64,000 bases of DNA from an uncultured bacterium (GTDB lineage: Bacteria > Actinomycetota > Acidimicrobiia > Spongiisociales > UBA5794). The position numbers and the translations under genes were made by a program. The notes under the pieces were generated by a model. The model was not told where the DNA came from and made no database searches. It saw nothing but the letters and a program-made list of their open reading frames with translations. Every line of letters begins with the position of its first letter. The first letter of the stretch is position 1. This document shows positions 1 to 64,000 of this stretch, piece after piece. The DNA lies in contig CAVZRA010000007.1 in the NCBI GenBank assembly GCA_963777645.1, forward strand, positions 11,580 to 75,579, given 5' to 3'.

Positions 1-535
1 AGAAGCTGCCGCTTCCCAGCTCACGGGTCGAGTCGGGGATGGGTCGGAGCTCGCCGCGGCTCAGGGTGAAGCCTGAGATGTTGGCGGTTCCGCCTGCGTT
101 GAGCACGTAGACGCGGTTGGAGTGGATGGCCAGGCTCACTGGCATGGTGCCGCCAGAGTCGACCCTGTCGGAGAGCTCCAGACCATGAGAGGTGACCTGG
201 AAGACGGATATGTCATTGCTACCGGCGTTGACCGCGAGCAGCCACCTTCCATTCTCAGATAGGACGAGCGAGTTCTGCGAGGCGAGCGGATCGACCCCGC
301 CACCCGACCCGATTCCTCCGGTCGGGACTGTGTCTTTCATCTCCAGGGCGCCAGCCGCGTCTCTTGCGAAGACGACCACTGCGTTGCCGGAGGAGTCGTT
401 GGTCATTGTGTAGACCGCGCCGACGGCATGGTGGCTACCTCCATAGCCATTGCTTGCCGACGCCGCAGGAACGGCGAAAGCAAAGCCGACGATCAGAGCG
501 ACCAGGGGAATAGTGGAGCGAAACAGTCTCTTCAT
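1..535 (-). CDS. secreted beta-propeller lactonase-like protein (3' end lies outside the window)
   Basis: Hand-translated on the minus strand. It is absent from the ORF track because it runs off the window edge. ATG at 535-533. N-terminus MKRLFRSTIPLVALIVGFAFAVPAASA looks like a signal peptide. It is followed by VYTMTNDSSGNAVVVF, SNDISVFQV and GGTMPVSLAIHSNRVYVLNAG repeats, typical of lactonase-type propellers. Confidence 0.55.
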   Translation of the reverse strand, partial: MKRLFRSTIPLVALIVGFAFAVPAASASNGYGGSHHAVGAVYTMTNDSSGNAVVVFARDAAGALEMKDTVPTGGIGSGGGVDPLASQNSLVLSENGRWLLAVNAGSNDISVFQVTSHGLELSDRVDSGGTMPVSLAIHSNRVYVLNAGGTANISGFTLSRGELRPIPDSTRELGSGSF

Positions 536-840
536 TGTTGTTTTCCCTTCTGCTGACTGTTGGCTCGAGCTGCGAACGTCGACCGCGCACTTGCTCCTTC
601 TCTCCGAGCCGACGATCGGGGTGTCGTCCCTCGACACCACATGTGCTCGTACCTCAATCAAGGTACGGGGAGCTTCTTGCCGTCTTGTGAACGGACCCTT
701 GCCATTCCGGAAACAGAAGTCGTCAGATAGGTTGACGCGGTGGCGTGACACCGACGTTGAGCCAGGCCCCGGCGCTCCCCCACCAGACCCCCCTGAATTG
801 CGGACGCATAGCGGCCTCAATAACTGCCAGAATCTCACCA

Positions 841-1464
841 ATGGCTGATCAGCATGTGACGATTGGTGCTCCGGTGACAGTGAAGCCCGCCAACGAAGCC
901 GCCTGGGAGGACATTCAAACTGTCTTTGGCACCCGCGGTGACGCGTCCCGCTGCCAGTGCCAGTACTACAAGATCCGGGACAAGGACTGGAAATCCTTTT
1001 CGGTGGCTGAGCGAGCATTTCGACTCCGCCAGCAGAGCGACTGTGGCTATCCGGACGCCGACGCAACCACCGGCCTCGTCGCCTATCTTCGAGACGAGCC
1101 GGTGGGGTGGTGCGCTGTCGAGCCGCGGTCGGCGTATCCCCGGCTCCGCTACATGCGGGTTCCCTGGTCTGGGCGTGACGAGGACATCGACGACGACACG
1201 GTGTGGGCGGTGACCTGCTTTACGGTCCGTGTCGGCTACCGCAGGCAGGGGATCAGCCGGGCGCTGGTCAGAGCCGCCGTGGGATTCGCCAGAGATCGTG
1301 GCGCTCGGGCGATCGAGGGCTATCCCATGACTGTCACCGCGACGAGGGACATCGTTTGGCTGGGGGAGCTGTTCGTTGGTGCGCAGAACATCTTTGCTGA
1401 GGCGGGATTCACCGAAGTCAGCAAACCGACCAAGCGTCGCGTTGTGATGCGAATCGACTTCTGA
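841..1464 (+). CDS. GNAT family N-acetyltransferase
   Basis: In frame with ORF 745..1464. I chose the ATG at 841 (MADQHVTIG). Acetyl-CoA motif VRVGYRRQGISRALVRAAVGFARDRGARAIEGYP. Confidence 0.75.
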   Translation: MADQHVTIGAPVTVKPANEAAWEDIQTVFGTRGDASRCQCQYYKIRDKDWKSFSVAERAFRLRQQSDCGYPDADATTGLVAYLRDEPVGWCAVEPRSAYPRLRYMRVPWSGRDEDIDDDTVWAVTCFTVRVGYRRQGISRALVRAAVGFARDRGARAIEGYPMTVTATRDIVWLGELFVGAQNIFAEAGFTEVSKPTKRRVVMRIDF

Positions 1465-1470
1465 GATACG

Positions 1471-1499
1471 AGAGACCGGCCCTTGGCGGGCCGGTCTCT
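1471..1499. terminator. bidirectional intrinsic-terminator-like hairpin between convergent genes
   Basis: Perfect 12-bp stem agagaccggccc / gggccggtctct with a 5-nt loop (ttggc). It starts 7 nt after the GNAT stop and ends 29 nt before the stop of the minus-strand gene. Confidence 0.6.
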
Positions 1500-1527
1500 G
1501 TGGCGGTCGAGGGGAGGGGATGACCCG

Positions 1528-2052
1528 TTATTGATCGTTGTGACGGTCTACTGAGTCGGCGTCGGAGTCGTTGAGCAGCTTCTGCGCCCGGTCGACCAGG
1601 TCCCGGTCACCGTGGGCGATGAGTAGGTACTTGCCTGCCTTCAGCGATTCTTCGTACTTGGGGATGTGCTGCTTCTTCACAAACGGCCCGGTGGCTGCAC
1701 CGACGAGGGCGCCCAGCGCCGCTCCGCCACCTGCGCCCTCGAGTGTGGCCAGAATCCAGGCTGCGGCGCTACCTGCTGCAAGAACCGGGCCGACACCCGG
1801 CAGGATCAAGAATGCAACGCCTGAGAAGAGCCCGAAAATGCCACCGATCCACGCACCCCATCCTGCGGTTGTCTTGGCGACGTCGGCTGTGGTCACAAAG
1901 CCATGGACTTCGGTCGTGCTCTCGAGGTTCTGGGTGATGATGGACATGTTGTCGACGGGGACCCCCTCGTCGGCGAGTCGACGCAGCGCTGCGTCCACAT
2001 GTTCCATGGACGAGAATGTGGCGACAACTCCTTCGATTGGCTGGTCGCTCAT
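1528..2052 (-). CDS. YflT/general-stress-protein-17M-like membrane protein with glycine-zipper C-terminal part
   Basis: Start trimmed to MSDQPIEGVVATFSSMEHVDAALRRLADEGVP (ATG at 2052). Gly/Ala-rich transmembrane stretch GWGAWIGGIFGLFSGVAFLILPGVGPVLAAGSAAAW. Confidence 0.55.
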   Translation of the reverse strand: MSDQPIEGVVATFSSMEHVDAALRRLADEGVPVDNMSIITQNLESTTEVHGFVTTADVAKTTAGWGAWIGGIFGLFSGVAFLILPGVGPVLAAGSAAAWILATLEGAGGGAALGALVGAATGPFVKKQHIPKYEESLKAGKYLLIAHGDRDLVDRAQKLLNDSDADSVDRHNDQ

Positions 2053-2195
2053 GGTGGGTCCTTTCGGTGTCCTGGTTGCTCTATGACCCCACTGTCGCGC
2101 CTGGCATATGAGAAGAGGATGAGCCACCGCTCGGTGAGGTGTTTCGTCGACATATGTCATATGCTCGGGTGTGAACCAAGACGTGGAGGACGCCG

Positions 2196-2873
2196 GTGCG
2201 GATCCTGGTAGCAGAGGACCAACCAAAGATGGCTTCGTTGTTGAAGCGAGGCCTCGAGTCAGATGGATACGCCGTCGATGTGGCGCCCGATGGCGAAGAG
2301 GCTCTGTGGTATGGGACCGAGTGGGAGTACGACGCGATCATCCTCGATGTCGGTCTGCCACACCGTGACGGTTTCGAGGTGGCGCGGATGCTCCGGGAAC
2401 GAGAGCGGTGGGCCCCCGTCCTCATGCTCACGGTGCGGGACAGTGTGGAGGATCGGGTCGAGGGACTCGATTCGGGTGCCGACGACTACCTGACCAAGCC
2501 ATTCGAATTCGAGGAACTGCTCGCCAGGGTGCGGGCACTGACCCGGCGACGACCGGTGCCGCGGCCGACCGTGATCGAGTGGGACGACCTGCAACTCGAC
2601 CCGGCAACCAAGACGGTGAGCCGTGGCTCCGCTGAGATCGATCTCAGCCCCAAGGAATTCGCACTTCTGGAGCTGTTGATGTCTCGTGGAGAGGTAGTGA
2701 CCAGCCGTACCGAGATCATCGACCACGTGTGGGACTTCGCCTATGACGGCACCTCCAATGTCGTAGATGTCTACGTCCGCTATCTGCGCAACAAGATCGA
2801 CCGTCCCTTCTCGCGAGACACCATCGAGACAGTGCGGGGGCAGGGGTACCGGTTGCGCCACCAAGATGCGTGA
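2196..2873 (+). CDS. OmpR-family response regulator
   Basis: MRILVAEDQPKMASLLKRGLESDGYAVDVAPDGEEAL receiver domain with DVGLPHRDGF. C-terminal winged helix (LSPKEFALLELLM...VETVRGQGYRL). GGAGGA lies upstream of the GTG at 2196. Confidence 0.9.
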   Translation: MRILVAEDQPKMASLLKRGLESDGYAVDVAPDGEEALWYGTEWEYDAIILDVGLPHRDGFEVARMLRERERWAPVLMLTVRDSVEDRVEGLDSGADDYLTKPFEFEELLARVRALTRRRPVPRPTVIEWDDLQLDPATKTVSRGSAEIDLSPKEFALLELLMSRGEVVTSRTEIIDHVWDFAYDGTSNVVDVYVRYLRNKIDRPFSRDTIETVRGQGYRLRHQDA

Positions 2874-4275
2874 TCGACCAATGGCGGGCAGTGCACGACT
2901 CTCATCTCGATTCGGATGGAGAGCGTTCTGGCTGACGCTGATAATCCTGGTGGCCACCACGATCAGCACGGGGCTCTACTGGCGCGGCCGAATCCTCGAC
3001 ACGACGAGCGAGGCGCTCGATGCTCACATCTCGACGGTCGAGACCGCATTGGGGATCGATATCGCCGGTGGCTTCGACCCGTTTGCGGACGGCAGGGTCT
3101 TTCTCCTGGTGACGCCCGAGATCGGTCTCCAAATCTTCTCTGATGCAGGTGAGCCTCTCGCCGTTTCGCAAGATCTCAACGAGGCGCCGCTCATTGCGAT
3201 CGACAATGTTCCGCCAGGCGGTTTCACCGAAGAGCAGACGGACGTCAAAGGGTATGGCAACGCACTCGTGCGCGCTGCGGCGTTCGAGACGACTCAGAAG
3301 ACCTACTTCATCGAGACGGTCGCAAGCCTGAGCGACGTCGATACCGCCTGCGTGGCGATGTGTCTGATCGCCCCCATCGCGTCCATTGGAATTGCGGCTC
3401 TCGTCGCACTTGCGGTCGCCCTGTCGGTTGGCGCGGCCATGGCGCCGGTCAGGAAGATGTCGGAGAGAGCGGCCACGTTGTCCAACCGAGAGCGGCCCGA
3501 ACCGCTCAACGTGCCAGCCGACACAGCCGAGTTGAGGGAGCTCTCCAGTCGTCTGGACCAGCTTCTCGAGCAGATCAGAGTGGCGTTCGATCGGGAGCAG
3601 CAGTTCCTCGACGATGCCAGCCACGAGCTGCGGACCCCGATCGCAATCGCCAGAGCAGAGCTCGACCTGGCGCTTCGTGCCGCTCACGATTCCGACACCG
3701 CGGCGGCGTTGGAATCCTCGCTCGAGGAGCTGCGTAGGCTCGACGGCATGGCGTCGGATCTGCTTATGCTGGCCAGGGAGCGTGCGGCAGGCACTGAGAG
3801 TTATGTACCTGTCGACCTCGGTGATGTCGCCAAGGCGGCGGTTGCCACTGTGCGCAAAGACCCGGGTCAGCGGCCCGTCACCATCGACGTGCACGGTGCC
3901 GGCCGCATCGTCGGTGATCCGGATTCACTGGAACGGGCGCTGGTCAATCTCATCTCGAACTCGGTCCGTCACTGCAAGGGACTGGTTCGTGTCGCAATCA
4001 GCGACGCTGGCGGCGCCATCGAGGTCACCGTCGCAGATGATGGGCCAGGCATCCCGGAACATCTGCTCGAGACGCTCTTTGACAGGTTCACGCGGGGACG
4101 CAGCCGCGGAGCTCGCAGCACCGGTCTGGGTACCGCCATTGCCGCTGAGGTGGTTCGCCACCATGGAGGCACGATTCGTGCAGAGAATCGCCCGGAAGGC
4201 GGTGCCATTGTCACGATGCGGTTCCCGCGAGGGAGTCAGTTTGCGGGGGCTGTCGAGGGCCGGGCAAATCCCTGA
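2866..4275 (+). CDS. membrane sensor histidine kinase, partner of the OmpR-type regulator
   Basis: The ATG at 2866 overlaps the regulator stop (ATGCGTGA). Two TM segments. H-box FLDDASHELRTPIAI. N/G boxes LISNSVRH, DDGPGIP and STGLGTAIA. Confidence 0.9.
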   Translation: MRDRPMAGSARLSSRFGWRAFWLTLIILVATTISTGLYWRGRILDTTSEALDAHISTVETALGIDIAGGFDPFADGRVFLLVTPEIGLQIFSDAGEPLAVSQDLNEAPLIAIDNVPPGGFTEEQTDVKGYGNALVRAAAFETTQKTYFIETVASLSDVDTACVAMCLIAPIASIGIAALVALAVALSVGAAMAPVRKMSERAATLSNRERPEPLNVPADTAELRELSSRLDQLLEQIRVAFDREQQFLDDASHELRTPIAIARAELDLALRAAHDSDTAAALESSLEELRRLDGMASDLLMLARERAAGTESYVPVDLGDVAKAAVATVRKDPGQRPVTIDVHGAGRIVGDPDSLERALVNLISNSVRHCKGLVRVAISDAGGAIEVTVADDGPGIPEHLLETLFDRFTRGRSRGARSTGLGTAIAAEVVRHHGGTIRAENRPEGGAIVTMRFPRGSQFAGAVEGRANP

Positions 4276-4338
4276 GCCCGGCTCGAAATGAGTACTCGTG
4301 GAATTCCCGCAGGAAACGGCTTGCGCCGACACGCGGCA

Positions 4339-5232
4339 TTAGGGCACAACGAAGACCGGGACCGTTGAATGCGTGGCACAGGCACGACCCACCGAGCCAA
4401 AAGTGACCTCGGTTATCGAACCGTGCCCGACCTTGCCCAGCACCAGAGCGAATCCTTCCCTGGCAGCGTGCATGAGACGCTCCGCCGGATGTCCGATGAC
4501 TACATCGCTATCGACAGTACGTCCCGATTCCCTCGCCACCTGGGCGGCGAGCAGGCGCAGCGACTCGAGAGTGTGGCCAACCGGGTTGTCGCTGTCGTCG
4601 TCGGCCAACCGGGGCTTCTCCGCGTATGCCTCGAGGGGAAAGGCACACAAGGCATAAACGGATGTATCTAGCTTGGCAGCCAACTCCGCAGCCCACCGCA
4701 GCGCCCGCAGCGATGATGCCGAACCGTCTACACCAACGATCAGGTCCCTCCCGCGGGCTTCGGTGTCGGCAGAGTCGGGCACGACGGCAACCGGTATCGA
4801 GGATGAGTGCAGCACCTTGGCGGTTGTTGAGCCGAGCACATTGGGTGTCCAGTGTCTGCGTGGGTGGGCGCCGAGAACGAGAAAGGAAGGTTGAATCTCG
4901 CCCGCAAGCAGCAGCAGCCCCTCGGCAGCGTCATCTTCGATCAAACGCGTTTCCTGGACAACGCCGTTGAGATCTCTTGCCCAGTTGGCGACGGTTCGCT
5001 CGACGGTCTTCCTGTATTCCTCGTAGTCGAATGGTGGCAGCGACATCCCGAGCCCCAACCAGGGTGAGCTGGCGTGCGCCAGCACTATCGACTTGCCGAT
5101 CCGCTCCGCCAGCTCCGCCGACCAGGACAGTGCATGTTGTGCGTTCTCCGACGAGTCGACACCGACGAGTAGCGGACCCTCGCCGAGCACTTCGACATGC
5201 TCCACATCTGCGTCTCTTGAGATGTCGTTCAT
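4339..5232 (-). CDS. tandem-domain universal stress protein (UspA family)
   Basis: Two Usp repeats (LLVGVDSSENAQHALSWSAELA... and LIVGVDGSASSLRALRWAAELA..., with GSVGRACATHSTVPVFVVP). GAGGAGAACAAG lies upstream of the ATG. Confidence 0.85.
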   Translation of the reverse strand: MNDISRDADVEHVEVLGEGPLLVGVDSSENAQHALSWSAELAERIGKSIVLAHASSPWLGLGMSLPPFDYEEYRKTVERTVANWARDLNGVVQETRLIEDDAAEGLLLLAGEIQPSFLVLGAHPRRHWTPNVLGSTTAKVLHSSSIPVAVVPDSADTEARGRDLIVGVDGSASSLRALRWAAELAAKLDTSVYALCAFPLEAYAEKPRLADDDSDNPVGHTLESLRLLAAQVARESGRTVDSDVVIGHPAERLMHAAREGFALVLGKVGHGSITEVTFGSVGRACATHSTVPVFVVP

Positions 5233-5304
5233 CTTGTTCTCCTCGATTTGCTGCTACCTCGATCATCTCAGGAGCAACATGAAGAGAAGATGAGTGCTCG
5301 CAGG

Positions 5305-6600
5305 CTATCGACCGCCGGCGAGACGGACGGTACGACGATGTCGCAGCCAGAATGCCTCGGCACCAGTGGCGACGGCGATGACGAGGCCGAGCAGGGCCAC
5401 AGTTATCGGCTGATCGTGCGCCGTGTTGGCCACGAGAACTACGAGAGCGCCTGCACAGCCGGCGACGCCGAGACCGCTGATGAGCCGGCTCGCCTTGATT
5501 CTTCGCCATTCCTTCAATGCCGAGGCGTTGGTGGCCCCAAACACGATCAGGAAGATCGAGCTGGCGAGAGCCGAGATCTCCGTGATGTTGAGAGTGTTGG
5601 CCAGGATGAGTGCCGCGCCCGACGTGATCAGCAGGCCAACCGGCTCCGACCATACGTTGCGCTCGAGCGCCGGCGGGAGCTCACCTTCGCGTGCAATCTG
5701 GTAGCTGAGCCTCGCCGAACCGTAGAGGGTCGCATTGATCGCAGAGAAGGTCGCGAGCACAGCCGAGCTGGCGACGATCAGGAAACCGGCATTGCCGAGC
5801 CCCGGTTTGGCCGCTTCCGCTAGTGCGAAGTCGGCTGCTTGCCTGACTTGATCCGGAGACAGCGAGCCGACGGTGATGGCGGCAATGGCGACATAGAGAA
5901 CCACGACCGAGCCAACCGCGATGTAAAAGGCACGAGGGAGGGTGCGTTCCGGGGCGCGGATGTCCTCTGCAGTGTTTGCGATGAGCTCGAAACCCTCATA
6001 GGCCACGAACACGAGCATTCCTGCTGCGGCGATCGCCGGCACCGACGGCCACGTACTCAATGCAAGTCTGGAGGTATCGACTGTGGTCGTTCCCACGATG
6101 CCAACGAAGAAGAGCATGATCAGCTTGAAGACGACAATTGCCGTCTCGGCCCTGGCCACCATCGCCGCGCTCAACAGGTTCAGTCCGGTGGGGACGAGAA
6201 TCGCGGCACTGATGAGAATGTGGCGCAACCAGGGGGCGACGTCACCACCCGATGCGAAGAACGTAGCCGCGTAACTGGCGAAGGCGACTGCGTATAGCGA
6301 CAGGGTCACGAGATAGCCGAACCACAACAGACTGTTGAGGGCACCGGTGAGAGTGCCGACTCCAAACGCCTTGTCTACGAACACGACACTGCCGCCCCGA
6401 CTTGGGAACGCAACCGAGAGGCGGGCATAGGAAGCGGCAGTCAGCAGTGCAATCGCACCCGCTATCAGGAAAGCAAGCGGAGCACCACCAGCTGCTTTGG
6501 TGGCAACGACACCGAGGACGGCGAATATCCCGCCACCCACCATGCCGCCGATACCGATGGCGACCGCTCCCCAAAGCCCGACTGATCGCTGTTGTGTCAC
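5305..6600 (-). CDS. APC-superfamily amino acid/polyamine permease
   Basis: 431 aa with about 12 predicted TM segments. N-terminus GLWGAVAIGIGGMVGGGIFAVLG is typical of APC permeases. The GTG start overlaps the zwf stop (GTGA). Confidence 0.8.
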   Translation of the reverse strand: MTQQRSVGLWGAVAIGIGGMVGGGIFAVLGVVATKAAGGAPLAFLIAGAIALLTAASYARLSVAFPSRGGSVVFVDKAFGVGTLTGALNSLLWFGYLVTLSLYAVAFASYAATFFASGGDVAPWLRHILISAAILVPTGLNLLSAAMVARAETAIVVFKLIMLFFVGIVGTTTVDTSRLALSTWPSVPAIAAAGMLVFVAYEGFELIANTAEDIRAPERTLPRAFYIAVGSVVVLYVAIAAITVGSLSPDQVRQAADFALAEAAKPGLGNAGFLIVASSAVLATFSAINATLYGSARLSYQIAREGELPPALERNVWSEPVGLLITSGAALILANTLNITEISALASSIFLIVFGATNASALKEWRRIKASRLISGLGVAGCAGALVVLVANTAHDQPITVALLGLVIAVATGAEAFWLRHRRTVRLAGGR

Positions 6601-7937
6601 CCGGGCACTTTATCCGGCCCTGCGCTGCCCGTCGCATACGGGATCGGGTCGGTCGTTGGGTCGGTGATGTCATCGACGATACGCCAGGCTTCCTCGACCG
6701 CGTCCTCGCGGGCGAACTGTGACCTGTCATCCGCCAGCGCGTCGTGGAGCACCCGCTCGTAGGCGAGCGGGATCCGGCCGAACACCTGGTCGTAGTCGAC
6801 GGTCAGGGGAGTCGTGGCGAGATCGAGGCCGTTGCCGGGGAGCTTGGTCTGCAGGACCAGGTCGACACCATCGCTCGGTCCGATACGGAACACAAGACGG
6901 TTCGCCTCGGGTGGCGTCGGGTCGGGGTCGAAGGGGAGCGGGGGGGATGGTAGGAATACGACCTCCGCCTTTGTGATCGTTCGATCGAGCGCCTTCCCTG
7001 CTGTGATCGAGAACGGCACACCGTACCAACGGGGAGTGTTGATGGCAGTCGTGAAGGAAATGAACGTGGCCGTCTTCGAGTCGGCCGCCACGTGCTTGAC
7101 ATCGCGATATCCCTCGTACTGCCCGTAGACGACCTCGTCGGGAGTGACGGCCTTCATGGCCCGCAGCACCTTCACTCGCTCATCGGCGTATGCGTCGGCG
7201 GCCGCTGTCACCGGAGCTTCCATGGCAAGCAACGACACAATCTGCAAGATGTGGTTCTGGACCACGTCCCTGACGACACCGAGCGAGTCGTAGAGCGCGC
7301 CCCGGCCGTCGACACCGAAGGACTCCGCCATGGTGATTTCTACCCGATCGATGTGGTGCCGGCTCCAGATGGCGTCAATGATCGGATTGGCGTACCGGAA
7401 GGTCAGCAGGTTCTCGACAGGCTCCTTGCCGAGAAAGTGATCAATGCGGAAGATCTTCTTCTCATCAATGACGCCGTGGAGGAAAGCGTTGAGCGCTCGT
7501 GCCGATTCCAGGTCGCGGCCAAACGGCTTCTCGACCAGCAACCGTGATCTCTCCAACAGTCCGACGGTGGCGAGGCTCCCGATGACCTTCTCGAAGAACG
7601 AAGGAGGGATGGCCATGTAGTGCAGGCACGCCCCGCTACCAACTGTGGCGGCGAGCCGATCAAATGTCGATCGGTCGTTGTAGTCACCCGAGACGTAGCT
7701 GAGCCGGCCGGTGAGCTGCTGGACAATCCTGCTATCGGGCTCGTCTATGGCTTCACCAATGGCCGCTGTGGCGTGTTTGGCGAGATCCTGATCCGTCCAG
7801 TCTTCGAGGGCGACGCCGATGATCCGCTGCTCGAGGTCGTGTCGCTCTTCCAACCTATAGAGCGCAGGGAAGAGCAGCTTCCTGGCCAGGTCACCGCTGG
7901 CGCCGAACAGCACGATCGTATCGATTGCCCTACTCAT
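6597..7937 (-). CDS. zwf: glucose-6-phosphate 1-dehydrogenase
   Basis: N-terminal dinucleotide motif VLFGASGDLARKLLFPALY. Active-site motif RIDHFLGKE. AGGAGGAA lies upstream of the ATG. The start overlaps the upstream GH15 stop (ATGAGTAG). Confidence 0.9.
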   Translation of the reverse strand: MSRAIDTIVLFGASGDLARKLLFPALYRLEERHDLEQRIIGVALEDWTDQDLAKHATAAIGEAIDEPDSRIVQQLTGRLSYVSGDYNDRSTFDRLAATVGSGACLHYMAIPPSFFEKVIGSLATVGLLERSRLLVEKPFGRDLESARALNAFLHGVIDEKKIFRIDHFLGKEPVENLLTFRYANPIIDAIWSRHHIDRVEITMAESFGVDGRGALYDSLGVVRDVVQNHILQIVSLLAMEAPVTAAADAYADERVKVLRAMKAVTPDEVVYGQYEGYRDVKHVAADSKTATFISFTTAINTPRWYGVPFSITAGKALDRTITKAEVVFLPSPPLPFDPDPTPPEANRLVFRIGPSDGVDLVLQTKLPGNGLDLATTPLTVDYDQVFGRIPLAYERVLHDALADDRSQFAREDAVEEAWRIVDDITDPTTDPIPYATGSAGPDKVPG

Positions 7938-10311
7938 TGATTCCTCCTATGGAGATCTGGTAGTCGATTCCTTCCCAGCCGGTGCTACGACGAATCGTAA
8001 ATAGGATCGAGCCTTGCTCCGGAAGGTCCGACCCGGGGATATCGATGTAGTGCATTCCGATGCCACTGTCGATGGTGTCTGCGTCGATCCGGGAAGTCCA
8101 ATTGTCAGTTGACCACCGTATGGTCGCCGATTCGGGGAGTTCAATGCGCAACGGCACGCCCGACTCGATGTCTGTGATCTTGTGGTTGGGGCGCCAGAAG
8201 CGCCGCGACGCCGCTACCGGGTCGGCATGATGCCTGGTGACGGCTCCCGGTAGATCGAAGATCTCGTGATCGGCGACCGATCGCAGCAGTTTGACGTACT
8301 CAGCGTGGGCCCACACCAGTGGTCTGGCGGATCCGGAAGCGGATCCAAAGACGAGCTCGCGTTCCGGTATGTCGGGTGCGTCCCAGATCTGCTCCGGGAT
8401 GAGCCCACTCGGCTCCGCCATGATCTCGATCGCTTTGATGAGCTCAGAGACAAGCGTGGTGTTGCCTGCCGCCAGCTCGTAGTGGGCGCGTTCGCCGGTC
8501 AGCAACGGCCATACTCGACCCCGGCCGGTGCCGTCGAAGGGACGACCGTCGTCGTGCTCGCCGTATCCGTCGCCGGTGTAGCGACGCCAACCCGGCCCGT
8601 AGTCGAACTCCTCGCGGAGGGTTGCGTCGATCACGGCGATGGTGTTGACGATGCGTGGATCATCCGGTTCCCTGAGGCCAAAGCGCACCAGAGCAAGCGC
8701 GTCCGGGCTCACCACCGCAGAAGCGGCCGCGACGTTCTGTCCCGCGGGCCGGTTCTTGATGCTGATCGATCCACCGACCGGCGCCTCGATGTTGTCGGTG
8801 GCACCGATCCTCACGTAGTAGCCGGGCACACCGACCACGGTGGCAAGGTCGGTGCCAGTTGCGTAGCACCATGCCTCGATGTGGGCATCCCAGCAGTCCG
8901 CCGTCTCCCTGAGGTACCGGGCAACTGTTCGCTCGTCACGGTGCTCTGCCATTTCGGCGGCGACAAGGAGGGCGGCGATCTCAGTGGCGAGAGAGAAAGG
9001 CGAGTAGCCACCGTCCTCCTCCCAGCGATCCTGGCCGGTGACCGGGCCGTTGGCCACGATGTAGCCAGCGGCAGACCGAACCATAGGCCAATAGCGGTCA
9101 CGCGCCTCCGGGGCGTCGAGGGCGCCTGAGGCTTTCGCCAGGTCCAGTAACAGAACCGGGAGCGCCGTTTCGTCGATCTGCACCCCACCCCAGTAGGGAG
9201 TCCCGTCGAGCCACATGTTCTGGGCCCAATGCCCGTCGGCTTCCTGGGTGGCCCGGAGATACGAGAGAGCGCGGAGGCCCTCAGCGTGTGCCCCGATAGC
9301 GAGTAGCCCTCCCGCCGTCTCAACGTGATCTCGTGGCCACACGAGGTGGTAGCCACCGAGATCCTGGTCACCCATGGAGTCCCCCCACGGGATGGAGAGC
9401 GAGGCAATCAGGCCACCTGGGAACGTAGCAGCTTCGTGCGTTGCCAGCACCGCTGCGCTCGTCCTTGCCATGGCACGATCCGACGGCAAGGTGATACTTC
9501 GTTGCCAATCCTCCCATTGGTTGCGGTACACGTCGAGGGCGGAGGAGAAGCCGTCACGCAGGGAGGCGATTGCGTGATGAGCAGCCTCAGCAGGTGCCCG
9601 ACCGAAGCCCATCGCTACGGTGAACCGCCCGTCGCATGCATCCAGGTCGGGCTGTAAGGCGATCGCAACATTGCCGTCGTCTGCGCGCTCCCATCGCCAG
9701 GTGAAAGCCTGATTGTGATGCAGGTCCTGCCAGGCATCGGAGGTGCCGACGTACCCCACCGAGCGAGCCACCACCGGGGTGTCGACGGCGCATGCGATTG
9801 CGATGTCGTCGCGTTGGGCGAACACCATTTCTGTTCCCTTGTGGACTTCGACCCAGGCCGAGTTGCCGGCTCCCTGATTGCCGAGGTGGGGGGCCGCCAG
9901 GAATACAACAGTGTGCTCACCCGGCCCGGACTCCACGGCGTCGTAGCAGACGTCGATCAAGACGACCGGCCGGATCGGGTCGGAAATGTAGCGCTGAGTG
10001 ACCTCGAAGGTCCCGCCGGGATCCGATAATTCGACGGCGAACGCCGGGATGCCGGGATCAATCGCCCTCGTGTGATGGGCGCAGTCGCGCTTCTCGTCGA
10101 TGAATCGCCCGTCCGGAGTGATCATCAGAAACTGTGCGTCACGAACCGCAGCCTGATCGATGCGTGGGTAGTAGATCTCGTTGAGGATGCCGTGGCTCAA
10201 GGTGAACCACACCGGGCTTGCCGCCGAATGGGCCGAGCCGACAGCTTCCTTTGCGCTTGACGTCCAGCGCGCGTCTATTCCGGGCGCTCCGGGGGCGTAT
10301 CGAGGTGACAT
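7930..10311 (-). CDS. glycoside hydrolase family 15 (glucoamylase/glucodextranase- or trehalase-like)
   Basis: Start trimmed to MSPRYAPGAPGIDARWTSSAKE (ATG at 10311, GGGGGA upstream). GH15 catalytic-domain motifs GGYHLVWPRDHVETAGGLL and RWEEDGGYSPFSLATEIAAL. N-terminal beta-sandwich and a C-terminal extra domain. Confidence 0.8.
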   Translation of the reverse strand: MSPRYAPGAPGIDARWTSSAKEAVGSAHSAASPVWFTLSHGILNEIYYPRIDQAAVRDAQFLMITPDGRFIDEKRDCAHHTRAIDPGIPAFAVELSDPGGTFEVTQRYISDPIRPVVLIDVCYDAVESGPGEHTVVFLAAPHLGNQGAGNSAWVEVHKGTEMVFAQRDDIAIACAVDTPVVARSVGYVGTSDAWQDLHHNQAFTWRWERADDGNVAIALQPDLDACDGRFTVAMGFGRAPAEAAHHAIASLRDGFSSALDVYRNQWEDWQRSITLPSDRAMARTSAAVLATHEAATFPGGLIASLSIPWGDSMGDQDLGGYHLVWPRDHVETAGGLLAIGAHAEGLRALSYLRATQEADGHWAQNMWLDGTPYWGGVQIDETALPVLLLDLAKASGALDAPEARDRYWPMVRSAAGYIVANGPVTGQDRWEEDGGYSPFSLATEIAALLVAAEMAEHRDERTVARYLRETADCWDAHIEAWCYATGTDLATVVGVPGYYVRIGATDNIEAPVGGSISIKNRPAGQNVAAASAVVSPDALALVRFGLREPDDPRIVNTIAVIDATLREEFDYGPGWRRYTGDGYGEHDDGRPFDGTGRGRVWPLLTGERAHYELAAGNTTLVSELIKAIEIMAEPSGLIPEQIWDAPDIPERELVFGSASGSARPLVWAHAEYVKLLRSVADHEIFDLPGAVTRHHADPVAASRRFWRPNHKITDIESGVPLRIELPESATIRWSTDNWTSRIDADTIDSGIGMHYIDIPGSDLPEQGSILFTIRRSTGWEGIDYQISIGGINE

Positions 10312-10417
10312 CAGCGTTCCCCCAACACCTTCGCGATGTTCGTGGTGGGTATCTCCAGGCTGAGACTGTCTTCGATGGTGTCGGCGGCGTAGCTCATGGG
10401 ATCTCCTCAGGTTTGCA

Positions 10418-10702
10418 TCACGAGGCTTGTCGATGCTCTTCGACTCTGATCCACTCGACGAAGGAGGCAACGTCTCCGCTGCGCTCATCGGCGATGTAGG
10501 TGTGAGCCCACTCCTCGATCTGCTTATCGGTGAACCCCTGACTGTGTAGCAACTCTCGAGCCTCGTTGGCGAGCAACTCCGAGCCCTCGAGGTGAGAAGC
10601 GTCCGGCAGCCGGCTCTTGACGCCAGCTTGGTCTGGGTGCTCTGGCTTCAAGCTTTCCATTTCGGCGTCCTCTCTTGGATTTGCTCTGTCCATCACCGTC
10701 AT
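10418..10702 (-). CDS. hypothetical small acidic protein
   Basis: 94-codon ORF with no recognisable domain. It sits upstream of the GH15-zwf-permease operon on the same strand. Confidence 0.35.
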   Translation of the reverse strand: MTVMDRANPREDAEMESLKPEHPDQAGVKSRLPDASHLEGSELLANEARELLHSQGFTDKQIEEWAHTYIADERSGDVASFVEWIRVEEHRQAS

Positions 10703-10802
10703 TGTGACTGTACGGAGATGAGGTTCCGATGAGAGCCGGCTCTCATGTTCTTCTCAGCGGGCGCTCCCTACGTTGCGGGGAGAAAAGAACGGAGCAATTG
10801 AG

Positions 10803-12431
10803 ATGCACACACAGCAAGAGGTGGGTTCAGAGCCCAAGCAGAAGCCGGCTCACAACCGATGGGCAGCCCTGGTAGTAGTGGCACTGGCTACCGCAATGAT
10901 CATTCTCGACTCAACGGTTGTCGCAGTGGCGCTACCAACGATCATCGGCAAGCTGTCACTGAGCATCACGACCGCCGAATGGGTGACCACCATCTATACC
11001 GTCGCTTTCGCCGCGTTGCTCATCCCAGCAGGTCAGACGGTGGATCGGGTGGGTGCCCGCCGGCTGCTAATGCTCGGTATTGCGTTGTTTGTCGTTGGCT
11101 CGGCGCTGGCAGGCACCGCACCCTCCGGCGGAGTGTTGCTGTTCGCCAGGCTGGTACAGGGCACCGCAGGGGCGATGATTCTCCCCGCCTCACTGACCAC
11201 TCTCACCGATTTGTTCAACGATCGCTTTCGGCCCGCCGCGTTTGGCGTCTGGGGCGCCGTTATCGGGGGAATGGCTGCGTTCGGTCCTCTAGTGGGAGGT
11301 TGGCTCACAACGAACGTTGGTTGGCGTTGGGTGTTCTTCGTCAATCTACCGATCGCGATCATCCTGCTGGGCGCAGCCAGGTTTGTGATGCCAGAGCGTC
11401 TCGATAGGCGGGAATCCGCCGATTTCGATGTGCGGGGTGCCGCTCTGGTTGCGCTGGCTCTCGCCGCGTTCACTTTCGCTCTCGTGCAGGGGCAACGATA
11501 CGGATGGATCACTTCGATACGCACCGATCATCTCGGACCACTCAACTGGCGTCGCGGACCCATCTCTGAGAGTGCGGTCGGATTTGTGGTGGCGATGATG
11601 GCGGCCGCCGGGTTCTGGAGAAGGGAGCGCACCAAGCAGCGCACCGAGCAACCAACCTACATCGCCTGGCACCTGTTTGAGCTGAGGGGCTTCCGTTACG
11701 GAAACATCGCAGGTGCTTTCGTGAACTTTGGTGAGGTGGGGCTCATCTTCGTGCTCCCGCTGTTCCTCCAGGCGGTGCTGGGGCTGAGTGCCTGGGACAC
11801 AGGAGTGATCCTGGCCGCACTCGCCGCCGGTGCCTTTCTCGGCGGTCCCACCGCCGGTGAGATGGCGAGACGACGCGGTGAGCGACTGGTCGTGTTGACG
11901 GGGATCGTCATCTTGATGTTTGGCATCGCCGGCGCGGCCTGGGTGGTCAGCCCAACCATCACCGGTGCCAAGCTGGCGCCGTGGTTGTTTATCGCCGGTG
12001 TTGGCATCGGTGCCGTGCAGGCGCAGCTTTCGAGCGTGATCCTCGATGGCGTCGCCGAGGAGGACGCCGGTCAAGCGTCCGGTGCGCAGAGCACGTTCCG
12101 GCAGCTAGGTGCGACATTTGGAGTCGCCCTCATCGGTACCGTGCTCACCCTGACGCTCACGGCACGGGCGAACACGGCCTTGAGCTCTGTTGCGGCGATA
12201 CCGCAGGCGCAGGCGGTTCAGGTCACCGAAGCGCTTTCCGCCAGTGGTGGCACCGCCCTCGCTCAGCTTCGTCAGGAGCCCAAGCTGGCTCCGGTGATTC
12301 CGTCGCTCGACGATGGCTTTGCGGTCGCAGTGCAACGGTCGATGTGGGTGGCTCTGGCCGGATTCACTGTTGCCCTAGGGGCCGCGGCTGCTCTACCCGA
12401 ACGTACCGGCGGGCGGTCGGGGTCGGCGTGA
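10803..12431 (+). CDS. MFS transporter, DHA2 (EmrB/QacA, 14-TMS) type
   Basis: ATG at 10803 preceded by GGAG. Motifs LDSTVVAVALPTI and GQTVDRVGARRLLMLG. Long protein with about 14 hydrophobic segments. Confidence 0.8.
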   Translation: MHTQQEVGSEPKQKPAHNRWAALVVVALATAMIILDSTVVAVALPTIIGKLSLSITTAEWVTTIYTVAFAALLIPAGQTVDRVGARRLLMLGIALFVVGSALAGTAPSGGVLLFARLVQGTAGAMILPASLTTLTDLFNDRFRPAAFGVWGAVIGGMAAFGPLVGGWLTTNVGWRWVFFVNLPIAIILLGAARFVMPERLDRRESADFDVRGAALVALALAAFTFALVQGQRYGWITSIRTDHLGPLNWRRGPISESAVGFVVAMMAAAGFWRRERTKQRTEQPTYIAWHLFELRGFRYGNIAGAFVNFGEVGLIFVLPLFLQAVLGLSAWDTGVILAALAAGAFLGGPTAGEMARRRGERLVVLTGIVILMFGIAGAAWVVSPTITGAKLAPWLFIAGVGIGAVQAQLSSVILDGVAEEDAGQASGAQSTFRQLGATFGVALIGTVLTLTLTARANTALSSVAAIPQAQAVQVTEALSASGGTALAQLRQEPKLAPVIPSLDDGFAVAVQRSMWVALAGFTVALGAAAALPERTGGRSGSA

Positions 12432-12448
12432 TGATGCCTACCCGGCGC

Positions 12449-13813
12449 TCAACGGTTGCCCCTGGCGTTTCTGGCGGCGAGCATTCGGCCACGGAGGCTG
12501 TCGTAGATCGGAGGGTTCCGCAGCAGAGCGGCGGTGAGCGTTGCCGCAAACGCTGCTGCCAACATCGGTACCACCAACGTCGTCACCGTGGTCATCTCGA
12601 TTATCAACAGAATGCCAGTGAATGGGGCGCGCACGATGACCGCAAAAAGGGTCGTCATACCGACAATGGCAAACGCGGTCAGAGACAGCCCGGGTCCGGA
12701 CAGCACCCGGGATACCAGCTCGTATGCGACGGCACCCCAGAGCGCGCCGACGGCTAGAAGCGGGGAGAACAGTCCGCCTGCCGTTTGCGCCGAGTACGAA
12801 GCGGGACCCAGGAAGAAGCGAGCCACGAAATACCCTCCTACCGCGGCAACGGCGATGCCACCTCCGAGGAGTTTCTGGGTCAACTGATCACCGCCGCCGG
12901 TTGCGACCAGAGGGTCGACCCAGAGCAGCATGCCGACAATGGTCGCTACCACTGTCGCCTGCAGGAGCGGTGACAGCTTTGCCGCACGATCCGATAGGGT
13001 CAGAAAGCCGGTGATGAGACGGTTGTAGGCGACGCCGACAAGACCGGTTGCAATACCGAAGACGATGAAGACGACGATCGTCCAGCCTGCAGGCGTCCCG
13101 ACCGGTGAGACGGCGAAATCCGGATGATCTCCGAGGATGACACGTGACATGGCGATGGCACTGGAGGTGCCGATCAGGGTTACCAGACCGAGGCGCAGCC
13201 GAATCGATTTAGCTACTTCCTCAAAGACAAACATCGCTCCACCGAGCGGAGCGTTGAAGGCAACGCCAAGGCCGGCACCTCCGAGTGACGTCTGCAGCGT
13301 GCGCACGTCCTCCTCCGAGAGATGGAACCACTGTCCGACGACAGCGCCAATCGCAGCCCCCAGATGGACAGTTGGTCCCTCACGGCCGAGCGCGAGCCCT
13401 CCCCCTATCGCCAGGAAGCCGCCGACGAACTTGGCCGGTATGACCTTCCACGAGGTCGCAGGCATCTCACCCCGCCAAACCGCCTCCACATCCTGGATGC
13501 CACTACCCGATGAGCGTGGCACGAGGACGACGAGGAGGCGAGCCGCGAGCACCAATACAACAGCGACCACGATCGGCAGTATCCAGCCTGGTCCTGGCAG
13601 GCGATGTGCCCATTCCAGAAAGCTGCCACGCCACTCGTCAGCGTCTATGAGCAACATGCGGAAATAGCCACCGACGACACCTACCGCAAGACCGGCGAGT
13701 GCCGCCACAAGGCTGATGACAACGAGACCCCTGAGATCCTGGCCGGCGGGATCCTCACCCAGCGGGCCGCGGGGGAGTGTCGAGTCGTCGTCGATTGGTG
13801 GTTTCTCGGCCAT
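12449..13813 (-). CDS. ClC-family chloride/proton antiporter
   Basis: Canonical ClC selectivity motifs GSGIQ, GREGPTVHLG and GGLFSPLL. Confidence 0.9.
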   Translation of the reverse strand: MAEKPPIDDDSTLPRGPLGEDPAGQDLRGLVVISLVAALAGLAVGVVGGYFRMLLIDADEWRGSFLEWAHRLPGPGWILPIVVAVVLVLAARLLVVLVPRSSGSGIQDVEAVWRGEMPATSWKVIPAKFVGGFLAIGGGLALGREGPTVHLGAAIGAVVGQWFHLSEEDVRTLQTSLGGAGLGVAFNAPLGGAMFVFEEVAKSIRLRLGLVTLIGTSSAIAMSRVILGDHPDFAVSPVGTPAGWTIVVFIVFGIATGLVGVAYNRLITGFLTLSDRAAKLSPLLQATVVATIVGMLLWVDPLVATGGGDQLTQKLLGGGIAVAAVGGYFVARFFLGPASYSAQTAGGLFSPLLAVGALWGAVAYELVSRVLSGPGLSLTAFAIVGMTTLFAVIVRAPFTGILLIIEMTTVTTLVVPMLAAAFAATLTAALLRNPPIYDSLRGRMLAARNARGNR

Positions 13814-14030
13814 TCTCGAATCTCACAGATGCAACGGTGGCAAAGGAGCAGCCTAACTCGCTGGGCGTGACCGGCTCATGGTCCTCTCATCGTGGCCATG
13901 TCATCATGAGCGCGACCCCGACAAAGGGCTCGTCCGCTGCTCGGTAGGGTAATTCCTGTCGCATCGGATGGGTCACCGCTTTGTCGGGAGGCACTGAGAC
14001 CTGCCAGGGACGCAACAAGGAGATTGGCTC

Positions 14031-15068
14031 ATGACCGACAAAGACACAGTCCAGCAGACCGACCTCGGCATGGTGGGGTTGGGGAGGATGGGAGCGAACA
14101 TGGTTCGCAGGCTCATCAAGGCCGGGATCAGAGTCGTCGCCTACGACGTGAACCCGGACGCCGTGGCCGATCTCGCAAATGAGGGCGCTGAAGGGGCCGA
14201 TTCCATCGAAGACCTTGTTGCAAAGCTGGCCCCGCCCCGGGCTGTGTGGGTGATGGTGCCTGCAGCGTACGTGCAATCTGTGATCGACGATTTGCAGGGC
14301 CGGTTGGAACCAGGGGACGTGATCGTCGATGGCGGCAACAGCAACTATCGCGATGACATCCAGCGGTACAAGGCGCTCAGCCAATCCAGGATCGGGTTCA
14401 TCGACTGCGGGACAAGCGGTGGGGTTTGGGGTCTCGAGCGTGGCTACGGATTGATGATCGGTGGCGACGAACCGGATGTGCGCCGCCTCGACCCGATCTT
14501 TGCGGCAATTGCCCCGGGTCGGGACGCCGCACCGCCCACACCGGGGCGCATTCGCAAGGATGGTACGGCGCCAGATGGGTACCACCATTGTGGCCCGGCC
14601 GGCGCAGGCCACTTCGTAAAAATGGTCCACAACGGTGTCGAGTACGGCATGATGGCGGCCATCGCCGAGGGTCTGTCCATCATCGAAGGCGCCGACATCG
14701 GGATGGACCACAGGGCCAAGGACGCGGAGACGACGCCGATGCGTGATCCCGAGGCATACCAGTACCAGATCGACGTGTCCGAGGTCGCAGAGGTGTGGCG
14801 CCGAGGCACGGTGATTGCCTCCTGGCTCATCGATCTGACCGCCGACGCGTTGGCAAGCGACGAAGACCTTGCCGAGTTCGCCGGCAGGGTCTCCGACTCG
14901 GGGGAAGGTCGGTGGACGGCTATCGCCGCCATCGAGGAAGGCATACCCGCACCGGTCATCACCACCGCACTCCAGGAGCGCTTTGCTTCGCGTGACGCCG
15001 GTCTGTTTGCGGATCGTGTTCTCTCGGCGATGCGAAACGAGTTCGGCGGCCACGCTGAGAAGGATTAG
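14031..15068 (+). CDS. gnd: 6-phosphogluconate dehydrogenase, short decarboxylating (Gnd-like/YqeC-type)
   Basis: AAGGAG lies upstream of the ATG. Rossmann motif GMVGLGRMGANMVRRL. Also GHFVKMVHNGVEYGMMAAIAEG and EGRWT. Confidence 0.85.
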   Translation: MTDKDTVQQTDLGMVGLGRMGANMVRRLIKAGIRVVAYDVNPDAVADLANEGAEGADSIEDLVAKLAPPRAVWVMVPAAYVQSVIDDLQGRLEPGDVIVDGGNSNYRDDIQRYKALSQSRIGFIDCGTSGGVWGLERGYGLMIGGDEPDVRRLDPIFAAIAPGRDAAPPTPGRIRKDGTAPDGYHHCGPAGAGHFVKMVHNGVEYGMMAAIAEGLSIIEGADIGMDHRAKDAETTPMRDPEAYQYQIDVSEVAEVWRRGTVIASWLIDLTADALASDEDLAEFAGRVSDSGEGRWTAIAAIEEGIPAPVITTALQERFASRDAGLFADRVLSAMRNEFGGHAEKD

Positions 15069-15100
15069 CGAAGTCGCCACCAGGCGGGCGCGCAGCCAGA

Positions 15101-16138
15101 ATGAGCCGCATGGACAACGATTTGATCCGGGATGAGTTTCCGGACACAGCCGGCTATTTGAACACGGCATCGGTGGGCCTACCATCGCAAACCGCCTTGC
15201 AGGCGATACACACGGCGCTGGATGATTGGGCGGCAGGTCGGTCCGACCCGGTTGCGTTCGACGCGGACGTGGATCGAGCCCGCCGTGCCTACGCCCGACT
15301 TGCCGGCACGACTTCGGAATCGGTTGCCATTGTCAGCCAGGTGTCGGTGGCCAGTGCCATGGTGGCCGCCTCGTTACCGGATGGGGCGCGGGTGCTTTGT
15401 GCCGAGGAAGACTTTGCGTCGGTGTTGTTCCCGTTCCTCGCAGAGCGCAGGCTTGAAGTCGAATTCGTCCCTCTGGCATCGTTGCTCTCACATATCGATG
15501 AGAGAATCGATTTGGTTGCGGTGAGTGCCGCTCAATCCTCCGACGGCCGGGTGATCGATCTAGACGCGCTCGCAAGGATCGCTGCCGACACCGACACCAG
15601 GACCTATGTCGATGTGAGCCAATCTGCGGGCTGGCTGCCGCTAGGAGCAGACAGGTTCGACGTTACCGCCGGGGGCGCATACAAGTGGCTGCTCTCGCCG
15701 CGCGGCTCGGGATTTGTCACGGTGGCACCGCACGCGGATTGGGTGCGCCCGCTCTATCCGGGCTGGTACAGCGCCCAGGAACCGTGGGGTGCGTTGTACG
15801 GACCGCCGCTGCGCCTCGCCGACGATGCCCGACGGTTCGACGCGTCACCTGCGTGGTTCGACATGGTCGGTGCGGCTCGGTCGCTCGAGCTGTTGGCGGG
15901 AATCGGTGTGGAGGCGATTCAACATCACAGTGTTGGGCTCGCCAACGCTCTCAGGTCACATCTGGGCCTGGCACCGTCCAACAGTGCCATCGTCAGCGTG
16001 ACGACCGACCGAGCCCCCGCCTTGATGGAAGCGGGCATTAGGGGTGCTGTTCGGGCCGGTCGGGTCAGGCTCTCGTTCTACCTGTACAACACGAGCGAGG
16101 ACGTTGCCCGGGCGGCGGCCGCGCTTGGATACTGCTAG
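15101..16138 (+). CDS. class V aminotransferase-fold PLP enzyme (cysteine desulfurase/kynureninase-like)
   Basis: YLNTASVGLPS N-terminus and general class-V layout (VSAAQSSDGRVIDL..., GGAYKWLLSPRGSGF). Confidence 0.7.
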   Translation: MSRMDNDLIRDEFPDTAGYLNTASVGLPSQTALQAIHTALDDWAAGRSDPVAFDADVDRARRAYARLAGTTSESVAIVSQVSVASAMVAASLPDGARVLCAEEDFASVLFPFLAERRLEVEFVPLASLLSHIDERIDLVAVSAAQSSDGRVIDLDALARIAADTDTRTYVDVSQSAGWLPLGADRFDVTAGGAYKWLLSPRGSGFVTVAPHADWVRPLYPGWYSAQEPWGALYGPPLRLADDARRFDASPAWFDMVGAARSLELLAGIGVEAIQHHSVGLANALRSHLGLAPSNSAIVSVTTDRAPALMEAGIRGAVRAGRVRLSFYLYNTSEDVARAAAALGYC

Positions 16139-16995
16139 CCGAGTCCGGCCGCATTACGACGAAAGAGAAACGAGACCCAGGACCGGTACGGTGCCCATGC
16201 GCCGCTGATGGCGGCGAGCTCAGCGACGGAAGCCGCCGGGCGGTGGTATGCCGCCCGCATCGCTGCGTGGAGCCGCTGCTCGGCGCTCGGGAACACGTCG
16301 GGATGGCCGGCGCCGCGTACCAGGATCAGCTCGGCCGAGAACGGTCCAATCCCGGTGATGGTTCGCAGCCGCTCCAGCGCTTCGTCGGTGCCGACCGCCC
16401 GCAGCGCTGTGGGATCGAGCAATCCCTCAAGGGCAGCCTCAGCCACTGCGTGGAGTCGTTCGAGCTTCGCCGACGAGACGCCGGGTAGCGATGTGAGGGC
16501 GAGCAGGCGGCTCGGCGAAGGGAACGCAGCGAGGTCGGCAATCTTCTCGCCGTGCTCGGCCGCAATCCGGTTCTTGGTCCGCGACGCCTGGGTCATAGAG
16601 GACCGTTGCGAGATGACACCCCATACAGCGGCCTCGTAGGGAGTCCAGAAGCACACTGGACGCAGACCGGGGGAGTCGGCAATCAACTCGCCGGCGATGG
16701 GATCAAGGGCGCCGATCCCGGCCATGCCGGTCCCGTCGATATCGACCGAGAGGACGCGCGACACATGTGCGGATACGGCTTCTTCGTCGGCTCCGCCCCG
16801 AAACGTCGCCCGCAGCGCGGTCCCGTTCGCCGACACCTCGATTTCAACAGGATTCCAGGTGTCTTCAATGCAGGTCGCCCAGCGCAGTGTTGCCGCGCTG
16901 TTCTGGTCGGACGCCGTTGGTGGCCATCCGGAGAGGAAGGAGATCGCAGAGCCGAGGTCATATGGCCCTTGCGGCCGGATTGTGAGCGTATCCAT
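16135..16995 (-). CDS. HhH-GPD DNA glycosylase (AlkA-like, 3-methyladenine glycosylase II family)
   Basis: Helix-hairpin-helix motif ITGIGPFSAELILVRGAGHPDVFPSAE. GAGGGGAAACA lies upstream of the ATG. Its stop overlaps the aminotransferase stop (CTAG). Confidence 0.7.
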   Translation of the reverse strand: MDTLTIRPQGPYDLGSAISFLSGWPPTASDQNSAATLRWATCIEDTWNPVEIEVSANGTALRATFRGGADEEAVSAHVSRVLSVDIDGTGMAGIGALDPIAGELIADSPGLRPVCFWTPYEAAVWGVISQRSSMTQASRTKNRIAAEHGEKIADLAAFPSPSRLLALTSLPGVSSAKLERLHAVAEAALEGLLDPTALRAVGTDEALERLRTITGIGPFSAELILVRGAGHPDVFPSAEQRLHAAMRAAYHRPAASVAELAAISGAWAPYRSWVSFLFRRNAAGLG

Positions 16996-17040
16996 TGTTT
17001 CCCCTCGATGCCGTGTCAGGCTGTTCTATGTCCCGATGTG

Positions 17041-17081
17041 CAGTATAAGTATGCTTATATTATATCAGCATACTTATACTG
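17041..17081. promoter_or_regulatory. perfect 15-bp inverted repeat (candidate MarR operator) overlapping divergent promoter elements
   Basis: cagtataagtatgct-N11-agcatacttatactg. It lies in the only strongly AT-rich patch of this intergenic region. The spacer reads TATAAT on the minus strand. TATACT ends 6 nt before the marR ATG. Confidence 0.6.
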
Positions 17082-17086
17082 TTGGC

Positions 17087-17509
17087 ATGGTGAACGCAAC
17101 GGACCGCGTGGGATACGTCTTGAAACGGGCGCAATACGCTTTACGGCGGAGAATGGATGAAGCCCTGGCCGTGGTCGGTTTGACCACACCGCAATACGCA
17201 GTGCTGGCAGCGCTCGAAGAAGAGGCCGGTCTGTCCAATGCCGAGTTGGCGAGGAGATCGTTCGTTACGCCTCAGTCGATGATCAGGGTTGTCGCCGGGC
17301 TCGAGCAGCGTCAACTCATCACAAGGCACCGACATGAGGGGAACGCCCGGGTACTCGACGCCGACCTGACCCGCCGTGGTAGGGCCGTGGTATCGCAAGC
17401 ACACACGATTGTCGCCGAGATCGAATCTACCATGCTGGCTGACGTTGATCCCGGCGACATCACGACCGCTACGAGGGCTTTGGCTGTGATGGCCGCAAAC
17501 CTCGAGTAG
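17087..17509 (+). CDS. MarR family transcriptional regulator (probably leaderless mRNA)
   Basis: MVNATDRVGYVLKRAQYALRRRMDEALAVVGLTTPQYAVLAAL...LSNAELARRSFVTPQSMIRVVAGLEQRQLITR is a winged HTH. No SD is present; a -10-like TATACT lies 6 nt upstream of the ATG. Confidence 0.85.
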   Translation: MVNATDRVGYVLKRAQYALRRRMDEALAVVGLTTPQYAVLAALEEEAGLSNAELARRSFVTPQSMIRVVAGLEQRQLITRHRHEGNARVLDADLTRRGRAVVSQAHTIVAEIESTMLADVDPGDITTATRALAVMAANLE

Positions 17510-18118
17510 CTACTGCTCCATGGACGGGTTCCATACCTCCCATACCTTGCCGACCAGATCGGGCCCCGGCTTGAGCGTCAACTGACCGGGCTCCCACCCG
17601 GCAGGTGTGGCTTCTGCTCCACCCGTTTCACGAACCAGCTGGAAAGCGCTTATCTGGCGGATGGTCTCGGCGAGTTTGCGTCCGACCGGCGGCGTGAGCA
17701 CTTCCATGCCCTGGATCACTCCGTCGGGATCGATGATGAACCTGCCGCGTAGCTCGATGCCCTGGTTCTCGTCCCACACGCCGTAGGCACGGCCGATGTT
17801 GCCCGCCTGATCTGAAGCCATCGGGAACGGCACACCACCGTCGACCATCTTGGTCAATTCGTAGTCGTTCCACATCTTGTGAACGAAGTGGCTGTCGACA
17901 CTCACCGAGATGACATCGACACCGAGGTCTTGGAGCTCTTGATACTTGTCGGCGACCGCCGACACTTCTGTCGCTCAGACGAAGGTGAAGTCACCCGGAT
18001 AGAAACACAGCAACACCCACTTGCCGACGTGATCCGACAGCGATACGGAGGTGAAGCCACCATTGTGATAGGCGGGGGCCGTGAAATCGGGCGCCTTCTG
18101 CCCTACGGTCGCAGTCAC
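17510..18118 (-). CDS. peroxiredoxin (AhpC/Prx1 type) with in-frame TGA (17975-17977) at the peroxidatic Cys position; candidate selenoprotein
   Basis: ORFs 17975..18247 and 17510..17965 share one frame and are separated only by TGA. Read-through gives KAPDF...[15 protein letters not shown][U][14 protein letters not shown]...[20 protein letters not shown] lies 5 nt upstream of the GTG at 18118. An alternative ATG is at 18217. Confidence 0.75.
17947..17964 (-). promoter_or_regulatory. bacterial SECIS-like hairpin downstream of the in-frame UGA
   Basis: In mRNA sense: UGA-N10-ugucggc[GGUC]gccgaca. This is a 7-bp GC-rich stem with a GGUC tetraloop occupying nt 21-24 counted from the U of UGA. 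Confidence 0.55.
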
Positions 18119-18299
18119 TCGGACCTCCTTCAGGGGCTCAGCGGACTGTTCATTCGACGGTTTCGGATCTTCCCCGACGATCCCGGTGACCCGGGCACAT
18201 CCGAGTTGATCTGCCATTGTTCGTCTCCCATTCTCGGGACCGTCCAAGCTTAACTCACACCTTGCTGCTGCAAGATTCGACCCCGTCTAGCCTTGCCGC

Positions 18300-19514
18300 A
18301 TGAAGCAGGCATTCACCAACACCATCATTTGGACAGGGACCGGGCCCGAGATTCGGCAGGGAACGCTGGTCGTGGACTCGGGCAAGATCGTGGCCGTTGG
18401 CACTGATGTCGACACAGCCGGGGCGACTGTCGTCGACTGTGCCGGTGCCTATGTCCTCCCCGGCTTCGTCGACCCCCATACCCACACCGGGGTATGGGGT
18501 GAGGGAGCCCGTGACGACTACGACGGCAACGAAATCTCTGAAGCCATCACCCCATATACGAGGGCACTCGACGCCATCTACCCCGAGGACATCGGGTTCG
18601 ACGATGCCCGTAGAGGGGGAGTGACGACCCTCGGTATCTCCCACGGTTCGGCGAACCCGATCGGTGGGCAGGTCTCGGTGGTGAAGAGCTACGGCCTCGT
18701 TGCAGACGACATGGTCATCAAAGAGCCGGCCGGGGTGAAGATGGCGCTCGGTGAGAACCCAAAACGTGTCGGCGAGCATTACAAACGCGCTCCGAGCTCG
18801 AGGATGGGAGTGGCTTACCTGGCCAGGAAGGCTTTCTACGAAGCGATCGAATACCGCAAGGACTGGGAGCATCATCAGGCCCTGGTCGCTGCCGAGAACC
18901 TCAAGGATGAGGCGGAACGCCGGCCGCTTCGGGAGCCGAAGCTCGATCTCGGCAAGGAGATGCTGCTGAAGGTGCTGGACCGCGAGATACCGGTGCGCAA
19001 CCATGCCCACAGGATGGACGACATCCGCACCGCCATCCGGCTCGCAGACGAGTTCGGGTACCGCCTGGTCATCGAGCACGCCACGGAGGCGTACCGGATC
19101 GCAGATGAGATCGCTTCCCGGGACGTGATGCTGGCGATCGGCCCGCTCTTCGGCGACCGGTCGAAGCGTGAAGTGAACAGGGCGACACCCGCAAGCGTCG
19201 GGATCATGGTCGAGCATGGGTGCACGGTGGCGATCATGACCGACTCACCGTTCAACCCGATCCACAATCTCAGGGATCTGGCCATCTTCGCCATCCGGGA
19301 GGGTCTCGATCCGAGTCGAGCCCTGGAGACGATCACGATCAACGGAGCACGCATTCTCGGTGTCGACGACCGTGTCGGCACGCTCGAGCCGGGGAAGGAC
19401 GCCGACTTCGTGATCATCGACGGCGATCCCTGGGACGCACGCAACAAGGTGCAAGCGACGTATATAGATGGGCAGCGGGTGTTCGAGGCAACCGGGCCGT
19501 ACCTGCCGGATTGA
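18300..19514 (+). CDS. amidohydrolase-superfamily metallo-hydrolase
   Basis: YVLPGFVDPHTHTG metal-binding HxH motif. C-terminal GTLEPGKDADFVIIDGDP motif typical of the family. Confidence 0.85.
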   Translation: MKQAFTNTIIWTGTGPEIRQGTLVVDSGKIVAVGTDVDTAGATVVDCAGAYVLPGFVDPHTHTGVWGEGARDDYDGNEISEAITPYTRALDAIYPEDIGFDDARRGGVTTLGISHGSANPIGGQVSVVKSYGLVADDMVIKEPAGVKMALGENPKRVGEHYKRAPSSRMGVAYLARKAFYEAIEYRKDWEHHQALVAAENLKDEAERRPLREPKLDLGKEMLLKVLDREIPVRNHAHRMDDIRTAIRLADEFGYRLVIEHATEAYRIADEIASRDVMLAIGPLFGDRSKREVNRATPASVGIMVEHGCTVAIMTDSPFNPIHNLRDLAIFAIREGLDPSRALETITINGARILGVDDRVGTLEPGKDADFVIIDGDPWDARNKVQATYIDGQRVFEATGPYLPD

Positions 19515-19534
19515 GCCACCGATACAATCAATCG

Positions 19535-20413
19535 ATGGATTTTCGACTGCTCTCCGATCCCGTGGAGTTCCGTGCTCAAACCCGCGGCCTGCTGGCCGAC
19601 GAGGCGAAGAACAACCTGATGCTCGGGATCCTCAGCACTGTCATCAACGACCCGGGCGCTTACGAGGCGTGCCGGACGATGGTGGTGAGCAACGGCGGCG
19701 ATGTTGTTGCCGGTGCGTTGATCACGACGCCACCTGAGAATCTGATAGTGGCTGCCGCCGCGCCCGGTCCGGCGTTGGACACCCTGGCCGAAGGGGTGCT
19801 CGATTCGGATGTCGTCGTACCTCGGGCCATCGGGGTCAGACCGGTTGTCGACTACTTCGTCGGCAGCTGGGAGCGACGCACAGGTGTGGTTGGCCGTCTG
19901 ACCATGACCCAGGGGGTCTACGCGCTCAAGTCAGTGATACGACCAGCGGTTGTCCCGGGGCGTATCCGGCGGGCAGGCACGGGCGACCTCGACGTCGTGC
20001 TGGCATGGGCGGTTGCGTTCGCTGCCGAAGCGCTCCCCAACGACCCCAGGGATGATGCTCGCCTCGAGCGTGTCTTGAGGCAAAGGCTTCGCGGCGATGG
20101 CGACGCCGGGATCTGGCTGTGGGAAGTGGACGGAGAGGCCGTGGCCATGAGCGCTCACAGCGGCCCGACCGGATCGGGGATCAGGATCAATGCCGTTTAT
20201 ACGCCTCCGTCGAATCGCAGCAACGGCTATGCCACGGCGCTCGTGGCGGCTCAGTCGCAGGAGCTCCTCGACAGCGGATATCAGTTCTGCTTCCTGTTCA
20301 CCGATCTGGCCAACCCAACCTCAAACAGGATCTACGAATCGATCGGCTACGAGCGGGTCGCCGAAGCTGCGGTCTTCGAATTCGAAGCAGTCCGAGATCG
20401 CGCTGCTGTCTGA
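19535..20413 (+). CDS. GNAT-fold acetyltransferase-like protein
   Basis: Start trimmed to MDFRLLSDPVEF (in frame with ORF 19220). C-terminal GNAT core NGYATALVAAQSQELLDSGYQFCFLFTDLANPTSNRIYESIGY. Confidence 0.6.
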   Translation: MDFRLLSDPVEFRAQTRGLLADEAKNNLMLGILSTVINDPGAYEACRTMVVSNGGDVVAGALITTPPENLIVAAAAPGPALDTLAEGVLDSDVVVPRAIGVRPVVDYFVGSWERRTGVVGRLTMTQGVYALKSVIRPAVVPGRIRRAGTGDLDVVLAWAVAFAAEALPNDPRDDARLERVLRQRLRGDGDAGIWLWEVDGEAVAMSAHSGPTGSGIRINAVYTPPSNRSNGYATALVAAQSQELLDSGYQFCFLFTDLANPTSNRIYESIGYERVAEAAVFEFEAVRDRAAV

Positions 20414-21316
20414 TCAGTCGAGCCACTTGATCCACAGATTGCGCTGGAACTGCCTTTCGAACCCAAGCGCGAGATAGAACGAGATGTCGGACCCCACCCA
20501 TGCCACCTCGGCTCCTGCGGCCTGCACCCGGCGCAGGGATTCGTACACGCAGGCACGGGCGAGACCGATCTTGCGATAGTCGGGATCGGTAGCGACGGGC
20601 TCGACATAGGCGTAGCCGTTCTCGGGTACGTACCAGATGCCGGCGTACGACACGTATGAGCCGTCAGGTGCCACTGCGACGATGGTGTGCTCGGGGCGGA
20701 AGTTGGGCGCTGACTGGGCGACCGGCTCCTTGTTGAGATCCTCGTCGGGGATCTCGCCCTCGTGATTGAATCCACGCCACAGGCAGATGTTGATGTTCTG
20801 ATAGTCGTTGTCGTCGGCGAGGCTCTGAATCGTGAAACCGGGCGGAACCGGTGAATCGCCAACGGGCCCGGTCAGATCGAGCTTCGAGTACCCGTTGTGA
20901 TGCTCTTGGTGGCGTTCGTAGCCGAACGAGGCTGCCAGCCGCTCGAGCTCGGTGTCGAAGTCGCTGATGAGCAGCCCGATGATCTTGCGCTGGAGCATGA
21001 TGGAAGGTCCACCGAAGTGCTCGTCGGCGTGGGCGAACATCGCAGGGAGGATGTGGTCGTAGCCGGGGGCTCGCTGGAAGTAGGCGAAGGTGAGGCCATC
21101 CTCGAGATTGGCGATGCCGACTACCTTGCCTTGATCCTCGAACACCAACATCTCTTCGAGAGGAACCCTGGCGATGTAGGGATGATGATGCATGTACTCC
21201 CAGCGCGGCTGCATCCAGTTGACGAATCGGTCACGGTGCTCCCAGGTGTCCAGGAAGAACCGGTTCACCGACTCGTAGTCACGGGAGCGATCGTAGGGGT
21301 GCACCGTCACTGTCAT
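20414..21316 (-). CDS. GNAT family N-acetyltransferase
   Basis: Start trimmed to MTVTVHPYD (GGAG 5 nt upstream). Motif VATDPDYRKIGLARACVYESLRRVQAAGAEVAWVGS. Its stop abuts the stop of the converging gene (TGATCA). Confidence 0.6.
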   Translation of the reverse strand: MTVTVHPYDRSRDYESVNRFFLDTWEHRDRFVNWMQPRWEYMHHHPYIARVPLEEMLVFEDQGKVVGIANLEDGLTFAYFQRAPGYDHILPAMFAHADEHFGGPSIMLQRKIIGLLISDFDTELERLAASFGYERHQEHHNGYSKLDLTGPVGDSPVPPGFTIQSLADDNDYQNINICLWRGFNHEGEIPDEDLNKEPVAQSAPNFRPEHTIVAVAPDGSYVSYAGIWYVPENGYAYVEPVATDPDYRKIGLARACVYESLRRVQAAGAEVAWVGSDISFYLALGFERQFQRNLWIKWLD

Positions 21317-21426
21317 TGCGGCTCCATGGAGAGGCATCGCATTTTCCCATGACCCGAGAGACCGCCAAATCCAATTGGGAGAGGGGGCGAGCACATGCTC
21401 GCCCCCTCGTTCCCGGATCGGTTTAC

Positions 21427-24057
21427 TCAGAACCAGTGATGCGATCTCCTGGTGCGGAACTCGGGCTCGGCAGTTGCCGATGCCGCGTTGCCTGATGCAT
21501 CGGTGCTGGTCACGGTCAGCACGAAGTCGCTGTCGTGGATGAACAGGACCGGGCCGATCTTGTAGGACCAGGCGCGTCCTCTCGTGGTCTTGATGAGGAA
21601 CACCCTTTGTCCATCACGGACACTGATCCCATTGATATCACCCGTGCAGCTAGGCGCCGGATCGGCGTTGTCGGTGCACGAATAATCCACCTTGAACAGA
21701 CCAGTCGTGTATCCGGCTGCGACCGTGACGAACCTCGCGGCCACGTCGGGCGCAGTCTCGTCTGGTGGAACCAGGTCGAGTCCGACAACGACCGGGTCGT
21801 GATCGGATGCGCGATACGGATCCGGCGCATACAGTGCGTCTTGAGCCGGCTCCTTGTAGGTCATGTCGTAGTCGATGAGGCTCGCCTCATCGGCATTGAT
21901 ATGCCATATCGTCATCCCGGTTACCCGTGGCAGTAGTGCCCCATTCGCCAGTCCGTAGTCCAGGTACCCCAGCTGTCCGTCGAACACATACGAATATGCG
22001 TACTCGCCGAGGTAGGCGTGAGCCAGATCGGTGTAGCCGGCGCCGACGAACGTCTCGATCGGATCTTCCTTGTCGTATGAGTTGAGGTCACCGATGATCA
22101 GTACCTGGTCGTCGAACCCGTTGGCCGGATCGGCCAGCCAATCCGCCAGGATCTGCGCCGACATGGTTCTGGTCAGGTTGCAGCTACCGGCTTCGGGATC
22201 ATCGTCGCCGTTGACGCCGTCGTCGCAGGTGGAGCCCTTCGACTTGAGATGGTTCACCACGACGGTGACCGATTCGCCGGTCGCGATCTCGGTGAAGGTC
22301 TGAGCAAGCGCCGGCCGGCTCTTGGCCTCACCGTAGTTCAGCGGGTCAAGGAATTCGGGAGAGTCAAGCACGGAGTATGCGCCATTCAACGTGACCGTTG
22401 CGGGCTTGTAGATGAGCGCCACCTTGATCTCGTCGGGCCCGATCACCCCAGTATCGACGTATGCGTATGTACCTGCGCCGTTGGCTTCGTTGAGCCCATC
22501 GACCAGATTGGCAATCGCCGCGGTGTTGTTTTCGATTTCCATCAACCCAACGATGTCGGCATCGATGGCGGAGATGGCGGCGACGATCTTGGCCCGCTGG
22601 CGGTCGAACTCCTCCTGGTCGTCGGCGCCGCGGCTACCGAACGTTGTGAAGTAGTTCAACACGTTGAAGCTGGCGACTCGAAGACTGCCACCGACCGGAT
22701 CCGGGCTCGACGTGCGCGGATTGACCGCGGCATAGTCGGCACCCTGAGTGGGCTGGATGCGGTACAGATCGAAGCTGTAGTTGACTACACCTGTGACATT
22801 GGAGACCTGATCTCCGCCCCGGAAGTAGTTGTCGAGCGTGAACTCGAAGCCGTTCGGGTGAATGGCGGGGTCCGGGTTCTGCGACGTCCGGTTGTCGTCG
22901 AGCGTGATCCTCCCGAGCGCATTGGAAGTTGCCAACGCGGCTGCTTCCGGTGAGCCGGGGTCGTAGACCGCAGTCGGTTGGTACTGACGCCCGGCCGATA
23001 GCACGATCTCCCCGTACCTGGCGAAGTTGTAGTACTCCGAGATGGTGAGCGGCTGGGGGATGGTCACCAGCATGCCCTCGTAGTGCTCGGGCTCGTCAAG
23101 CGACGCCCACGGCAACGTGACCTCGGTGGCTACCACCGGGGCGGTACCGACTACGGCGACAGAGGTGATGCTGGTCAGTTCGGTCATGTCGTGGTACTCG
23201 TCGACGACGCCCTCGACCTGGACTACGTCACCAACGTTGACATCGACGGTATTGCCGCCCTCGTAGACGTAGATTCCGTCTGAGGTGGTCACATCACCGT
23301 CGCCAACGACGTCCTGCATGAACCAACCGTTGAGATCGCCGTCTTGCTGATCGGAGGTGACGACACCCTCGATGGTCACCGTTTGACCGTCATACGGGCT
23401 CGCCGATCCGCTGCCTTGAACCTCGTAGATGGGGGTCAGGTCGCCCGGTGGTTGTGGTGGCGGCGGTGTGCCGGTGTTGAGCACCCCCGGGCTGGCCGCT
23501 GCCGGTCCGGTCCAGATGCCGTCGATCAGTTGCAGTGACTGGCCAATGGCGGTGGTTGAGCCTTCCGTGACGCCAACGTCGACGCTGGTCATGCCGTTGG
23601 CGGGACCATCCGTTGCCGTGAACGTGCCTTCGTAGGAGAGGAACTCAACAACCTCGCCCAGTGGATTGACCAGGGCGAACCCGTCCGGGCTGCCATTTTG
23701 TAGCCCCGTGGCGGCGAAGCTGAGCGCGCCCTCCGTGCCGTTCTCGTTATCGATGGTTCCGCTCAGGTCAAAGTTGTCGTATGCCGTGCCACCGTTGCCG
23801 TTATAGAGCACCAGCGACCACCCGGTGAGGTCGGTGCCTGCCGGTCCGGTGACCTCGACGAACTCGCCTACGTCGGTGCTGGCGTTGTCGTAATGGAACT
23901 CGCTGATATACACATCCGCCGGTGGTGGGGGTGGTGGCGGTGGGGGTGTGCTGGTGTTGAGTGCACCAGGGCTGGCCGCTGCCGGTCCGGTCCAGACGCC
24001 GTCGATCAGTTGCAGTGACTGGCCGATCGAGTGTGTCCGAGGGTTCGGAGACGTCAA
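21427..24057 (-). CDS. ExeM/NucH-type extracellular nuclease (lamin-tail domain + endonuclease/exonuclease/phosphatase domain); intact part of a 5'-disrupted gene
   Basis: LTD module ADVYISEFHYDNASTDVGEFVEVTGPAGTDLTGWSLVLYNGNGG... EEP-domain motifs LRVASFNVLNYF, DADIVGLMEIEN and SDHDPVVVGL. The first codon at 24057 is only a TTG picked by the ORF caller, with no signal peptide in this frame. Confidence 0.75.
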   Translation of the reverse strand: MTSPNPRTHSIGQSLQLIDGVWTGPAAASPGALNTSTPPPPPPPPPADVYISEFHYDNASTDVGEFVEVTGPAGTDLTGWSLVLYNGNGGTAYDNFDLSGTIDNENGTEGALSFAATGLQNGSPDGFALVNPLGEVVEFLSYEGTFTATDGPANGMTSVDVGVTEGSTTAIGQSLQLIDGIWTGPAAASPGVLNTGTPPPPQPPGDLTPIYEVQGSGSASPYDGQTVTIEGVVTSDQQDGDLNGWFMQDVVGDGDVTTSDGIYVYEGGNTVDVNVGDVVQVEGVVDEYHDMTELTSITSVAVVGTAPVVATEVTLPWASLDEPEHYEGMLVTIPQPLTISEYYNFARYGEIVLSAGRQYQPTAVYDPGSPEAAALATSNALGRITLDDNRTSQNPDPAIHPNGFEFTLDNYFRGGDQVSNVTGVVNYSFDLYRIQPTQGADYAAVNPRTSSPDPVGGSLRVASFNVLNYFTTFGSRGADDQEEFDRQRAKIVAAISAIDADIVGLMEIENNTAAIANLVDGLNEANGAGTYAYVDTGVIGPDEIKVALIYKPATVTLNGAYSVLDSPEFLDPLNYGEAKSRPALAQTFTEIATGESVTVVVNHLKSKGSTCDDGVNGDDDPEAGSCNLTRTMSAQILADWLADPANGFDDQVLIIGDLNSYDKEDPIETFVGAGYTDLAHAYLGEYAYSYVFDGQLGYLDYGLANGALLPRVTGMTIWHINADEASLIDYDMTYKEPAQDALYAPDPYRASDHDPVVVGLDLVPPDETAPDVAARFVTVAAGYTTGLFKVDYSCTDNADPAPSCTGDINGISVRDGQRVFLIKTTRGRAWSYKIGPVLFIHDSDFVLTVTSTDASGNAASATAEPEFRTRRSHHWF

Positions 24058-24400
24058 CGTCGACGCTTGTCATGCCGTTGGCGGGACCTTCCGTTGCCGT
24101 GAACGTGCCTTCGTAGGAGAGGAACTCAACTAGAGCGCCGGTGTCGTCAACGAGCGCGATGCCGTCCGGGCTACCGTTCTGGATCCCGGGAGTGGCGAAG
24201 GAGAGGGCGCCCGATGTGCCGTCCTCATCATCGATAGTGCCGCTCAGGTCAAAGTTGTCGTATGCCGTACCACCGTTGCCGTTATAGAGGACGAGTGGAC
24301 CATCCGGTGAGGTCGGTGCCTGCCGGTCCCGTGACCTCGACGAACTCGCCGACGTCGGTGCTGGCGTTGTCGTAGTGGAACTCACTGATGAACACATCGG
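23440..24400 (-). repeat. tandem direct duplication (~480 bp x 2) encoding the LTD module plus proline linker
   Basis: Long shared runs at a 480-482 bp offset. Examples: gctggccgctgccggtccggtccaga, gccgtcgatcagttgcagtgactggcc, gtgaacgtgccttcgtaggagaggaactcaac and gctcaggtcaaagttgtcgtatgccgt. Confidence 0.8.
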
Positions 24401-24507
24401 CTCGTCTGGGCTACTGCCGGGGCCAGGGCGCCGACGGGCAACAATGCCGCCAGCATCCCCAGTACCAGCAACAGACCCAATCTGTTTCGGGCACACGTCA
24501 AGAGCAT
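24058..24507 (-). pseudogene. frameshifted 5' segment of the nuclease gene (signal peptide + first LTD copy)
   Basis: GAGGAGG then ATG/TTG at 24507/24501, followed by signal peptide MLLTCARNRLGLLLVLGMLAALLPVGALAPAVAQ. The LTD sequence then continues across three reading frames: ADVFISEFHYDN...GWS | LVLYNGNGG...SEPSDT | SIGQSLQLIDG. Confidence 0.6.
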
Positions 24508-24822
24508 CCTCCTCGTTGAGAGATCGAGTGGCCAGAAACGCTGGAAGGGGATATGAGATGGTGCGAAATATGCATAGCTCAGCTGTAACAGCGCCGCTAC
24601 CTGCTTCCCCACGAATTCCCCTTCGTTCCAGCGTGAGAGGTGACATTAGTACGCGTCAGTGACGCTCCGCATCCGGGCCGGTGGGGTTTGGCGACTTCCC
24701 GGGAAGGTATCCAGCCCATAAAGCCTTGTGATACAAGGGTTTACGGAGATTGGCTGCTGCGTCGAGAACACAATGGCGCGACTAGGTGAATTCTTGTTGA
24801 ATTCTCTCAGTAGTTGCCAGGA

Positions 24823-25161
24823 CTAGCCATCGTCCTGGAGCCGCTTGATGAGATCGTCTACAACTGCGTTTCCGACGATCTCGCCGTAGCGGTCGTCGAG
24901 AATGCTGCGCATCTTGGCGATGACCTCTTCGCGTTCCTCGGCCTCATGGCGAATTGAGGCGTCGATGACTTCGTTGCCGTCGATCCACGGCTTGGCGTCG
25001 GCCGCCCACGGCATGAGGATCAGCCATGACCAGATGGTCTTGCTGTTTCCAACTCCGGTCTTGCGCACCAGGCCGATACACGAGTAGGGGAGGGACACCC
25101 ATCCCATCCGATTCAGGCCATCGCGCCCATCTGGCATTCCTGCTGCGTCTGGCTCCGCCAT
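24823..25161 (-). CDS. hypothetical protein
   Basis: Start trimmed to MAEPDAAGMPDG, with AAGGAGAATC directly upstream of the ATG. No domain recognised. Confidence 0.5.
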   Translation of the reverse strand: MAEPDAAGMPDGRDGLNRMGWVSLPYSCIGLVRKTGVGNSKTIWSWLILMPWAADAKPWIDGNEVIDASIRHEAEEREEVIAKMRSILDDRYGEIVGNAVVDDLIKRLQDDG

Positions 25162-25257
25162 GATTCTCCTTTTTTTGCACGATACTTCGTAACGCAGCCA
25201 ATTCTGTCGTTCGCTGACACGTACCACAGAGGGATTAGGCTCGGCGGCAGGAGGCGT

Positions 25258-26631
25258 GTGGTGACACGACGAATAGTTGTAGTGGCGAACCGGCTCCCCG
25301 TGTCCTGGGACGGGGACAACTGGGTGACGAGCCCCGGTGGCCTGGTGCGCGCTCTCGAGCCCGTCCTACAGAAGGTGGGCGGCTCCTGGGTAGGTTGGTC
25401 CGGCAACACCGGTGAGGCGCCCGAGCCGTTCGAACATGACGGCATCGAGCAACGCCCGGTCTCGCTGACCGAGGAAGAGCTCGAGGACTTCTACTACGGA
25501 TTCTGCAATAGCGCACTATGGCCGCTCTATCACGATGCGGTGATCTCCCCCGAATTCCATCGTCATCACTGGCGGCCGTACCAGAGGGTCAATAGGCGCT
25601 ACGCCGGCGTCGCGGCCGATACGCTCCAGGCAGGAGATATCGCCTGGGTGCAGGATTACCAACTCCAGCTCGTGCCAGGCATGCTGCGCGAGCTACGCGA
25701 CGACGTCACCATCGGCTTCTATCTGCATATTCCGTTTCCGCCCATCGAGCTCTTCTCCAGATTGCCGTGGCGTCGCCAGGTCATCGAGGGTTTGCTGGGA
25801 GCCGATGTGCTGGCCTTCCAAACCAGGACAAGCGTGCAGAACTTCGCCCGCGCCGCCAGGAGGTTTGGCGGCGCCAAAGCCATCGGCCGCTACGAGCTGG
25901 AATGGAATGGGCGTCTCATCAAGCTGCAACGAGCACCGATCGCGATCGACACCGACCACTTCGAACGGGTGGCGCGGTCGGACTCGGTGCAGCAGCGGGC
26001 GAGCGAGCTGCGCCACGAGCTGGGAGATGTCGAACACATCATCCTCGGCGTCGACCGGCTCGATTACACCAAAGGCATCGACCTGCGGCTCAAAGCATTC
26101 GCCGGGTTGCTCGAGCGCACCGCAGATCATCCCCGTCGCTACGCGTTCGTCCAGGTGGCCGTCCCCAGCCGGGAGAACGTACTGGCGTACCAGGAGCTGC
26201 GATCCGAGATCGAGCAGCTGGTGGGGAGGATCAACGGCGACTTCGGCGTGCCGGGATGGTCTCCGGTCTCCTACCTGTACCGAAGCTTGCCGCTCGAGGA
26301 TCTGATCTCTTACTACGTGGCTGCGGATGTGATGCTGGTCACTCCACTGCGGGACGGGATGAACCTGGTGGCCAAGGAGTATGTGGCGTGCCGGCGTGGC
26401 CTGCCTGGAGTGCTGGTACTCAGCGAGTTTGCCGGGGCGGCCGAGCAGCTCAAATCGGCGGTGATCGTCAACCCGCACGATGTCGACAGCGTCACCGACG
26501 CCCTGCTTCAAGCTACCGAGATGAACTACGGCGAGGCTCGCATCAGGATGCAACGACTGCGCCGCACCGTGCAGCGCGAAGACGTTTTCAAGTGGGCAGG
26601 CGATTGCCTCGCGGAGCTCGAAGCTCTGTGA
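25258..26631 (+). CDS. otsA: alpha,alpha-trehalose-phosphate synthase (GT20)
   Basis: [27 protein letters not shown]-terminus. Also [35 protein letters not shown] and LSEFAGAA. Confidence 0.9.
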
Positions 26632-26640
26632 CGGACGCGG

Positions 26641-29600
26641 CTATTGGATGAGACGGAGCGCTCCCCGTAGCGCGATCCAGACCATTTCGGGCCGCTGCAC
26701 CAGCTCCCACTCGACCTCCCGGAGTGCCTTTGACAACTCAAAGGCAACAAGGAGCGCCTCAATGCTCTCATCTTCAGTGGGGAGCACAGGTGAGCCGGTG
26801 GCGGCTTCAACGTATGCGCCGACAAATCGCTCACCGAGCATCCGGTACCACCGCTCAGCATGAGCAACCGCATCGGGCCTGCCGGAGCTGCGGGCAGCCG
26901 CAAGCGCTGCATAGTGGAACGATCGAATCATCTCGGCGACGTCACGCAGCGGAGGTGCCTTGAGTCGTCGTTCGCTGATCGGCCGCGTGTGGTCGCCGCT
27001 GAGATCCAACATATAGAACTCGTTGTCGATCAAACGCAGCTCATCGAGCCGGTAGTTGCCGTGGATACGGGTACGTCGACCACTCGCCGGTACCTGTCGC
27101 ACCCGGTTGATCACTGTCAGCATCGCCGACTCCGCCCCGAGCAAGGTCTCCAGGTCGCTACGAACGTCGTCGGGGGCTTGCTCGAAGTTGTTGCGAATCG
27201 ACGTCAGTTCCTGTTTCACGCCGGCGCGCAGCGACTGATAGAGCGAGCGTTGATAGAGGCTGGTCACCGGGGCCGGGCGGAGTTCGGGCTCCTCGGTCTG
27301 GGTAGCGAGCGCTTGATGGAACTCTGCAGTCGTCACCCCGAGCGTTGTTGCGTACGCGAGAGTGGTGTCGAGCGCTTCCGAAACATCGGCTGCTGTCCGC
27401 GTGTCTTCGTTCAGCCAACCTGTGACCGGTACCTCTCCGGGTGCGGGCACGTCTCCGATCTGTTCGAGATAGGTGAGGCACAAGTCGCGGAATAGTGTCC
27501 ATGCAGTGATTTCGGGATCGAGGTTCTTCTGCATCATGCCGAGGCTGAACGTGTCCCGCGATTGGTATTCGAGCGCCCCGTAGACGGGGGAGAGGTTCTC
27601 GAAGCTGGTGCGATCGGTCAAGTAGCGGCGCAATTCCAGGTCGGGGTGCGTTCCGGGCTCGATGTTGCGAAATAGCTTGAGAGTGAGGTCAGGGCCATAT
27701 TGGATGAACGTCTCTCCCTGTGCCGTTTGTTGCAGACGGGGCATCGTATCGGCATCGCCGAGATCCAGATCTGCAACCCGGGCATGACTCCACACCGCGC
27801 CGGTGCGGCCGAGCATTTCCCGGCCTTCGACAATCGCCCCGTACAAGGCGAGGCAGAACTGAGGGTCGTATACGGCGTCGACGAGACATCGGGGGCCCTC
27901 GCCGTCGTCGATGAACGCCACGGTCGCTTCCTCGGGCAGCGATTCATCATCGGCCGATCGCAAGCTGAGCGGCATCACGTACCGCTGCGGCGGGCCGGTG
28001 ACGTACTCGATGTCGAGCAGCACGATCCAACCGGCGCGAGTTCCCTCGTCGTCGGCAATCGGGATCGCATCGAACGTCGATGCGCTCAGCCGCCGTTTGC
28101 CCCGGTCGGCGTACCAGACCTGGTGCTCCGCGTACTTGGCGAGGTGGCTGGCAAACGGGTGGTCACTGCTGAACAGCTCCTCGACCGGGCCATTGACCAT
28201 GAAGCTGTTCTGGTCACCGGGATCTGAGTCCTGATAGACAATTGAGAACCAGTAGTAGCCGTACGGGCTGAGGGTGAGCAGGTAGGGAAGGTCACCAATC
28301 CGGGGGAAATCGGTGTGACCGAGTAGCTCTACGGGGTGGGCACCCGCATGCTCGCGGAGATCGAGTTCGACGAACTGAGCATGCCTGCTCAGGTTTGCCA
28401 CCACCAGGATGGTCTCACCATCACCCTCACGAATGTAGGTGAGAACTCGATCGTTCTGAGGTTGTAGGAAGCGTATCGAGCCGCGGCCAAACACCGGATG
28501 ACGGCGGCGCCGCCTGATCATCCTTCTCGTCCACCAGAGCAACGAATTCGGATTGGCGTGCTCGGCCTCGACGTTCACCGTCTCGAAGTGGTACTGCGGG
28601 TCGACGACAACAGGCAGGTAGAGCGACTGTGGGTTTGCGGAGGAGAACCCCGCATTCCGATCGTTGCTCCATTGCATCGGGGTACGGACCCCCTCACGGT
28701 CGGCGAGGAAGATGTTGTCGCCCATACCCAACTCGTCGCCGTAGTACATGACCGGTGTCCCCGGCAGCGAGAGGAGCAGGCTCATCAACAGCTCGATCCT
28801 GCGCCGATCGTTGCCGAGAAGAGGAGCCAGCCGACGCCTGATCCCCAGGTTGAGCCTGGCGCGGCGATCTGGCGAGTAGGTTCGCCACATCAAATCCCGC
28901 TCCTCCTCGGACACCATCTCGAGAGTCAGCTCGTCGTGGTTGCGGAGGAAGATCGCCCACTGCGCGGACTCGGGAATGGCAGGGGTCTGTTCGAGAATGT
29001 CGATTATGGGGAGCCGGGTCTCTCGCTCGAGGGCGAGGTAGAGCCGGGGCATGAGCGGGAAGTGGAACGACATGTGGCACTCGTCGCCATCGCCAAAGTA
29101 GGCGACTGCATCTTCCGGCCATTGGTTGGCTTCGGCGAGAAGCATACGGTCCCCGTACTTCTCATCGATATGGGCCCGCAACGTGCGAAGCTCGGCATGG
29201 GTTTCGGGGAGGTTCTCTCCGTTGGTGCCCTCTCTCTCGTGGAGGTAGGGGATGGCATCGAGCCGCAGCCCGTCGACTCCCATGTCCAGCCAGAAGTCGA
29301 GCACATCGACAACTGCCTCCCTGACCTCGGGATTGTTCCAATTGAGGTCCGGCTGGTGAGAGAAGAAACGATGCCAGAAGTAGGCATCCGCCACCGGATC
29401 CCAGGCCCAGTTGGATGTCTCGGTGTCCTGGAAGATGATCCTGACATCCTGATACCGATCCGGGGTGTCGTTCCATACGTAGAAATCGCGTTCCGGTGAT
29501 CCGGATTCGGCACGTCGGGCGCGCTGGAACCAGGGATGCTGATCCGAGGTGTGGTTGATCACGAGCTCGGTGATCACGTACATACCCCGGGTATGAGCCT

Positions 29601-29880
29601 CGCTAAGAAAATGGCGGAATTCCTCGAGAGTTCCGTAGCTCGGGTGTACGTCGTAATAGTCGGCGATGTCGTAGCCGTCGTCGCGCAGCGGGGAGGGATA
29701 GAAGGGTAGGAGCCAGATCGCGGTGACCCCGAGCTGCTGCAGGTAGTCGAGCCTGCTTGTCAGACCGGTGAAGTCGCCGATGCCATCTCCGTTCGAGTCT
29801 GCAAAGGCTCTCACGTGCACTTCGTAGATGACCGCGTCGCGGTACCAACCGGGAGGACGATGGATCTGGACGTCTGACAT
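26641..29880 (-). CDS. treS: trehalose synthase fused to a C-terminal maltokinase-like (Pep2/Mak) domain
   Basis: Start trimmed to [26 protein letters not shown] (ATG at 29880). GH13 catalytic motifs [22 protein letters not shown] and [11 protein letters not shown]. The C-terminal ~450 aa resemble aminoglycoside-phosphotransferase-fold maltokinase ([16 protein letters not shown]). Confidence 0.85.
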
Positions 29881-29971
29881 CCGCCCAAGATTAGGGTCAG
29901 GGGCCGAGTGCTCGTCAACCCATCGTATGAAGGCACTAGTTTTAAGGGGTAGCGCGAGTAAGGAGTATGCG

Positions 29972-31549
29972 GTGTTGCAGCTGAACGGTATCGATCTGAA
30001 GAACGTCGGCACGGTGCACCACAATTTGTCTACACCGGCCCTCTACGAGGAGGCGGTTCGCCGTGGTGAGGCGATGCTCGGTCATCTCGGGCCGCTTGTG
30101 GTGAGCACCGGCAAGTACACGGGGCGCTCCGCCAACGACAAGTTCGTGGTTCGAGAGCCCTTCACCGAAGACATCATTTGGTGGGGCAAGATCAACAAGC
30201 CATTCGATCCGATCGACTTCGACAAGGTTCTGTACGGGCTCCGCTCTTATCTCCAGAACAAAGACATCTTCGTTCAGGACGGCTACGCAGGCGCCGACCC
30301 GAAATACCGGATAAGGGTGCGCGTCATCAGCGAGCATGCCTGGCACAGCCTGTTCGCCCGCAATATGTTCATACGGGAGTTCGATCCCGAAGTGATTGCA
30401 GCGTTCGAGCCGGATTACACAGTCATCCACTGTCCCAGCTTCCAAGCCGATCCCGAGCAAGAACACACTGCGAGCGAGGCCTTCGTCTTGCTCAACCTCG
30501 ATCGCAAGATGGTGGTGATCGGCGGGACAAGCTATGCGGGTGAGATCAAGAAGTCGATCTTCACCGTCATGAACTACTTGATGCCTATTCGAGGTGTGCT
30601 CAGCTTGCACTCTTCGGCAAACGTCGGCCCCGACGGGGATGCTGCAGTGTTTTTCGGTCTTTCGGGAACCGGCAAGACCACGCTCTCTACCGAGGCGGAC
30701 CGGGCATTGATCGGTGACGACGAGCTCGGCTGGAGCGACGAGGGTGTCTTCAACTATGAGGGCGGCTGTTATGCCAAGATGATTCGCCTGTCCGATGAAT
30801 CGGAGCCGGAGATCTACCAGACCACCCGTCGTTTCGGGACGGTGCTCGAGAACGTGACCATCGATCCGACGACCCGCCGTCTCGATCTGAGCGAGGCATC
30901 GACCGAGAACACACGCGGGGCGTATCCGATCACCCACATCGACAATATCGTTGCAGGCTCGATGGCCGGCCATCCGAAGAATGTCTTCATGCTCACCGCC
31001 GATGCATTCGGGATACTGCCACCGATTGCCCGGCTCGATGAGGCTCAGGCCCGATACCATTTCATCTCCGGTTACACCGCCAAGGTGGCAGGGACTGAGC
31101 GCGGCGTGCAGGAGCCGCAAGCGACCTTCTCTGCATGTTTTGGGGCACCATTCATGCCGCTTCATCCGACGGTCTATGCGGACCTGCTCGGCAAGAAGAT
31201 CCGCGACCACGACGTACGAGTGTGGCTGATCAATACCGGTTGGACGGGAGGGCCCTACGGCGTGGGGACGCGATTCAAGATTGCGAACTCCCGGGCCGTG
31301 ATTCGGGCCGCACTCAATGGCGATCTCGATCGTGTCGAGTATCGGAGCGACCCGGTGTTCGGTTTTGAGGTACCCGTGGAGTGCCCGGGGTTGCCCATCG
31401 AGTTGTTGACTCCCCGAGAGACCTGGGGTGATCCGAACGAATACGATGCCAGAGCGGCGGAGCTGGCGGAGCTCTTCCGAGCCAACTTCGAGGAGTTCGC
31501 AGAGCTGGCGGGTGCCGAGCTGGCAGCCGCCGGGCCGGTCGCAGGGTGA
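29972..31549 (+). CDS. pckA: phosphoenolpyruvate carboxykinase (ATP)
   Basis: AAGGAG lies 6 nt upstream of the GTG at 29972. Motifs [12 protein letters not shown] and the kinase-1a loop [13 protein letters not shown]. Confidence 0.9.
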
Positions 31550-31559
31550 GGAGCGGCAG

Positions 31560-33059
31560 GTGACGGACGCCTTTGCCGATTACGACTCATTTGATGCCGT
31601 CGGGCTCGCTCAGCTGATCACGGCCGGCGAGGTGACGTCGCCCGAGCTGATCGAGGCAGCTATAGATCGAGTTGAGGCCTTCAACCCCGTGATCAATGCT
31701 GTTGTTGTCAAACACTACGAACGTGCCAGGAGACGAGCTGAGTCTGGCAGGGCACCGGGTCCGTTCTTCGGTGTTCCGTTCCTCACCAAGGATCTCGCCA
31801 ACGTTGCCGGCGATCAGGTGAGCTATGGCTCCGTCTTCTTCCGGAACTACCGTCCGGAGACGACCGACGAGTATCAGTTGCGTATCGAACGAGCGGGTCT
31901 GATTTCGCTAGGGCGCACGAACTCTCCAGAGTTTGGCTTGTTACCCACAACCGAGTCGACCCTGCATGGGCCTACTCGCAATCCATGGGACACAGAACGC
32001 TCGTCGGGTGGTTCGAGTGGTGGGTCAGCCGCGGCGACCGCCGCAGGGATTGTTCCCATGGCACATTCCAGTGACGGTGGCGGCTCGATCCGTATCCCGG
32101 CTGCCGCGTGCGGGGTCTTCGGATTCAAGCCGAGCAGGGGACGCATGCCTCGTTATCCGGCGTCACCTGCCGACTTTCTCTCGGTCGACCTGGCAGTCAG
32201 CCGGTCGGTACGAGACATTGCCGCGTTGCTGGACGTCACCCACGGTGCTGTTGCCGGCTCCGAGTACTACGCCCCCGCTCCTTCCGGGCCCTTTGCGGCC
32301 GCGGTCGGGCGGGAGCCGGATGTGATGCGTGTGGCGATCTCGACCGTCGACTTCCGCGGCAGGAGAACTGCGCCGGAATGTCGGGACGCAGTGCACGCAA
32401 CGGCGGAGTCCCTCAGCGACCTGGGTCACAAGGTCGTTGAAGCAAAGCCCTCTATCGACGGGCAAGCAATGGCTGAAGCGTTCCTGACGATCTGGGAGTC
32501 GCTGGCGGAGTCGATCTTCAACATCATCATGACTGAAGCAGACAGGACCCGTGTCGGCCATGTCTTGCGCCTCTTGCTCGGCGAGTGGCGGGCCGTGAAG
32601 TTGATCAGCAGGATCGACACGATGCGGGCGGGCCGTGACGCTTTCGAGCCATTCACCTGGAGATTGGCGCAGCTGTCGCGTAAGCACACGCCGGCGCAAC
32701 TCATCGCGGCACGCACCGAGCTGCAACGGACGTCCTACCAGTTTGCCGAGTTCTTCGAGAGCTACGATTCGCTGCTGACCCCGACGCTCGGTGGCCCGCC
32801 GGTGCGGCTCGGCGAGATCGACCAGGATGCCGGGTGGCATGACCTCGTCGAGCAACTGTTCGACTATGTGGCCTTCACCCCGATCGCCAACTTCACCGGA
32901 TCACCGGCGATGTCGGTGCCGACCTACTGGACGCCCTCCGGGCTGCCCATCGGGGCTCATTTCATGGGGCCGCATGGTGACGAGGAGCGCATGCTTTCCC
33001 TCGCCGGTCAGTTGGAACGAGTCTCGCCATGGTCGGCAAGACGCCCGGCTATTCGATGA
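31560..33059 (+). CDS. amidase-signature family amidase
   Basis: GAGGAG lies upstream of the GTG at 31560. Amidase signature [14 protein letters not shown]...[21 protein letters not shown]. Confidence 0.85.
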
Positions 33060-33558
33060 TGCGGGCGTAGGCGCGGCCAAATGCGACGTATTGGTCTACA
33101 CCCTCGCTCTGACGGGCGATTTCTGCTTCGGTGAGTTCACGCACCGGTTTGGCCGGAATCCCCATGGCAAGTGTCCATGCCGGGATGCTCTTGCCTTCGG
33201 TCAGGATCGAGCCTGCTGCCAACCACGAGCCCTCGCCCATTGTGGCTCCGTTCAGGGCTCTGGCGCCGATGCCGACCAGACAATGTGAACCAACGGTTGC
33301 CCCATGGATGACGGCGGCATGACCGATGGTCACCCGTTTCCCGATCTCGATGGGTAAACCGGCGTCGACGTGAAGCACGCTGTTGTCCTGGACATTGCTC
33401 TCGGCACCGATGTAGACCCGATCCAGCTCGGCACGGATCACCGTGCCGAACATGATTACGGCGTCGCGGGCAATGGTAATTTCACCGTAGAGCACGGCAG
33501 TTGGTGCAACGAACGCACTCGGGTCGATCGCCGGTGTGCCGATGCTGAGCCAGCCCAT
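33049..33558 (-). CDS. gamma-class carbonic anhydrase-like / hexapeptide-repeat protein
   Basis: Left-handed beta-helix repeats and His ligands (NVQDNSVLHVD...IGHAAVIHGATVG). Its 3' end overlaps the amidase 3' end by 11 nt. Confidence 0.8.
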   Translation of the reverse strand: MGWLSIGTPAIDPSAFVAPTAVLYGEITIARDAVIMFGTVIRAELDRVYIGAESNVQDNSVLHVDAGLPIEIGKRVTIGHAAVIHGATVGSHCLVGIGARALNGATMGEGSWLAAGSILTEGKSIPAWTLAMGIPAKPVRELTEAEIARQSEGVDQYVAFGRAYARIIE

Positions 33559-33581
33559 TGGCTCCTCCTCGTAAAACGCTC

Positions 33582-34040
33582 TCAGCGGTGCTCTTCGACT
33601 ATGGGAGCCGGTAGTTTTCCTTCACGAAGCTGGGCGTCGTCCGCGGCGATTCTGGCGAGAGTGGCGCTGCTCAGTTGGTCGGCGAAGGAATTCTTCGCCG
33701 CCATCCACACCCAGTGGATGGCGCATGCTTTCTCCCAATGACAAGGGCCACCATCGAGGGCACATGCAGGCTCGTCGTTGTGACCTTCGAGGGCCTGGAT
33801 TATGTCGAGCAGCGTGATGGTCTCCGGGTTCTTTGCCAGCGTGTAGCCCCCGGTGCGACCGGGCTGTGAATTAACGAGATCAGCGCGTCCGAGCTCTTGT
33901 AGCACCTGGCGCAAGAAACCGACGGGGATGTCCATGTCCCGCGATATTGCCGGAGCGGCAAGGCCACTCGGGTAGCTCTGGGCGAGAGTGATCAAGGCAC
34001 GCACGCCATAGTCGGTTCGGCGAGTAGGAACGATTTTCAT
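33582..34040 (-). CDS. Rrf2-family transcriptional regulator (three C-terminal Cys, possible Fe-S sensor)
   Basis: Start trimmed to MKIVPTRRTDYGVRALITLA. wHTH motif. Cys cluster CALDGGPCHWEKACAIH. Confidence 0.8.
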   Translation of the reverse strand: MKIVPTRRTDYGVRALITLAQSYPSGLAAPAISRDMDIPVGFLRQVLQELGRADLVNSQPGRTGGYTLAKNPETITLLDIIQALEGHNDEPACALDGGPCHWEKACAIHWVWMAAKNSFADQLSSATLARIAADDAQLREGKLPAPIVEEHR

Positions 34041-34100
34041 GGTCGGCAGTGTAGATCCATCCATTATTGGATGGCTACACATTTGGATTCGAGCACGCTG

Positions 34101-35138
34101 TCAGCCGATATGCTCCCAGTTGAGGATGACTTTGCCACAGCGACCGGTTCGCATGGTCGAGAACGCGTCGTCGTAGTCCTCGGCGGCGAACTCGTGGGTG
34201 ATGACAGGGGAGACGTCGAGACCGGTGTGAAGCATCGCGGTCATCAGGTACCACGTTTCGAACATGCGCCGCCCGTAAATGCCCTTCATGGTCAGGCCCT
34301 TGAAGATGATGGTGTTCCAATCCATCGGTGCGTCCTCAGGAGGGATGCCGAGCAGTGCCACCGACGAACCGTGGTTCATGGTCTCCATCATCTCGTGAAG
34401 AGCGCTGCGCACCCCGGACATCTCCATGCCGACGTCGAAACCCTCGGTCATGCCGAGCTCGGTCATGGCATCCCGAAGTGAGGATCGGGTCGTGTTGATG
34501 GCAATGTTGGCGCCCATTCCTGCGGCGATCTCGAGCCGGAAGTCGTTGATGTCGGTGACAACGACGTAGCGCGCTCCTGCGTGACGGGCGATGGCGGCTG
34601 CCATCATCCCGATCGGCCCCGCTCCTGTGATCAGCACGTCCTCGCCGACGAGATCGAATGAGAGTGCGGTGTGTGTCGCGTTGCCGAGTGGGTCGAGGAT
34701 GGTGGCGATACGGTCCGGGATCTCGTCGGGGACGGGAAAAGCGTTGAATGCAGGGATGGTGAGATACTCCGCAAATGCGCCGGGTCGGTTGACCCCGACG
34801 CCGACTGTGTTGCGGCAGAACTGTCTCCGTCCTGCTCGACAGTTGCGGCAGTGCCCGCAAGTGACATGGCCTTCGCCGGAGACCCGCTGACCGACTTGGA
34901 AGCCCTGGACCTCCGACCCGATCGCATCGACAACACCAACAAACTCGTGACCCACCTGCATCCCGAGCGGGATGGTCTGCTGAGCCCATGGGTCCCAATT
35001 GACGATGTGCAGGTCGGTGCCACATACGGCGGTCTTGTTGATCTTGATCCGGACGTCGTTGTGGCCGACGTCCGGGATAGGAACATCCTCCATCCAGATC
35101 CCGGGTTCGGCCTTGGCCTTGACCAGTGCTTTCATCAA
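34101..35138 (-). CDS. tdh: L-threonine 3-dehydrogenase (Zn-dependent MDR)
   Basis: [17 protein letters not shown], the structural Zn Cys cluster [15 protein letters not shown] and GAGPIGMMA. Confidence 0.9.
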
Positions 35139-36322
35139 ATCACTCCAAGCTCCCGACCAACTTTGATGAAGGCGGCGACAGCCTGTTCGATGTGCTCATC
35201 GGTGTGGGCCGCCGACATCTGGACTCGGATTCTGGCTTCGCCTGCCGGCACGACTGGGAACGAGAACCCGATGACATAGATGCCCTCAGCGAGGAGACGA
35301 TCCGCCATCTCGGTGGCGAGCTTGGCGTCGCCGAGCATCACCGGGATGATCGGGTGGCCGGCGCCGGCCAGCGTGAAGCCAGCTGCCGTCATCGATTCGC
35401 GGAACCGCTCGGAATTGCGGCGCAGCCGGGTCCGCAGCTCGTCGGAGCCGCGGAGCAGAGCAATCGCCGCCAGCGAGGTGGCTGCGATTGTCGGTGCAAG
35501 CGAGTTCGAGAACAGATACGGCCGGGATCGTTGCCGGAGCCAGGCGACGATCTCTTTGCGGCCGGAGGTGTACCCACCGGAGGCTCCGCCCAATGCCTTG
35601 CCGAGGGTGCCGGTGACGATGTCGACACGACCCATTACGCCACAATGCTCTGGAGTGCCCCGACCGCCCTCACCGACAAAGCCAACGGCATGTGAGTCAT
35701 CGACCATGACCAGCGCCCCGTAACGATCGGCGAGGTCGCAGATCGCACCCAGGTTGGCGATGATCCCGTCCATGGAGAAGACACCGTCGGTGGCAATGAT
35801 GGTATGAGCTGCTCCTGATGCCTCTTGCAGCTTCGCCTCCAGATCAGCCATGTCGTTGTTGGCATACCGGTAGCGGCTTGCCTTCGAGAGTCGTACCCCA
35901 TCGATGATCGAGGCGTGATTGAGCGAGTCCGAAATGATGGCGTCCTCGGCTCCGAGCAGCGTCTCGAACAGCCCACCGTTGGCGTCGAAGCAAGACGAGT
36001 ACAGGATGGTGTCGTCTGTGCCAAGGAAGTCGCTCAACTCTGCCTCGAGCCTCTTGTGCACTGTCTGGGTACCGCAAATGAAGCGGACCGAAGACATCCC
36101 GTAGCCGTATTCGGTGACGGCATGTGCTGCCGTCTCTACGAGGGTCGGGTGGTTGGCCAGGCCCAGGTAGTTGTTGGCGCACATGTTGATGACCTGTTTG
36201 CCGTCTTCGAGAGTGATCACCGCTTGCTGCGGAGATGCGATCGTCCTCTCTTCCTTGAAGAGCCCCGACGTGCGGAGCTCGGCGGTCTGGGCTTCGAGTT
36301 GCGCGAGAAATGCTGCGTCCAT
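35135..36322 (-). CDS. kbl: glycine C-acetyltransferase (2-amino-3-ketobutyrate CoA ligase)
   Basis: [25 protein letters not shown] and PLP-Lys region [14 protein letters not shown]. It overlaps the tdh start by 4 nt (kbl-tdh operon). Confidence 0.9.
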
Positions 36323-36341
36323 ATCGCCTCCCTCGCAGATT

Positions 36342-37223
36342 CTATCGGGCGATCAGCTCGTCCTTCTTCCGCGCAGCAACAGTCCTGGTGATGTCGTGCT
36401 CCACCGGTTCGGGGAAGACAACCATGCCCGACCCTCTCGCTAACCGTGGCTTCGATGGCGGCTGCTCGGGTGCCGGTGCCGGGATGCGATCCCCGATCAC
36501 ATCGAGGGGGGTATCGATACCGTTCTGCGAGGGTGGCGCCGGTGCCGCAGGGACGCTTACGCTGAAGTGGTTGCGCCCTATTCGCCGCGATGATTCGATC
36601 TCGGTGCCCAGCGATCGGGCTAGCGCGATCGCCATCGGTGGTGGGGTTGTCGATGTGGAGCCGTCGTCGGAGACGGTGCAGACCACCGACGCACCGTCTC
36701 GTGCCACCGCAGCGTCGATCTGGTGACAGCCACGTGCCACGGCGGCCGAAATCAAGCTGCGCACCATGACCCGGAGGATCGCTGGATCGGTGTAGGCGAA
36801 GTGCCTGGCACCCGTCGTGATCATGCCGGTCCCTGGGAAACGGGCACCGATCTGTTCGATCTGGTCGCGTACGTCGACGCGGGTGATCTCTGTTCGCTCG
36901 ATGCCGCTCTCGAGTCCTATCTGCGTGAGCGTGTCTTCGGTGAGTGCCTGAGCATCCCGGGCGTGGGTGGTGAGCAGCCGGACGTGGTCGAGGGTGAGGT
37001 TGGGATCGGTGATGCCATCGGCAAGGATCTGTTCGCCGATCGTGATGATGCGGTCTTGTATCGCAGCATGCTCGTTGAGCCGGTCCCGAAAGCTGCCGCT
37101 GTTCGCCAGGCGGGCACGGTCGGTCGCGTCGATCCGGTCTTGCAACGCTTGGTGCCGTCTCCTAGTCGCGCGCACCGATGAGTAGGTGATAGCCGCCGAG
37201 AATTGCGAGCCAACCTGTCGCAC
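36342..37223 (-). CDS. degenerate histidine-kinase-like protein (catalytic N and G boxes not conserved)
   Basis: Coiled-coil followed by an HK-like layout. The N-box reads LISAAVARG (no Asn). The G1 box reads DDGSTS. There is no GxGLGL. The start is uncertain because the ORF opens inside the preceding TM-coding ORF. Confidence 0.4.
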
Positions 37224-37368
37224 CGACCGCTACAAGCCAGCCTGCCGGCCCGTCGGGGGCCGACACGATTGCCACGAGCAATGGGGCGATCGAGGTAACA
37301 CCCAGGACGAGGACGATCAGTGCACCGATCTGCGATCGGGGACTCGGCGGCTCCGGATTCGTTGCCAT
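37162..37368 (-). CDS. small two-TM membrane ORF, possibly the detached N-terminus of the kinase-like protein
   Basis: MATNPEPPSPRSQIGALIVLVLGVTSIAPLLVAIV...[23 protein letters not shown]. It overlaps the 5' 62 nt of ORF 36342..37223 in another frame. Confidence 0.35.
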   Translation of the reverse strand: MATNPEPPSPRSQIGALIVLVLGVTSIAPLLVAIVSAPDGPAGWLVAVGATGWLAILGGYHLLIGARD

Positions 37369-37445
37369 GGTGATGAATCGGCAGAAAGGTCGGAAAGCCG
37401 CAGAATCAAATAGGGCACTGCAATCTGACTAGTCCCCAGGTGATA

Positions 37446-38084
37446 TCAAACGATCTTGCGGTCCGAGGCCCATCGCGCCAACTCGTGGCGACTGGAGAGC
37501 TGGAGCTTGCGCAGCACCGAAGAGACGTGCGTCTCCACAGTCTTGATCGAGATCGACAGCTTGCGGGCTACCTGTTTGTAAGCGAGGCCGCGGGCAATGA
37601 GACGCATCACCTCCTGCTCGCGAGGGGTCAGCTGGTCGAGCTGAGAATCGGCGGCGGGGGAGATCGCTCCTCCGAACGCATCGAGCACGAATCCGGCAAG
37701 ACGTGGCGAGAACACGGCATCTCCTTCCGCAACACGCCGTACCGCGTCGGCAAGCTCGTCCGGAGCTATCGACTTGGTGACGTAGCCCCGGGCTCCGGCC
37801 CGGATCATGGCGATCACATCATCGGGAGAGTCCGAGACCGAGAGCGCCAAAAAGCGGGTGTCCGGGTGTGTCTGGAGAACGTTCGAGATCACGGTGACGC
37901 CACCACCGCCGGGCATGTGCACATCGACGAGTACCACTCCGGGCCTGGTCTCCCGGATAAGCGTGATTGCCTCGTCGACGTCGCCTGCGATGCCCACGAT
38001 GGGGAAGTGCTCGCTGAGCTCGCTCCGGACCCCCGAGAGGAAGAGCTCATGGTCGTCTACGAGAAAGAGTGTCGTCTCAGTCAT
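37446..38084 (-). CDS. NarL/LuxR-family response regulator (LiaR-like)
   Basis: LFLVDDHELFLSGV...VVLVDVHMPGGGG receiver domain. C-terminal LTPREQEVMRLIARGLAYKQVARKLSISIKTVETHV HTH. Confidence 0.9.
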   Translation of the reverse strand: MTETTLFLVDDHELFLSGVRSELSEHFPIVGIAGDVDEAITLIRETRPGVVLVDVHMPGGGGVTVISNVLQTHPDTRFLALSVSDSPDDVIAMIRAGARGYVTKSIAPDELADAVRRVAEGDAVFSPRLAGFVLDAFGGAISPAADSQLDQLTPREQEVMRLIARGLAYKQVARKLSISIKTVETHVSSVLRKLQLSSRHELARWASDRKIV

Positions 38085-39291
38085 GGTTTCCTCGCGGTAG
38101 CTTCAGGCGGACCTCGGTGCCTTCACCGGGCTCGCTGATGATTTCCGATTCGCCGCCTTGCCGTTTCATACGTTTCCTGAGAGAGTTCTCGATGCCGTGG
38201 CGGCCGTCGGGTATGGACTCAGGATCGAAGCCGCACCCCTGATCGGTCACGAACACCTCGGCGGCATCGTCGCGTACCTCGGCGAACACAGAGACCCGCG
38301 GCGCCCCAGAATGCTTGGCTGCGTTGGTCATCGCCTCGCCTGCCGCGGCGACCAGCGACGCCGTCCGCTCTGTCATCGGCATGTCGCCCACCACAACGAC
38401 TTCAACTGGGACATCGTGTCTCGCTTCGACGTCGGTAGCGGTGGCCTCGAGCGCCTGACGGAGGCCGATCGTCGCATCGCCGTTGCGGGGACTGTACAGC
38501 CAGCTGCGCAGATCGCGCTCTTGTGCCCTGGCCAGGGTGACCATTCTCTTTGGGTCGTCGGTGCGCTGGATGAGCGCAAGAGTCTGCAACACCGAATCGT
38601 GGAGATGAGCGGCGACCTCGGTACGCTCATCTGCCAGGATCCGACTGCGTCTCTCCTCGCCCAGGTCCCGGATCAGCGAGGTCACCCAGGGGCCGAAGAT
38701 GATCATGAACCCGGCGCCGGTGAGTGCTGCTGCGGTAATGGCCGGCCCGAGAGACTCGATCGACGAGATCGCCGAGGAAAGGCTGGCGATGCCGGCGAGT
38801 AGGAGAAGTGCACCCACCACGATCCGGGTTCGGCTCGGGGCGAGCGCACCGGAGGTGGGCTCGAAGATGCTCGTCTTGTCCCACATGGCGGCGCCACCAA
38901 AGGCAAGCAGCGTGCCCGCCCAGACGACCGTGTCGCCGAACCAGAGATTCAGCCCGCGGAACAACGACAGCATGCCGAGGAAGATCACCACCAGGCCGAT
39001 CATCTGGCGGGTATCTGGTGGATCGGCTGCGGTGACTTCGTCGCCGGGCGAGGCTATGGCAGTGCCGAGCAAGTAGAGGACGACGCCGGCGCCACCTGCG
39101 AGGGAGAGCGAGACGAAAGCAGCGCGGACGTAGGCATCTGCAATCCCGAGCCGATCGGCGATGCCTCCCGCAACGCCCATGACGACCCGATCATCGGTGC
39201 GCCGCACGATGAAGTTCCTGACACGGTCGACCGTGCCGGGAGATTCGGTTTCAACTGTCGTTTCCGCTCTCATATCGCCGAATGTTGTCAC
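38077..39291 (-). CDS. PspC-domain-containing sensor histidine kinase (HisKA_3 type, LiaS-like)
   Basis: N-terminal PspC motif VVMGVAGGIADRLGIADAYVRAAFVSLSLAGGAGVVLYLLG. Several TM segments. H-box VAAHLHDSVLQTL. HATPase motif NAAKHSG...DQGCGF. It overlaps the regulator start by 8 nt. Confidence 0.85.
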   Translation of the reverse strand: MTTFGDMRAETTVETESPGTVDRVRNFIVRRTDDRVVMGVAGGIADRLGIADAYVRAAFVSLSLAGGAGVVLYLLGTAIASPGDEVTAADPPDTRQMIGLVVIFLGMLSLFRGLNLWFGDTVVWAGTLLAFGGAAMWDKTSIFEPTSGALAPSRTRIVVGALLLLAGIASLSSAISSIESLGPAITAAALTGAGFMIIFGPWVTSLIRDLGEERRSRILADERTEVAAHLHDSVLQTLALIQRTDDPKRMVTLARAQERDLRSWLYSPRNGDATIGLRQALEATATDVEARHDVPVEVVVVGDMPMTERTASLVAAAGEAMTNAAKHSGAPRVSVFAEVRDDAAEVFVTDQGCGFDPESIPDGRHGIENSLRKRMKRQGGESEIISEPGEGTEVRLKLPRGNHD

Positions 39292-39393
39292 AGTGTGGGG
39301 TGTCGGACAACTAGGGGTCTCCCCGGGAACCCCGGGTGTACTTCAGGGTAGGTTCAGGGTATTACCCGATATGGCGGGAACCGTTCGGGTGTC

Positions 39394-40626
39394 ATGCTTG
39401 CAGATATGGAAACGACACAGTCAACACAACAGCAACCGCCGCCGCAGATACAACGTCCCCGGCTGGAGCGACTGCGTAGCGACCGCGTGATCGCCGGTGT
39501 CGCTTCTGGATTGGCCCGTCACCTCGGGATCGATGCTGCCTGGGTGCGGATCGGTTTTGTCGTGATCACCCTGTTCGGAGGCGCGGGCGTGCTCGCATAT
39601 CTCATCGGATGGATCGCCATACCGGAAGAGGGCGAATCGGAGTCGGTGCTCACCACCAAGACCCGCTCGAACTCGCATCTGGGCAGCTGGGTGGGGCTCG
39701 GGCTCATAGGGCTTGCGGTGATGATCCTGATTGGCAACACCGGTCTGATCGACGGCGATATCGTCTTTGCCGGCGGGCTGATAGTCCTCGGCATCCTCCT
39801 TTACCGCGGTGACCTTGGCGAATTCGGTAAGCGCAGGACTCACGATGGCGTGGAGGTTCAACCGCCACTGTCTGCGGCAACCCACTCATACGAGGAGACG
39901 CCGGTCGACACCGCAAGTCTCAGTCTTGACGAGATGCCCACGGTTGCTCCTCCAACCGAGCCACCGGTTGCGCCACCTCCTCCGGCCCCCGCCTTCCGGC
40001 CTCGTCCACCCCGCCCCCGCTACTCCTCGGTCCTGGGAAGGCTCGCCTTTGCCAGCTTGCTCATCGTCGTCGGCGTGATGGGTGTGGGCCAATCGCTGGG
40101 ATGGTGGGATCCGCTCGCCCGGCATTATGCGGGAGCTGTACTTGTCGTGCTCGGCGCGGCGTTGCTTGTCGGGTCCTTGTTCGGGCGAGCGCGGTGGTTG
40201 ATCGCCCTTGGCGTTGTCATCAGCCCATTGCTGTTCGGTGCCGCAATTCTCGATGTCCCGATCGAAGGTGGCATGGGCAGCCCGGTGCACTCACCGTCGA
40301 CGGTAGCTGAGCTGTCTCCGGAGTATCGGCTAGTTGGTGGTGAGATGATCATTGACCTAACCGATCTCGAACTGGCGACAGGCGAGACGTATCAGATGGA
40401 AGCAAGCGTTGCCTTCGGCACGCTGAAGATCCTGGTTCCCGATACCCTCGGCGTCAGTGTGGCTGCTGAGGTGGATGCCGGCCAGATCGTCGTCGACGGA
40501 GCCAACGTCGAGGAGGGTTTGAATTTGGACAGCAGCAAGGTCTATGAAGGGACTGGCATGATCGACATCGACGCACACGTCGGTTTTGGCGAGTTCGACA
40601 TCTACGAAGTGGAGAACCGACCATGA
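39394..40626 (+). CDS. PspC-domain membrane protein with LiaF-like C-terminal domain
   Basis: PspC motif VIAGVASGLARHLGIDAAWVRIGFVVITLFGGAGVLAYLIGWIAIPEEG. Pro-rich linker, TM block and a beta-rich C-terminus (GEMIIDLTDLEL...GTLKILVPD...). It is divergent from the PspC-kinase gene. Confidence 0.75.
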   Translation: MLADMETTQSTQQQPPPQIQRPRLERLRSDRVIAGVASGLARHLGIDAAWVRIGFVVITLFGGAGVLAYLIGWIAIPEEGESESVLTTKTRSNSHLGSWVGLGLIGLAVMILIGNTGLIDGDIVFAGGLIVLGILLYRGDLGEFGKRRTHDGVEVQPPLSAATHSYEETPVDTASLSLDEMPTVAPPTEPPVAPPPPAPAFRPRPPRPRYSSVLGRLAFASLLIVVGVMGVGQSLGWWDPLARHYAGAVLVVLGAALLVGSLFGRARWLIALGVVISPLLFGAAILDVPIEGGMGSPVHSPSTVAELSPEYRLVGGEMIIDLTDLELATGETYQMEASVAFGTLKILVPDTLGVSVAAEVDAGQIVVDGANVEEGLNLDSSKVYEGTGMIDIDAHVGFGEFDIYEVENRP

Positions 40627-40844
40627 TGAAGCACCCATTCGACGCGGTCTCTTTCTTCTTTGGGGCTCTCTTCCTCCTCGGCGGGATCCCCCTCATAGTC
40701 TCAGGGTCGGGGCTCGACTTTCTCGGCTACCGGTGGGTGTTCCCCGCATTCCTTGTGACCGTTGGTGTTGTCGTGTTGCTGACTGCTCAGTTCACCGAGC
40801 ACCATGACCAGGAAGACAGCGGCGACGGTGACCCGATCCGCTAG
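40623..40844 (+). CDS. small two-TM membrane protein cotranscribed with the PspC/LiaF-like gene
   Basis: Its start overlaps the upstream stop (ATGA). FFFGALFLLGGIPLIV and VFPAFLVTVGVVVLLTA are hydrophobic segments. Confidence 0.55.
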   Translation: MMKHPFDAVSFFFGALFLLGGIPLIVSGSGLDFLGYRWVFPAFLVTVGVVVLLTAQFTEHHDQEDSGDGDPIR

Positions 40845-40941
40845 ACGGGTTGATCGATCGCCGCAGAGTCGGGCAGATGCCGATTGCTCTGTGATATCGA
40901 GGACGATGTCGAGCCCGCGCTCGAGTTGCCCAATGCGCTCC

Positions 40942-41532
40942 TCACCGCTCAGCCCTCACCCGGTCCAGATACTCCTCGCCACGTGGCGACAACCGGTAAC
41001 CAACCCGGAAGCTGAGAGTGAGCCCGAGGTTCTTCAGCTTGCGGACATCGACCTTGAACGGCTGGGTCTCCCGACCGAACAACGCGGCGAGGTCGGGGGC
41101 TCGTCGTTCCGGGTTGTTCTGAATCGCTTCTAGATACGATCGGGTCCAGGAACCGTGGGAGCTTGCTCCGTCGAGTCTGGTGAGTCGCCCGGTGATGTCG
41201 GCAACCTCCTCATCTGTGAGATCCGTGCTGTGGGCGAGCACATCCCTCGGGTCGGGCTCGTTGAGATAGCGGAAAGTGATTCGATACACCGGCTCCCCGG
41301 GCGCACCGCGTAGGTCTGCGATCAGGGTGGCTGTGTCGGGGTAGCCGGCTGCGATCGCGTCCGAATCGGTGATCTCGTCGGCGGCGACGACATCGACGGT
41401 TGCCACGTGGAGACGACCCGCCGGAGACCGGTACACCCGTCCGGCCACCACCTGAGGTCGCTTCCAGCGGCGAAACGTAATCGTGACGAGTCCAGTCTGG
41501 ATTGGCGCCCAGAATCGCTTCTCGAAAAGCAC
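40942..41532 (-). CDS. ASCH-domain protein with C-terminal helical/wHTH-like extension
   Basis: MLFEKRFWAPIQTGLVTITFRRWKRPQVVAGRVY is an ASCH-like N-terminus. GTG start. Confidence 0.55.
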   Translation of the reverse strand: MLFEKRFWAPIQTGLVTITFRRWKRPQVVAGRVYRSPAGRLHVATVDVVAADEITDSDAIAAGYPDTATLIADLRGAPGEPVYRITFRYLNEPDPRDVLAHSTDLTDEEVADITGRLTRLDGASSHGSWTRSYLEAIQNNPERRAPDLAALFGRETQPFKVDVRKLKNLGLTLSFRVGYRLSPRGEEYLDRVRAER

Positions 41533-41565
41533 GCCGGCATTCTGGCATGAGAGAGAGGGGCCGGC

Positions 41566-42249
41566 TCAGACGCGGGTGACTGTCAGGCCACGGTGCGCCT
41601 GCCGTGCCTCCATGGCGAAGTCGAACCGGTCCCCGACCGTACAGAGGTCGATGTCGTCGGGGTGAGCGAACCAGGCTGCGCGTAGCACTGCGGCGCGCTC
41701 GTGTGCGGCAGCACGCTCAGCCGCTGCGGCTACATCGGCATGGCCGGAGAGAAGCAGCTCGGTAATCAGGTCTCCGCAGATGTCGTCCTCTGCTGCCGGT
41801 TCGATGCCGCCGATTCCGGATGCGACGACCGTCACTTCTCTTGCGTCGGCAAGCGCGTGTGCCGTTGCCGACGCGACGACAAGGCTTGCGACGTAGAGCG
41901 GACCGGCACCGTTGGCAAAGGCGATCCGGGCGCACCGGGTTCCTGAGGTACTTCGATGCACGACAGTCTTGCCCGCAACGGCTCCAGGGTTGGCCACTAT
42001 CTCGCCAGGTGAGTTGCCCAGAGCGAATTCATCAGGCCTGACTCCGTCCACCTCACCCATGAGCACAGCATTGGGTATCGATCGGGCGAGGGTTGTGGCC
42101 TCGTCGACGGTCTCGGCCAGAACGAGCTGGGTAGCTCCCGCATCCAGAGCGTACGCAGCAGCGGAGAACGCCCGGAAGACGTCGATGATGACAGTGGGAC
42201 CGATTGCTGCCGCCGCCCCTGCCATGCCACGCCGTCTCGTCACGATCAT
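41566..42249 (-). CDS. 2-phosphosulfolactate phosphatase (ComB) family protein
   Basis: Start trimmed to MIVTRRRG. Motif VIIDVFRAFSAAAYALDAGA...GNSPGEI is typical of the ComB family. Confidence 0.7.
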   Translation of the reverse strand: MIVTRRRGMAGAAAAIGPTVIIDVFRAFSAAAYALDAGATQLVLAETVDEATTLARSIPNAVLMGEVDGVRPDEFALGNSPGEIVANPGAVAGKTVVHRSTSGTRCARIAFANGAGPLYVASLVVASATAHALADAREVTVVASGIGGIEPAAEDDICGDLITELLLSGHADVAAAAERAAAHERAAVLRAAWFAHPDDIDLCTVGDRFDFAMEARQAHRGLTVTRV

Positions 42250-42310
42250 GCCCTGAGTATCGTGCACACGAGCAGGGAACAAAAGCCTGGGGTCCCGTGG
42301 TTTACCGAAC

Positions 42311-42712
42311 ATGACTGACATTGCATCTCTACTGCACCGAGACGACACCAGCATTGCCATCGTTGGGGCGACCGACGACCCGGCGAAGTACGGGTCCGTG
42401 ATCTACCGCGATCTGAAACACAAAGGATTCGAGGTCTACGCGGTCAACCCGAATCGGGATACGGTCGACGGCGATCCCGCATATCGCAGCCTGAGCGATC
42501 TACCGGTCAAGCCAACAATCGTCAACATCGTCGTCCCACCAAAGGCAACGCTGGCTGTGCTCGAGAAGGCCAAGGAGCTGGGGTATCGCAATGTCTGGGT
42601 ACAGCCCGGCGCTGAGAGCCCGGAGGTCATGGCGTATCTGACGGCGAGCGACTTCAACTACCTGGCAAACGCCTGCATCATGGTCGCGAGCCGGACTCAC
42701 TCGGCGCAATGA
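42311..42712 (+). CDS. CoA-binding domain protein (YccU-like)
   Basis: IAIVGATDDPAKYGSVIYRDLKHKGFEVYAVNP...VNIVVPPK...VWVQPGAES. Confidence 0.8.
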   Translation: MTDIASLLHRDDTSIAIVGATDDPAKYGSVIYRDLKHKGFEVYAVNPNRDTVDGDPAYRSLSDLPVKPTIVNIVVPPKATLAVLEKAKELGYRNVWVQPGAESPEVMAYLTASDFNYLANACIMVASRTHSAQ

Positions 42713-43464
42713 CAGGCCCCGTTGGTCTGGCGACCACCCTTTGGGGAGATGGGCGGCGTCGCGCCCTCCTGCTCCACGGTCTGACCTCGGCGAGTACCAC
42801 CTGGTGGCGGGTTGGGCCTGTCCTGGCGAAGCTTGGATACACCGTCGTTGCCCCGGACCTACGCGGCCACGGCAACAGCCCCGCAGGCGACGATCTGTCC
42901 ATCGAGTCCTACCGCGACGACGTGCTGCTCTTGGGTGGCGGATGGGATCTGCTGGTTGGCCACTCGCTGGGCGGCGTCGTTGCCGCAGCACTCGTCGAGA
43001 CTGATCCGGATTTCGCCGGGCGGGTCGTCTACGAGGATCCCGCGGCCGATTGGCGGCTCGCCGCCGAGTTCATTGCCGAGTCACCGGAGAGGGTGGGTAC
43101 AGCGACTATTGCCGGCATCGCTGCCGAGCATCCCGACTGGGAACCCGACGAGGTGAGGTACAAGGTGGAGTCTCTCAACTCCTGTCGCCGGGACGTCGAG
43201 GCGAGGACCGTGGCCGATGTCTTCCCCCGGGACATCTGGTCTGCGATGCTCGCCGCGGAGCTGCCCGGCCTTGTAATTGCCGCAGATCTCGATGTGGGCT
43301 CTCTTGTCTCGGCCGCTCAGGAGGCGCAAGCCGAGGGCAGCCCATTGCTTGTGGTTCGCATCACCGGTGCCGGGCATTCGGTGCATCGGGACGCACCGGA
43401 CGAGTTCATTGAATTGCTTACGGAGTTCGCGATGGCTCCGGTGTCGGCGCCACAGGCAAGCTGA
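42709..43464 (+). CDS. alpha/beta-fold hydrolase
   Basis: LLHGLTSASTTWW, nucleophile elbow GHSLGG and C-terminal GAGHSVHRD. The start overlaps the upstream stop (ATGA). Confidence 0.8.
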   Translation: MTGPVGLATTLWGDGRRRALLLHGLTSASTTWWRVGPVLAKLGYTVVAPDLRGHGNSPAGDDLSIESYRDDVLLLGGGWDLLVGHSLGGVVAAALVETDPDFAGRVVYEDPAADWRLAAEFIAESPERVGTATIAGIAAEHPDWEPDEVRYKVESLNSCRRDVEARTVADVFPRDIWSAMLAAELPGLVIAADLDVGSLVSAAQEAQAEGSPLLVVRITGAGHSVHRDAPDEFIELLTEFAMAPVSAPQAS

Positions 43465-44623
43465 GCTGAAATACGGTGAGGCCGTCCACCCGGTCGGCGG
43501 TGAGGTCGCCGCCCATCCGGCGGGCCAACTGGCGGGAAACGGTGAGGCCGAGCCCGATCGAGCCGTTCCTGGTGTCGGTGTGACGGGACCGCCCGTACGG
43601 CTCGAACAACGTATCGACTTCGTCGGGATCGAAGCCAGACCCGTTGTCGGCGACCACCACATAGCCGGTTTCGTCATCTCGCCGGATACGTACGTCGATC
43701 TGCGCCCCGCCATGACGGATCGCGTTTGTGAGCAGATTCCGGACGATCTGCCGCAGCCGCAGCGAATCGGCAAGCACCAGGACCGAAGGAGTGGCCTGCG
43801 TGATCTCCTTCCCTCCGACGGCTCCGCCGGCGGCCATGGCGGCGATCACCTTGCTCGCCGCGTCGGACAAGTCTGTCTCTTCGGCATCGATGCTGAGCTC
43901 GCCCGATGCGGATCGGAATGCCACCAGCAGATCATCCACGATGTCGGCAGCCTCCCTTGCTTCTCCAGAGATGAGCGCAAGCACCTCGGCGCCCTCCGGT
44001 GTCGCGACATCGACCGTGCCATCCTGGAGCGCCGCGGCAAACCCAGCGAGAGCGGTGAGCGGTGTGCGCAGCTCGTGGCTCACAGTCGCCACGAAGCGGT
44101 CCCGCGAGGCGTATTGCTCCTCGTAATCGCGTCGCAGTTGGTAGAGGATCCAGCCGCCAAACCCGAAGAGGACGGCGATAGCAAGCGCCTTCTGAACCAG
44201 GTCGTCCAGTCTGAGACCGTCGGCGATACCGCTCAATATAGCCAGGTACTCGGTGACGACGCCCAGAGCGATACCCGAGGCGAAACGGGCCTGTTTGCCG
44301 ATCGCGATCGAGATGAGCCCGAGCGTGGGGACGATCACCGATGCGGAGTTGAGATCGACTACGGTCGCAGTTCCGTAGTAGCTGAGCACGCCGAGCGTCG
44401 CAATGGCCAGACCGCCACCGCCGATCACCCAGTCCGCCTGCCATTGCCTGGTCGCCACCTGGTAGGCGGAGACGGCGACGAGCACGACGAAGACCTGCAA
44501 TCCCGGTGGGAAGAGGACGTCGTGGCGGATGACCTCGATAGCGACCTTTACGAGGACTACCGCCGGAATCGTCGTCATCATCAGGATGAGAACGATTCTG
44601 TGTGCGCGGTCGATGACCGTCAT
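43418..44623 (-). CDS. orphan membrane sensor histidine kinase
   Basis: Five to six TM segments. H-box FVATVSHELRTPLTAL. LLTNAIRHGG, DNGSGF and GLGLTVSRQLA. Its 3' end overlaps the hydrolase gene by 47 nt. Confidence 0.85.
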   Translation of the reverse strand: MTVIDRAHRIVLILMMTTIPAVVLVKVAIEVIRHDVLFPPGLQVFVVLVAVSAYQVATRQWQADWVIGGGGLAIATLGVLSYYGTATVVDLNSASVIVPTLGLISIAIGKQARFASGIALGVVTEYLAILSGIADGLRLDDLVQKALAIAVLFGFGGWILYQLRRDYEEQYASRDRFVATVSHELRTPLTALAGFAAALQDGTVDVATPEGAEVLALISGEAREAADIVDDLLVAFRSASGELSIDAEETDLSDAASKVIAAMAAGGAVGGKEITQATPSVLVLADSLRLRQIVRNLLTNAIRHGGAQIDVRIRRDDETGYVVVADNGSGFDPDEVDTLFEPYGRSRHTDTRNGSIGLGLTVSRQLARRMGGDLTADRVDGLTVFQLSLPVAPTPEPSRTP

Positions 44624-44665
44624 GCCAGCCGTCCTGGTTGTAGACGGTATACCTGTCGACCCTCT

Positions 44666-46138
44666 TCAGCTCGTTATTAGCTGATCGACCGGGGCGAAGT
44701 CATCGGTCAACACCCCGGCACCGCCGATGAAATCGCCGAGCTGTGGGTCGCCGAGCACGACCGCGGTGCTATCACGACCGGCTAGCGCTTCTTCAAGAGC
44801 GGCAATGTCGATCGGGCTGTCCGATGCCACGAGAACATAGTTGCCACCCTTTTCCCCGGACAGATAGTCGGACGGGGCGAGCACGACGATATGGGTAAAC
44901 ACCTTCGCCAGGGTTGCCGTTTCTGCCCTGGCAAAACCGAGCGGGGGATAGTCGATGAGGTTGAGCAGATAGAAGCCACCGGGCCGGAGCCTTTGGGCGA
45001 GCTCCTCGGCGAACTCCTCTGTTGTGAGATGCCAGGGCACAGCCGGTCCACCAAAAGCATCGCCGACAACTACGTCGTACGCACGAGCGGGGGTGTCTCT
45101 GAGCGTCATTCTGGCGTCGCCGATACGGATGTCGAGGGTGGTGGGGTCGAGCCCGAGCTCATTTTCGGCAACGTCGACGACAGCGGGGTCGAGCTCGAGC
45201 ACCGTGTTGGTGCCTGCCGGGTGGGTGGCGGCGACGTAGCGAGGGAACGTAAAACCACCTCCACCAATGGAAAGCGAGTCGACCGGTCCTTTTGGAAGCT
45301 GCGAATCCAGCACCGCACCGAAGATCCTGGCATAGCGAAAGTCGAGGTAGGTGGGGTCCTCCAGATCGACGTAGGAGTGGCGCAGGTTATCAAGTCGGAG
45401 CACTCTGCCCGACGGGCGCCCGGGGTCGACATCGACGTTGAGGCAGTAGTAGGCGGTCTCATGCTCGCAGGTCGCGGGAGTGGCCGCTGCCATCGTCGTT
45501 GAGAACGCCGCGATCGCCACCACCGTCAGGACGGCTTGCCTGGAAAGGGTGTTGGCGCTCAGCGCAGTCGCCAGACCGACGATGATGGTGACCAGGCCGA
45601 GAACGATGGTGATGGTTCGGCTTGGCCAGGCGGCGACCAGAATGAACCCGGCGAAGAATGTGCCGAATATTGCCCCGGCCGTACCGAGCGCCGAGAGCCT
45701 GCCGACGACGGTTCCGGTCTCGTCGAGAGTGTGTAGCTGGAGCTTGGTCACGGTGGGTGTCACCGCGGAGAGCACGGCGGCAGGGGCGAAGAAGCTCACT
45801 GTGGCCAGGAAGACGATTTCGATTGGGGTCGACGTCACCGACGGACCGACGAGGCGCACCGCCGGATACGTGAACAGGGCCAGCAGCCCGCCAACGACGA
45901 GGACGATAGGGAGGACCAGTCGCGGCGGATAGCGGTCTGCGAGTCTGCCCCCGAGCCACGAGCCTATGGCAATGCCCGCGAGGATGGTGCCGATGATGCC
46001 GGTCCAGGTCTCCAGGGTGTTGCCGACGAAGGGAGCCATCATCCGTCCGGCCAGGATCTCGAGGATGAGAACCGCAGCGGATGAGTAGAACACGACGGCA
46101 CGGGCGGCGAGGGTCGACATCGGGCACGAGTATCGCAT
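44666..46138 (-). CDS. membrane-anchored spermidine-synthase-like (polyamine aminopropyltransferase family) protein
   Basis: N-terminal ~7 TM segments. The C-terminal domain has SIGGGGFTFPRY and VVVGDAFGG motifs of the SpeE-like methyltransferase fold. An alternative start is at 46120. Confidence 0.75.
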   Translation of the reverse strand: MRYSCPMSTLAARAVVFYSSAAVLILEILAGRMMAPFVGNTLETWTGIIGTILAGIAIGSWLGGRLADRYPPRLVLPIVLVVGGLLALFTYPAVRLVGPSVTSTPIEIVFLATVSFFAPAAVLSAVTPTVTKLQLHTLDETGTVVGRLSALGTAGAIFGTFFAGFILVAAWPSRTITIVLGLVTIIVGLATALSANTLSRQAVLTVVAIAAFSTTMAAATPATCEHETAYYCLNVDVDPGRPSGRVLRLDNLRHSYVDLEDPTYLDFRYARIFGAVLDSQLPKGPVDSLSIGGGGFTFPRYVAATHPAGTNTVLELDPAVVDVAENELGLDPTTLDIRIGDARMTLRDTPARAYDVVVGDAFGGPAVPWHLTTEEFAEELAQRLRPGGFYLLNLIDYPPLGFARAETATLAKVFTHIVVLAPSDYLSGEKGGNYVLVASDSPIDIAALEEALAGRDSTAVVLGDPQLGDFIGGAGVLTDDFAPVDQLITS

Positions 46139-46200
46139 ACATCCCGCTCCAGCTACTTTGCGGTTTGGTCGACAGATTGAATTAGAGTTGCAAACCCTGC

Positions 46201-46274
46201 GGGCGTTTAGCTCAGTTGGCTAGAGCGCCTCCCTTACAAGGAGGAGGTCACTGGTTCGAGTCCGGTAACGCCCA
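46201..46274 (+). tRNA. tRNA-Val (anticodon UAC)
   Basis: Manual cloverleaf. Acceptor stem GGGCGTT/AACGCCC. D arm GCTC-AGTTGGCTA-GAGC. Anticodon stem CCTCC/GGAGG with loop CTTACAA. T arm ACTGG-TTCGAGT-CCGGT. Discriminator A. CCA is not encoded. Confidence 0.9.
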
Positions 46275-46508
46275 CGCGGACCTGCTGGGGTAGGCCTACT
46301 GGCAGTTTCCTATCTGCTCAAATGACGCGCGCCAGGATCTGGCCCGCAGACGAAAGTGGACTAGACAACAGACATCGTCTGCCGCTGTAGCGCTGAACAT
46401 GTGGCTGAGAAGTCGTGGCTGAGCCAGCTGATGTTGCGCTGCTCCTGGGGTTTGGTGCTGACCCGGAAGCGAACCCCGGGATACCGGGCGCACATGTCTT
46501 GTGTCGGA

Positions 46509-47267
46509 TCATCCTCCGGAGGACGCAGGCTCGTCCCACATGGATCGAGCCTCGACAACTACGTCTGGTCCCGGCGAGCGCAGCTCGAGCTGCTGTATCG
46601 CCTCTCCGACATTCTCGATGTCGTCTCGCTCAACCTGAACGATGACCAGTTGCCGGATCTCATCGACAAGAACGGCGCTGCGGGAGTCGCAACGTCCGTC
46701 CACAGCGGCAGCGACCCGCGCCGCCTCGTCGAGCCGTGTACGCAGATCCTCCATCGTGTACTCGACGTCCCTATACACGATCTCGAGATCGCTCTCGTAG
46801 GCGCCGGCAACGTTCTCGAACAAGTCCGTTGGTGCTCGGGTTGGTCTCAGAACCACAACTCTGAAACTGGGGACATGCTCAAAGACAACACCCGCATACC
46901 AGTCTCCGGTCGCTTCGGTCAGTCGACGGTGGAACTCCGCCGCCAGCTCCTGCTGTCTGAGCTGCAGCTCCGCTTGTTGCGGGTCGATCCCGAATGTTTC
47001 CGCGTAGGCCTGGATCGCACCCGCTTCGATCTCTATCACATCGCCAGATCCGACCGAGCTCGAAGCAGCCGTCTCCACCGTTGCTGTGGGACCTGCGAAC
47101 ACGGGAGAGCTGGTCGCGGCGTTGACCTCGCTCGTGGCGACTTCCTCGGCCGGCGAGGCACCGGTTTCGGCGGCGCAACCCGGAAGGAGGATCAGCGTGA
47201 CGAGCGCGATCAGGGTCGTCGGCAGTGATGATGAGCGTGCTGCGTGGTTGCACCATCGGCCAAGCAT
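46509..47267 (-). CDS. hypothetical lipoprotein
   Basis: Signal peptide with lipobox LILLPGC. Acidic mature part with no recognisable domain. Confidence 0.5.
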   Translation of the reverse strand: MLGRWCNHAARSSSLPTTLIALVTLILLPGCAAETGASPAEEVATSEVNAATSSPVFAGPTATVETAASSSVGSGDVIEIEAGAIQAYAETFGIDPQQAELQLRQQELAAEFHRRLTEATGDWYAGVVFEHVPSFRVVVLRPTRAPTDLFENVAGAYESDLEIVYRDVEYTMEDLRTRLDEAARVAAAVDGRCDSRSAVLVDEIRQLVIVQVERDDIENVGEAIQQLELRSPGPDVVVEARSMWDEPASSGG

Positions 47268-47388
47268 TGTGTCCTGTGTCCCCTCGAGGAACTCGTCTCA
47301 GCCCTTTGACGTTGCCGGACGTTGCCAAGGTTCCCCGGTTGCCGTCACTCACGATCGCCCGTTCAGCCCGACGCTGCTTGCATTTCGA

Positions 47389-48390
47389 TCAGACACCAGT
47401 GTCGGCGCCATCGCCAGGCTGCGGTTCCTGGGGCCACCAGCTGCGTCGGCCGCGTGGTTTCCCGAAGCTCTCGGGCCACGATTCTCCGGCGAGGTCGCCT
47501 GCCATGTCTCGATCTGCGTGCTCGAGAAGCGAATCGAGGTCGAAATGGTGGTCGTCGATCGCCTCCATCACATCGCCTCGCTTCGCGTACCGGGAAGCGA
47601 ACCCGACCATGGGGAAGTCGGCGAGCTCGACTTTGGGTACCTCGTCCCAGGTCAGGGGCGCCGACACCCAGCCGGTGGGGCGCACCGAGTAGGCACTGGC
47701 GACAGTGCGGTCGCGACTGTTCTGGTTGTAGTCGATGAAGACGCCGTGGCGATTTTCCTTCCACCATTGTGTGGTGACTATGTCCGGTCGTCGACGCTCG
47801 ACCTCACGACCGAGCGCGAGGGCGGCCTTTCGCATTTCGAGAAACGTGTAGCGAGGCTCGACCCTGACATAGATGTGGATGCCCTTTGATCCCGATGTCT
47901 TGGGGAAACCGATAAGACCGAAGTCGTCGAGCACCTCTTTGACCTGGAGCGCCACCTGCTGCACGTCGGACCACACCGCCTGCGGCGTTGGGTCCAGGTC
48001 GATACGAAGCTCGTCCGGATTCTCGACATGCTCCGCCCGGGACGGCCACGGATTGAGATCGACACAGTTGAGCTGAGCCATCCAGACCACATCGGAGGGT
48101 GACCTCGGGACGAGGTAGCCTGCGCTTCGCCCAGACGGGAAATTCACGAAGTATCGCTCTCCGGCCGATTCGGGGGCCCTCTTCCTGAAATAGGGCTTTT
48201 CGCCGACACCCTTTGGGAAGCACTTCAACATGGTCGGCCTGCCAAACACCCCGGCCAAGGCGCCGTCGGCACACACCATGTAGTGCTCGACCAGATCGAG
48301 CTTGGTCCATCCCTGCTTGGGGAACATCACCTTCTCGGGGTGAGTGACCTCGATCTCTTCGCCGTCGATCTCGAAGCGCGCTCTGTCCAT
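47389..48390 (-). CDS. stand-alone LigD-type NHEJ polymerase/primase domain protein
   Basis: FEIDGEEIEVTHPEKVMFP, KTSGSKGIHIYV and VFIDYNQNSRDRTVASAYSVRP are typical of the LigD PolDom (archaeo-eukaryotic primase fold). Confidence 0.8.
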   Translation of the reverse strand: MDRARFEIDGEEIEVTHPEKVMFPKQGWTKLDLVEHYMVCADGALAGVFGRPTMLKCFPKGVGEKPYFRKRAPESAGERYFVNFPSGRSAGYLVPRSPSDVVWMAQLNCVDLNPWPSRAEHVENPDELRIDLDPTPQAVWSDVQQVALQVKEVLDDFGLIGFPKTSGSKGIHIYVRVEPRYTFLEMRKAALALGREVERRRPDIVTTQWWKENRHGVFIDYNQNSRDRTVASAYSVRPTGWVSAPLTWDEVPKVELADFPMVGFASRYAKRGDVMEAIDDHHFDLDSLLEHADRDMAGDLAGESWPESFGKPRGRRSWWPQEPQPGDGADTGV

Positions 48391-48730
48391 GGCGCTGATT
48401 GTGCCAGCTGATGAGGTCGCGCGGTGTCTTCGAGCTGTTGATCAACGCGCTGCATCACCATTGATTTCTCGTTGCCAAGCGGCCGTTGGATGCGTCGCTC
48501 TGCACGAGAGACTCCGCCCAAGAGGTGTCAAGAAGTCCACCGATGTGATGCTATGCCCGGCAACTATCCTCATCGCTAATACCTTGTCGGCGACGAGGGA
48601 GCGAGTAACCGCCGCTACCAGAAGACTCTCGATGAAGAGCGATCTCGGGATAGTGGCAACTCATTTGTCGATGGAACCGGCGAGTTGATCATCATGCATA
48701 TGGGGGATGCCCCAGTCGAGGAGTGTGAAC

Positions 48731-49663
48731 ATGAGCTGGAGTGCTGCGGATATTCCCGACCTCACCGGCAAGGTTGCCGTGGTCACGGGTGCAAATGGTG
48801 GGCTCGGGCTCGAGTCGGCGAAGGCCCTTTCCGGCGCAGGCGCTCACGTCGTCATGGCAGCCCGTGACCAGTTGAAGGCACACGGTGCCTGTGACGAGAT
48901 CAAGGCCATACACCCCGATGCCTCGATTGAGATAGTCGAACTAGACCTCGGTTCGCTCGACTCGGTACGCACAGCCGCAGGGGAGATTTCCAGGAGTCAT
49001 CCCCGGATCGACATTCTGCTCAACAATGCGGGCGTGATGGCCATCCCGGAGCGCAGGACGGAGGACGGTTTCGAGATGCAGTTCGGAATCAATCATCTCG
49101 GCCATTGGGTGTTCACAAGCGGTTTGCTGAGCCCGCTGCTGGCTGCTGATAGGGCGCGTGTGGTCGGTGTCACCAGCACGGCGCACCACGTTGGGAGAAG
49201 CGTCGACCCCGACAACCCCAATCTCGAAGGCAACTATGGGCCATGGAAGGCATACGGGCAGTCCAAGCTGGCCAATTTTCACTTCGCTATCGGTTTGCAG
49301 AGAGAGTTCGAGAAAAGAGGTCTCGCCACGATGAGCCTCCTGGCGCATCCGGGTCTCTCCCACACCAACCTCCAGGTACGGACGGTGGAGGAGGGGGGCG
49401 GAGGCCGGAGCGCTCCGATGTGGGCTTGGTTGGCAGCGCACACAGGGATGAGACCCGCAGCCGGTGCCCTGCCGCAGCTTCGTGCCGCCACCGACCCGAA
49501 TGCACACGGCGGTGAGTTCTTCGCTCCCCGGTTCATCAACAACGGGCCACCGGTGCGCCGCCCGATCATGCGGCGCATCGGTCTGCAGCAAGCAATCGAC
49601 AACTTGTGGGAAGTCTCCGAGACGTTGACAGGGACCCGCATCGACTTCAGCGCGGTGAGCTAG
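48731..49663 (+). CDS. short-chain dehydrogenase/reductase (SDR)
   Basis: GAGGAG lies 7 nt upstream of the ATG at 48731. TGANGGLGLE cofactor motif, NNAG and YGQSK catalytic motif. Confidence 0.85.
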   Translation: MSWSAADIPDLTGKVAVVTGANGGLGLESAKALSGAGAHVVMAARDQLKAHGACDEIKAIHPDASIEIVELDLGSLDSVRTAAGEISRSHPRIDILLNNAGVMAIPERRTEDGFEMQFGINHLGHWVFTSGLLSPLLAADRARVVGVTSTAHHVGRSVDPDNPNLEGNYGPWKAYGQSKLANFHFAIGLQREFEKRGLATMSLLAHPGLSHTNLQVRTVEEGGGGRSAPMWAWLAAHTGMRPAAGALPQLRAATDPNAHGGEFFAPRFINNGPPVRRPIMRRIGLQQAIDNLWEVSETLTGTRIDFSAVS

Positions 49664-49774
49664 GCGTCAGCACTCGAATGACCCCACATCGACCCACCAG
49701 CATTCATTGGCTTCGGGTTCCCCGGGCAGAGTCCTCCGCGAGTTGTCTCGGTCCGCTGCTAGTAGGGTCGGCAT

Positions 49775-50272
49775 ATGCGCAACGACTACATCGACTCTTC
49801 CATCGAGGCGTGGGAGTCAGAGCAGCCGGGCCTCGAAGTGGCGCCGGTCGCGGTCTTTGGCCGGATCCGGAGGGCGGCAGCGCTGATTGATGAGCGGATT
49901 GCGACGGTGATTGCCCGCGTCGGCATACGTAACCCCGGGGACTTCGACACCATGGCGACGCTGCGCCGGGAAGGCGAGCCGTTCGAGCTCTCGCCAAAGG
50001 AGCTCTCGGTGAGGCTGCTGGTCACCTCGGCGGGTCTGAGCGGGCGGCTCGATCGCCTCGAGACTGCAGGATGGATCGCACGCACCCCGCACCCGGACGA
50101 TGGGAGGGCAGTCATCGTAAATCTCACTGCCGAGGGGCAGGCCGCGGTCGACGAGGTGCAGCGCCATATCCTCGACGAGTATCGCAAAGCGCTCGGGCAG
50201 ATCGACCCTGAGGACCGTGACGATCTGGCGGCGTCGCTACGAACGATCCTGGTCAATCTGGGTGACGCCTGA
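49775..50272 (+). CDS. MarR family transcriptional regulator
   Basis: wHTH: LSPKELSVRLLVTSAGLSGRLDRLETAGWIARTPHPDDGRAVIVNLTAEG. Confidence 0.85.
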   Translation: MRNDYIDSSIEAWESEQPGLEVAPVAVFGRIRRAAALIDERIATVIARVGIRNPGDFDTMATLRREGEPFELSPKELSVRLLVTSAGLSGRLDRLETAGWIARTPHPDDGRAVIVNLTAEGQAAVDEVQRHILDEYRKALGQIDPEDRDDLAASLRTILVNLGDA

Positions 50273-50374
50273 ATCACCACAAAACACCTTGCTAGCGAAC
50301 TACTGGTCAACTAGCTTTACCTCATTCGGCACAGTGCCGCGCGCCCGTCGTCGGGCATGAGAGAAAGGCTGCGC

Positions 50375-50572
50375 ATGAGTCGCAGAGTGGACCCCACCCG
50401 CTTCGAAGAAGACGAGGAAGGATGGGATCAACCCCGCCTCGGCGGACAGGGTTTCATAGGCCAGCCCAATGGGGACCCGAACAGGCGCCGGGCCAACGTC
50501 AAGAACGCATACCACGGCAAGGGAAAGCGTTCCCGTCGCAATCGCGACGGTTGGGAGCGATTCGACGACTGA
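50375..50572 (+). CDS. hypothetical small charged protein
   Basis: MSRRVDPTRFEEDEEGWDQPRLGG...KGKRSRRNRDGWERFDD. GAGAGAAAGG lies upstream. By eye, third-position GC is high, as in the real genes. A small hairpin at 50591-50606 is followed by TTT. Confidence 0.4.
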   Translation: MSRRVDPTRFEEDEEGWDQPRLGGQGFIGQPNGDPNRRRANVKNAYHGKGKRSRRNRDGWERFDD

Positions 50573-50657
50573 ATACCTCCCAAGTCCGTGAGCCGGGACG
50601 CCGGCTTTCATAACGCACCGGGCAGCAACGCCCACCGCATCTCGAGAAAGACAAGCC

Positions 50658-50819
50658 ATGTCAGGTGTAACCAAAGTACGCGCCACGAAGGTCCATCAGC
50701 AGCACAGCGCAGTGAGACAGAACAAACCGGGTCGACCGGTGAAAGGTGCCAACCTCGTCCCTCAGCACGAAGGATCGACCAAGAAGGCTGCTCGGAAGCA
50801 GACGTCTCGTTCCAAGTAG
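50658..50819 (+). CDS. possible 53-aa lysine/arginine-rich protein (below the ORF-track size cut-off)
   Basis: Hand-translated: MSGVTKVRATKVHQQHSAVRQNKPGRPVKGANLVPQHEGSTKKAARKQTSRSK. It is followed 20 nt later by a strong hairpin. The SD is weak. Confidence 0.25.
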   Translation: MSGVTKVRATKVHQQHSAVRQNKPGRPVKGANLVPQHEGSTKKAARKQTSRSK

Positions 50820-50838
50820 CCGCACACAACAACCGGGT

Positions 50839-50862
50839 CCGGGAGGGGTGACACCCTCCCGG
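50839..50862. terminator. bidirectional terminator-like hairpin
   Basis: ccgggaggg-gtgaca-ccctcccgg (9-bp GC stem). It lies between the small plus-strand ORFs and the stop of the minus-strand DUF5658-like gene. Confidence 0.5.
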
Positions 50863-50864
50863 GA

Positions 50865-51332
50865 TCATCCTCGGATCCGCAACGCCATATAGACGTGATA
50901 GAACGTCAGAAGGCTGTAACCGAGCAAGACCAGCAGTGACACCTCGAGAGTGCGTCGATACCGTCGCAGCGCCAGCAACACGAGAGCGACGGCGCCGGCG
51001 CTGAGCAGTTTCACCAGAGCGGCCGTCTGCCATCCCATGGTAAACAGCCAGCTCATCACCGGGTTGAGTTCAACGCCACCCTCGCCCAGCACCCGGATCG
51101 TCATGACGTAGTCGATGAAGTTGAACACGATGATGGCAGCCAGCACCAGAGGAAACGCCAAACGACTCTCGGCGTAGCTGCGCAGGTCCGCCTGATAGCG
51201 ACCACGCCAACCTGCTGGATCCCTCCTGTCGAAGCCACTGCGCCGCTCCGGGAAGTGGAACGGCAGCCGGGTCGCCCGTCGCTCACTGCGACGCCGTCGC
51301 AGCCCAGCCGAGTCTGTGGTCTGTGTCGCCAT
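50865..51332 (-). CDS. DUF5658-like membrane protein with Arg-rich N-terminus
   Basis: Start trimmed to MATQTTDSAGLRRRRSERR (ATG at 51332). Three to four TM segments, including VFNFIDYVMTIRVLGEGGVELNPVMSWL. Confidence 0.55.
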   Translation of the reverse strand: MATQTTDSAGLRRRRSERRATRLPFHFPERRSGFDRRDPAGWRGRYQADLRSYAESRLAFPLVLAAIIVFNFIDYVMTIRVLGEGGVELNPVMSWLFTMGWQTAALVKLLSAGAVALVLLALRRYRRTLEVSLLVLLGYSLLTFYHVYMALRIRG

Positions 51333-51393
51333 GGTCTCCTGTTCGTGTTTCCCCGAACATAGTGGGTTGAGCGAACGGTTGGAGGCGGTTAGC

Positions 51394-52902
51394 TCAGGAT
51401 GCGCTGTCGACGAAGGTGCGTAGGTCGCCGGCGAGTTTGGCCAACGAACGGATGTGGACATACATCATGTGCCCGGCGTCGTAGTACTCCATGGCCACGT
51501 TGCCGCGAAGGCTCGGGTCGAGCCCGAGATGATTGAACGTGTACTCGGTGGCGAAGTACGGTGTCGCCAGGTCGAGATAGCCGTTGGCAACGAAGACCTT
51601 CATGAACTGGTTGCGGCTCATCGTGTTGCGCAACGTCTCCGAAACGTCGACGTAGGCGTTCTTGAAGTCTTCGTAGTCCCAGTTCTGCCAGGTCTCGGAG
51701 CTCAGGATCTCGTACGGCAGATCGCTTTCATATTCCAGCTCGTCATGCATGTACGCATTGAGCGCAGAGGTGTAGGCACCCATCGTGGCGTCCATCGACG
51801 GGTCCGACTCGAACGCGTCACCGTCGACGAACCTGTCGATACCCGTGTAACGAGAGTCGATCCGGCCGACCGTCCGCCCCTCCTCGCGGAGTAACTCCTT
51901 GCAGAAGCGCAGGATCTCGACCCGAAGGTCGTACCGGGTGACGTACGTCTCCGACAACCCTGTATAGCGAGCGACCCGCCTTGCGATCTTCTTGAACTGG
52001 CTCTCCGGCAGTGCAGCACCCTCAAAGAGCGCAAGTGCGTAGTCGTTGGCGGCGAATTGCTCGACCTCGTCGAGGAACTCCCGCAGCTCTCGTTTCTGAT
52101 CCTTCGGGCCCAACTTGCCGTGATACCACGCGGTTGCGGCATATGACGGTAGGAAGACGACATAAGGCAGGTCGTTGCCGCGCCGGAACGTGCCGGTGGC
52201 GCCGTCGAAGCCTGCGGTCTGGAAGTTGAGTATCGACGAGATCAACATGAGCCCGTTGAAGGTGATCCCATGCCGCTCGTAGAGGTGGCCGGCAAGGCCG
52301 GCCGAGCGGGTTGTGCCATATGACTCACCAGCAAGGAACTTGGGAGATGCCCAGCGTTTGTGCCTGGTCAGGTATAGACGGATGAACTCGCCGACTGCCT
52401 CTATGTCCTTTTTGAAGTGGTGATAGGTTTTGGCTTCCTCGCTGGGGATGGCGCGTGAGAAGCCTGTGCCGATTGGGTCGATGAACACCAGGTCGGCGAT
52501 GTCGAGCAGCGAGTACTCGTTGTCGACGAGACGTCCCGGTGGGGGATAGGGCATGCCGTCGTCGTCCATGAGAACCCGGCGTGGACCGAGCACACCCAGG
52601 TGGAGCCAAACTGAAGACGACCCGGGGCCACCGTTGAACGCAAACACTATTGGCCGCTGCGACAGTTCTGCGACGTTGTTCCTTGTGTAGGACACGAAGA
52701 AGAACGATGCCTTCTTCTTGCCCTCTTCCTCTTTGAGCACCAGTCGCCCCGCCGTTGCCGTGTATTCGATGGTGGACCCATTGATCTCGACCGTATGGGT
52801 GGATTCGGTAGAGATCTCCTCGTGGTGTGGCGGTGGCGGCAGCTCTTTGGACTCGCCGTCGTTTTCCTTGGTCTTGCTTGCGGTTTCTTTGTCCGCCATC
52901 AA
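51394..52902 (-). CDS. serine carboxypeptidase, MEROPS S10 family homologue
   Basis: FAFNGGPGSSSVW, nucleophile GESYGTTR, Asp region ANGYLDLATP and His YDAGHMMY. No signal peptide. The N-terminus is Lys/Glu/Pro-rich. Confidence 0.8.
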   Translation of the reverse strand: MMADKETASKTKENDGESKELPPPPHHEEISTESTHTVEINGSTIEYTATAGRLVLKEEEGKKKASFFFVSYTRNNVAELSQRPIVFAFNGGPGSSSVWLHLGVLGPRRVLMDDDGMPYPPPGRLVDNEYSLLDIADLVFIDPIGTGFSRAIPSEEAKTYHHFKKDIEAVGEFIRLYLTRHKRWASPKFLAGESYGTTRSAGLAGHLYERHGITFNGLMLISSILNFQTAGFDGATGTFRRGNDLPYVVFLPSYAATAWYHGKLGPKDQKRELREFLDEVEQFAANDYALALFEGAALPESQFKKIARRVARYTGLSETYVTRYDLRVEILRFCKELLREEGRTVGRIDSRYTGIDRFVDGDAFESDPSMDATMGAYTSALNAYMHDELEYESDLPYEILSSETWQNWDYEDFKNAYVDVSETLRNTMSRNQFMKVFVANGYLDLATPYFATEYTFNHLGLDPSLRGNVAMEYYDAGHMMYVHIRSLAKLAGDLRTFVDSAS

Positions 52903-52941
52903 TCCACTCCGTCGTCGTGAATTGCAGACTTTACAACGGCC

Positions 52942-53583
52942 TCAGGTGGAGAGACCGATCGGGCACGACACTCCCGTACCACCGATACCGCAGTACCCGT
53001 TCGGGTTCTTCGCCAGGTACTGCTGGTGGTACTCCTCGGCGTAGTAGAACCTCGGGGCTTGCTCGATTTCGGTGGTGATGCCCTTGTAGCCGGCATTACG
53101 GAGTTCTTCGGCGTACCGGTCTCTGCTGGCGACCGCCGCGGACCACTGGGCGGCGTCGGCTGTGAAGATGGCGGATCGGTACTGAGTTCCCACGTCGTTG
53201 CCCTGGCGCATTCCCTGGGTGGGATCGTGGCCCTCCCAGAAGACACGAAGCAGCTCTTCGTAGGTGACCAGTTTGGGATCGTATGCCACCATCACCACTT
53301 CGCAGTGACCGGTGCGGCCGGTGCATACCTCTTCGTAGGTGGCGTTCGGAGTGAAGCCGCCCTGATAGCCGACCGCCGTGGAGAACACGCCGGGCGTCTG
53401 CCAGAACATGCGCTCGGCACCCCAGAAGCAACCCATGGCAAAGTATGCGATCTCGATGCCATCGGGGAAAGGCGGCACCGTCGTGTTCCCGTTGACGTAG
53501 TGGGTTCCGCTGACGGGTATGGCGTCCTCATGGCCGCGCAGTGCGGTATCGGGTGTCGGCATGTCTGCGTTTCTCAGCCACAT
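52942..53583 (-). CDS. msrA: peptide-methionine (S)-S-oxide reductase
   Basis: Start trimmed to MWLRNADMP (GGAGGAG upstream). Catalytic motif [13 protein letters not shown]. Also GHCEVV and HQQYL. Confidence 0.9.
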
Positions 53584-53749
53584 CGTGATCTCCTCCGGTT
53601 CATAAGACCAAAGATAGGCAAGCACAATCAGTGTTCTCGACGATCCTCTCAAATGGTCGATCTGCGAGACAAGCAAACGATCTATTAACGCTCTTCGATA
53701 GTCGCCGGGCCGATTCGGTATCCTGAGCGGGCGTCAACCGGGAGAGGAC

Positions 53750-54691
53750 ATGACCGAGGACATCAGCGAGACGATGGAATCGAAGCCGGAGGAAGCCAGC
53801 GAAGGCGAGGTCGGCAAGCCGGTCCACTCCCTCACGGAGCCCGCCGAGGTGGAGGTCAGGTCGTCGATCCTCGATTCCGTCCTCAACCCGAATGAGGAGA
53901 CAGGCACAACTCGAAAGAAGCTCAACCGCAAGTTCTACGAGCAGGAGTTGGAGCGACTCCAGATGGAGTTGGTCAAGCTCCAGGAATGGGTGAAGGCCAA
54001 AGGCCTCAGGGTTGTCGTCATCTTCGAAGGGCGGGATGCTGCCGGCAAGGGCGGTGTCATCAAGCGCATCACCGAGCGGCTCAATCCCCGGGTGTGCCGG
54101 GTTGCCGCATTGGGAACACCGACCGAGCGGGAGAAGACCCAATGGTGGTTCCAGCGGTACGTGGCACAACTACCGGCGGCAGGGGAGATCGTGCTGTTCG
54201 ATCGCAGCTGGTACAACCGGGCGCTCGTCGAGCCGGTGATGGGTTTCTGCACGGAGCAGCAATATCAGGAGTTCCTGCGCACGTGCCCCGAGTTCGAGCG
54301 GATGCTGGTGCGCAGCGGCATCATCCTGGTCAAGTACTGGTTCTCGGTGGCTGATGAGGAGCAGGAGCGCCGGTTCCGTGCCAGGATCAAGGATCCTCGC
54401 AAGCGGTGGAAGCTGAGCCCGATGGACATGGAATCCCGCGGTCGGTGGGTCGAGTACTCGCGTGCCAAGGACATTATGTTCGCCCACACCGATATCAAGC
54501 AGGCGCCCTGGTACGTGGTGAACGCAGACGACAAGCGGCGCGCCCGCCTCAACTGCATCAGCCACCTGCTCAGTGTCATCCCGTACGAGGATCGGACCCC
54601 TGAGGAGATCGAGCTACCGCCGCGCCAGGAGAACGAGGGGTACGTACGGCCTCCAATGTCTGATCAGACATTCGTACCCGAGGCTTATTGA
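53750..54691 (+). CDS. ppk2: polyphosphate kinase 2 (single-domain PPK2)
   Basis: Walker A FEGRDAAGKGGVIKRI. Also FDRSWYNRA and the lid region. GGGAGAGGA lies upstream of the ATG. Confidence 0.9.
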   Translation: MTEDISETMESKPEEASEGEVGKPVHSLTEPAEVEVRSSILDSVLNPNEETGTTRKKLNRKFYEQELERLQMELVKLQEWVKAKGLRVVVIFEGRDAAGKGGVIKRITERLNPRVCRVAALGTPTEREKTQWWFQRYVAQLPAAGEIVLFDRSWYNRALVEPVMGFCTEQQYQEFLRTCPEFERMLVRSGIILVKYWFSVADEEQERRFRARIKDPRKRWKLSPMDMESRGRWVEYSRAKDIMFAHTDIKQAPWYVVNADDKRRARLNCISHLLSVIPYEDRTPEEIELPPRQENEGYVRPPMSDQTFVPEAY

Positions 54692-54780
54692 AACCTGGAG
54701 AATGCCGACCAGCTAGGTAGCGAGTGTCTGCAATGTGCTTGCTAATGCAAGCAATCTGCTTACAATGGTATTAGAGCACT

Positions 54781-55323
54781 ATGACTATTCCACTCCAACC
54801 CAGCGCCGGGATCCCCACCGGATATCCATTCGACTACGAGCGTCGCGTGGTTCTCCACAACGGCAGGACCGTCCACTTCCGTCCCGTGGTTCCCGGTGAC
54901 GTCGACGTCTTAGCCAGAGAAGTGGCGGCCGCCGATTCCGATACCCTCTATCACAGGTTCTTCAACCCGGCGATCAGGTTGGACAAGAAGCGTCTCAGAT
55001 TCCTCACCGAGGTCGATTACCGGCGCCGGTTCGCGCTGGTGGGTTTTGTCGATGGTGAGGCCATTGCGATCGGCCGATTCGAGCCATCCGGTGAGGAGAC
55101 CGCTGAGGTAGCGGTTGTCGTCAAACCCGAATGGCGGCAAATGGGGATCGCCACCGAGATGCTCGAGATCCTCGAGGAAGCCGCGACAGAACGAGGCATC
55201 ACCGAGTTTGAGGCGCTGTACCTTCCGAGCAACCACGCCATAGAGCGGGTGCTTGGGAAGCGGAAATTCGGCAAGCCTACGGTCCAATCTGGTGTTGCCA
55301 GGGTCACAAAAGACATCAGCTGA
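54781..55323 (+). CDS. GNAT family N-acetyltransferase
   Basis: VVVKPEWRQMGIATEMLEILEEAATERGITEFEA acetyl-CoA binding motif. Confidence 0.75.
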   Translation: MTIPLQPSAGIPTGYPFDYERRVVLHNGRTVHFRPVVPGDVDVLAREVAAADSDTLYHRFFNPAIRLDKKRLRFLTEVDYRRRFALVGFVDGEAIAIGRFEPSGEETAEVAVVVKPEWRQMGIATEMLEILEEAATERGITEFEALYLPSNHAIERVLGKRKFGKPTVQSGVARVTKDIS

Positions 55324-55395
55324 CGTTGTGGCCGTACGGAGCTTGACCAACACCCTCCAGGCAAGCATCCCTACCGCCGGCGGTAGCATCGTCAC

Positions 55396-56481
55396 ATGGC
55401 ATTGCAGCAGACAGTAGGCGCTATAGCGGCCCGGTTGGCGGAGGCGTTCAATCTCGACAAGGCTGCCGGTTGGGATCCGGTCGGTCTGCAGTTGGGGGAT
55501 CCGGAGAGACCAGCCGCGATGGTGGCAGTGTGCCACGAACTCACCGCGGATGTCGTAGACCGGTTGATCGAATCCGGCGTCGATCTCGCTGTTACGTATC
55601 ATCCCCTGTTGTTCCGGCCGACACAATCGCTCGTTGCCGGTCGTGGTTCGACGGGGCGCGCCTTCCGGCTCATTTCCGCAGGCGTCGCAGTGCTGGTGAC
55701 CCACACCGCATACGACGTAGCTCCCGGGGGCACCGCGGACAGTCTCGCCGCGGCACTGGACCTCACCGGCTGTACCGGGTTTGGTCCCGCCTGGGGCCGG
55801 GAGAGTGTCAAGATCGTGTCTTTCGCACCCGCCAAGAGTGTCCCGGTAATCACCAAAGCCATGGCCGGTGCGGGGGCAGGCACGATTGGCCGCTACCACA
55901 ACTGCTCGTACCGGAGCGACGGGGTCGGTTCGTTCCTGCCGCGTGCCGGTGCGGTCCCCGCGGTCGGAGATCTCGACATGCTCGGAGACCAGCCCGAGAC
56001 GCGGTTCGAGATGATCGCCCCTGAAGCCGATCTCGACCGGGTGGTCGCCGCACTGATCGCCGCCCACCCGTACGAGGAGCCCGCCTACGACGTTGTCACC
56101 ACGCGTTCCAACGCCGGGTTCATCGGCAGGCGAGGCGATCTGGACCCCCCGGTGACGGTCGCCGCGTTGGCACACCGCGTCGCTGCCAGGATCGGCGGGG
56201 TGGTCCGGGTCGCCGGCGAAGGCATTGTGCGGTCGGTTGCGGTCATCCCCGGATCAGGGGGATCGATGCTCGGTGCCGTTGACGCCGATGTGATCGTCAC
56301 AGGGGACGTGAGCCACCATCAGGCAAGAGACGCGTTGGCCAGGGGAGTGGCTGTGATCGATCCAGGTCATGCGGCGACGGAACGACCCGGCGTGCAATCG
56401 TTGTACGCTGCGGTCGCACAATTGGCAGGTGAAGCGATTGACATGACGGATGTCGACGCCGACCCGTGGAAGGAACGGTGA
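55396..56481 (+). CDS. Nif3-family dinuclear-metal-centre protein (long form with inserted domain)
   Basis: WDPVGLQLGDP, VTYHPLLF and C-terminal GDVSHHQARDA...IDPGHAATE motifs. Confidence 0.8.
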   Translation: MALQQTVGAIAARLAEAFNLDKAAGWDPVGLQLGDPERPAAMVAVCHELTADVVDRLIESGVDLAVTYHPLLFRPTQSLVAGRGSTGRAFRLISAGVAVLVTHTAYDVAPGGTADSLAAALDLTGCTGFGPAWGRESVKIVSFAPAKSVPVITKAMAGAGAGTIGRYHNCSYRSDGVGSFLPRAGAVPAVGDLDMLGDQPETRFEMIAPEADLDRVVAALIAAHPYEEPAYDVVTTRSNAGFIGRRGDLDPPVTVAALAHRVAARIGGVVRVAGEGIVRSVAVIPGSGGSMLGAVDADVIVTGDVSHHQARDALARGVAVIDPGHAATERPGVQSLYAAVAQLAGEAIDMTDVDADPWKER

Positions 56482-56483
56482 GC

Positions 56484-57194
56484 ATGGAGGAGTTTCGCAG
56501 TCTGGCCGACCTGCTCGATCTGCAAGAAATCGACCTCCAGATAGACCGATTGCTCCATGAACGCCAGTCGCTGCCCGCGCTCGAAGAGTATCGCAAGGCT
56601 CACGAGCACAACGAGACACTGAAAGCGGAACTGGCCACGGCTGAGGAGACGCTGCGGCAGACCACGCTCGACCTTGACAAGACCGAGGGAGAGCTGGAGA
56701 TTACGGGGCAGCGTCTCGACGCTGAACAGAACCGGCTCTATGCAGGCGGGATGAGTGCCCGGGATGCCGAGTACCTGCGTCGTGAGGTCGAGATGCTGCA
56801 GAAGAAACGCAGCGACGCCGAGGACAAGGTCCTCGAGCTGATGGAGAATCGCGATCAGCAAGACGGCATCGTGACCGATCTGCAGGATCGACAGCACCAA
56901 GCCGAATCGGCCAAGAGCCAGGTCGAGGCAGTGATCAGGGAGGCGTGGGCCGGCATCGACGCTCAGCTGGCTACCAAGGAGGCCAGAAAGGCCGAGGTCG
57001 TGCCTCGCATCGAAAAGGATCTCATCGACCTATACGAGCAGCTGCGCAACAGTAAGGAAGGTGTCGCGGTGGGAGCGCTCGCCGACGACATGTGTGGTGG
57101 TTGTCATCTCAAACTCACTGCAGCCGAAGTGATCGAGGCGAAGCGGTCGGACCCACCCCGCTGTATTCACTGCCGTCGCATCCTCGTCTTGTGA
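56484..57194 (+). CDS. coiled-coil protein with C4 zinc ribbon (COG1579-type), usual Nif3 neighbour
   Basis: Long heptad-rich region. C-terminal CGGCHLKL...PPRCIHCRRIL. ATG at 56484, 3 nt after the Nif3 stop. Confidence 0.8.
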   Translation: MEEFRSLADLLDLQEIDLQIDRLLHERQSLPALEEYRKAHEHNETLKAELATAEETLRQTTLDLDKTEGELEITGQRLDAEQNRLYAGGMSARDAEYLRREVEMLQKKRSDAEDKVLELMENRDQQDGIVTDLQDRQHQAESAKSQVEAVIREAWAGIDAQLATKEARKAEVVPRIEKDLIDLYEQLRNSKEGVAVGALADDMCGGCHLKLTAAEVIEAKRSDPPRCIHCRRILVL

Positions 57195-57200
57195 GGTTCC

Positions 57201-57743
57201 ATGCTCTTCTGGCATGCCGGTGCCACCATCGCCATCGCTCGTTACATCTTTCGTGACGACCGCATGGACTTGCGGATGTTGCTGGTTGGGGCGTTGCTGC
57301 CCGACCTGATCGATACACCCGTCGGGCTCCTTTTCTACGGTCGGCTGCACAGCGTTCGACTGTTCACCCACAGCCTCCTGCTCGCCGCGGTTGTCATGGT
57401 TGCAGTGGTGAGGTGGACCAGGCGAGGTCGGCCCCGCAAGATGTGGATGCCACTTGCCATTGGCCTGCTGCTTCACCTGCTCCTCGACGCCATGTGGCTC
57501 GATCCTGAGACGTTGTGGTGGCCCCTACTCGGTTCGGGATTCTCACCGGCAGGGGCCGCAAACGTCTCCGGATACATCAGCTCGGTGTTGGGGGACTGGA
57601 AGGTGTGGCTCGGCGAAGTGATCGGCTTGGTCTATCTCATCTACCTCTGGTTTGCAGCAAACCTGGTGGATCAGGAGAAGCGCATGACGTTGTGGCGCAC
57701 CGGGCGGGTAGATGTCCCTATCGAGGGCGAAGCTACCTGCTAA
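57201..57743 (+). CDS. YdjM/DUF457-type membrane-bound metal-dependent hydrolase
   Basis: Four to five TM segments with LPDLIDTP and HSLLLAAV motifs. Confidence 0.6.
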   Translation: MLFWHAGATIAIARYIFRDDRMDLRMLLVGALLPDLIDTPVGLLFYGRLHSVRLFTHSLLLAAVVMVAVVRWTRRGRPRKMWMPLAIGLLLHLLLDAMWLDPETLWWPLLGSGFSPAGAANVSGYISSVLGDWKVWLGEVIGLVYLIYLWFAANLVDQEKRMTLWRTGRVDVPIEGEATC

Positions 57744-58089
57744 ACATCCTGATCGCGACGAACACGAGCACAGCGGCGAACAACCGACGCAGCAAGTCGG
57801 CAGGCAGCCGAAGCGCAAGGATCGATCCGGCGACACCGCCGACTATCCCCCCTGTTCCCATGAGCAACGCGGTGCGCCAGTGCACCCGGCCCCGCTTGCT
57901 GTGGAGATAGGTGGCAACGAATGCGGTCGGGACGATGACTGCAAGCGAGGTGCCTTGAGCTACATGCTGCTGCAAGCTGAAGAAGACCACCAGCATTGGA
58001 ACGTAGATGAACCCTCCGCCGAGGCCGAGCGTGGAGGCGACGAATCCCGCAAAGAGTCCGAGCATGATGAGAGCTGTGACGTGCACCAT
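57733..58089 (-). CDS. half-size (4-TM, 118 aa) TauE/SafE-family anion exporter subunit, downstream half
   Basis: MVHVTALIMLGLFAGFVASTLGLGGGFIYVPMLV...AQGTSLAVIVPTA. Its ATG shares its A with the upstream TGA (TGATG overlap). Confidence 0.7.
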   Translation of the reverse strand: MVHVTALIMLGLFAGFVASTLGLGGGFIYVPMLVVFFSLQQHVAQGTSLAVIVPTAFVATYLHSKRGRVHWRTALLMGTGGIVGGVAGSILALRLPADLLRRLFAAVLVFVAIRMFSR

Positions 58090-58445
58090 CAGATGGCCAT
58101 CCTGACCGCGGCAATGGTGACCACGACCGCAAAGGCCCGGGAGAGCACCTTGGCCGGGATCCTGTGGAGAACCCGGGTCCCGATCGTAGCCCCGGTCAGG
58201 GCGCCGATGGCGATCAATGCGGCGGCCTGCCAATCAACAGATCCATCGAGGGCGAATGAGATGAGGGCAGATCCCGAGGTGGCGATGACGGCCGCCAGAG
58301 AAGTGCCCGAGGCCTCGTGTTGGTTGAACCCGAGCCAGAGCACGAGACCGGGGATGATGACGATGCCACCACCGATACCGAGTAGACCGGCGAGAGTTCC
58401 GGCGAGCGCTCCGAGGGCCACGGCCCGGTAAGGACTGACAGACAC
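58089..58445 (-). CDS. half-size (4-TM, 118 aa) TauE/SafE-family anion exporter subunit, upstream half
   Basis: Taking the GTG at 58445 gives VSVSPYRAVALGALAGTLAGLLGIGGGIVIIPGLV...ASGTSLAAVIATS. This is clearly paralogous to the downstream half. An alternative ATG is at 58499. The rest of ORF 58089..59147 is antisense to the lipoprotein gene. Confidence 0.65.
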   Translation of the reverse strand: MSVSPYRAVALGALAGTLAGLLGIGGGIVIIPGLVLWLGFNQHEASGTSLAAVIATSGSALISFALDGSVDWQAAALIAIGALTGATIGTRVLHRIPAKVLSRAFAVVVTIAAVRMAI

Positions 58446-58497
58446 ACGGCGAGTGTAGGGGGTTTCCCTATTCCCAGGGTTCAGTACCCTATCGGGC

Positions 58498-59160
58498 ATG
58501 CAGCGCTTGGCATTGATTGTGCTGGTCGTGTTCCTGGCTGCCTGTGGCGGGGGTGAGGCGGAGACAACGACAACCTCGAGCGACGTCGGACCGGTCGAAG
58601 TTGCGGCGGCCTGGCTCGACGCGATGAACGGTTCCGATGCCACCGCGATCGAGCCCCTGGTGGAGCCGGTGGGTCTCGCGATCATCGCAGCCGTTGAGAA
58701 CAACCTGAGGTCCGATGAGTTGGTCGGGTTGCTCGAGAGCGGGATGAGCCCGGATCTAGCAACCAGGTACTGGGCAACATTCCACGATGCCTTTGGCGCA
58801 ATCCAGGGAGAATCTCTCGAGGATGTGTCCGTTGGCGATCCCATCCAGATCCCGGACAGTCGTGACCGCACAGCAGTGGCCATTGCCACCGGCCGGACGG
58901 AGGGCAGGGTGATCCTGCTTCGCACCGAGGCAGGGTGGAAGGTCGACTTTGCCGCAACAGTCGGCCCTGCGCTCGTTGGCCCGCTCGGCCGGTATCTGGC
59001 TTCAGCGATGGAGGGCGAGCACGCCGGGGCCATCGCAGGCGCATACAATGACGCGATCGTGCCTGCCCTTGAGGCGGCTTTTGCGCTCGATCGAGGCAAT
59101 TCGAACCTGGAGTTCGAGACCGAGTACATCCGGCAGCTGGCCAACACCGATTCCCGGTAG
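58498..59160 (+). CDS. hypothetical lipoprotein
   Basis: MQRLALIVLVVFLAACGG lipobox. No domain recognised. Confidence 0.55.
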   Translation: MQRLALIVLVVFLAACGGGEAETTTTSSDVGPVEVAAAWLDAMNGSDATAIEPLVEPVGLAIIAAVENNLRSDELVGLLESGMSPDLATRYWATFHDAFGAIQGESLEDVSVGDPIQIPDSRDRTAVAIATGRTEGRVILLRTEAGWKVDFAATVGPALVGPLGRYLASAMEGEHAGAIAGAYNDAIVPALEAAFALDRGNSNLEFETEYIRQLANTDSR

Positions 59161-59180
59161 GCGCCTACGACTCCGGGGAA

Positions 59181-60167
59181 TCAGGCGAGGCCGCGCAGAA
59201 CCGGCAACACCTCAGATCCGAGCATCTCGATGGTTGCAACCTGGTCTAGCGATGTCGTCTGGATGGTCACGATGTCGGCATGAACGTCGGTGATCAACGG
59301 TTGGTATTGCTCGATGTAGTCGTCCGGCGTAGAGACCAGGGAGTACTTGCTGAGAACCTCGCTGCGGTCCATGGCATCAGCCCGCTCTCTGAGTACTTGC
59401 GGGTCGACGGCTTCGAGTCGGCCAGGAGCACGCAAGCCACGCCATGCCGACAACGCCTGCCAGGCTTCATCGTCGCTTTCGGCCCGCACCGACCAGCGGG
59501 ATGCCATCACAGGTAGAGGGCTGCGGCCATTCGCAGCTGTGGCGGACCTGGCGGGGTCGATCACTCTCTCGAACGTCTCGGTGGGCGCCTTGACGCTCGT
59601 GATGATTCCGTCGGCGAGCTCGGCAGCGAGTATGGCGGACTTCGGGCCGCCGGCGGCGAGCCAGATCGGCACCGGGCCGACCGGTGGGCTGTAGAGGCGG
59701 GCGCGATGGGTCTGGTAGTACTCGCCGTCGAAATCGAGCTTCTCGCCGTCGAGCAGCCGGCGCATGATCTGGAGAGCCTCTCGCATCCTGGCTGCACGCT
59801 CGGCGTACTTGGGGAAGTGATATCCAAGCGGTCCCTCATTCAGGTTCTCACCAGTGCCGACGCCCAGGTGGAACCTGCCGCCGGACAATCGGTCCATGGT
59901 TGCCGCCGCCTGGGCAACCACCGCGGGGTGATAGCGAAAGAGAGGGGTAGTGACACCGGTTGCGATCTGGATCCGTTCGGTTGCCTGTGCCATGGCTCCG
60001 ATCGTCGAGAAGGCGTATCCGGAAGCTGAGGTGTCGTCGACCCAGGGGTGGAAGTGCTCGGATACTACGAGGAAGTCAAAACCTGCGTCTTCGGCGAGCA
60101 CAGCATGCTCGACGAGAATCTCAGGCTGCCATTGCTCGTGTCCGCAGAAGTAGGCGAATTGGGTCAC
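59181..60167 (-). CDS. luciferase-like monooxygenase family oxidoreductase, F420-dependent G6PD-related subgroup
   Basis: FAYFCGHEQWQPE...VVSEHFHPW...GRFHLGVGTGENLNE resembles the FGD-like LLM subfamily. Confidence 0.75.
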   Translation of the reverse strand: MTQFAYFCGHEQWQPEILVEHAVLAEDAGFDFLVVSEHFHPWVDDTSASGYAFSTIGAMAQATERIQIATGVTTPLFRYHPAVVAQAAATMDRLSGGRFHLGVGTGENLNEGPLGYHFPKYAERAARMREALQIMRRLLDGEKLDFDGEYYQTHRARLYSPPVGPVPIWLAAGGPKSAILAAELADGIITSVKAPTETFERVIDPARSATAANGRSPLPVMASRWSVRAESDDEAWQALSAWRGLRAPGRLEAVDPQVLRERADAMDRSEVLSKYSLVSTPDDYIEQYQPLITDVHADIVTIQTTSLDQVATIEMLGSEVLPVLRGLA

Positions 60168-60400
60168 GGCGGTCCTTTCTTGCCTTGTTGAGCATCGATC
60201 GGATCCATCCTTGCAGACTCACCAGACCCGGCTGGCGGCGCCTGGTTGGAATGGACTGGCGAAGCAGTATTCTCAGCCTGAAAACTGTGGTGTGTCTGGG
60301 CGCATGTGGCAGGTGTTTCCGGTGTCGCGACTACTCGCTCAAGGCAGGAGCGGAAACGGCCGAATGACCGAGAGGCGCACATCTGCGGAGGGCCTATACG

Positions 60401-61252
60401 ATGGAACAAGACAATACGGGTGGAGGGCCACCGGATCTGCTCGTGGTCGAGGACAACACGCTCCACGCTCGTCTCGTGCTGACCATGCTCAGCGAGGCAT
60501 GGGGCGACGAGGCTCCCGTTCGTCATGTCAAGAGGCTCGAGTCTGCTCTGGAAGCCATTGCGGAGTCTGCGCCCGATTGTGTGCTGCTGGATCTTGTGTT
60601 GCCCGACGCAGACGGCCTCGAGGCCGTTGAATCGATGCTGCTCAACGCCCCGCATGTTCCCATCGTCGTGCTCAGCGCTCACAAGGACGACCACCTGGCG
60701 CTGCGGGCCGTGCGCCGGGGAGCGCAGGACTATCTGGTCAAGGGGACCGTTACCGCCGACGCTCTTGCCCGCTCGGTGCAACTCGCCATCCAGCGCCACC
60801 ACGCCGAGAACCGCGCTGGTGACGGTGACAAGAGGCGCTCGGCGCCGAATGGTGGTACTCCAGATGAAGTGGTTTCCACGGCTGAGGGCCCGACGGCTGT
60901 TGCCATCCTCAGTAGGGACGGCGCGGTCATCTTCGCTGAAGACGCCGCAGCAGACATGCTCGGGCTGCCACTCAGCGAGGTGATAGGGGTGCCGCTCGTT
61001 GCGATGTGCCATCCGGCCGATATGGAGCGATGGCGAAGCGCTATCGAGAAGGAAGATGAAGACCTCGAAGAGGTAATCGTTCGCTTGGTGCATCCATCCG
61101 GTGCCGAGCTGCGTGTCGGCATCACGCTCGAACCCCTTTCAGATGGCCAGGATGGGCGCGCTGCCTTCCTCGCCATGCTCCAACACCACTCCGACGAGGG
61201 TACCGGTTCTTCCGGTGCCTATGCAGTGGTGAGCGGTTGGGGTGACGAGTAG
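60401..61252 (+). CDS. response-regulator receiver domain fused to a PAS-like domain (no DNA-binding output)
   Basis: LLVVEDNTLHARL...DCVLLDLVLPDADG...VVLSAHKD...GAQDYLVKG. The C-terminal ~130 aa are PAS-like (AILSRDGAVIFAEDAAADMLGLPLSEVIG). Confidence 0.75.
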   Translation: MEQDNTGGGPPDLLVVEDNTLHARLVLTMLSEAWGDEAPVRHVKRLESALEAIAESAPDCVLLDLVLPDADGLEAVESMLLNAPHVPIVVLSAHKDDHLALRAVRRGAQDYLVKGTVTADALARSVQLAIQRHHAENRAGDGDKRRSAPNGGTPDEVVSTAEGPTAVAILSRDGAVIFAEDAAADMLGLPLSEVIGVPLVAMCHPADMERWRSAIEKEDEDLEEVIVRLVHPSGAELRVGITLEPLSDGQDGRAAFLAMLQHHSDEGTGSSGAYAVVSGWGDE

Positions 61253-61273
61253 ATCTATAGCTGGCGGAGTTGT

Positions 61274-61305
61274 GAGAGAGCCCCCGGGATCCCGGGGGCT
61301 CTCTC
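61274..61305. terminator. perfect 32-nt palindrome; bidirectional terminator for the REC-PAS gene and rnpB
   Basis: gagagagcccccggg-at-cccgggggctctctc (15-bp arms). It lies directly 3' of the RNase P RNA and 22 nt after the REC-PAS stop. Confidence 0.7.
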
Positions 61306-61307
61306 CT

Positions 61308-61711
61308 GTGAGCCCGGTTGTAAGCCGGATTCTGTATCCGACCGTCGGGTGTAACGCCGACGGTCGGCGACGACCATCTATCTGGGCCCGTCATTGCTGA
61401 ACGGGCTCGTGCGGCCTACCTGGGATTGATGAGCGGGCAACTCGCTCCCTGCTTGGCCTTGCTCCTGGTGGGGTTTGCCGAGCCGCCCCGGTCACCCGGG
61501 ACGCTGGTGGTCTCTTACACCACCGTTTCACCCTTGCCTGTGTGTGTCCCATGCGGGCCACACCGTGGGCGGTCTGCTCTCTGTTGCACTTTCCGTCGGG
61601 TCACCCCGCCTGGGTGTTACCCAGCACCATGCCCTGCGGAGTCCGGACTTTCCTCGGTCGGTGCGCCGAACAAGTCGGCGAGGCCGAACGCGGTCGTCGG
61701 CCGGGCTCGTC
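61308..61711 (-). ncRNA. rnpB: RNase P RNA, bacterial type A
   Basis: Minus-strand reading contains the universal elements GAGGAAAGUCCGGACUCC (61655-61638), GGGUAACACCCAGG, GGAAAGUGCAACAGA, GCAAGGGUGAAACGGUGGUGUAAGAGACCACCAG, GGCAAACCCCACC, AGCAAGGCCAAG, AGAUAGAUGGUCGUCGCC and ACAGAAUCCGGCUUACA. P1 pairs gagcccgg (61708-61701) with ccgggctc (61317-61310). The ends are approximate. Confidence 0.9.
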
Positions 61712-61740
61712 AATTGGATGGTAACGCTCGTCGGCGGTGA

Positions 61741-62139
61741 CTACGAGATGCCTTCGAGAGAATCCCGCGCTCGCTGCAGCTTGGTTCTCACCTCGGCAGC
61801 GATCTCGGCGACTCCGTCCGTGTCGACGAGCGTGAGAACAGCCGCCGGGTCCATGAACTCCACGGTGACCCCGGAGTCGGTCTCTCGCAACACGACGTTG
61901 CACGGGAGCAAGACGCCGATACTCGGATCGGTGCTGAGCGCCTCATGAGCGAATGGAGCGTTGCACGCCCCAAGGATCAAGTAAGGGTCGATGTCTACAT
62001 CGAGCTTCTTCTTCATGGTCGCCTTGACGTCGATTTCGGTGAGGATGCCAAATCCCTGATCCGCCAATGCGGTCGTCACCATCTCCCGCACGCGCTCCAG
62101 CGGTCCGGACACGGTTGTGGAGAACGAGTAGTCGGCCAT
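61741..62139 (-). CDS. DUF302-domain protein
   Basis: GFGILTEIDVKATMKKKL...YLILGACNAP...VLLPCNVVL is typical of DUF302. Confidence 0.8.
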   Translation of the reverse strand: MADYSFSTTVSGPLERVREMVTTALADQGFGILTEIDVKATMKKKLDVDIDPYLILGACNAPFAHEALSTDPSIGVLLPCNVVLRETDSGVTVEFMDPAAVLTLVDTDGVAEIAAEVRTKLQRARDSLEGIS

Positions 62140-62205
62140 TTCTGCTCCAATCGCGATGGTGGGACCCTGTAGGGTCCCACCAGTCTGGTCGATTTCACAA
62201 GCAGC

Positions 62206-62718
62206 TCAGGTGAAGATGACCTGGCCACCCTCCGAGAGCTCGATGAAATCGGTGGCGGAGATGATGTCCTCGACCTCAGGAATCATGTCATCCTTGGTAA
62301 GGCCCATCATGTCCACCGACATCTTGCATGCCCAGAGGTGACCACCGGCGTCGGCGATCATCTGGACGAACTCGGGTACTTCGGGCACATCGAGGTCCGC
62401 AATCTGCTTTTTCATCATCTTTGTGGCTACTGCGGTCATCCCCGGGAGCCCTGCCATGCCCTGGGGCATGTGCATGGTCTTGCCGGAAGGATGCATCGCC
62501 GTATTGCCCATCCAGGTGAACTGGAGATTGTTCATGTGCTTCTTGGTCACGATGTCCATGCCCCAGAAGGTGAAAAAGATGTGAGTCTCGATACCTTCGC
62601 CGAGGGCGGCATTGGCCATCACCAGAGATGGATAGACCATGTCGAGAGTGCCCTTGGATGCGATGAAGCAGATCTTCCGGTCGCTGGAGTCGTCTCCGAA
62701 GTCGGGAACGAATGTCAT
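62206..62718 (-). CDS. DsrE/DsrF/DrsH-like sulfur-relay family protein (COG2210 type)
   Basis: KICFIASKGTLDMVYPSLVMANAA...IFFTFWGMD...GHLWACKMSVDMMG with a conserved Cys. Confidence 0.75.
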   Translation of the reverse strand: MTFVPDFGDDSSDRKICFIASKGTLDMVYPSLVMANAALGEGIETHIFFTFWGMDIVTKKHMNNLQFTWMGNTAMHPSGKTMHMPQGMAGLPGMTAVATKMMKKQIADLDVPEVPEFVQMIADAGGHLWACKMSVDMMGLTKDDMIPEVEDIISATDFIELSEGGQVIFT

Positions 62719-62751
62719 TGCTGTTTCTCCTCTGCCGTAGCGGTTGTGGTC

Positions 62752-63066
62752 CTAGACGCAGCCCTGCGGCTTGGGAACCCCGGCGATGTATGCCATCTTC
62801 TTCGCCGGCTTCTTCGGGAAGAGCTGGAACAGCTCCTTGGTGGGAACGCCACCCACATTGGAAACCCGCCGCAGCATCGGGGTCTCGCCCTGCTCCTTGA
62901 AGTCCTCGCGGAGGAACTTGACTACCTGCCAGTGTGCGTCGGTCATCTCGATACCGATGTTTGACGCGAGCTCCCTTGCGATTTCCTCATTCCATTGATT
63001 GGTGTCCGTCATGAAACCTTCGTCATCGACGTCGATTTCGCTTCCTGCGATCGTGATAGCGGGCAT
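62752..63066 (-). CDS. TusE/DsrC-family sulfur-carrier protein (single C-terminal Cys, TusE-like)
   Basis: DDEGFMTDTNQWNEEIA...HWQVVKFLREDF... C-terminus AYIAGVPKPQGCV. The penultimate Cys is present. The second DsrC Cys, 10 residues upstream, is Ala. Confidence 0.8.
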   Translation of the reverse strand: MPAITIAGSEIDVDDEGFMTDTNQWNEEIARELASNIGIEMTDAHWQVVKFLREDFKEQGETPMLRRVSNVGGVPTKELFQLFPKKPAKKMAYIAGVPKPQGCV

Positions 63067-63078
63067 TTGCTCAACCTC

Positions 63079-63813
63079 CTATGGGTTCTTGGTCTTGTTG
63101 AAAGTGACTGGTTGCGTGGTGTCGACCTCGGCCACCGCCCCCAGAGTGTTCAGCGCACGGTTCATGCCGCGGCGCACCTCGGGATCACGGAGACGTCCTG
63201 CCAACCGGATCAGGCTTGGCGGTTTGTCCGGCTCGCTCACCATTTGGGCTTGCTGTCGCTGCAGCGCCTCGATCATGTGGTGGAGAGCGGCCATCATCTC
63301 GGGTTGAGTGAGCGACTTGACCGTTTCCAGGATGAGGACGATGTTGTCTCCGAGAGCCTCGACATCATCCTCATCGAAGGCGGTGACGATCCGATCGACG
63401 ATATGCCAGCTGCTCTTGACGAATCCGAAGTAGCCCTTCTGATCGAGATCGACCAAATTGTCGGTGACAACGTCCATTGCCTGTTCGCTGAGCGGCATCA
63501 GATCCTTGACCAGGTCGCCGAACATCTCCAGGTAGACGAGGGCCTGGTCCAGAATGGGCGCTACCCGGATCAGCCGTCGGAGCAGGTCTGCGAAGTCGCC
63601 CATGCGGACGTCGGCGCTGAGGTCGTCGAGCTCACGCTCGATGACCTTGAGGAAGTCTCCCGCAATCGGCATCACGTCCGATTGAAGCTCGGTCCATACT
63701 TCACGACGCCTTCTTGCCAGCTCTGCTTCCCGGGTTAGGAAGGCGACCTGCTCGGTGAGCGCATCGATCTTCGCCTCGAGCGCGTCGGTCGGCGCGGGGG
63801 AGATGGTCGTCAT
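63079..63813 (-). CDS. DUF1641-domain protein
   Basis: Helical protein with the C-terminal LRDPEVRRGMNRALNTLGAV motif typical of DUF1641. Its ATG overlaps the upstream stop (ATGA). Confidence 0.65.
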   Translation of the reverse strand: MTTISPAPTDALEAKIDALTEQVAFLTREAELARRRREVWTELQSDVMPIAGDFLKVIERELDDLSADVRMGDFADLLRRLIRVAPILDQALVYLEMFGDLVKDLMPLSEQAMDVVTDNLVDLDQKGYFGFVKSSWHIVDRIVTAFDEDDVEALGDNIVLILETVKSLTQPEMMAALHHMIEALQRQQAQMVSEPDKPPSLIRLAGRLRDPEVRRGMNRALNTLGAVAEVDTTQPVTFNKTKNP

Positions 63814-64000
63814 TGCAGATCCTCACGAATCTTGCCTGCCATCGACATGAGCGCCGGGATTGGCATGGCACGACCTTCGAGCAGGACGTTCCAGTAGATC
63901 CACTTGAACATCAGCTTGCCCCAGTGGTTGGCCTCTGTTTCCTGGAGCAGCGAGAACGGGCCGATGCCGGGGAGCGGGTACTTGCCGGGTAGTGGCTCGG
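63810..64000 (-). CDS. C-terminus of an FAD-dependent sulfide:quinone-oxidoreductase-like protein (5' part outside the window)
   Basis: Hand-translated: ...PLPGIGPFSLLQETEANHWGKLMFKWIYWNVLLEGRAMPIPALMSMAGKIREDLQ*. HWGKxxFKWxYWNxLL resembles SQR/NDH-2-like C-termini. Confidence 0.5.
   Translation of the reverse strand, partial: EPLPGKYPLPGIGPFSLLQETEANHWGKLMFKWIYWNVLLEGRAMPIPALMSMAGKIREDLQ

Follow-up and report, generated by a model that had tools for sequence, protein, structure and literature searches.

A PrxU-family peroxiredoxin gene with a probable selenocysteine codon at its active site in an uncultured actinobacterium of the class Acidimicrobiia

The DNA analyzed here, hereafter the window, is a stretch of 64,000 nucleotides from an uncultured bacterium of the class Acidimicrobiia. 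Its minus strand carries a peroxiredoxin gene, prxU, whose frame was found by inspection of ORFs and translations to be open from 18217 to 17510, with a TGA codon at 17975-17977 as sole interruption and no frameshift. When this TGA is read through, the coding sequence (17510..18217, minus strand) comprises 235 codons followed by a TAG stop at 17512-17510. A preliminary description of the locus had reported two minus-strand ORFs lying in the same frame (17975..18247 and 17510..17965) and separated only by the TGA and three sense codons. Both are present, and the intervening codons are GCG, ACA and GAA. The active site of the translated protein reads PGDFTFV-TGA, and the read-through translation confirms that the TGA occupies the peroxidatic-cysteine slot of the AhpC/Prx1 signature, as had been proposed. 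The remainder of the gene was also said to be undamaged, which agrees with the absence from 18217-17510 of any further stop and of any frameshift.

The prxU gene stands alone. An amidohydrolase gene (18300-19514) is divergent from it, and its other neighbors encode GNAT acetyltransferases, a MarR-family regulator and a glycosylase-like protein; domain annotation of the neighboring genes revealed neither ahpF nor ahpD beside prxU.

For comparison, species-representative genomes were scanned with the C-terminal fragment of the protein, yielding 361 relatives from which the best 80 loci were kept. These loci bear on the position of the translation start. The preliminary description had placed it at a GTG codon, 18118-18116, preceded at 5 nt by a strong Shine-Dalgarno sequence, AAGGAGG (18130-18124, the whole signal covering 18116..18130 on the minus strand), so that the TGA would fall at about codon 48. 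This ribosome-binding site does exist, but the comparative data favor an upstream ATG at 18217-18215, which lies 7 nt from a GGGAG motif at 18229-18225 (18215-18229, minus strand). Upstream of GTG 18118, the frame is open in all 78 loci with sufficient upstream sequence among the best 80 of 361, and in these relatives the extension opens with an ATG preceded by GGAG. It then displays the motif M-A-(D/E)-Q-x-x-G-C-(A/G)-R-(V/T)-T-G, followed by a linker rich in Pro, Glu and Ser that varies in length, always remains in frame and leads to the Prx domain. The core of this motif, GC[AG]R[VT]TG, is conserved in 78/78 loci despite the differing linker length and reads GCARVTG in the window. The corresponding N-terminal extension of the window gene (18119..18217, minus strand) adds 33 codons, with an open frame, an ATG and the conserved Cys motif, and aligns with positions 3-34 of the NCBIfam PrxU model described below. 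The gene therefore probably starts at ATG 18217 rather than at GTG 18118 and would encode 235 amino acids, in which case Sec is residue 81 and UGA codon 81 (17975..17977, minus strand) supplies the peroxidatic residue of PxxxTxxU (P74...T78...U81), a motif defined in PMC13188914.

The two in-frame pairs of Shine-Dalgarno and start signals, GGGAG with ATG 18217 and AAGGAGG with GTG 18118, are both conserved across the 78 loci. At the internal start column, an ATG or a GTG with a preceding GGAG is found in nearly all loci among the best 80 of 361, and two short homologues carrying Cys instead of Sec (P0002 and P0095) begin at this position. A second, tail-less PrxU isoform initiated at the internal start is possible on this basis.

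Profile comparisons assign the gene to a known family. The full-length protein scores 383 bits, for a cutoff of 270, against NF040737 (peroxi_PrxU), an equivalog-level NCBIfam model of a thioredoxin-dependent peroxiredoxin, and its residues 6-232 cover positions 3-232 of the 233 of the model; the short form, with Cys substituted for the TGA, scores 374.9 bits against the same cutoff. The AhpC equivalog model TIGR03137 yields 196 bits, below its cutoff of 272. Pfam matches are PF00578 (AhpC-TSA, 136.9 bits) and PF10417 (1-cysPrx_C) at the C-terminal domain. Judged by these models, the gene is a member of the already curated selenoprotein family PrxU. The preliminary description had cited PrxU of Eubacterium acidaminophilum as a precedent; this was the right family, but it was better known than the description allowed, since NCBI maintains a dedicated PrxU model. 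This Sec peroxiredoxin was reportedly first purified from Eubacterium (Peptoclostridium) acidaminophilum. The published protein is said to measure 203 amino acids, which we take to be a short form initiated at the internal Met. The TxxU peroxiredoxin is counted among the experimentally verified prokaryotic selenoprotein families (PMC13188914), the verification being that of Sohling et al. 2001, as cited in PMC13188914 and PMC1794560. By 2006, peroxiredoxin already ranked among the more frequent selenoprotein families of bacteria (PMC1794560), and a PrxU protein has been seen by proteomics in Sulfobacillus (PMC7409299).

The codon at the active-site column is the central question. TGA is found at the identical column in 80/80 loci (the best 80 of 361), within the context FYPGDFT[FY]V*ATE. 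These loci span at least six phyla: their hosts include Acidimicrobiia and other Actinomycetes, Anaerolineales and other Chloroflexota, Acidobacteriota, Burkholderiaceae and other Gammaproteobacteria, Spirochaetota and Phycisphaerales. Among the best 120 homologues in protein collections, the same column holds Trp in 85 cases, Cys in 14 and Ser in one, while 18 entries are fragments of 151 amino acids beginning just past the TGA. The Trp residues are TGA codons translated by the gene caller under another genetic code, and 103 of these 120 homologues imply a TGA against 14 with Cys. Both TGA and TGC do occur at this position, the alternation anticipated by the preliminary description, with TGA dominant in the genomic loci (80/80) as in the proteins (103 versus 14 of 120). 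Such a placement of TGA at the Sec column is, from the alignments, far beyond chance.

Across the phyla, the Prx domain of Acidimicrobiia shares 83-88% protein identity with that of Chloroflexota, Acidobacteriota and Proteobacteria, and the hairpin following the TGA is nearly identical (L007-L080 versus window 17510-17965). This unusually high identity suggests horizontal spread or very strong constraint.

A single base change suffices to convert TGC or TGT into TGA, and one may ask whether a nonsense mutation, or a sequencing error, has simply killed an ordinary Cys peroxiredoxin. The conservation of the TGA in every one of the 80 loci and across phyla speaks against such a pseudogene, as does the integrity of the window gene, which carries no other lesion. 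Selection speaks against it as well. Relative to the nearest Acidimicrobiia relatives, dN/dS amounts to 0.03-0.2 on either side of the TGA (47 codons ahead of it, 154 beyond it), and dS in these comparisons is about 0.4-2; both halves are therefore translated and under strong purifying selection, which excludes a recent nonsense mutation. Lesions were encountered in two of the 80 relatives. One of them, L005, is the closest relative and its frameshift could be read in favor of gene decay: its locus, at ~3003, contains a 1-nt insertion, an extra T located 18-19 codons past the TGA. Beyond this insertion, differences continue to occupy the third codon positions of the original frame, and because these substitutions keep the frame, the insertion is most simply explained as a long-read assembly error. 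In the other, L073, MTARVG*K contains an in-frame stop, close to the internal start. The pseudogene reading also draws on the fact that the Sec machinery is absent from the 64-kb window, a point considered below, and it faces the RNA-level evidence that follows.

A candidate bacterial SECIS hairpin, UGUCGGC-GGUC-GCCGACA, lies 17 nt past the UGA (17947..17964, minus strand); it consists of a 7-bp stem closed by the 4-nt apical loop GGUC (17957-17954, minus strand). The hairpin alone folds at -11.2 kcal/mol and its 56-nt context at -21.1 kcal/mol (z = -3.07). The bSECIS model of PMC13188914 calls for a loop of 3-9 nt, a stem of 4-16 bp, a G in the first two loop positions, a spacing of 16-37 nt from the UGA and a minimum free energy of at most -7.5 kcal/mol, and the window hairpin, with its 4-nt GGUC loop, 7 bp, 17-nt spacing and -11.2 kcal/mol, falls within all these limits. 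It resembles the fdhF-type SECIS/SelB system of E. coli in being a stem-loop within the coding sequence that follows the UGA directly on its 3' side, whose first loop positions contain G and whose spacing falls inside the 16-37 nt range. It differs from the E. coli element in being short and perfect (7 bp, 4-nt loop), with no identifiable bulged U, and SelB binding is predicted.

The stem is maintained as RNA across the family. Over 81 sequences, 95.5% of its cells are paired, and cells in which both partners have changed number 34, against 10.5 +/- 2.2 after shuffling; none of 500 shuffles reached the observed value, and the signal collapsed in controls in which the register was slid. Compensatory changes convert G-C to A-U or G-C to C-G and occur at synonymous positions. 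Two stem pairs covary in this manner, linking Val GUG/GUA with Asp GAC/GAU and Ser UCG/UCA/UCC with Ala GCC/GCU/GCG. Synonymous variation is depressed accordingly: the entropy of four-fold third positions is 0.48 bits over codons +4 to +8, against a mean of 1.57 elsewhere in the gene, and the two four-fold sites located in the loop are invariant. A constraint at the RNA level on top of the protein constraint is the expectation for a functional SECIS, and a dead gene would lose both the covariation and the frozen synonymous sites. Taken with the conservation of the TGA and with purifying selection, the covariation of the hairpin effectively refutes, as far as comparative evidence reaches, the pseudogene or sequencing-error explanation, to which we attach a very small probability.

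An Rfam scan found no matching SECIS family at the window hairpin, an unsurprising outcome given the scant coverage of bacterial SECIS elements in that database. Low synonymous variation also extends upstream of the UGA (17978-17989, minus strand), where Thr ACC shows 0.58 and Val GUC 0.64 bits for a gene mean of 1.57; at these codons, -3 and -1, codon context or a constraint from the lower stem, acting on Sec insertion, may be responsible.

The hairpin also bears on the idea of a genuinely split gene, in which two polypeptides, one N-terminal of 80 aa and one of 151 aa initiated at GTG 17965, would be made separately and then assemble. Gene callers do predict precisely these two pieces. The GTG at 17965 nevertheless lacks a Shine-Dalgarno sequence and is overlapped by the hairpin, the Ala-Thr-Glu codons between the TGA and this GTG are conserved as protein in all loci (best 80 of 361), and the catalytic residue would vanish from the assembled product; such an arrangement has next to no probability.

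Reassignment of TGA as in genetic codes 4 or 25 was considered and ruled out. TGA ends 31 of the 48 confident ORFs in the window and is the commonest stop, and the standard genetic code therefore applies. The statement that no other gene of the window shows an in-frame TGA of this kind holds: the only other read-through candidate (3925-3927, minus strand) lies opposite a histidine-kinase gene, in antisense orientation, and was rejected as an artefact.

A different reading grants read-through of the UGA but denies that Sec is inserted: the lineage would have lost its Sec machinery recently, or a near-cognate tRNA would insert Trp or Cys, and the enzyme would be weak or inactive. This reading gains some substance from the frequent loss of the Sec trait during bacterial evolution (PMC1794560). 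Against it, comparison with the nearest relatives gives dS of ~0.4-0.8 with dN/dS of ~0.03-0.05 and an unchanged SECIS, values that denote long-term upkeep of both hairpin and coding sequence; a Trp at the catalytic position would moreover be inactive, hence unselected. The Sec trait is also documented in the class Acidimicrobiia, universal Sec machinery having been described in another order of this class (bioRxiv 10.64898/2026.04.03.716425). We regard read-through without Sec as improbable, if slightly less so than decay of the gene.

No selA, selB, selD or tRNA-Sec gene was detected within the 64-kb window by scans for tRNA-Sec, Rfam families and SelA/SelD motifs or by Pfam/NCBIfam annotation of ~35 ORFs. 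Linkage between prxU and Sec genes is found among the relatives. A Burkholderiaceae MAG (L031, 61-3460) presents the order selA-selB-tRNA-Sec-prxU, its selB scoring 457 bits on TIGR00475, and in two further MAGs a full selA directly follows prxU (L022, 3636-5042, 574 bits; L068, 3652-5052, 587 bits). These three MAGs in which prxU adjoins Sec genes are unrelated to one another. L022 additionally carries upstream a gene for a TsoY-family (seleno)protein (785-2029, minus strand, 506 bits). For the source organism of the window itself, Sec competence is an inference from the selection data and from the Sec trait reported in Acidimicrobiia.

The preliminary proposal of a candidate Sec peroxiredoxin is supported by several lines of evidence: the alternation of TGA and TGC, SECIS covariation, purifying selection, the match to PrxU and the linkage to sel genes in relatives. 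The in-frame TGA is very probably a selenocysteine codon and not a lesion, and we hold with high confidence that the window contains an intact prxU gene predicted to encode a 235-aa Sec-containing peroxiredoxin with a thioredoxin fold of AhpC/Prx1 type and with UGA-81 decoded as Sec. By analogy with the established bacterial Sec pathway, SelB carrying Sec-tRNA(Sec) would bind the mRNA hairpin 17 nt past UGA-81, and Sec would be inserted at this codon instead of termination.

The cysteine content of the predicted selenoprotein sets it apart from typical 2-Cys peroxiredoxins. The best match among solved structures is AhpC of Amphibacillus xylanus (PDB 1WE0, E = 3e-44), which covers nearly the full Prx domain, and human PRDX3 is matched as well. 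Like typical 2-Cys AhpC/Prx1 enzymes (1WE0, Salmonella AhpC, PRDX3), the window protein possesses the FYPxDFTFV(C/U)xTE signature and a C-terminal GW.PG; unlike them, it has Sec in place of the peroxidatic Cys, Thr in place of the resolving Cys (EVCP) and an additional 33-aa N-terminal tail with a conserved Cys. The Thr in question, Thr204 (codon 17606..17608, minus strand, in EATPAGW), stands where typical 2-Cys peroxiredoxins have their C-terminal resolving Cys and aligns with that of Amphibacillus AhpC 1WE0 and of human PRDX3 (EVCPAxW). EATPAGW is found at this column in 69 of 78 loci, and only one has Cys. The window PrxU contains exactly two Cys: Cys7, within the N-terminal motif (codon 18199-18197, minus strand), and Cys71, within LLCFYPGD, 10 residues ahead of Sec81 (codon 18005..18007, minus strand). 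The Cys71 column is occupied by Cys in 78/78 loci drawn from the best 80 of 361 and Cys7 is likewise invariant within PrxU relatives; 76 of the 78 relative proteins have exactly two Cys plus the Sec.

Family chemistry would place Sec81 at the N-terminus of the active-site helix, where its selenolate would attack H2O2 or an organic hydroperoxide and be converted to a selenenic acid. Because the canonical C-terminal resolving Cys is missing, another thiol would have to resolve this intermediate. Cys7 is the most plausible candidate, its tail being flexible; alternatives are Cys71 and an external thiol. Regeneration of the enzyme would then fall to thioredoxin, in keeping with the name of the family. 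We tentatively propose, as a possibility and not as the expected outcome, that Cys7 forms a selenenylsulfide with Sec81, perhaps across a dimer, and that the internal start allows a tail-less isoform served by a different reductant. The AlphaFold model of a Cys-form homologue (P0033) has a Prx core with pLDDT >90, an N-terminal tail at 52-58 and a linker below 50, and a tail modeled at such low pLDDT neither supports nor excludes docking of Cys7 at the active site. Nothing addressing the N-terminal Cys tail of PrxU was found in the searchable literature. If correct, the Cys7 mechanism would set apart, within the Prx1/AhpC-fold peroxiredoxins, a mechanistic subclass that could be called 'N-terminal-resolving'.

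With PrxU of E. acidaminophilum and the NF040737 family, the window protein shares the AhpC/Prx1 fold, PxxxTxxU with Sec as the peroxidatic residue, a SECIS directly after the UGA and the lack of a C-terminal resolving Cys. It differs from the E. acidaminophilum protein in that the conserved frame is here the long form with Cys7, and in that it comes not from a strict anaerobe but from an actinobacterium of Acidimicrobiia type, high in GC and probably aerobic.

The window gene is one more instance of a known selenoprotein that is widespread in public MAGs; its practical value lies in annotation, and what novelty is left resides in the role of the N-terminal Cys tail and in the possible dual start. 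Automatic annotation had been expected to split the gene into fragments, and this is what Prodigal-style calls produce: in L081, a 93%-identical relative whose contig is syntenic with the window region, a standard gene caller has cut prxU into 'AhpC-TSA' genes of 80 and 151 amino acids. The PrxU family is systematically mis-annotated in protein collections, either with Trp at the catalytic column (85/120) or as 151-aa fragments (18/120). Hundreds of PrxU relatives in MAGs of Acidimicrobiia, Chloroflexota and Acidobacteriota from soil and wastewater are mis-called, so that these abundant uncultured lineages are credited with too little antioxidant capacity and too little use of the selenium trait.

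Several features of the surrounding DNA are worth recording. The MarR-family gene (16697-17509, plus strand) converges on prxU and ends one base ahead of its stop codon; it shows a weak, sub-threshold similarity to OhrR (36 bits) and is missing at that position in L081. A gene for a protein of the class-V aminotransferase fold (15101-16138, plus strand), weakly similar to cysteine desulfurases and to EgtE, lies near prxU, and its counterpart in L081 (10470-11495) immediately adjoins prxU; any role in mobilizing selenium or sulfur is a matter of speculation. Otherwise the window is an ordinary actinobacterial chromosome, including PEPCK and two-component systems. It contains a trehalose/glycogen cluster (7930-10488 and 25258-30024) with glucodextranase/GH15, OtsA-type GT20 and a TreS-maltokinase fusion, which is common to L081 and typical of actinobacterial chromosomes, together with a tRNA-Val(TAC) gene (46201-46275, plus strand) and a bacterial class A RNase P RNA (61305-61709, minus strand, 260.9 bits).

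Follow-up and report, generated by a model that had tools for sequence, protein, structure and literature searches.

The hairpin found directly 3' of an in-frame UGA on the minus strand of the window (the whole 64-kb stretch of DNA analysed, from an uncultured salt-marsh bacterium) is, with a probability that we put at about 0.9, the bacterial SECIS element of a PrxU-type selenoperoxiredoxin gene, the UGA of which is read as selenocysteine (Sec). It is almost certainly the standard bacterial UGA-to-selenocysteine signal in a known selenoprotein, PrxU; what is new is the uncultured salt-marsh bacterium that carries this textbook-type element, and the mechanism itself is known. The peroxiredoxins have been counted among bacterial selenoprotein families since the work of Sohling et al. 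2001 and Zhang et al. 2006 (PMC1794560), and the original description of PrxU concerned Eubacterium acidaminophilum (Sohling et al. 2001, as cited in PMC13188914). The element leaves the existing knowledge of recoding unchanged and is unsurprising to a specialist; it marks the uncultured bacterium as a probable selenocysteine user. A SECIS at this UGA had been proposed from the DNA letters of the window, and the proposal is now supported by the identity of the gene as prxU, by covariation across 78 orthologous loci, and by the decay of the hairpin in Cys-encoding forms.

The prxU Gene and Its Product

The gene, its signals, and the parts of the hairpin occupy the following positions:

17510..18217, minus strand: prxU, encoding a 235-aa selenocysteine peroxiredoxin, with the in-frame UGA read through (from translation and NF040737)
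18225..18229, minus strand: putative ribosome-binding site GGGAG, 7 nt 5' of the prxU ATG (inferred from inspection of the sequence)
18217-18215, minus strand: start codon ATG of prxU (from translation)
18197-18199, minus strand: codon of Cys7, the conserved N-terminal Cys of the window PrxU
17975..17977, minus strand: in-frame UGA at the peroxidatic position of PrxU, PGDFTFV-U-ATE (predicted Sec codon)
17965..17974, minus strand: spacer GCGACAGAAG between the UGA and the hairpin, 10 nt, codons Ala-Thr-Glu plus G
17958..17964, minus strand: 5' arm of the SECIS upper stem, UGUCGGC (from the fold and covariation with the 3' arm)
17954..17957, minus strand: apical loop GGUC, with G22 and U23 counted from the U of the UGA (from sequence and alignment)
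17947..17953, minus strand: 3' arm of the SECIS upper stem, GCCGACA (from the fold and covariation)
17512-17510, minus strand: stop codon of prxU (from translation)

The 235-aa protein is a member of the PrxU family, with a predicted peroxidase function. It scores 383 bits against the NCBIfam equivalog NF040737 (peroxi_PrxU; cutoff 270), the match covering profile positions 3-232 of 233, and the runner-up NCBIfam model, AhpC (TIGR03137), gives 196 bits, below its cutoff of 272. The Pfam domains recognised in the protein are AhpC-TSA (4.5e-40) and 1-cysPrx_C. The UGA stands for the peroxidatic residue of the PxxxTxxU motif (P-G-D-F-T-F-V-UGA), a motif that has been described for Sec peroxiredoxins (PMC13188914). 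It joins two pieces of the reading frame with the same GC3, 0.76 in the half before and in the half after the UGA.

The PrxU of E. acidaminophilum and the NF040737 family have the same AhpC/Prx1-type fold, with Sec at the peroxidatic position of PxxxTxxU. This likeness is drawn at the protein level; the gene analysed here belongs to an uncultured salt-marsh bacterium with 62% GC. The fold and the active-site motif are also common to the Cys-type AhpC and typical 2-Cys peroxiredoxins (TIGR03137); however, the window gene carries UGA where AhpC has TGC, Thr occupies the canonical C-terminal resolving Cys position (EATPAGW), and an N-terminal extension bearing a conserved Cys is present.

Anatomy of the Hairpin and Its Occurrence by Chance

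The stem forms a perfect 7-bp helix composed of five G-C and two U-A pairs, and the codons that encode it translate as V-S-A-V-A-D. As stated in the sequence-only reading, it begins at the 11th nucleotide after the UGA, following a spacer of 10 nt, and the tetraloop takes nt 21-24 counted from the U of the UGA. The 18-nt hairpin by itself has a free energy of -11.2 kcal/mol and is present in the minimum-free-energy (MFE) fold of both the 61-nt and the 141-nt contexts, the former folding at -21.4 kcal/mol (z = -2.4; 3 of 200 shuffles equally good).

The same reading regarded so perfect a palindrome as unexpected by chance, and this holds only in part. Perfect hairpins with a 7-bp stem and a 4-nt loop are not rare in the window, 16 being observed versus 6.2 expected; it is the position at the catalytic codon of a peroxiredoxin, together with conservation and covariation in 78 loci, that takes this hairpin beyond chance. 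When TGA, a gap of 8-13 nt, a perfect stem of 6 bp or more, and an NGUN loop are required together, this is the sole site in the window, counting both strands, with 0.36 expected by chance. Taken alone, this uniqueness is weak evidence, so the case rests on the gene context and on comparison. The over-representation of 7-bp/4-nt palindromes is a window-wide property, with further examples at 6753, 33430, 50533, 61281, and 62161, and some of them may be terminators.

Conservation and Covariation Among TGA-Encoding Orthologues

The orthologue scan covered one genome per species and returned 80 loci (L001-L080) from Chloroflexota, Acidobacteriota, Desulfobacterota, Gammaproteobacteria, Planctomycetota, NC10, Acidimicrobiia, and others; the nearest reference genome showed 92% amino-acid identity. 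The motif was found in 78 of the 80 loci, to which the orthologue counts below refer and which, together with the window, make up an alignment of 79 sequences (A2). All 78 loci have TGA at the peroxidatic codon and an identical hairpin register. The length of the spacer, 10 nt, is invariant in the whole alignment, with third codon positions within it free to vary. The seven stem pairs are complete in 61 of the 79 sequences, and at least four contiguous pairs adjacent to the loop are present in every one, with 27 distinct stem-loop variants among the orthologues. The loop reads GGUC in 70 sequences, including the window, and AGUU in the remaining nine. G and U at its second and third positions are invariant (79/79), and the mixed loops GGUU and AGUC never occur, which means that loop positions 1 and 4 covary as a pair.

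Covariation was counted on eight pairs, the seven of the stem and the pair of loop positions 1 and 4, in the 79 sequences. Standard pairing was found in 95.9% of cells, compared with 84.4% in shuffled data and 32-75% when the partner was slid. The covariation score of 0.310 versus 0.081 for shuffles was reached by none of 500 shuffles, and changes on both sides were seen in five of the eight pairs (68 cells). Two stem pairs take all four Watson-Crick combinations: the second (21-36; GC 28, AU 13, UA 13, CG 12) and the fifth (24-33; GC 58, AU 10, UA 7, CG 2). The loop-closing pair is GC in 68 and AU in nine sequences. The covariation of the second pair even includes an amino-acid switch from Asp (GAC/GAU) to Glu (GAG/GAA), which is compensated at the third base of the opposing Val/Ile codon. 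The covariation among orthologues that the sequence-only reading had named as a check is thus present, the stem being kept through compensatory changes. The alignment represents a clean natural covariation data set for the presumed SelB-binding hairpin, with the outer loop pair included.

The palindrome could also be thought of as a by-product of the V-S-A-V-A-D/E peptide and of a GC-rich codon bias, devoid of any function in RNA. The peptide SAVA[DE] is indeed conserved, first and second codon positions leave four of the eight pairs with little or no freedom to vary, and the surplus of 7-bp hairpins in the window (16 vs. 6.2) points the same way. However, variation in the stem falls on third codon positions and is compensatory, with all four Watson-Crick pairs at two positions. 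Synonymous codon entropy is lowered exactly at the hairpin codons, to 0.5 bits at Ala+6 and Val+7 and 1.2 bits at Ser+5 and Ala+8, compared with about 1.6-1.9 bits at the remaining four-fold codons of prxU. AT-rich relatives keep the hairpin as UUUCAGC-AGUU-GCUGAAA. Cys forms with similar peptides (SAVAS in L083, SAVAD in L081) have broken or shortened stems, and a control helix constrained by amino acids pairs equally well with no covariation (0.036 vs. 0.038). We consider an origin in the peptide and codon bias highly improbable.

Folding of the orthologues gave a more mixed picture. The sequence-only reading had expected the hairpin in their MFE structures, and at least four of its pairs were indeed present in the 60-nt MFE fold of 57 of the 79 TGA-form sequences; the other 22 preferred a competing helix. 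The latter pairs GCGACCG, or GCGAC(C)G, of the spacer with CGGUCGC (17947-17974 of the window, minus strand; A2 columns 10-16/26-32). It was rejected as a conserved element, as it shows no covariation (0.036 vs. 0.038), and its pairing in 89.6% of cells results from bases fixed by the protein. The lower helices of the window MFE fold, in which the UGA is included, were likewise rejected, as they are paired in 51-76% with no double-sided changes. Since neither the lower nor the competing helices covary, the conserved element is the upper stem-loop alone, and as such it is comparable to the "minimal SECIS" of E. coli. The RNAalifold consensus of the 54-nt alignment retains only the top four pairs, and for this reason the full structure of 7+1 pairs was counted explicitly.

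Decay of the Hairpin in Cys-Encoding Homologues

DNA of Cys forms was obtained for 12 loci, 11 of them independent (L081-L092), all with TGC or TGT at the codon equivalent to the UGA. The equivalent 18 nt have a mean energy of -4.0 kcal/mol in Cys forms and -9.5 kcal/mol in Sec forms (Mann-Whitney p = 1e-5), and ten Cys-form loci have at most five contiguous pairs adjacent to the loop. A perfect 7-bp stem (UCUCGGC/GCCGAGA) is found in L091 (601-1395, protein P0058; TGC), with a GAUC loop that lacks GU, and L081 and L085 contain remnants of 5 and 4 bp, respectively. Judged by their sequences, these three stems look like relic SECIS elements left after Sec-to-Cys conversion. A full stem and a GU loop (GGUC/AGUU) occur together in none of the 11 independent Cys-form loci. 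The same palindrome in Cys-encoding orthologues, which would have spoken for a role unrelated to recoding, was therefore not encountered, and the hairpin is mostly degraded there.

These data also bear on a role of the hairpin without SelB, such as in ribosome pausing or mRNA stability. Ribosomes could be made to pause by any stable hairpin that closely follows a slow codon, yet this one is strictly tied to TGA and decays in Cys forms, and its loop G and U, the bases reported as recognised by SelB in E. coli (PMC8659212), are invariant in 79 of 79 sequences. The chance that the hairpin works without SelB appears minimal.

Comparison with Known SECIS Elements

In the bacterial SECIS (bSECIS) model, an upper stem of 4-16 bp carries an apical loop of 3-9 nt with G at one or both of its first two positions; the loop lies 16-37 nt from the UGA, and the MFE does not exceed -7.5 kcal/mol (PMC13188914, Fig. 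2). The window hairpin lies within all these numerical limits, with a 4-nt loop, 7 bp, GG, a distance of 17 nt (the 10-nt spacer plus the 7-nt 5' arm), and -11.2 kcal/mol. It agrees with the model also in its location within coding sequence, just 3' of an in-frame UGA for which homologues have Cys, and in its conservation, as orthologous selenoprotein genes show compensatory changes. Pairing of the outer loop bases is common in the bSECIS model (PMC13188914), and the paired bases N1/N2 of the bSECISearch consensus are seen here as the G..C/A..U covariation. In comparison with the loose bSECIS consensus, the prxU SECIS is far more invariant across phyla, with only GGUC or AGUU in the loop and a register fixed in 79 of 79 sequences. 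The hairpin also fits the description by Itoh et al. of a 6-8-bp stem with a conserved G approximately 20 nt downstream of the UGA (PMC4605307). Rfam gave no hit over the hairpin, either at the gathering threshold or at E <= 10, and it may hold no model of in-frame bSECIS elements.

The SECIS of E. coli fdhF provides a close point of reference. A 46-nt fdhF sequence (TGACACGGCCCATCGGTTGCAGGTCTGCACC...) was searched in E. coli genomes and found at 100% within fdhF in 5419 of 5426 of them, which places the GGUC loop of E. coli fdhF at nt 22-25, with G23 and U24. The GGUC loop with G23/U24 at nearly the same spacing, cited for fdhF in the sequence-only reading, proved accurate, with a shift of 1 nt. 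G23 and U24 have been reported as SelB contacts, a bulged U17 is required in the upper stem, and the minimal upper stem-loop spans nt 15-31 after the U of the UGA (PMC8659212). Both elements are situated in coding sequence directly 3' of a Sec UGA, their apical tetraloops are identical, the upper stem-loops measure 17-18 nt, and the first stem base follows the UGA by 11-12 nt. In contrast to fdhF, the loop G and U of the window lie at nt 22 and 23, 1 nt nearer the UGA, the stems of the window and of the orthologues have no bulged U17 (that of the window being a perfect 7-bp helix), and the prxU set shows no conservation of a lower helix containing the UGA. The host gene also differs, a peroxiredoxin here and a formate dehydrogenase there. 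Lacking the bulged U17 and with the loop 1 nt closer, the prxU hairpin is a bSECIS in the general sense and not a copy of the fdhF type.

Proposed Decoding of the UGA

By analogy with the established bacterial pathway, SelB would bind the hairpin and Sec would be inserted at the prxU UGA. As the ribosome nears the UGA at 17977-17975, the 7-bp (functionally 8-bp) stem would present G22 and U23 of the loop, to be contacted by the C-terminal winged-helix domains of SelB, which would bring Sec-tRNA(Sec) together with GTP. The 10-nt spacer and the 5' arm would position the SelB complex at the A site, so that the UGA would be decoded as selenocysteine instead of causing termination, yielding a 235-aa peroxiredoxin with a peroxidatic Sec. 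The search of the 64-kb window with ARAGORN, four Pfam batches, and one NCBIfam batch revealed none of selA, selB, selD, or tRNA-Sec, and the Sec-decoding trait of the organism is for this reason assumed; following the same analogy, selA, selB, selC, and selD are presumably encoded elsewhere in its genome. A screen of the window for further selenoprotein genes, based on the strict SECIS pattern and on a scan of in-frame TGA and GC3, pointed to prxU only.

Annotation of Relatives, Expression, and Strain Variation

The search for protein homologues covered 5.8 billion proteins (P0001-P0120). The closest relatives, 89-97% identical, are C-terminal fragments of 151 aa, that is, genes cut at the UGA by gene callers, which is an annotation artefact. 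Most full-length relatives (about 235-240 aa) read FTFVWATE, one reads FTFIGATE, and a minority are true Cys forms with FTFVC[AGT]TE. W or G at the UGA position is a mistranslation by a gene finder that switches the genetic code on short contigs. Recognition of the SECIS matters mainly for annotation, as otherwise the gene is reduced to a 151-aa fragment or receives Trp or Gly at the catalytic residue, and such mis-annotation is the state of most PrxU relatives in public protein collections.

The many homologues recorded with W, and the one with G, might be read as a sign of an alternative genetic code in which UGA stands for Trp or Gly, with the hairpin playing no part. However, TGA closes 32 of the 48 high-GC3 reading frames in the window and is thus an ordinary stop codon there, and a crude scan of the window for in-frame TGA gave no other convincing case. 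A peroxidatic Trp or Gly would kill the peroxiredoxin, and the W and G calls stem from the code-switching gene finders mentioned above. An alternative genetic code is not the explanation, and we assign it next to no probability.

Metagenomes of salt marsh, soil, and sediment contain the same DNA stretch. In two salt-marsh metatranscriptomes, contigs match it at 100% across 17476-18222, and one of them runs across the UGA and the hairpin, which indicates that prxU is transcribed in situ. A variant contig, approximately 91% identical, shows 19 differences over 17783-17986 and none in 17945-17980. Third codon positions account for 14 of the 17 differences listed within prxU and for 10 of the 13 listed 3' of the UGA; the latter bias argues that the region 3' of the UGA is translated and remains under purifying selection.

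It might be supposed that the SECIS is a relic in an organism that has lost the Sec machinery, so that translation would end at the UGA and the gene would be a pseudogene in decay or the source of no more than a 90-aa fragment. The window contains neither sel genes nor tRNA-Sec, and the closest relatives appear in public databases as nothing more than the 151-aa C-terminal fragment; both facts would suit such a loss. Nevertheless, the truncated entries are the annotation artefact caused by the UGA, and many homologues carry W or G instead. The frame 3' of the UGA contains 155 intact codons with GC3 of 0.76, and the protein encoded downstream is 89-97% identical to its relatives. Transcription of prxU, the predominance of third codon positions among the strain differences 3' of the UGA (10/13), and the unaltered UGA and hairpin in the variant strain likewise speak against a relic. 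Loss of the machinery is in our opinion very unlikely, and a functional SECIS at a UGA read as Sec remains the preferred explanation.

The N-Terminal Cys and the Gene Neighbourhood

PrxU proteins have an N-terminal extension of approximately 35 aa, the conserved Cys of which (in the context G-C-A-R-P/V-T-G) occurs in 75 of the 79 TGA-form sequences, and the canonical C-terminal resolving position (EATPAGW motif) is Thr in 72 of them. On the basis of these sequence patterns, it may tentatively be suggested, more as a doubtful possibility than as an expectation, that PrxU recycles via a selenenylsulfide between the active-site Sec and the N-terminal Cys7 and not through a C-terminal resolving Cys. 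If true, this would constitute a resolving mechanism of peroxiredoxins shared across phyla, of which we found no description, although it may already be in the literature. It would moreover be coupled to an unusually invariant SECIS, with a two-base G-U platform on an 8-bp stem.

A convergent gene for a MarR-family regulator, at about 17084-17509 on the plus strand, ends one base before the prxU stop codon. Its product shows weak similarity to the OhrR, Rv0880, and SlyA models and may act as a redox regulator of nearby genes. In some bacteria MsrA contains selenocysteine; the MsrA encoded at 52942-53676 (minus strand) has an N-terminal extension of about 74 aa and no in-frame UGA. The window also contains a bacterial RNase P RNA of class A (61305-61709, minus strand; 260.9 bits) and a tRNA-Val(TAC) at 46201-46275 on the plus strand. 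Carbohydrate and trehalose genes occupy 6597-10488 and 25258-30024 and encode G6PD, glucodextranase/GH15, an OtsA-like GT20 protein, and a TreS-Mak-like protein of 1127 aa in which an alpha-amylase-family part is fused to a maltokinase N-terminal cap domain, a set that points to an Actinomycetota-like organism. Finally, the cluster at 37446-40626, which encodes a LuxR-type response regulator, a PspC-domain histidine kinase, and a divergent PspC-domain protein, resembles a module for envelope stress.
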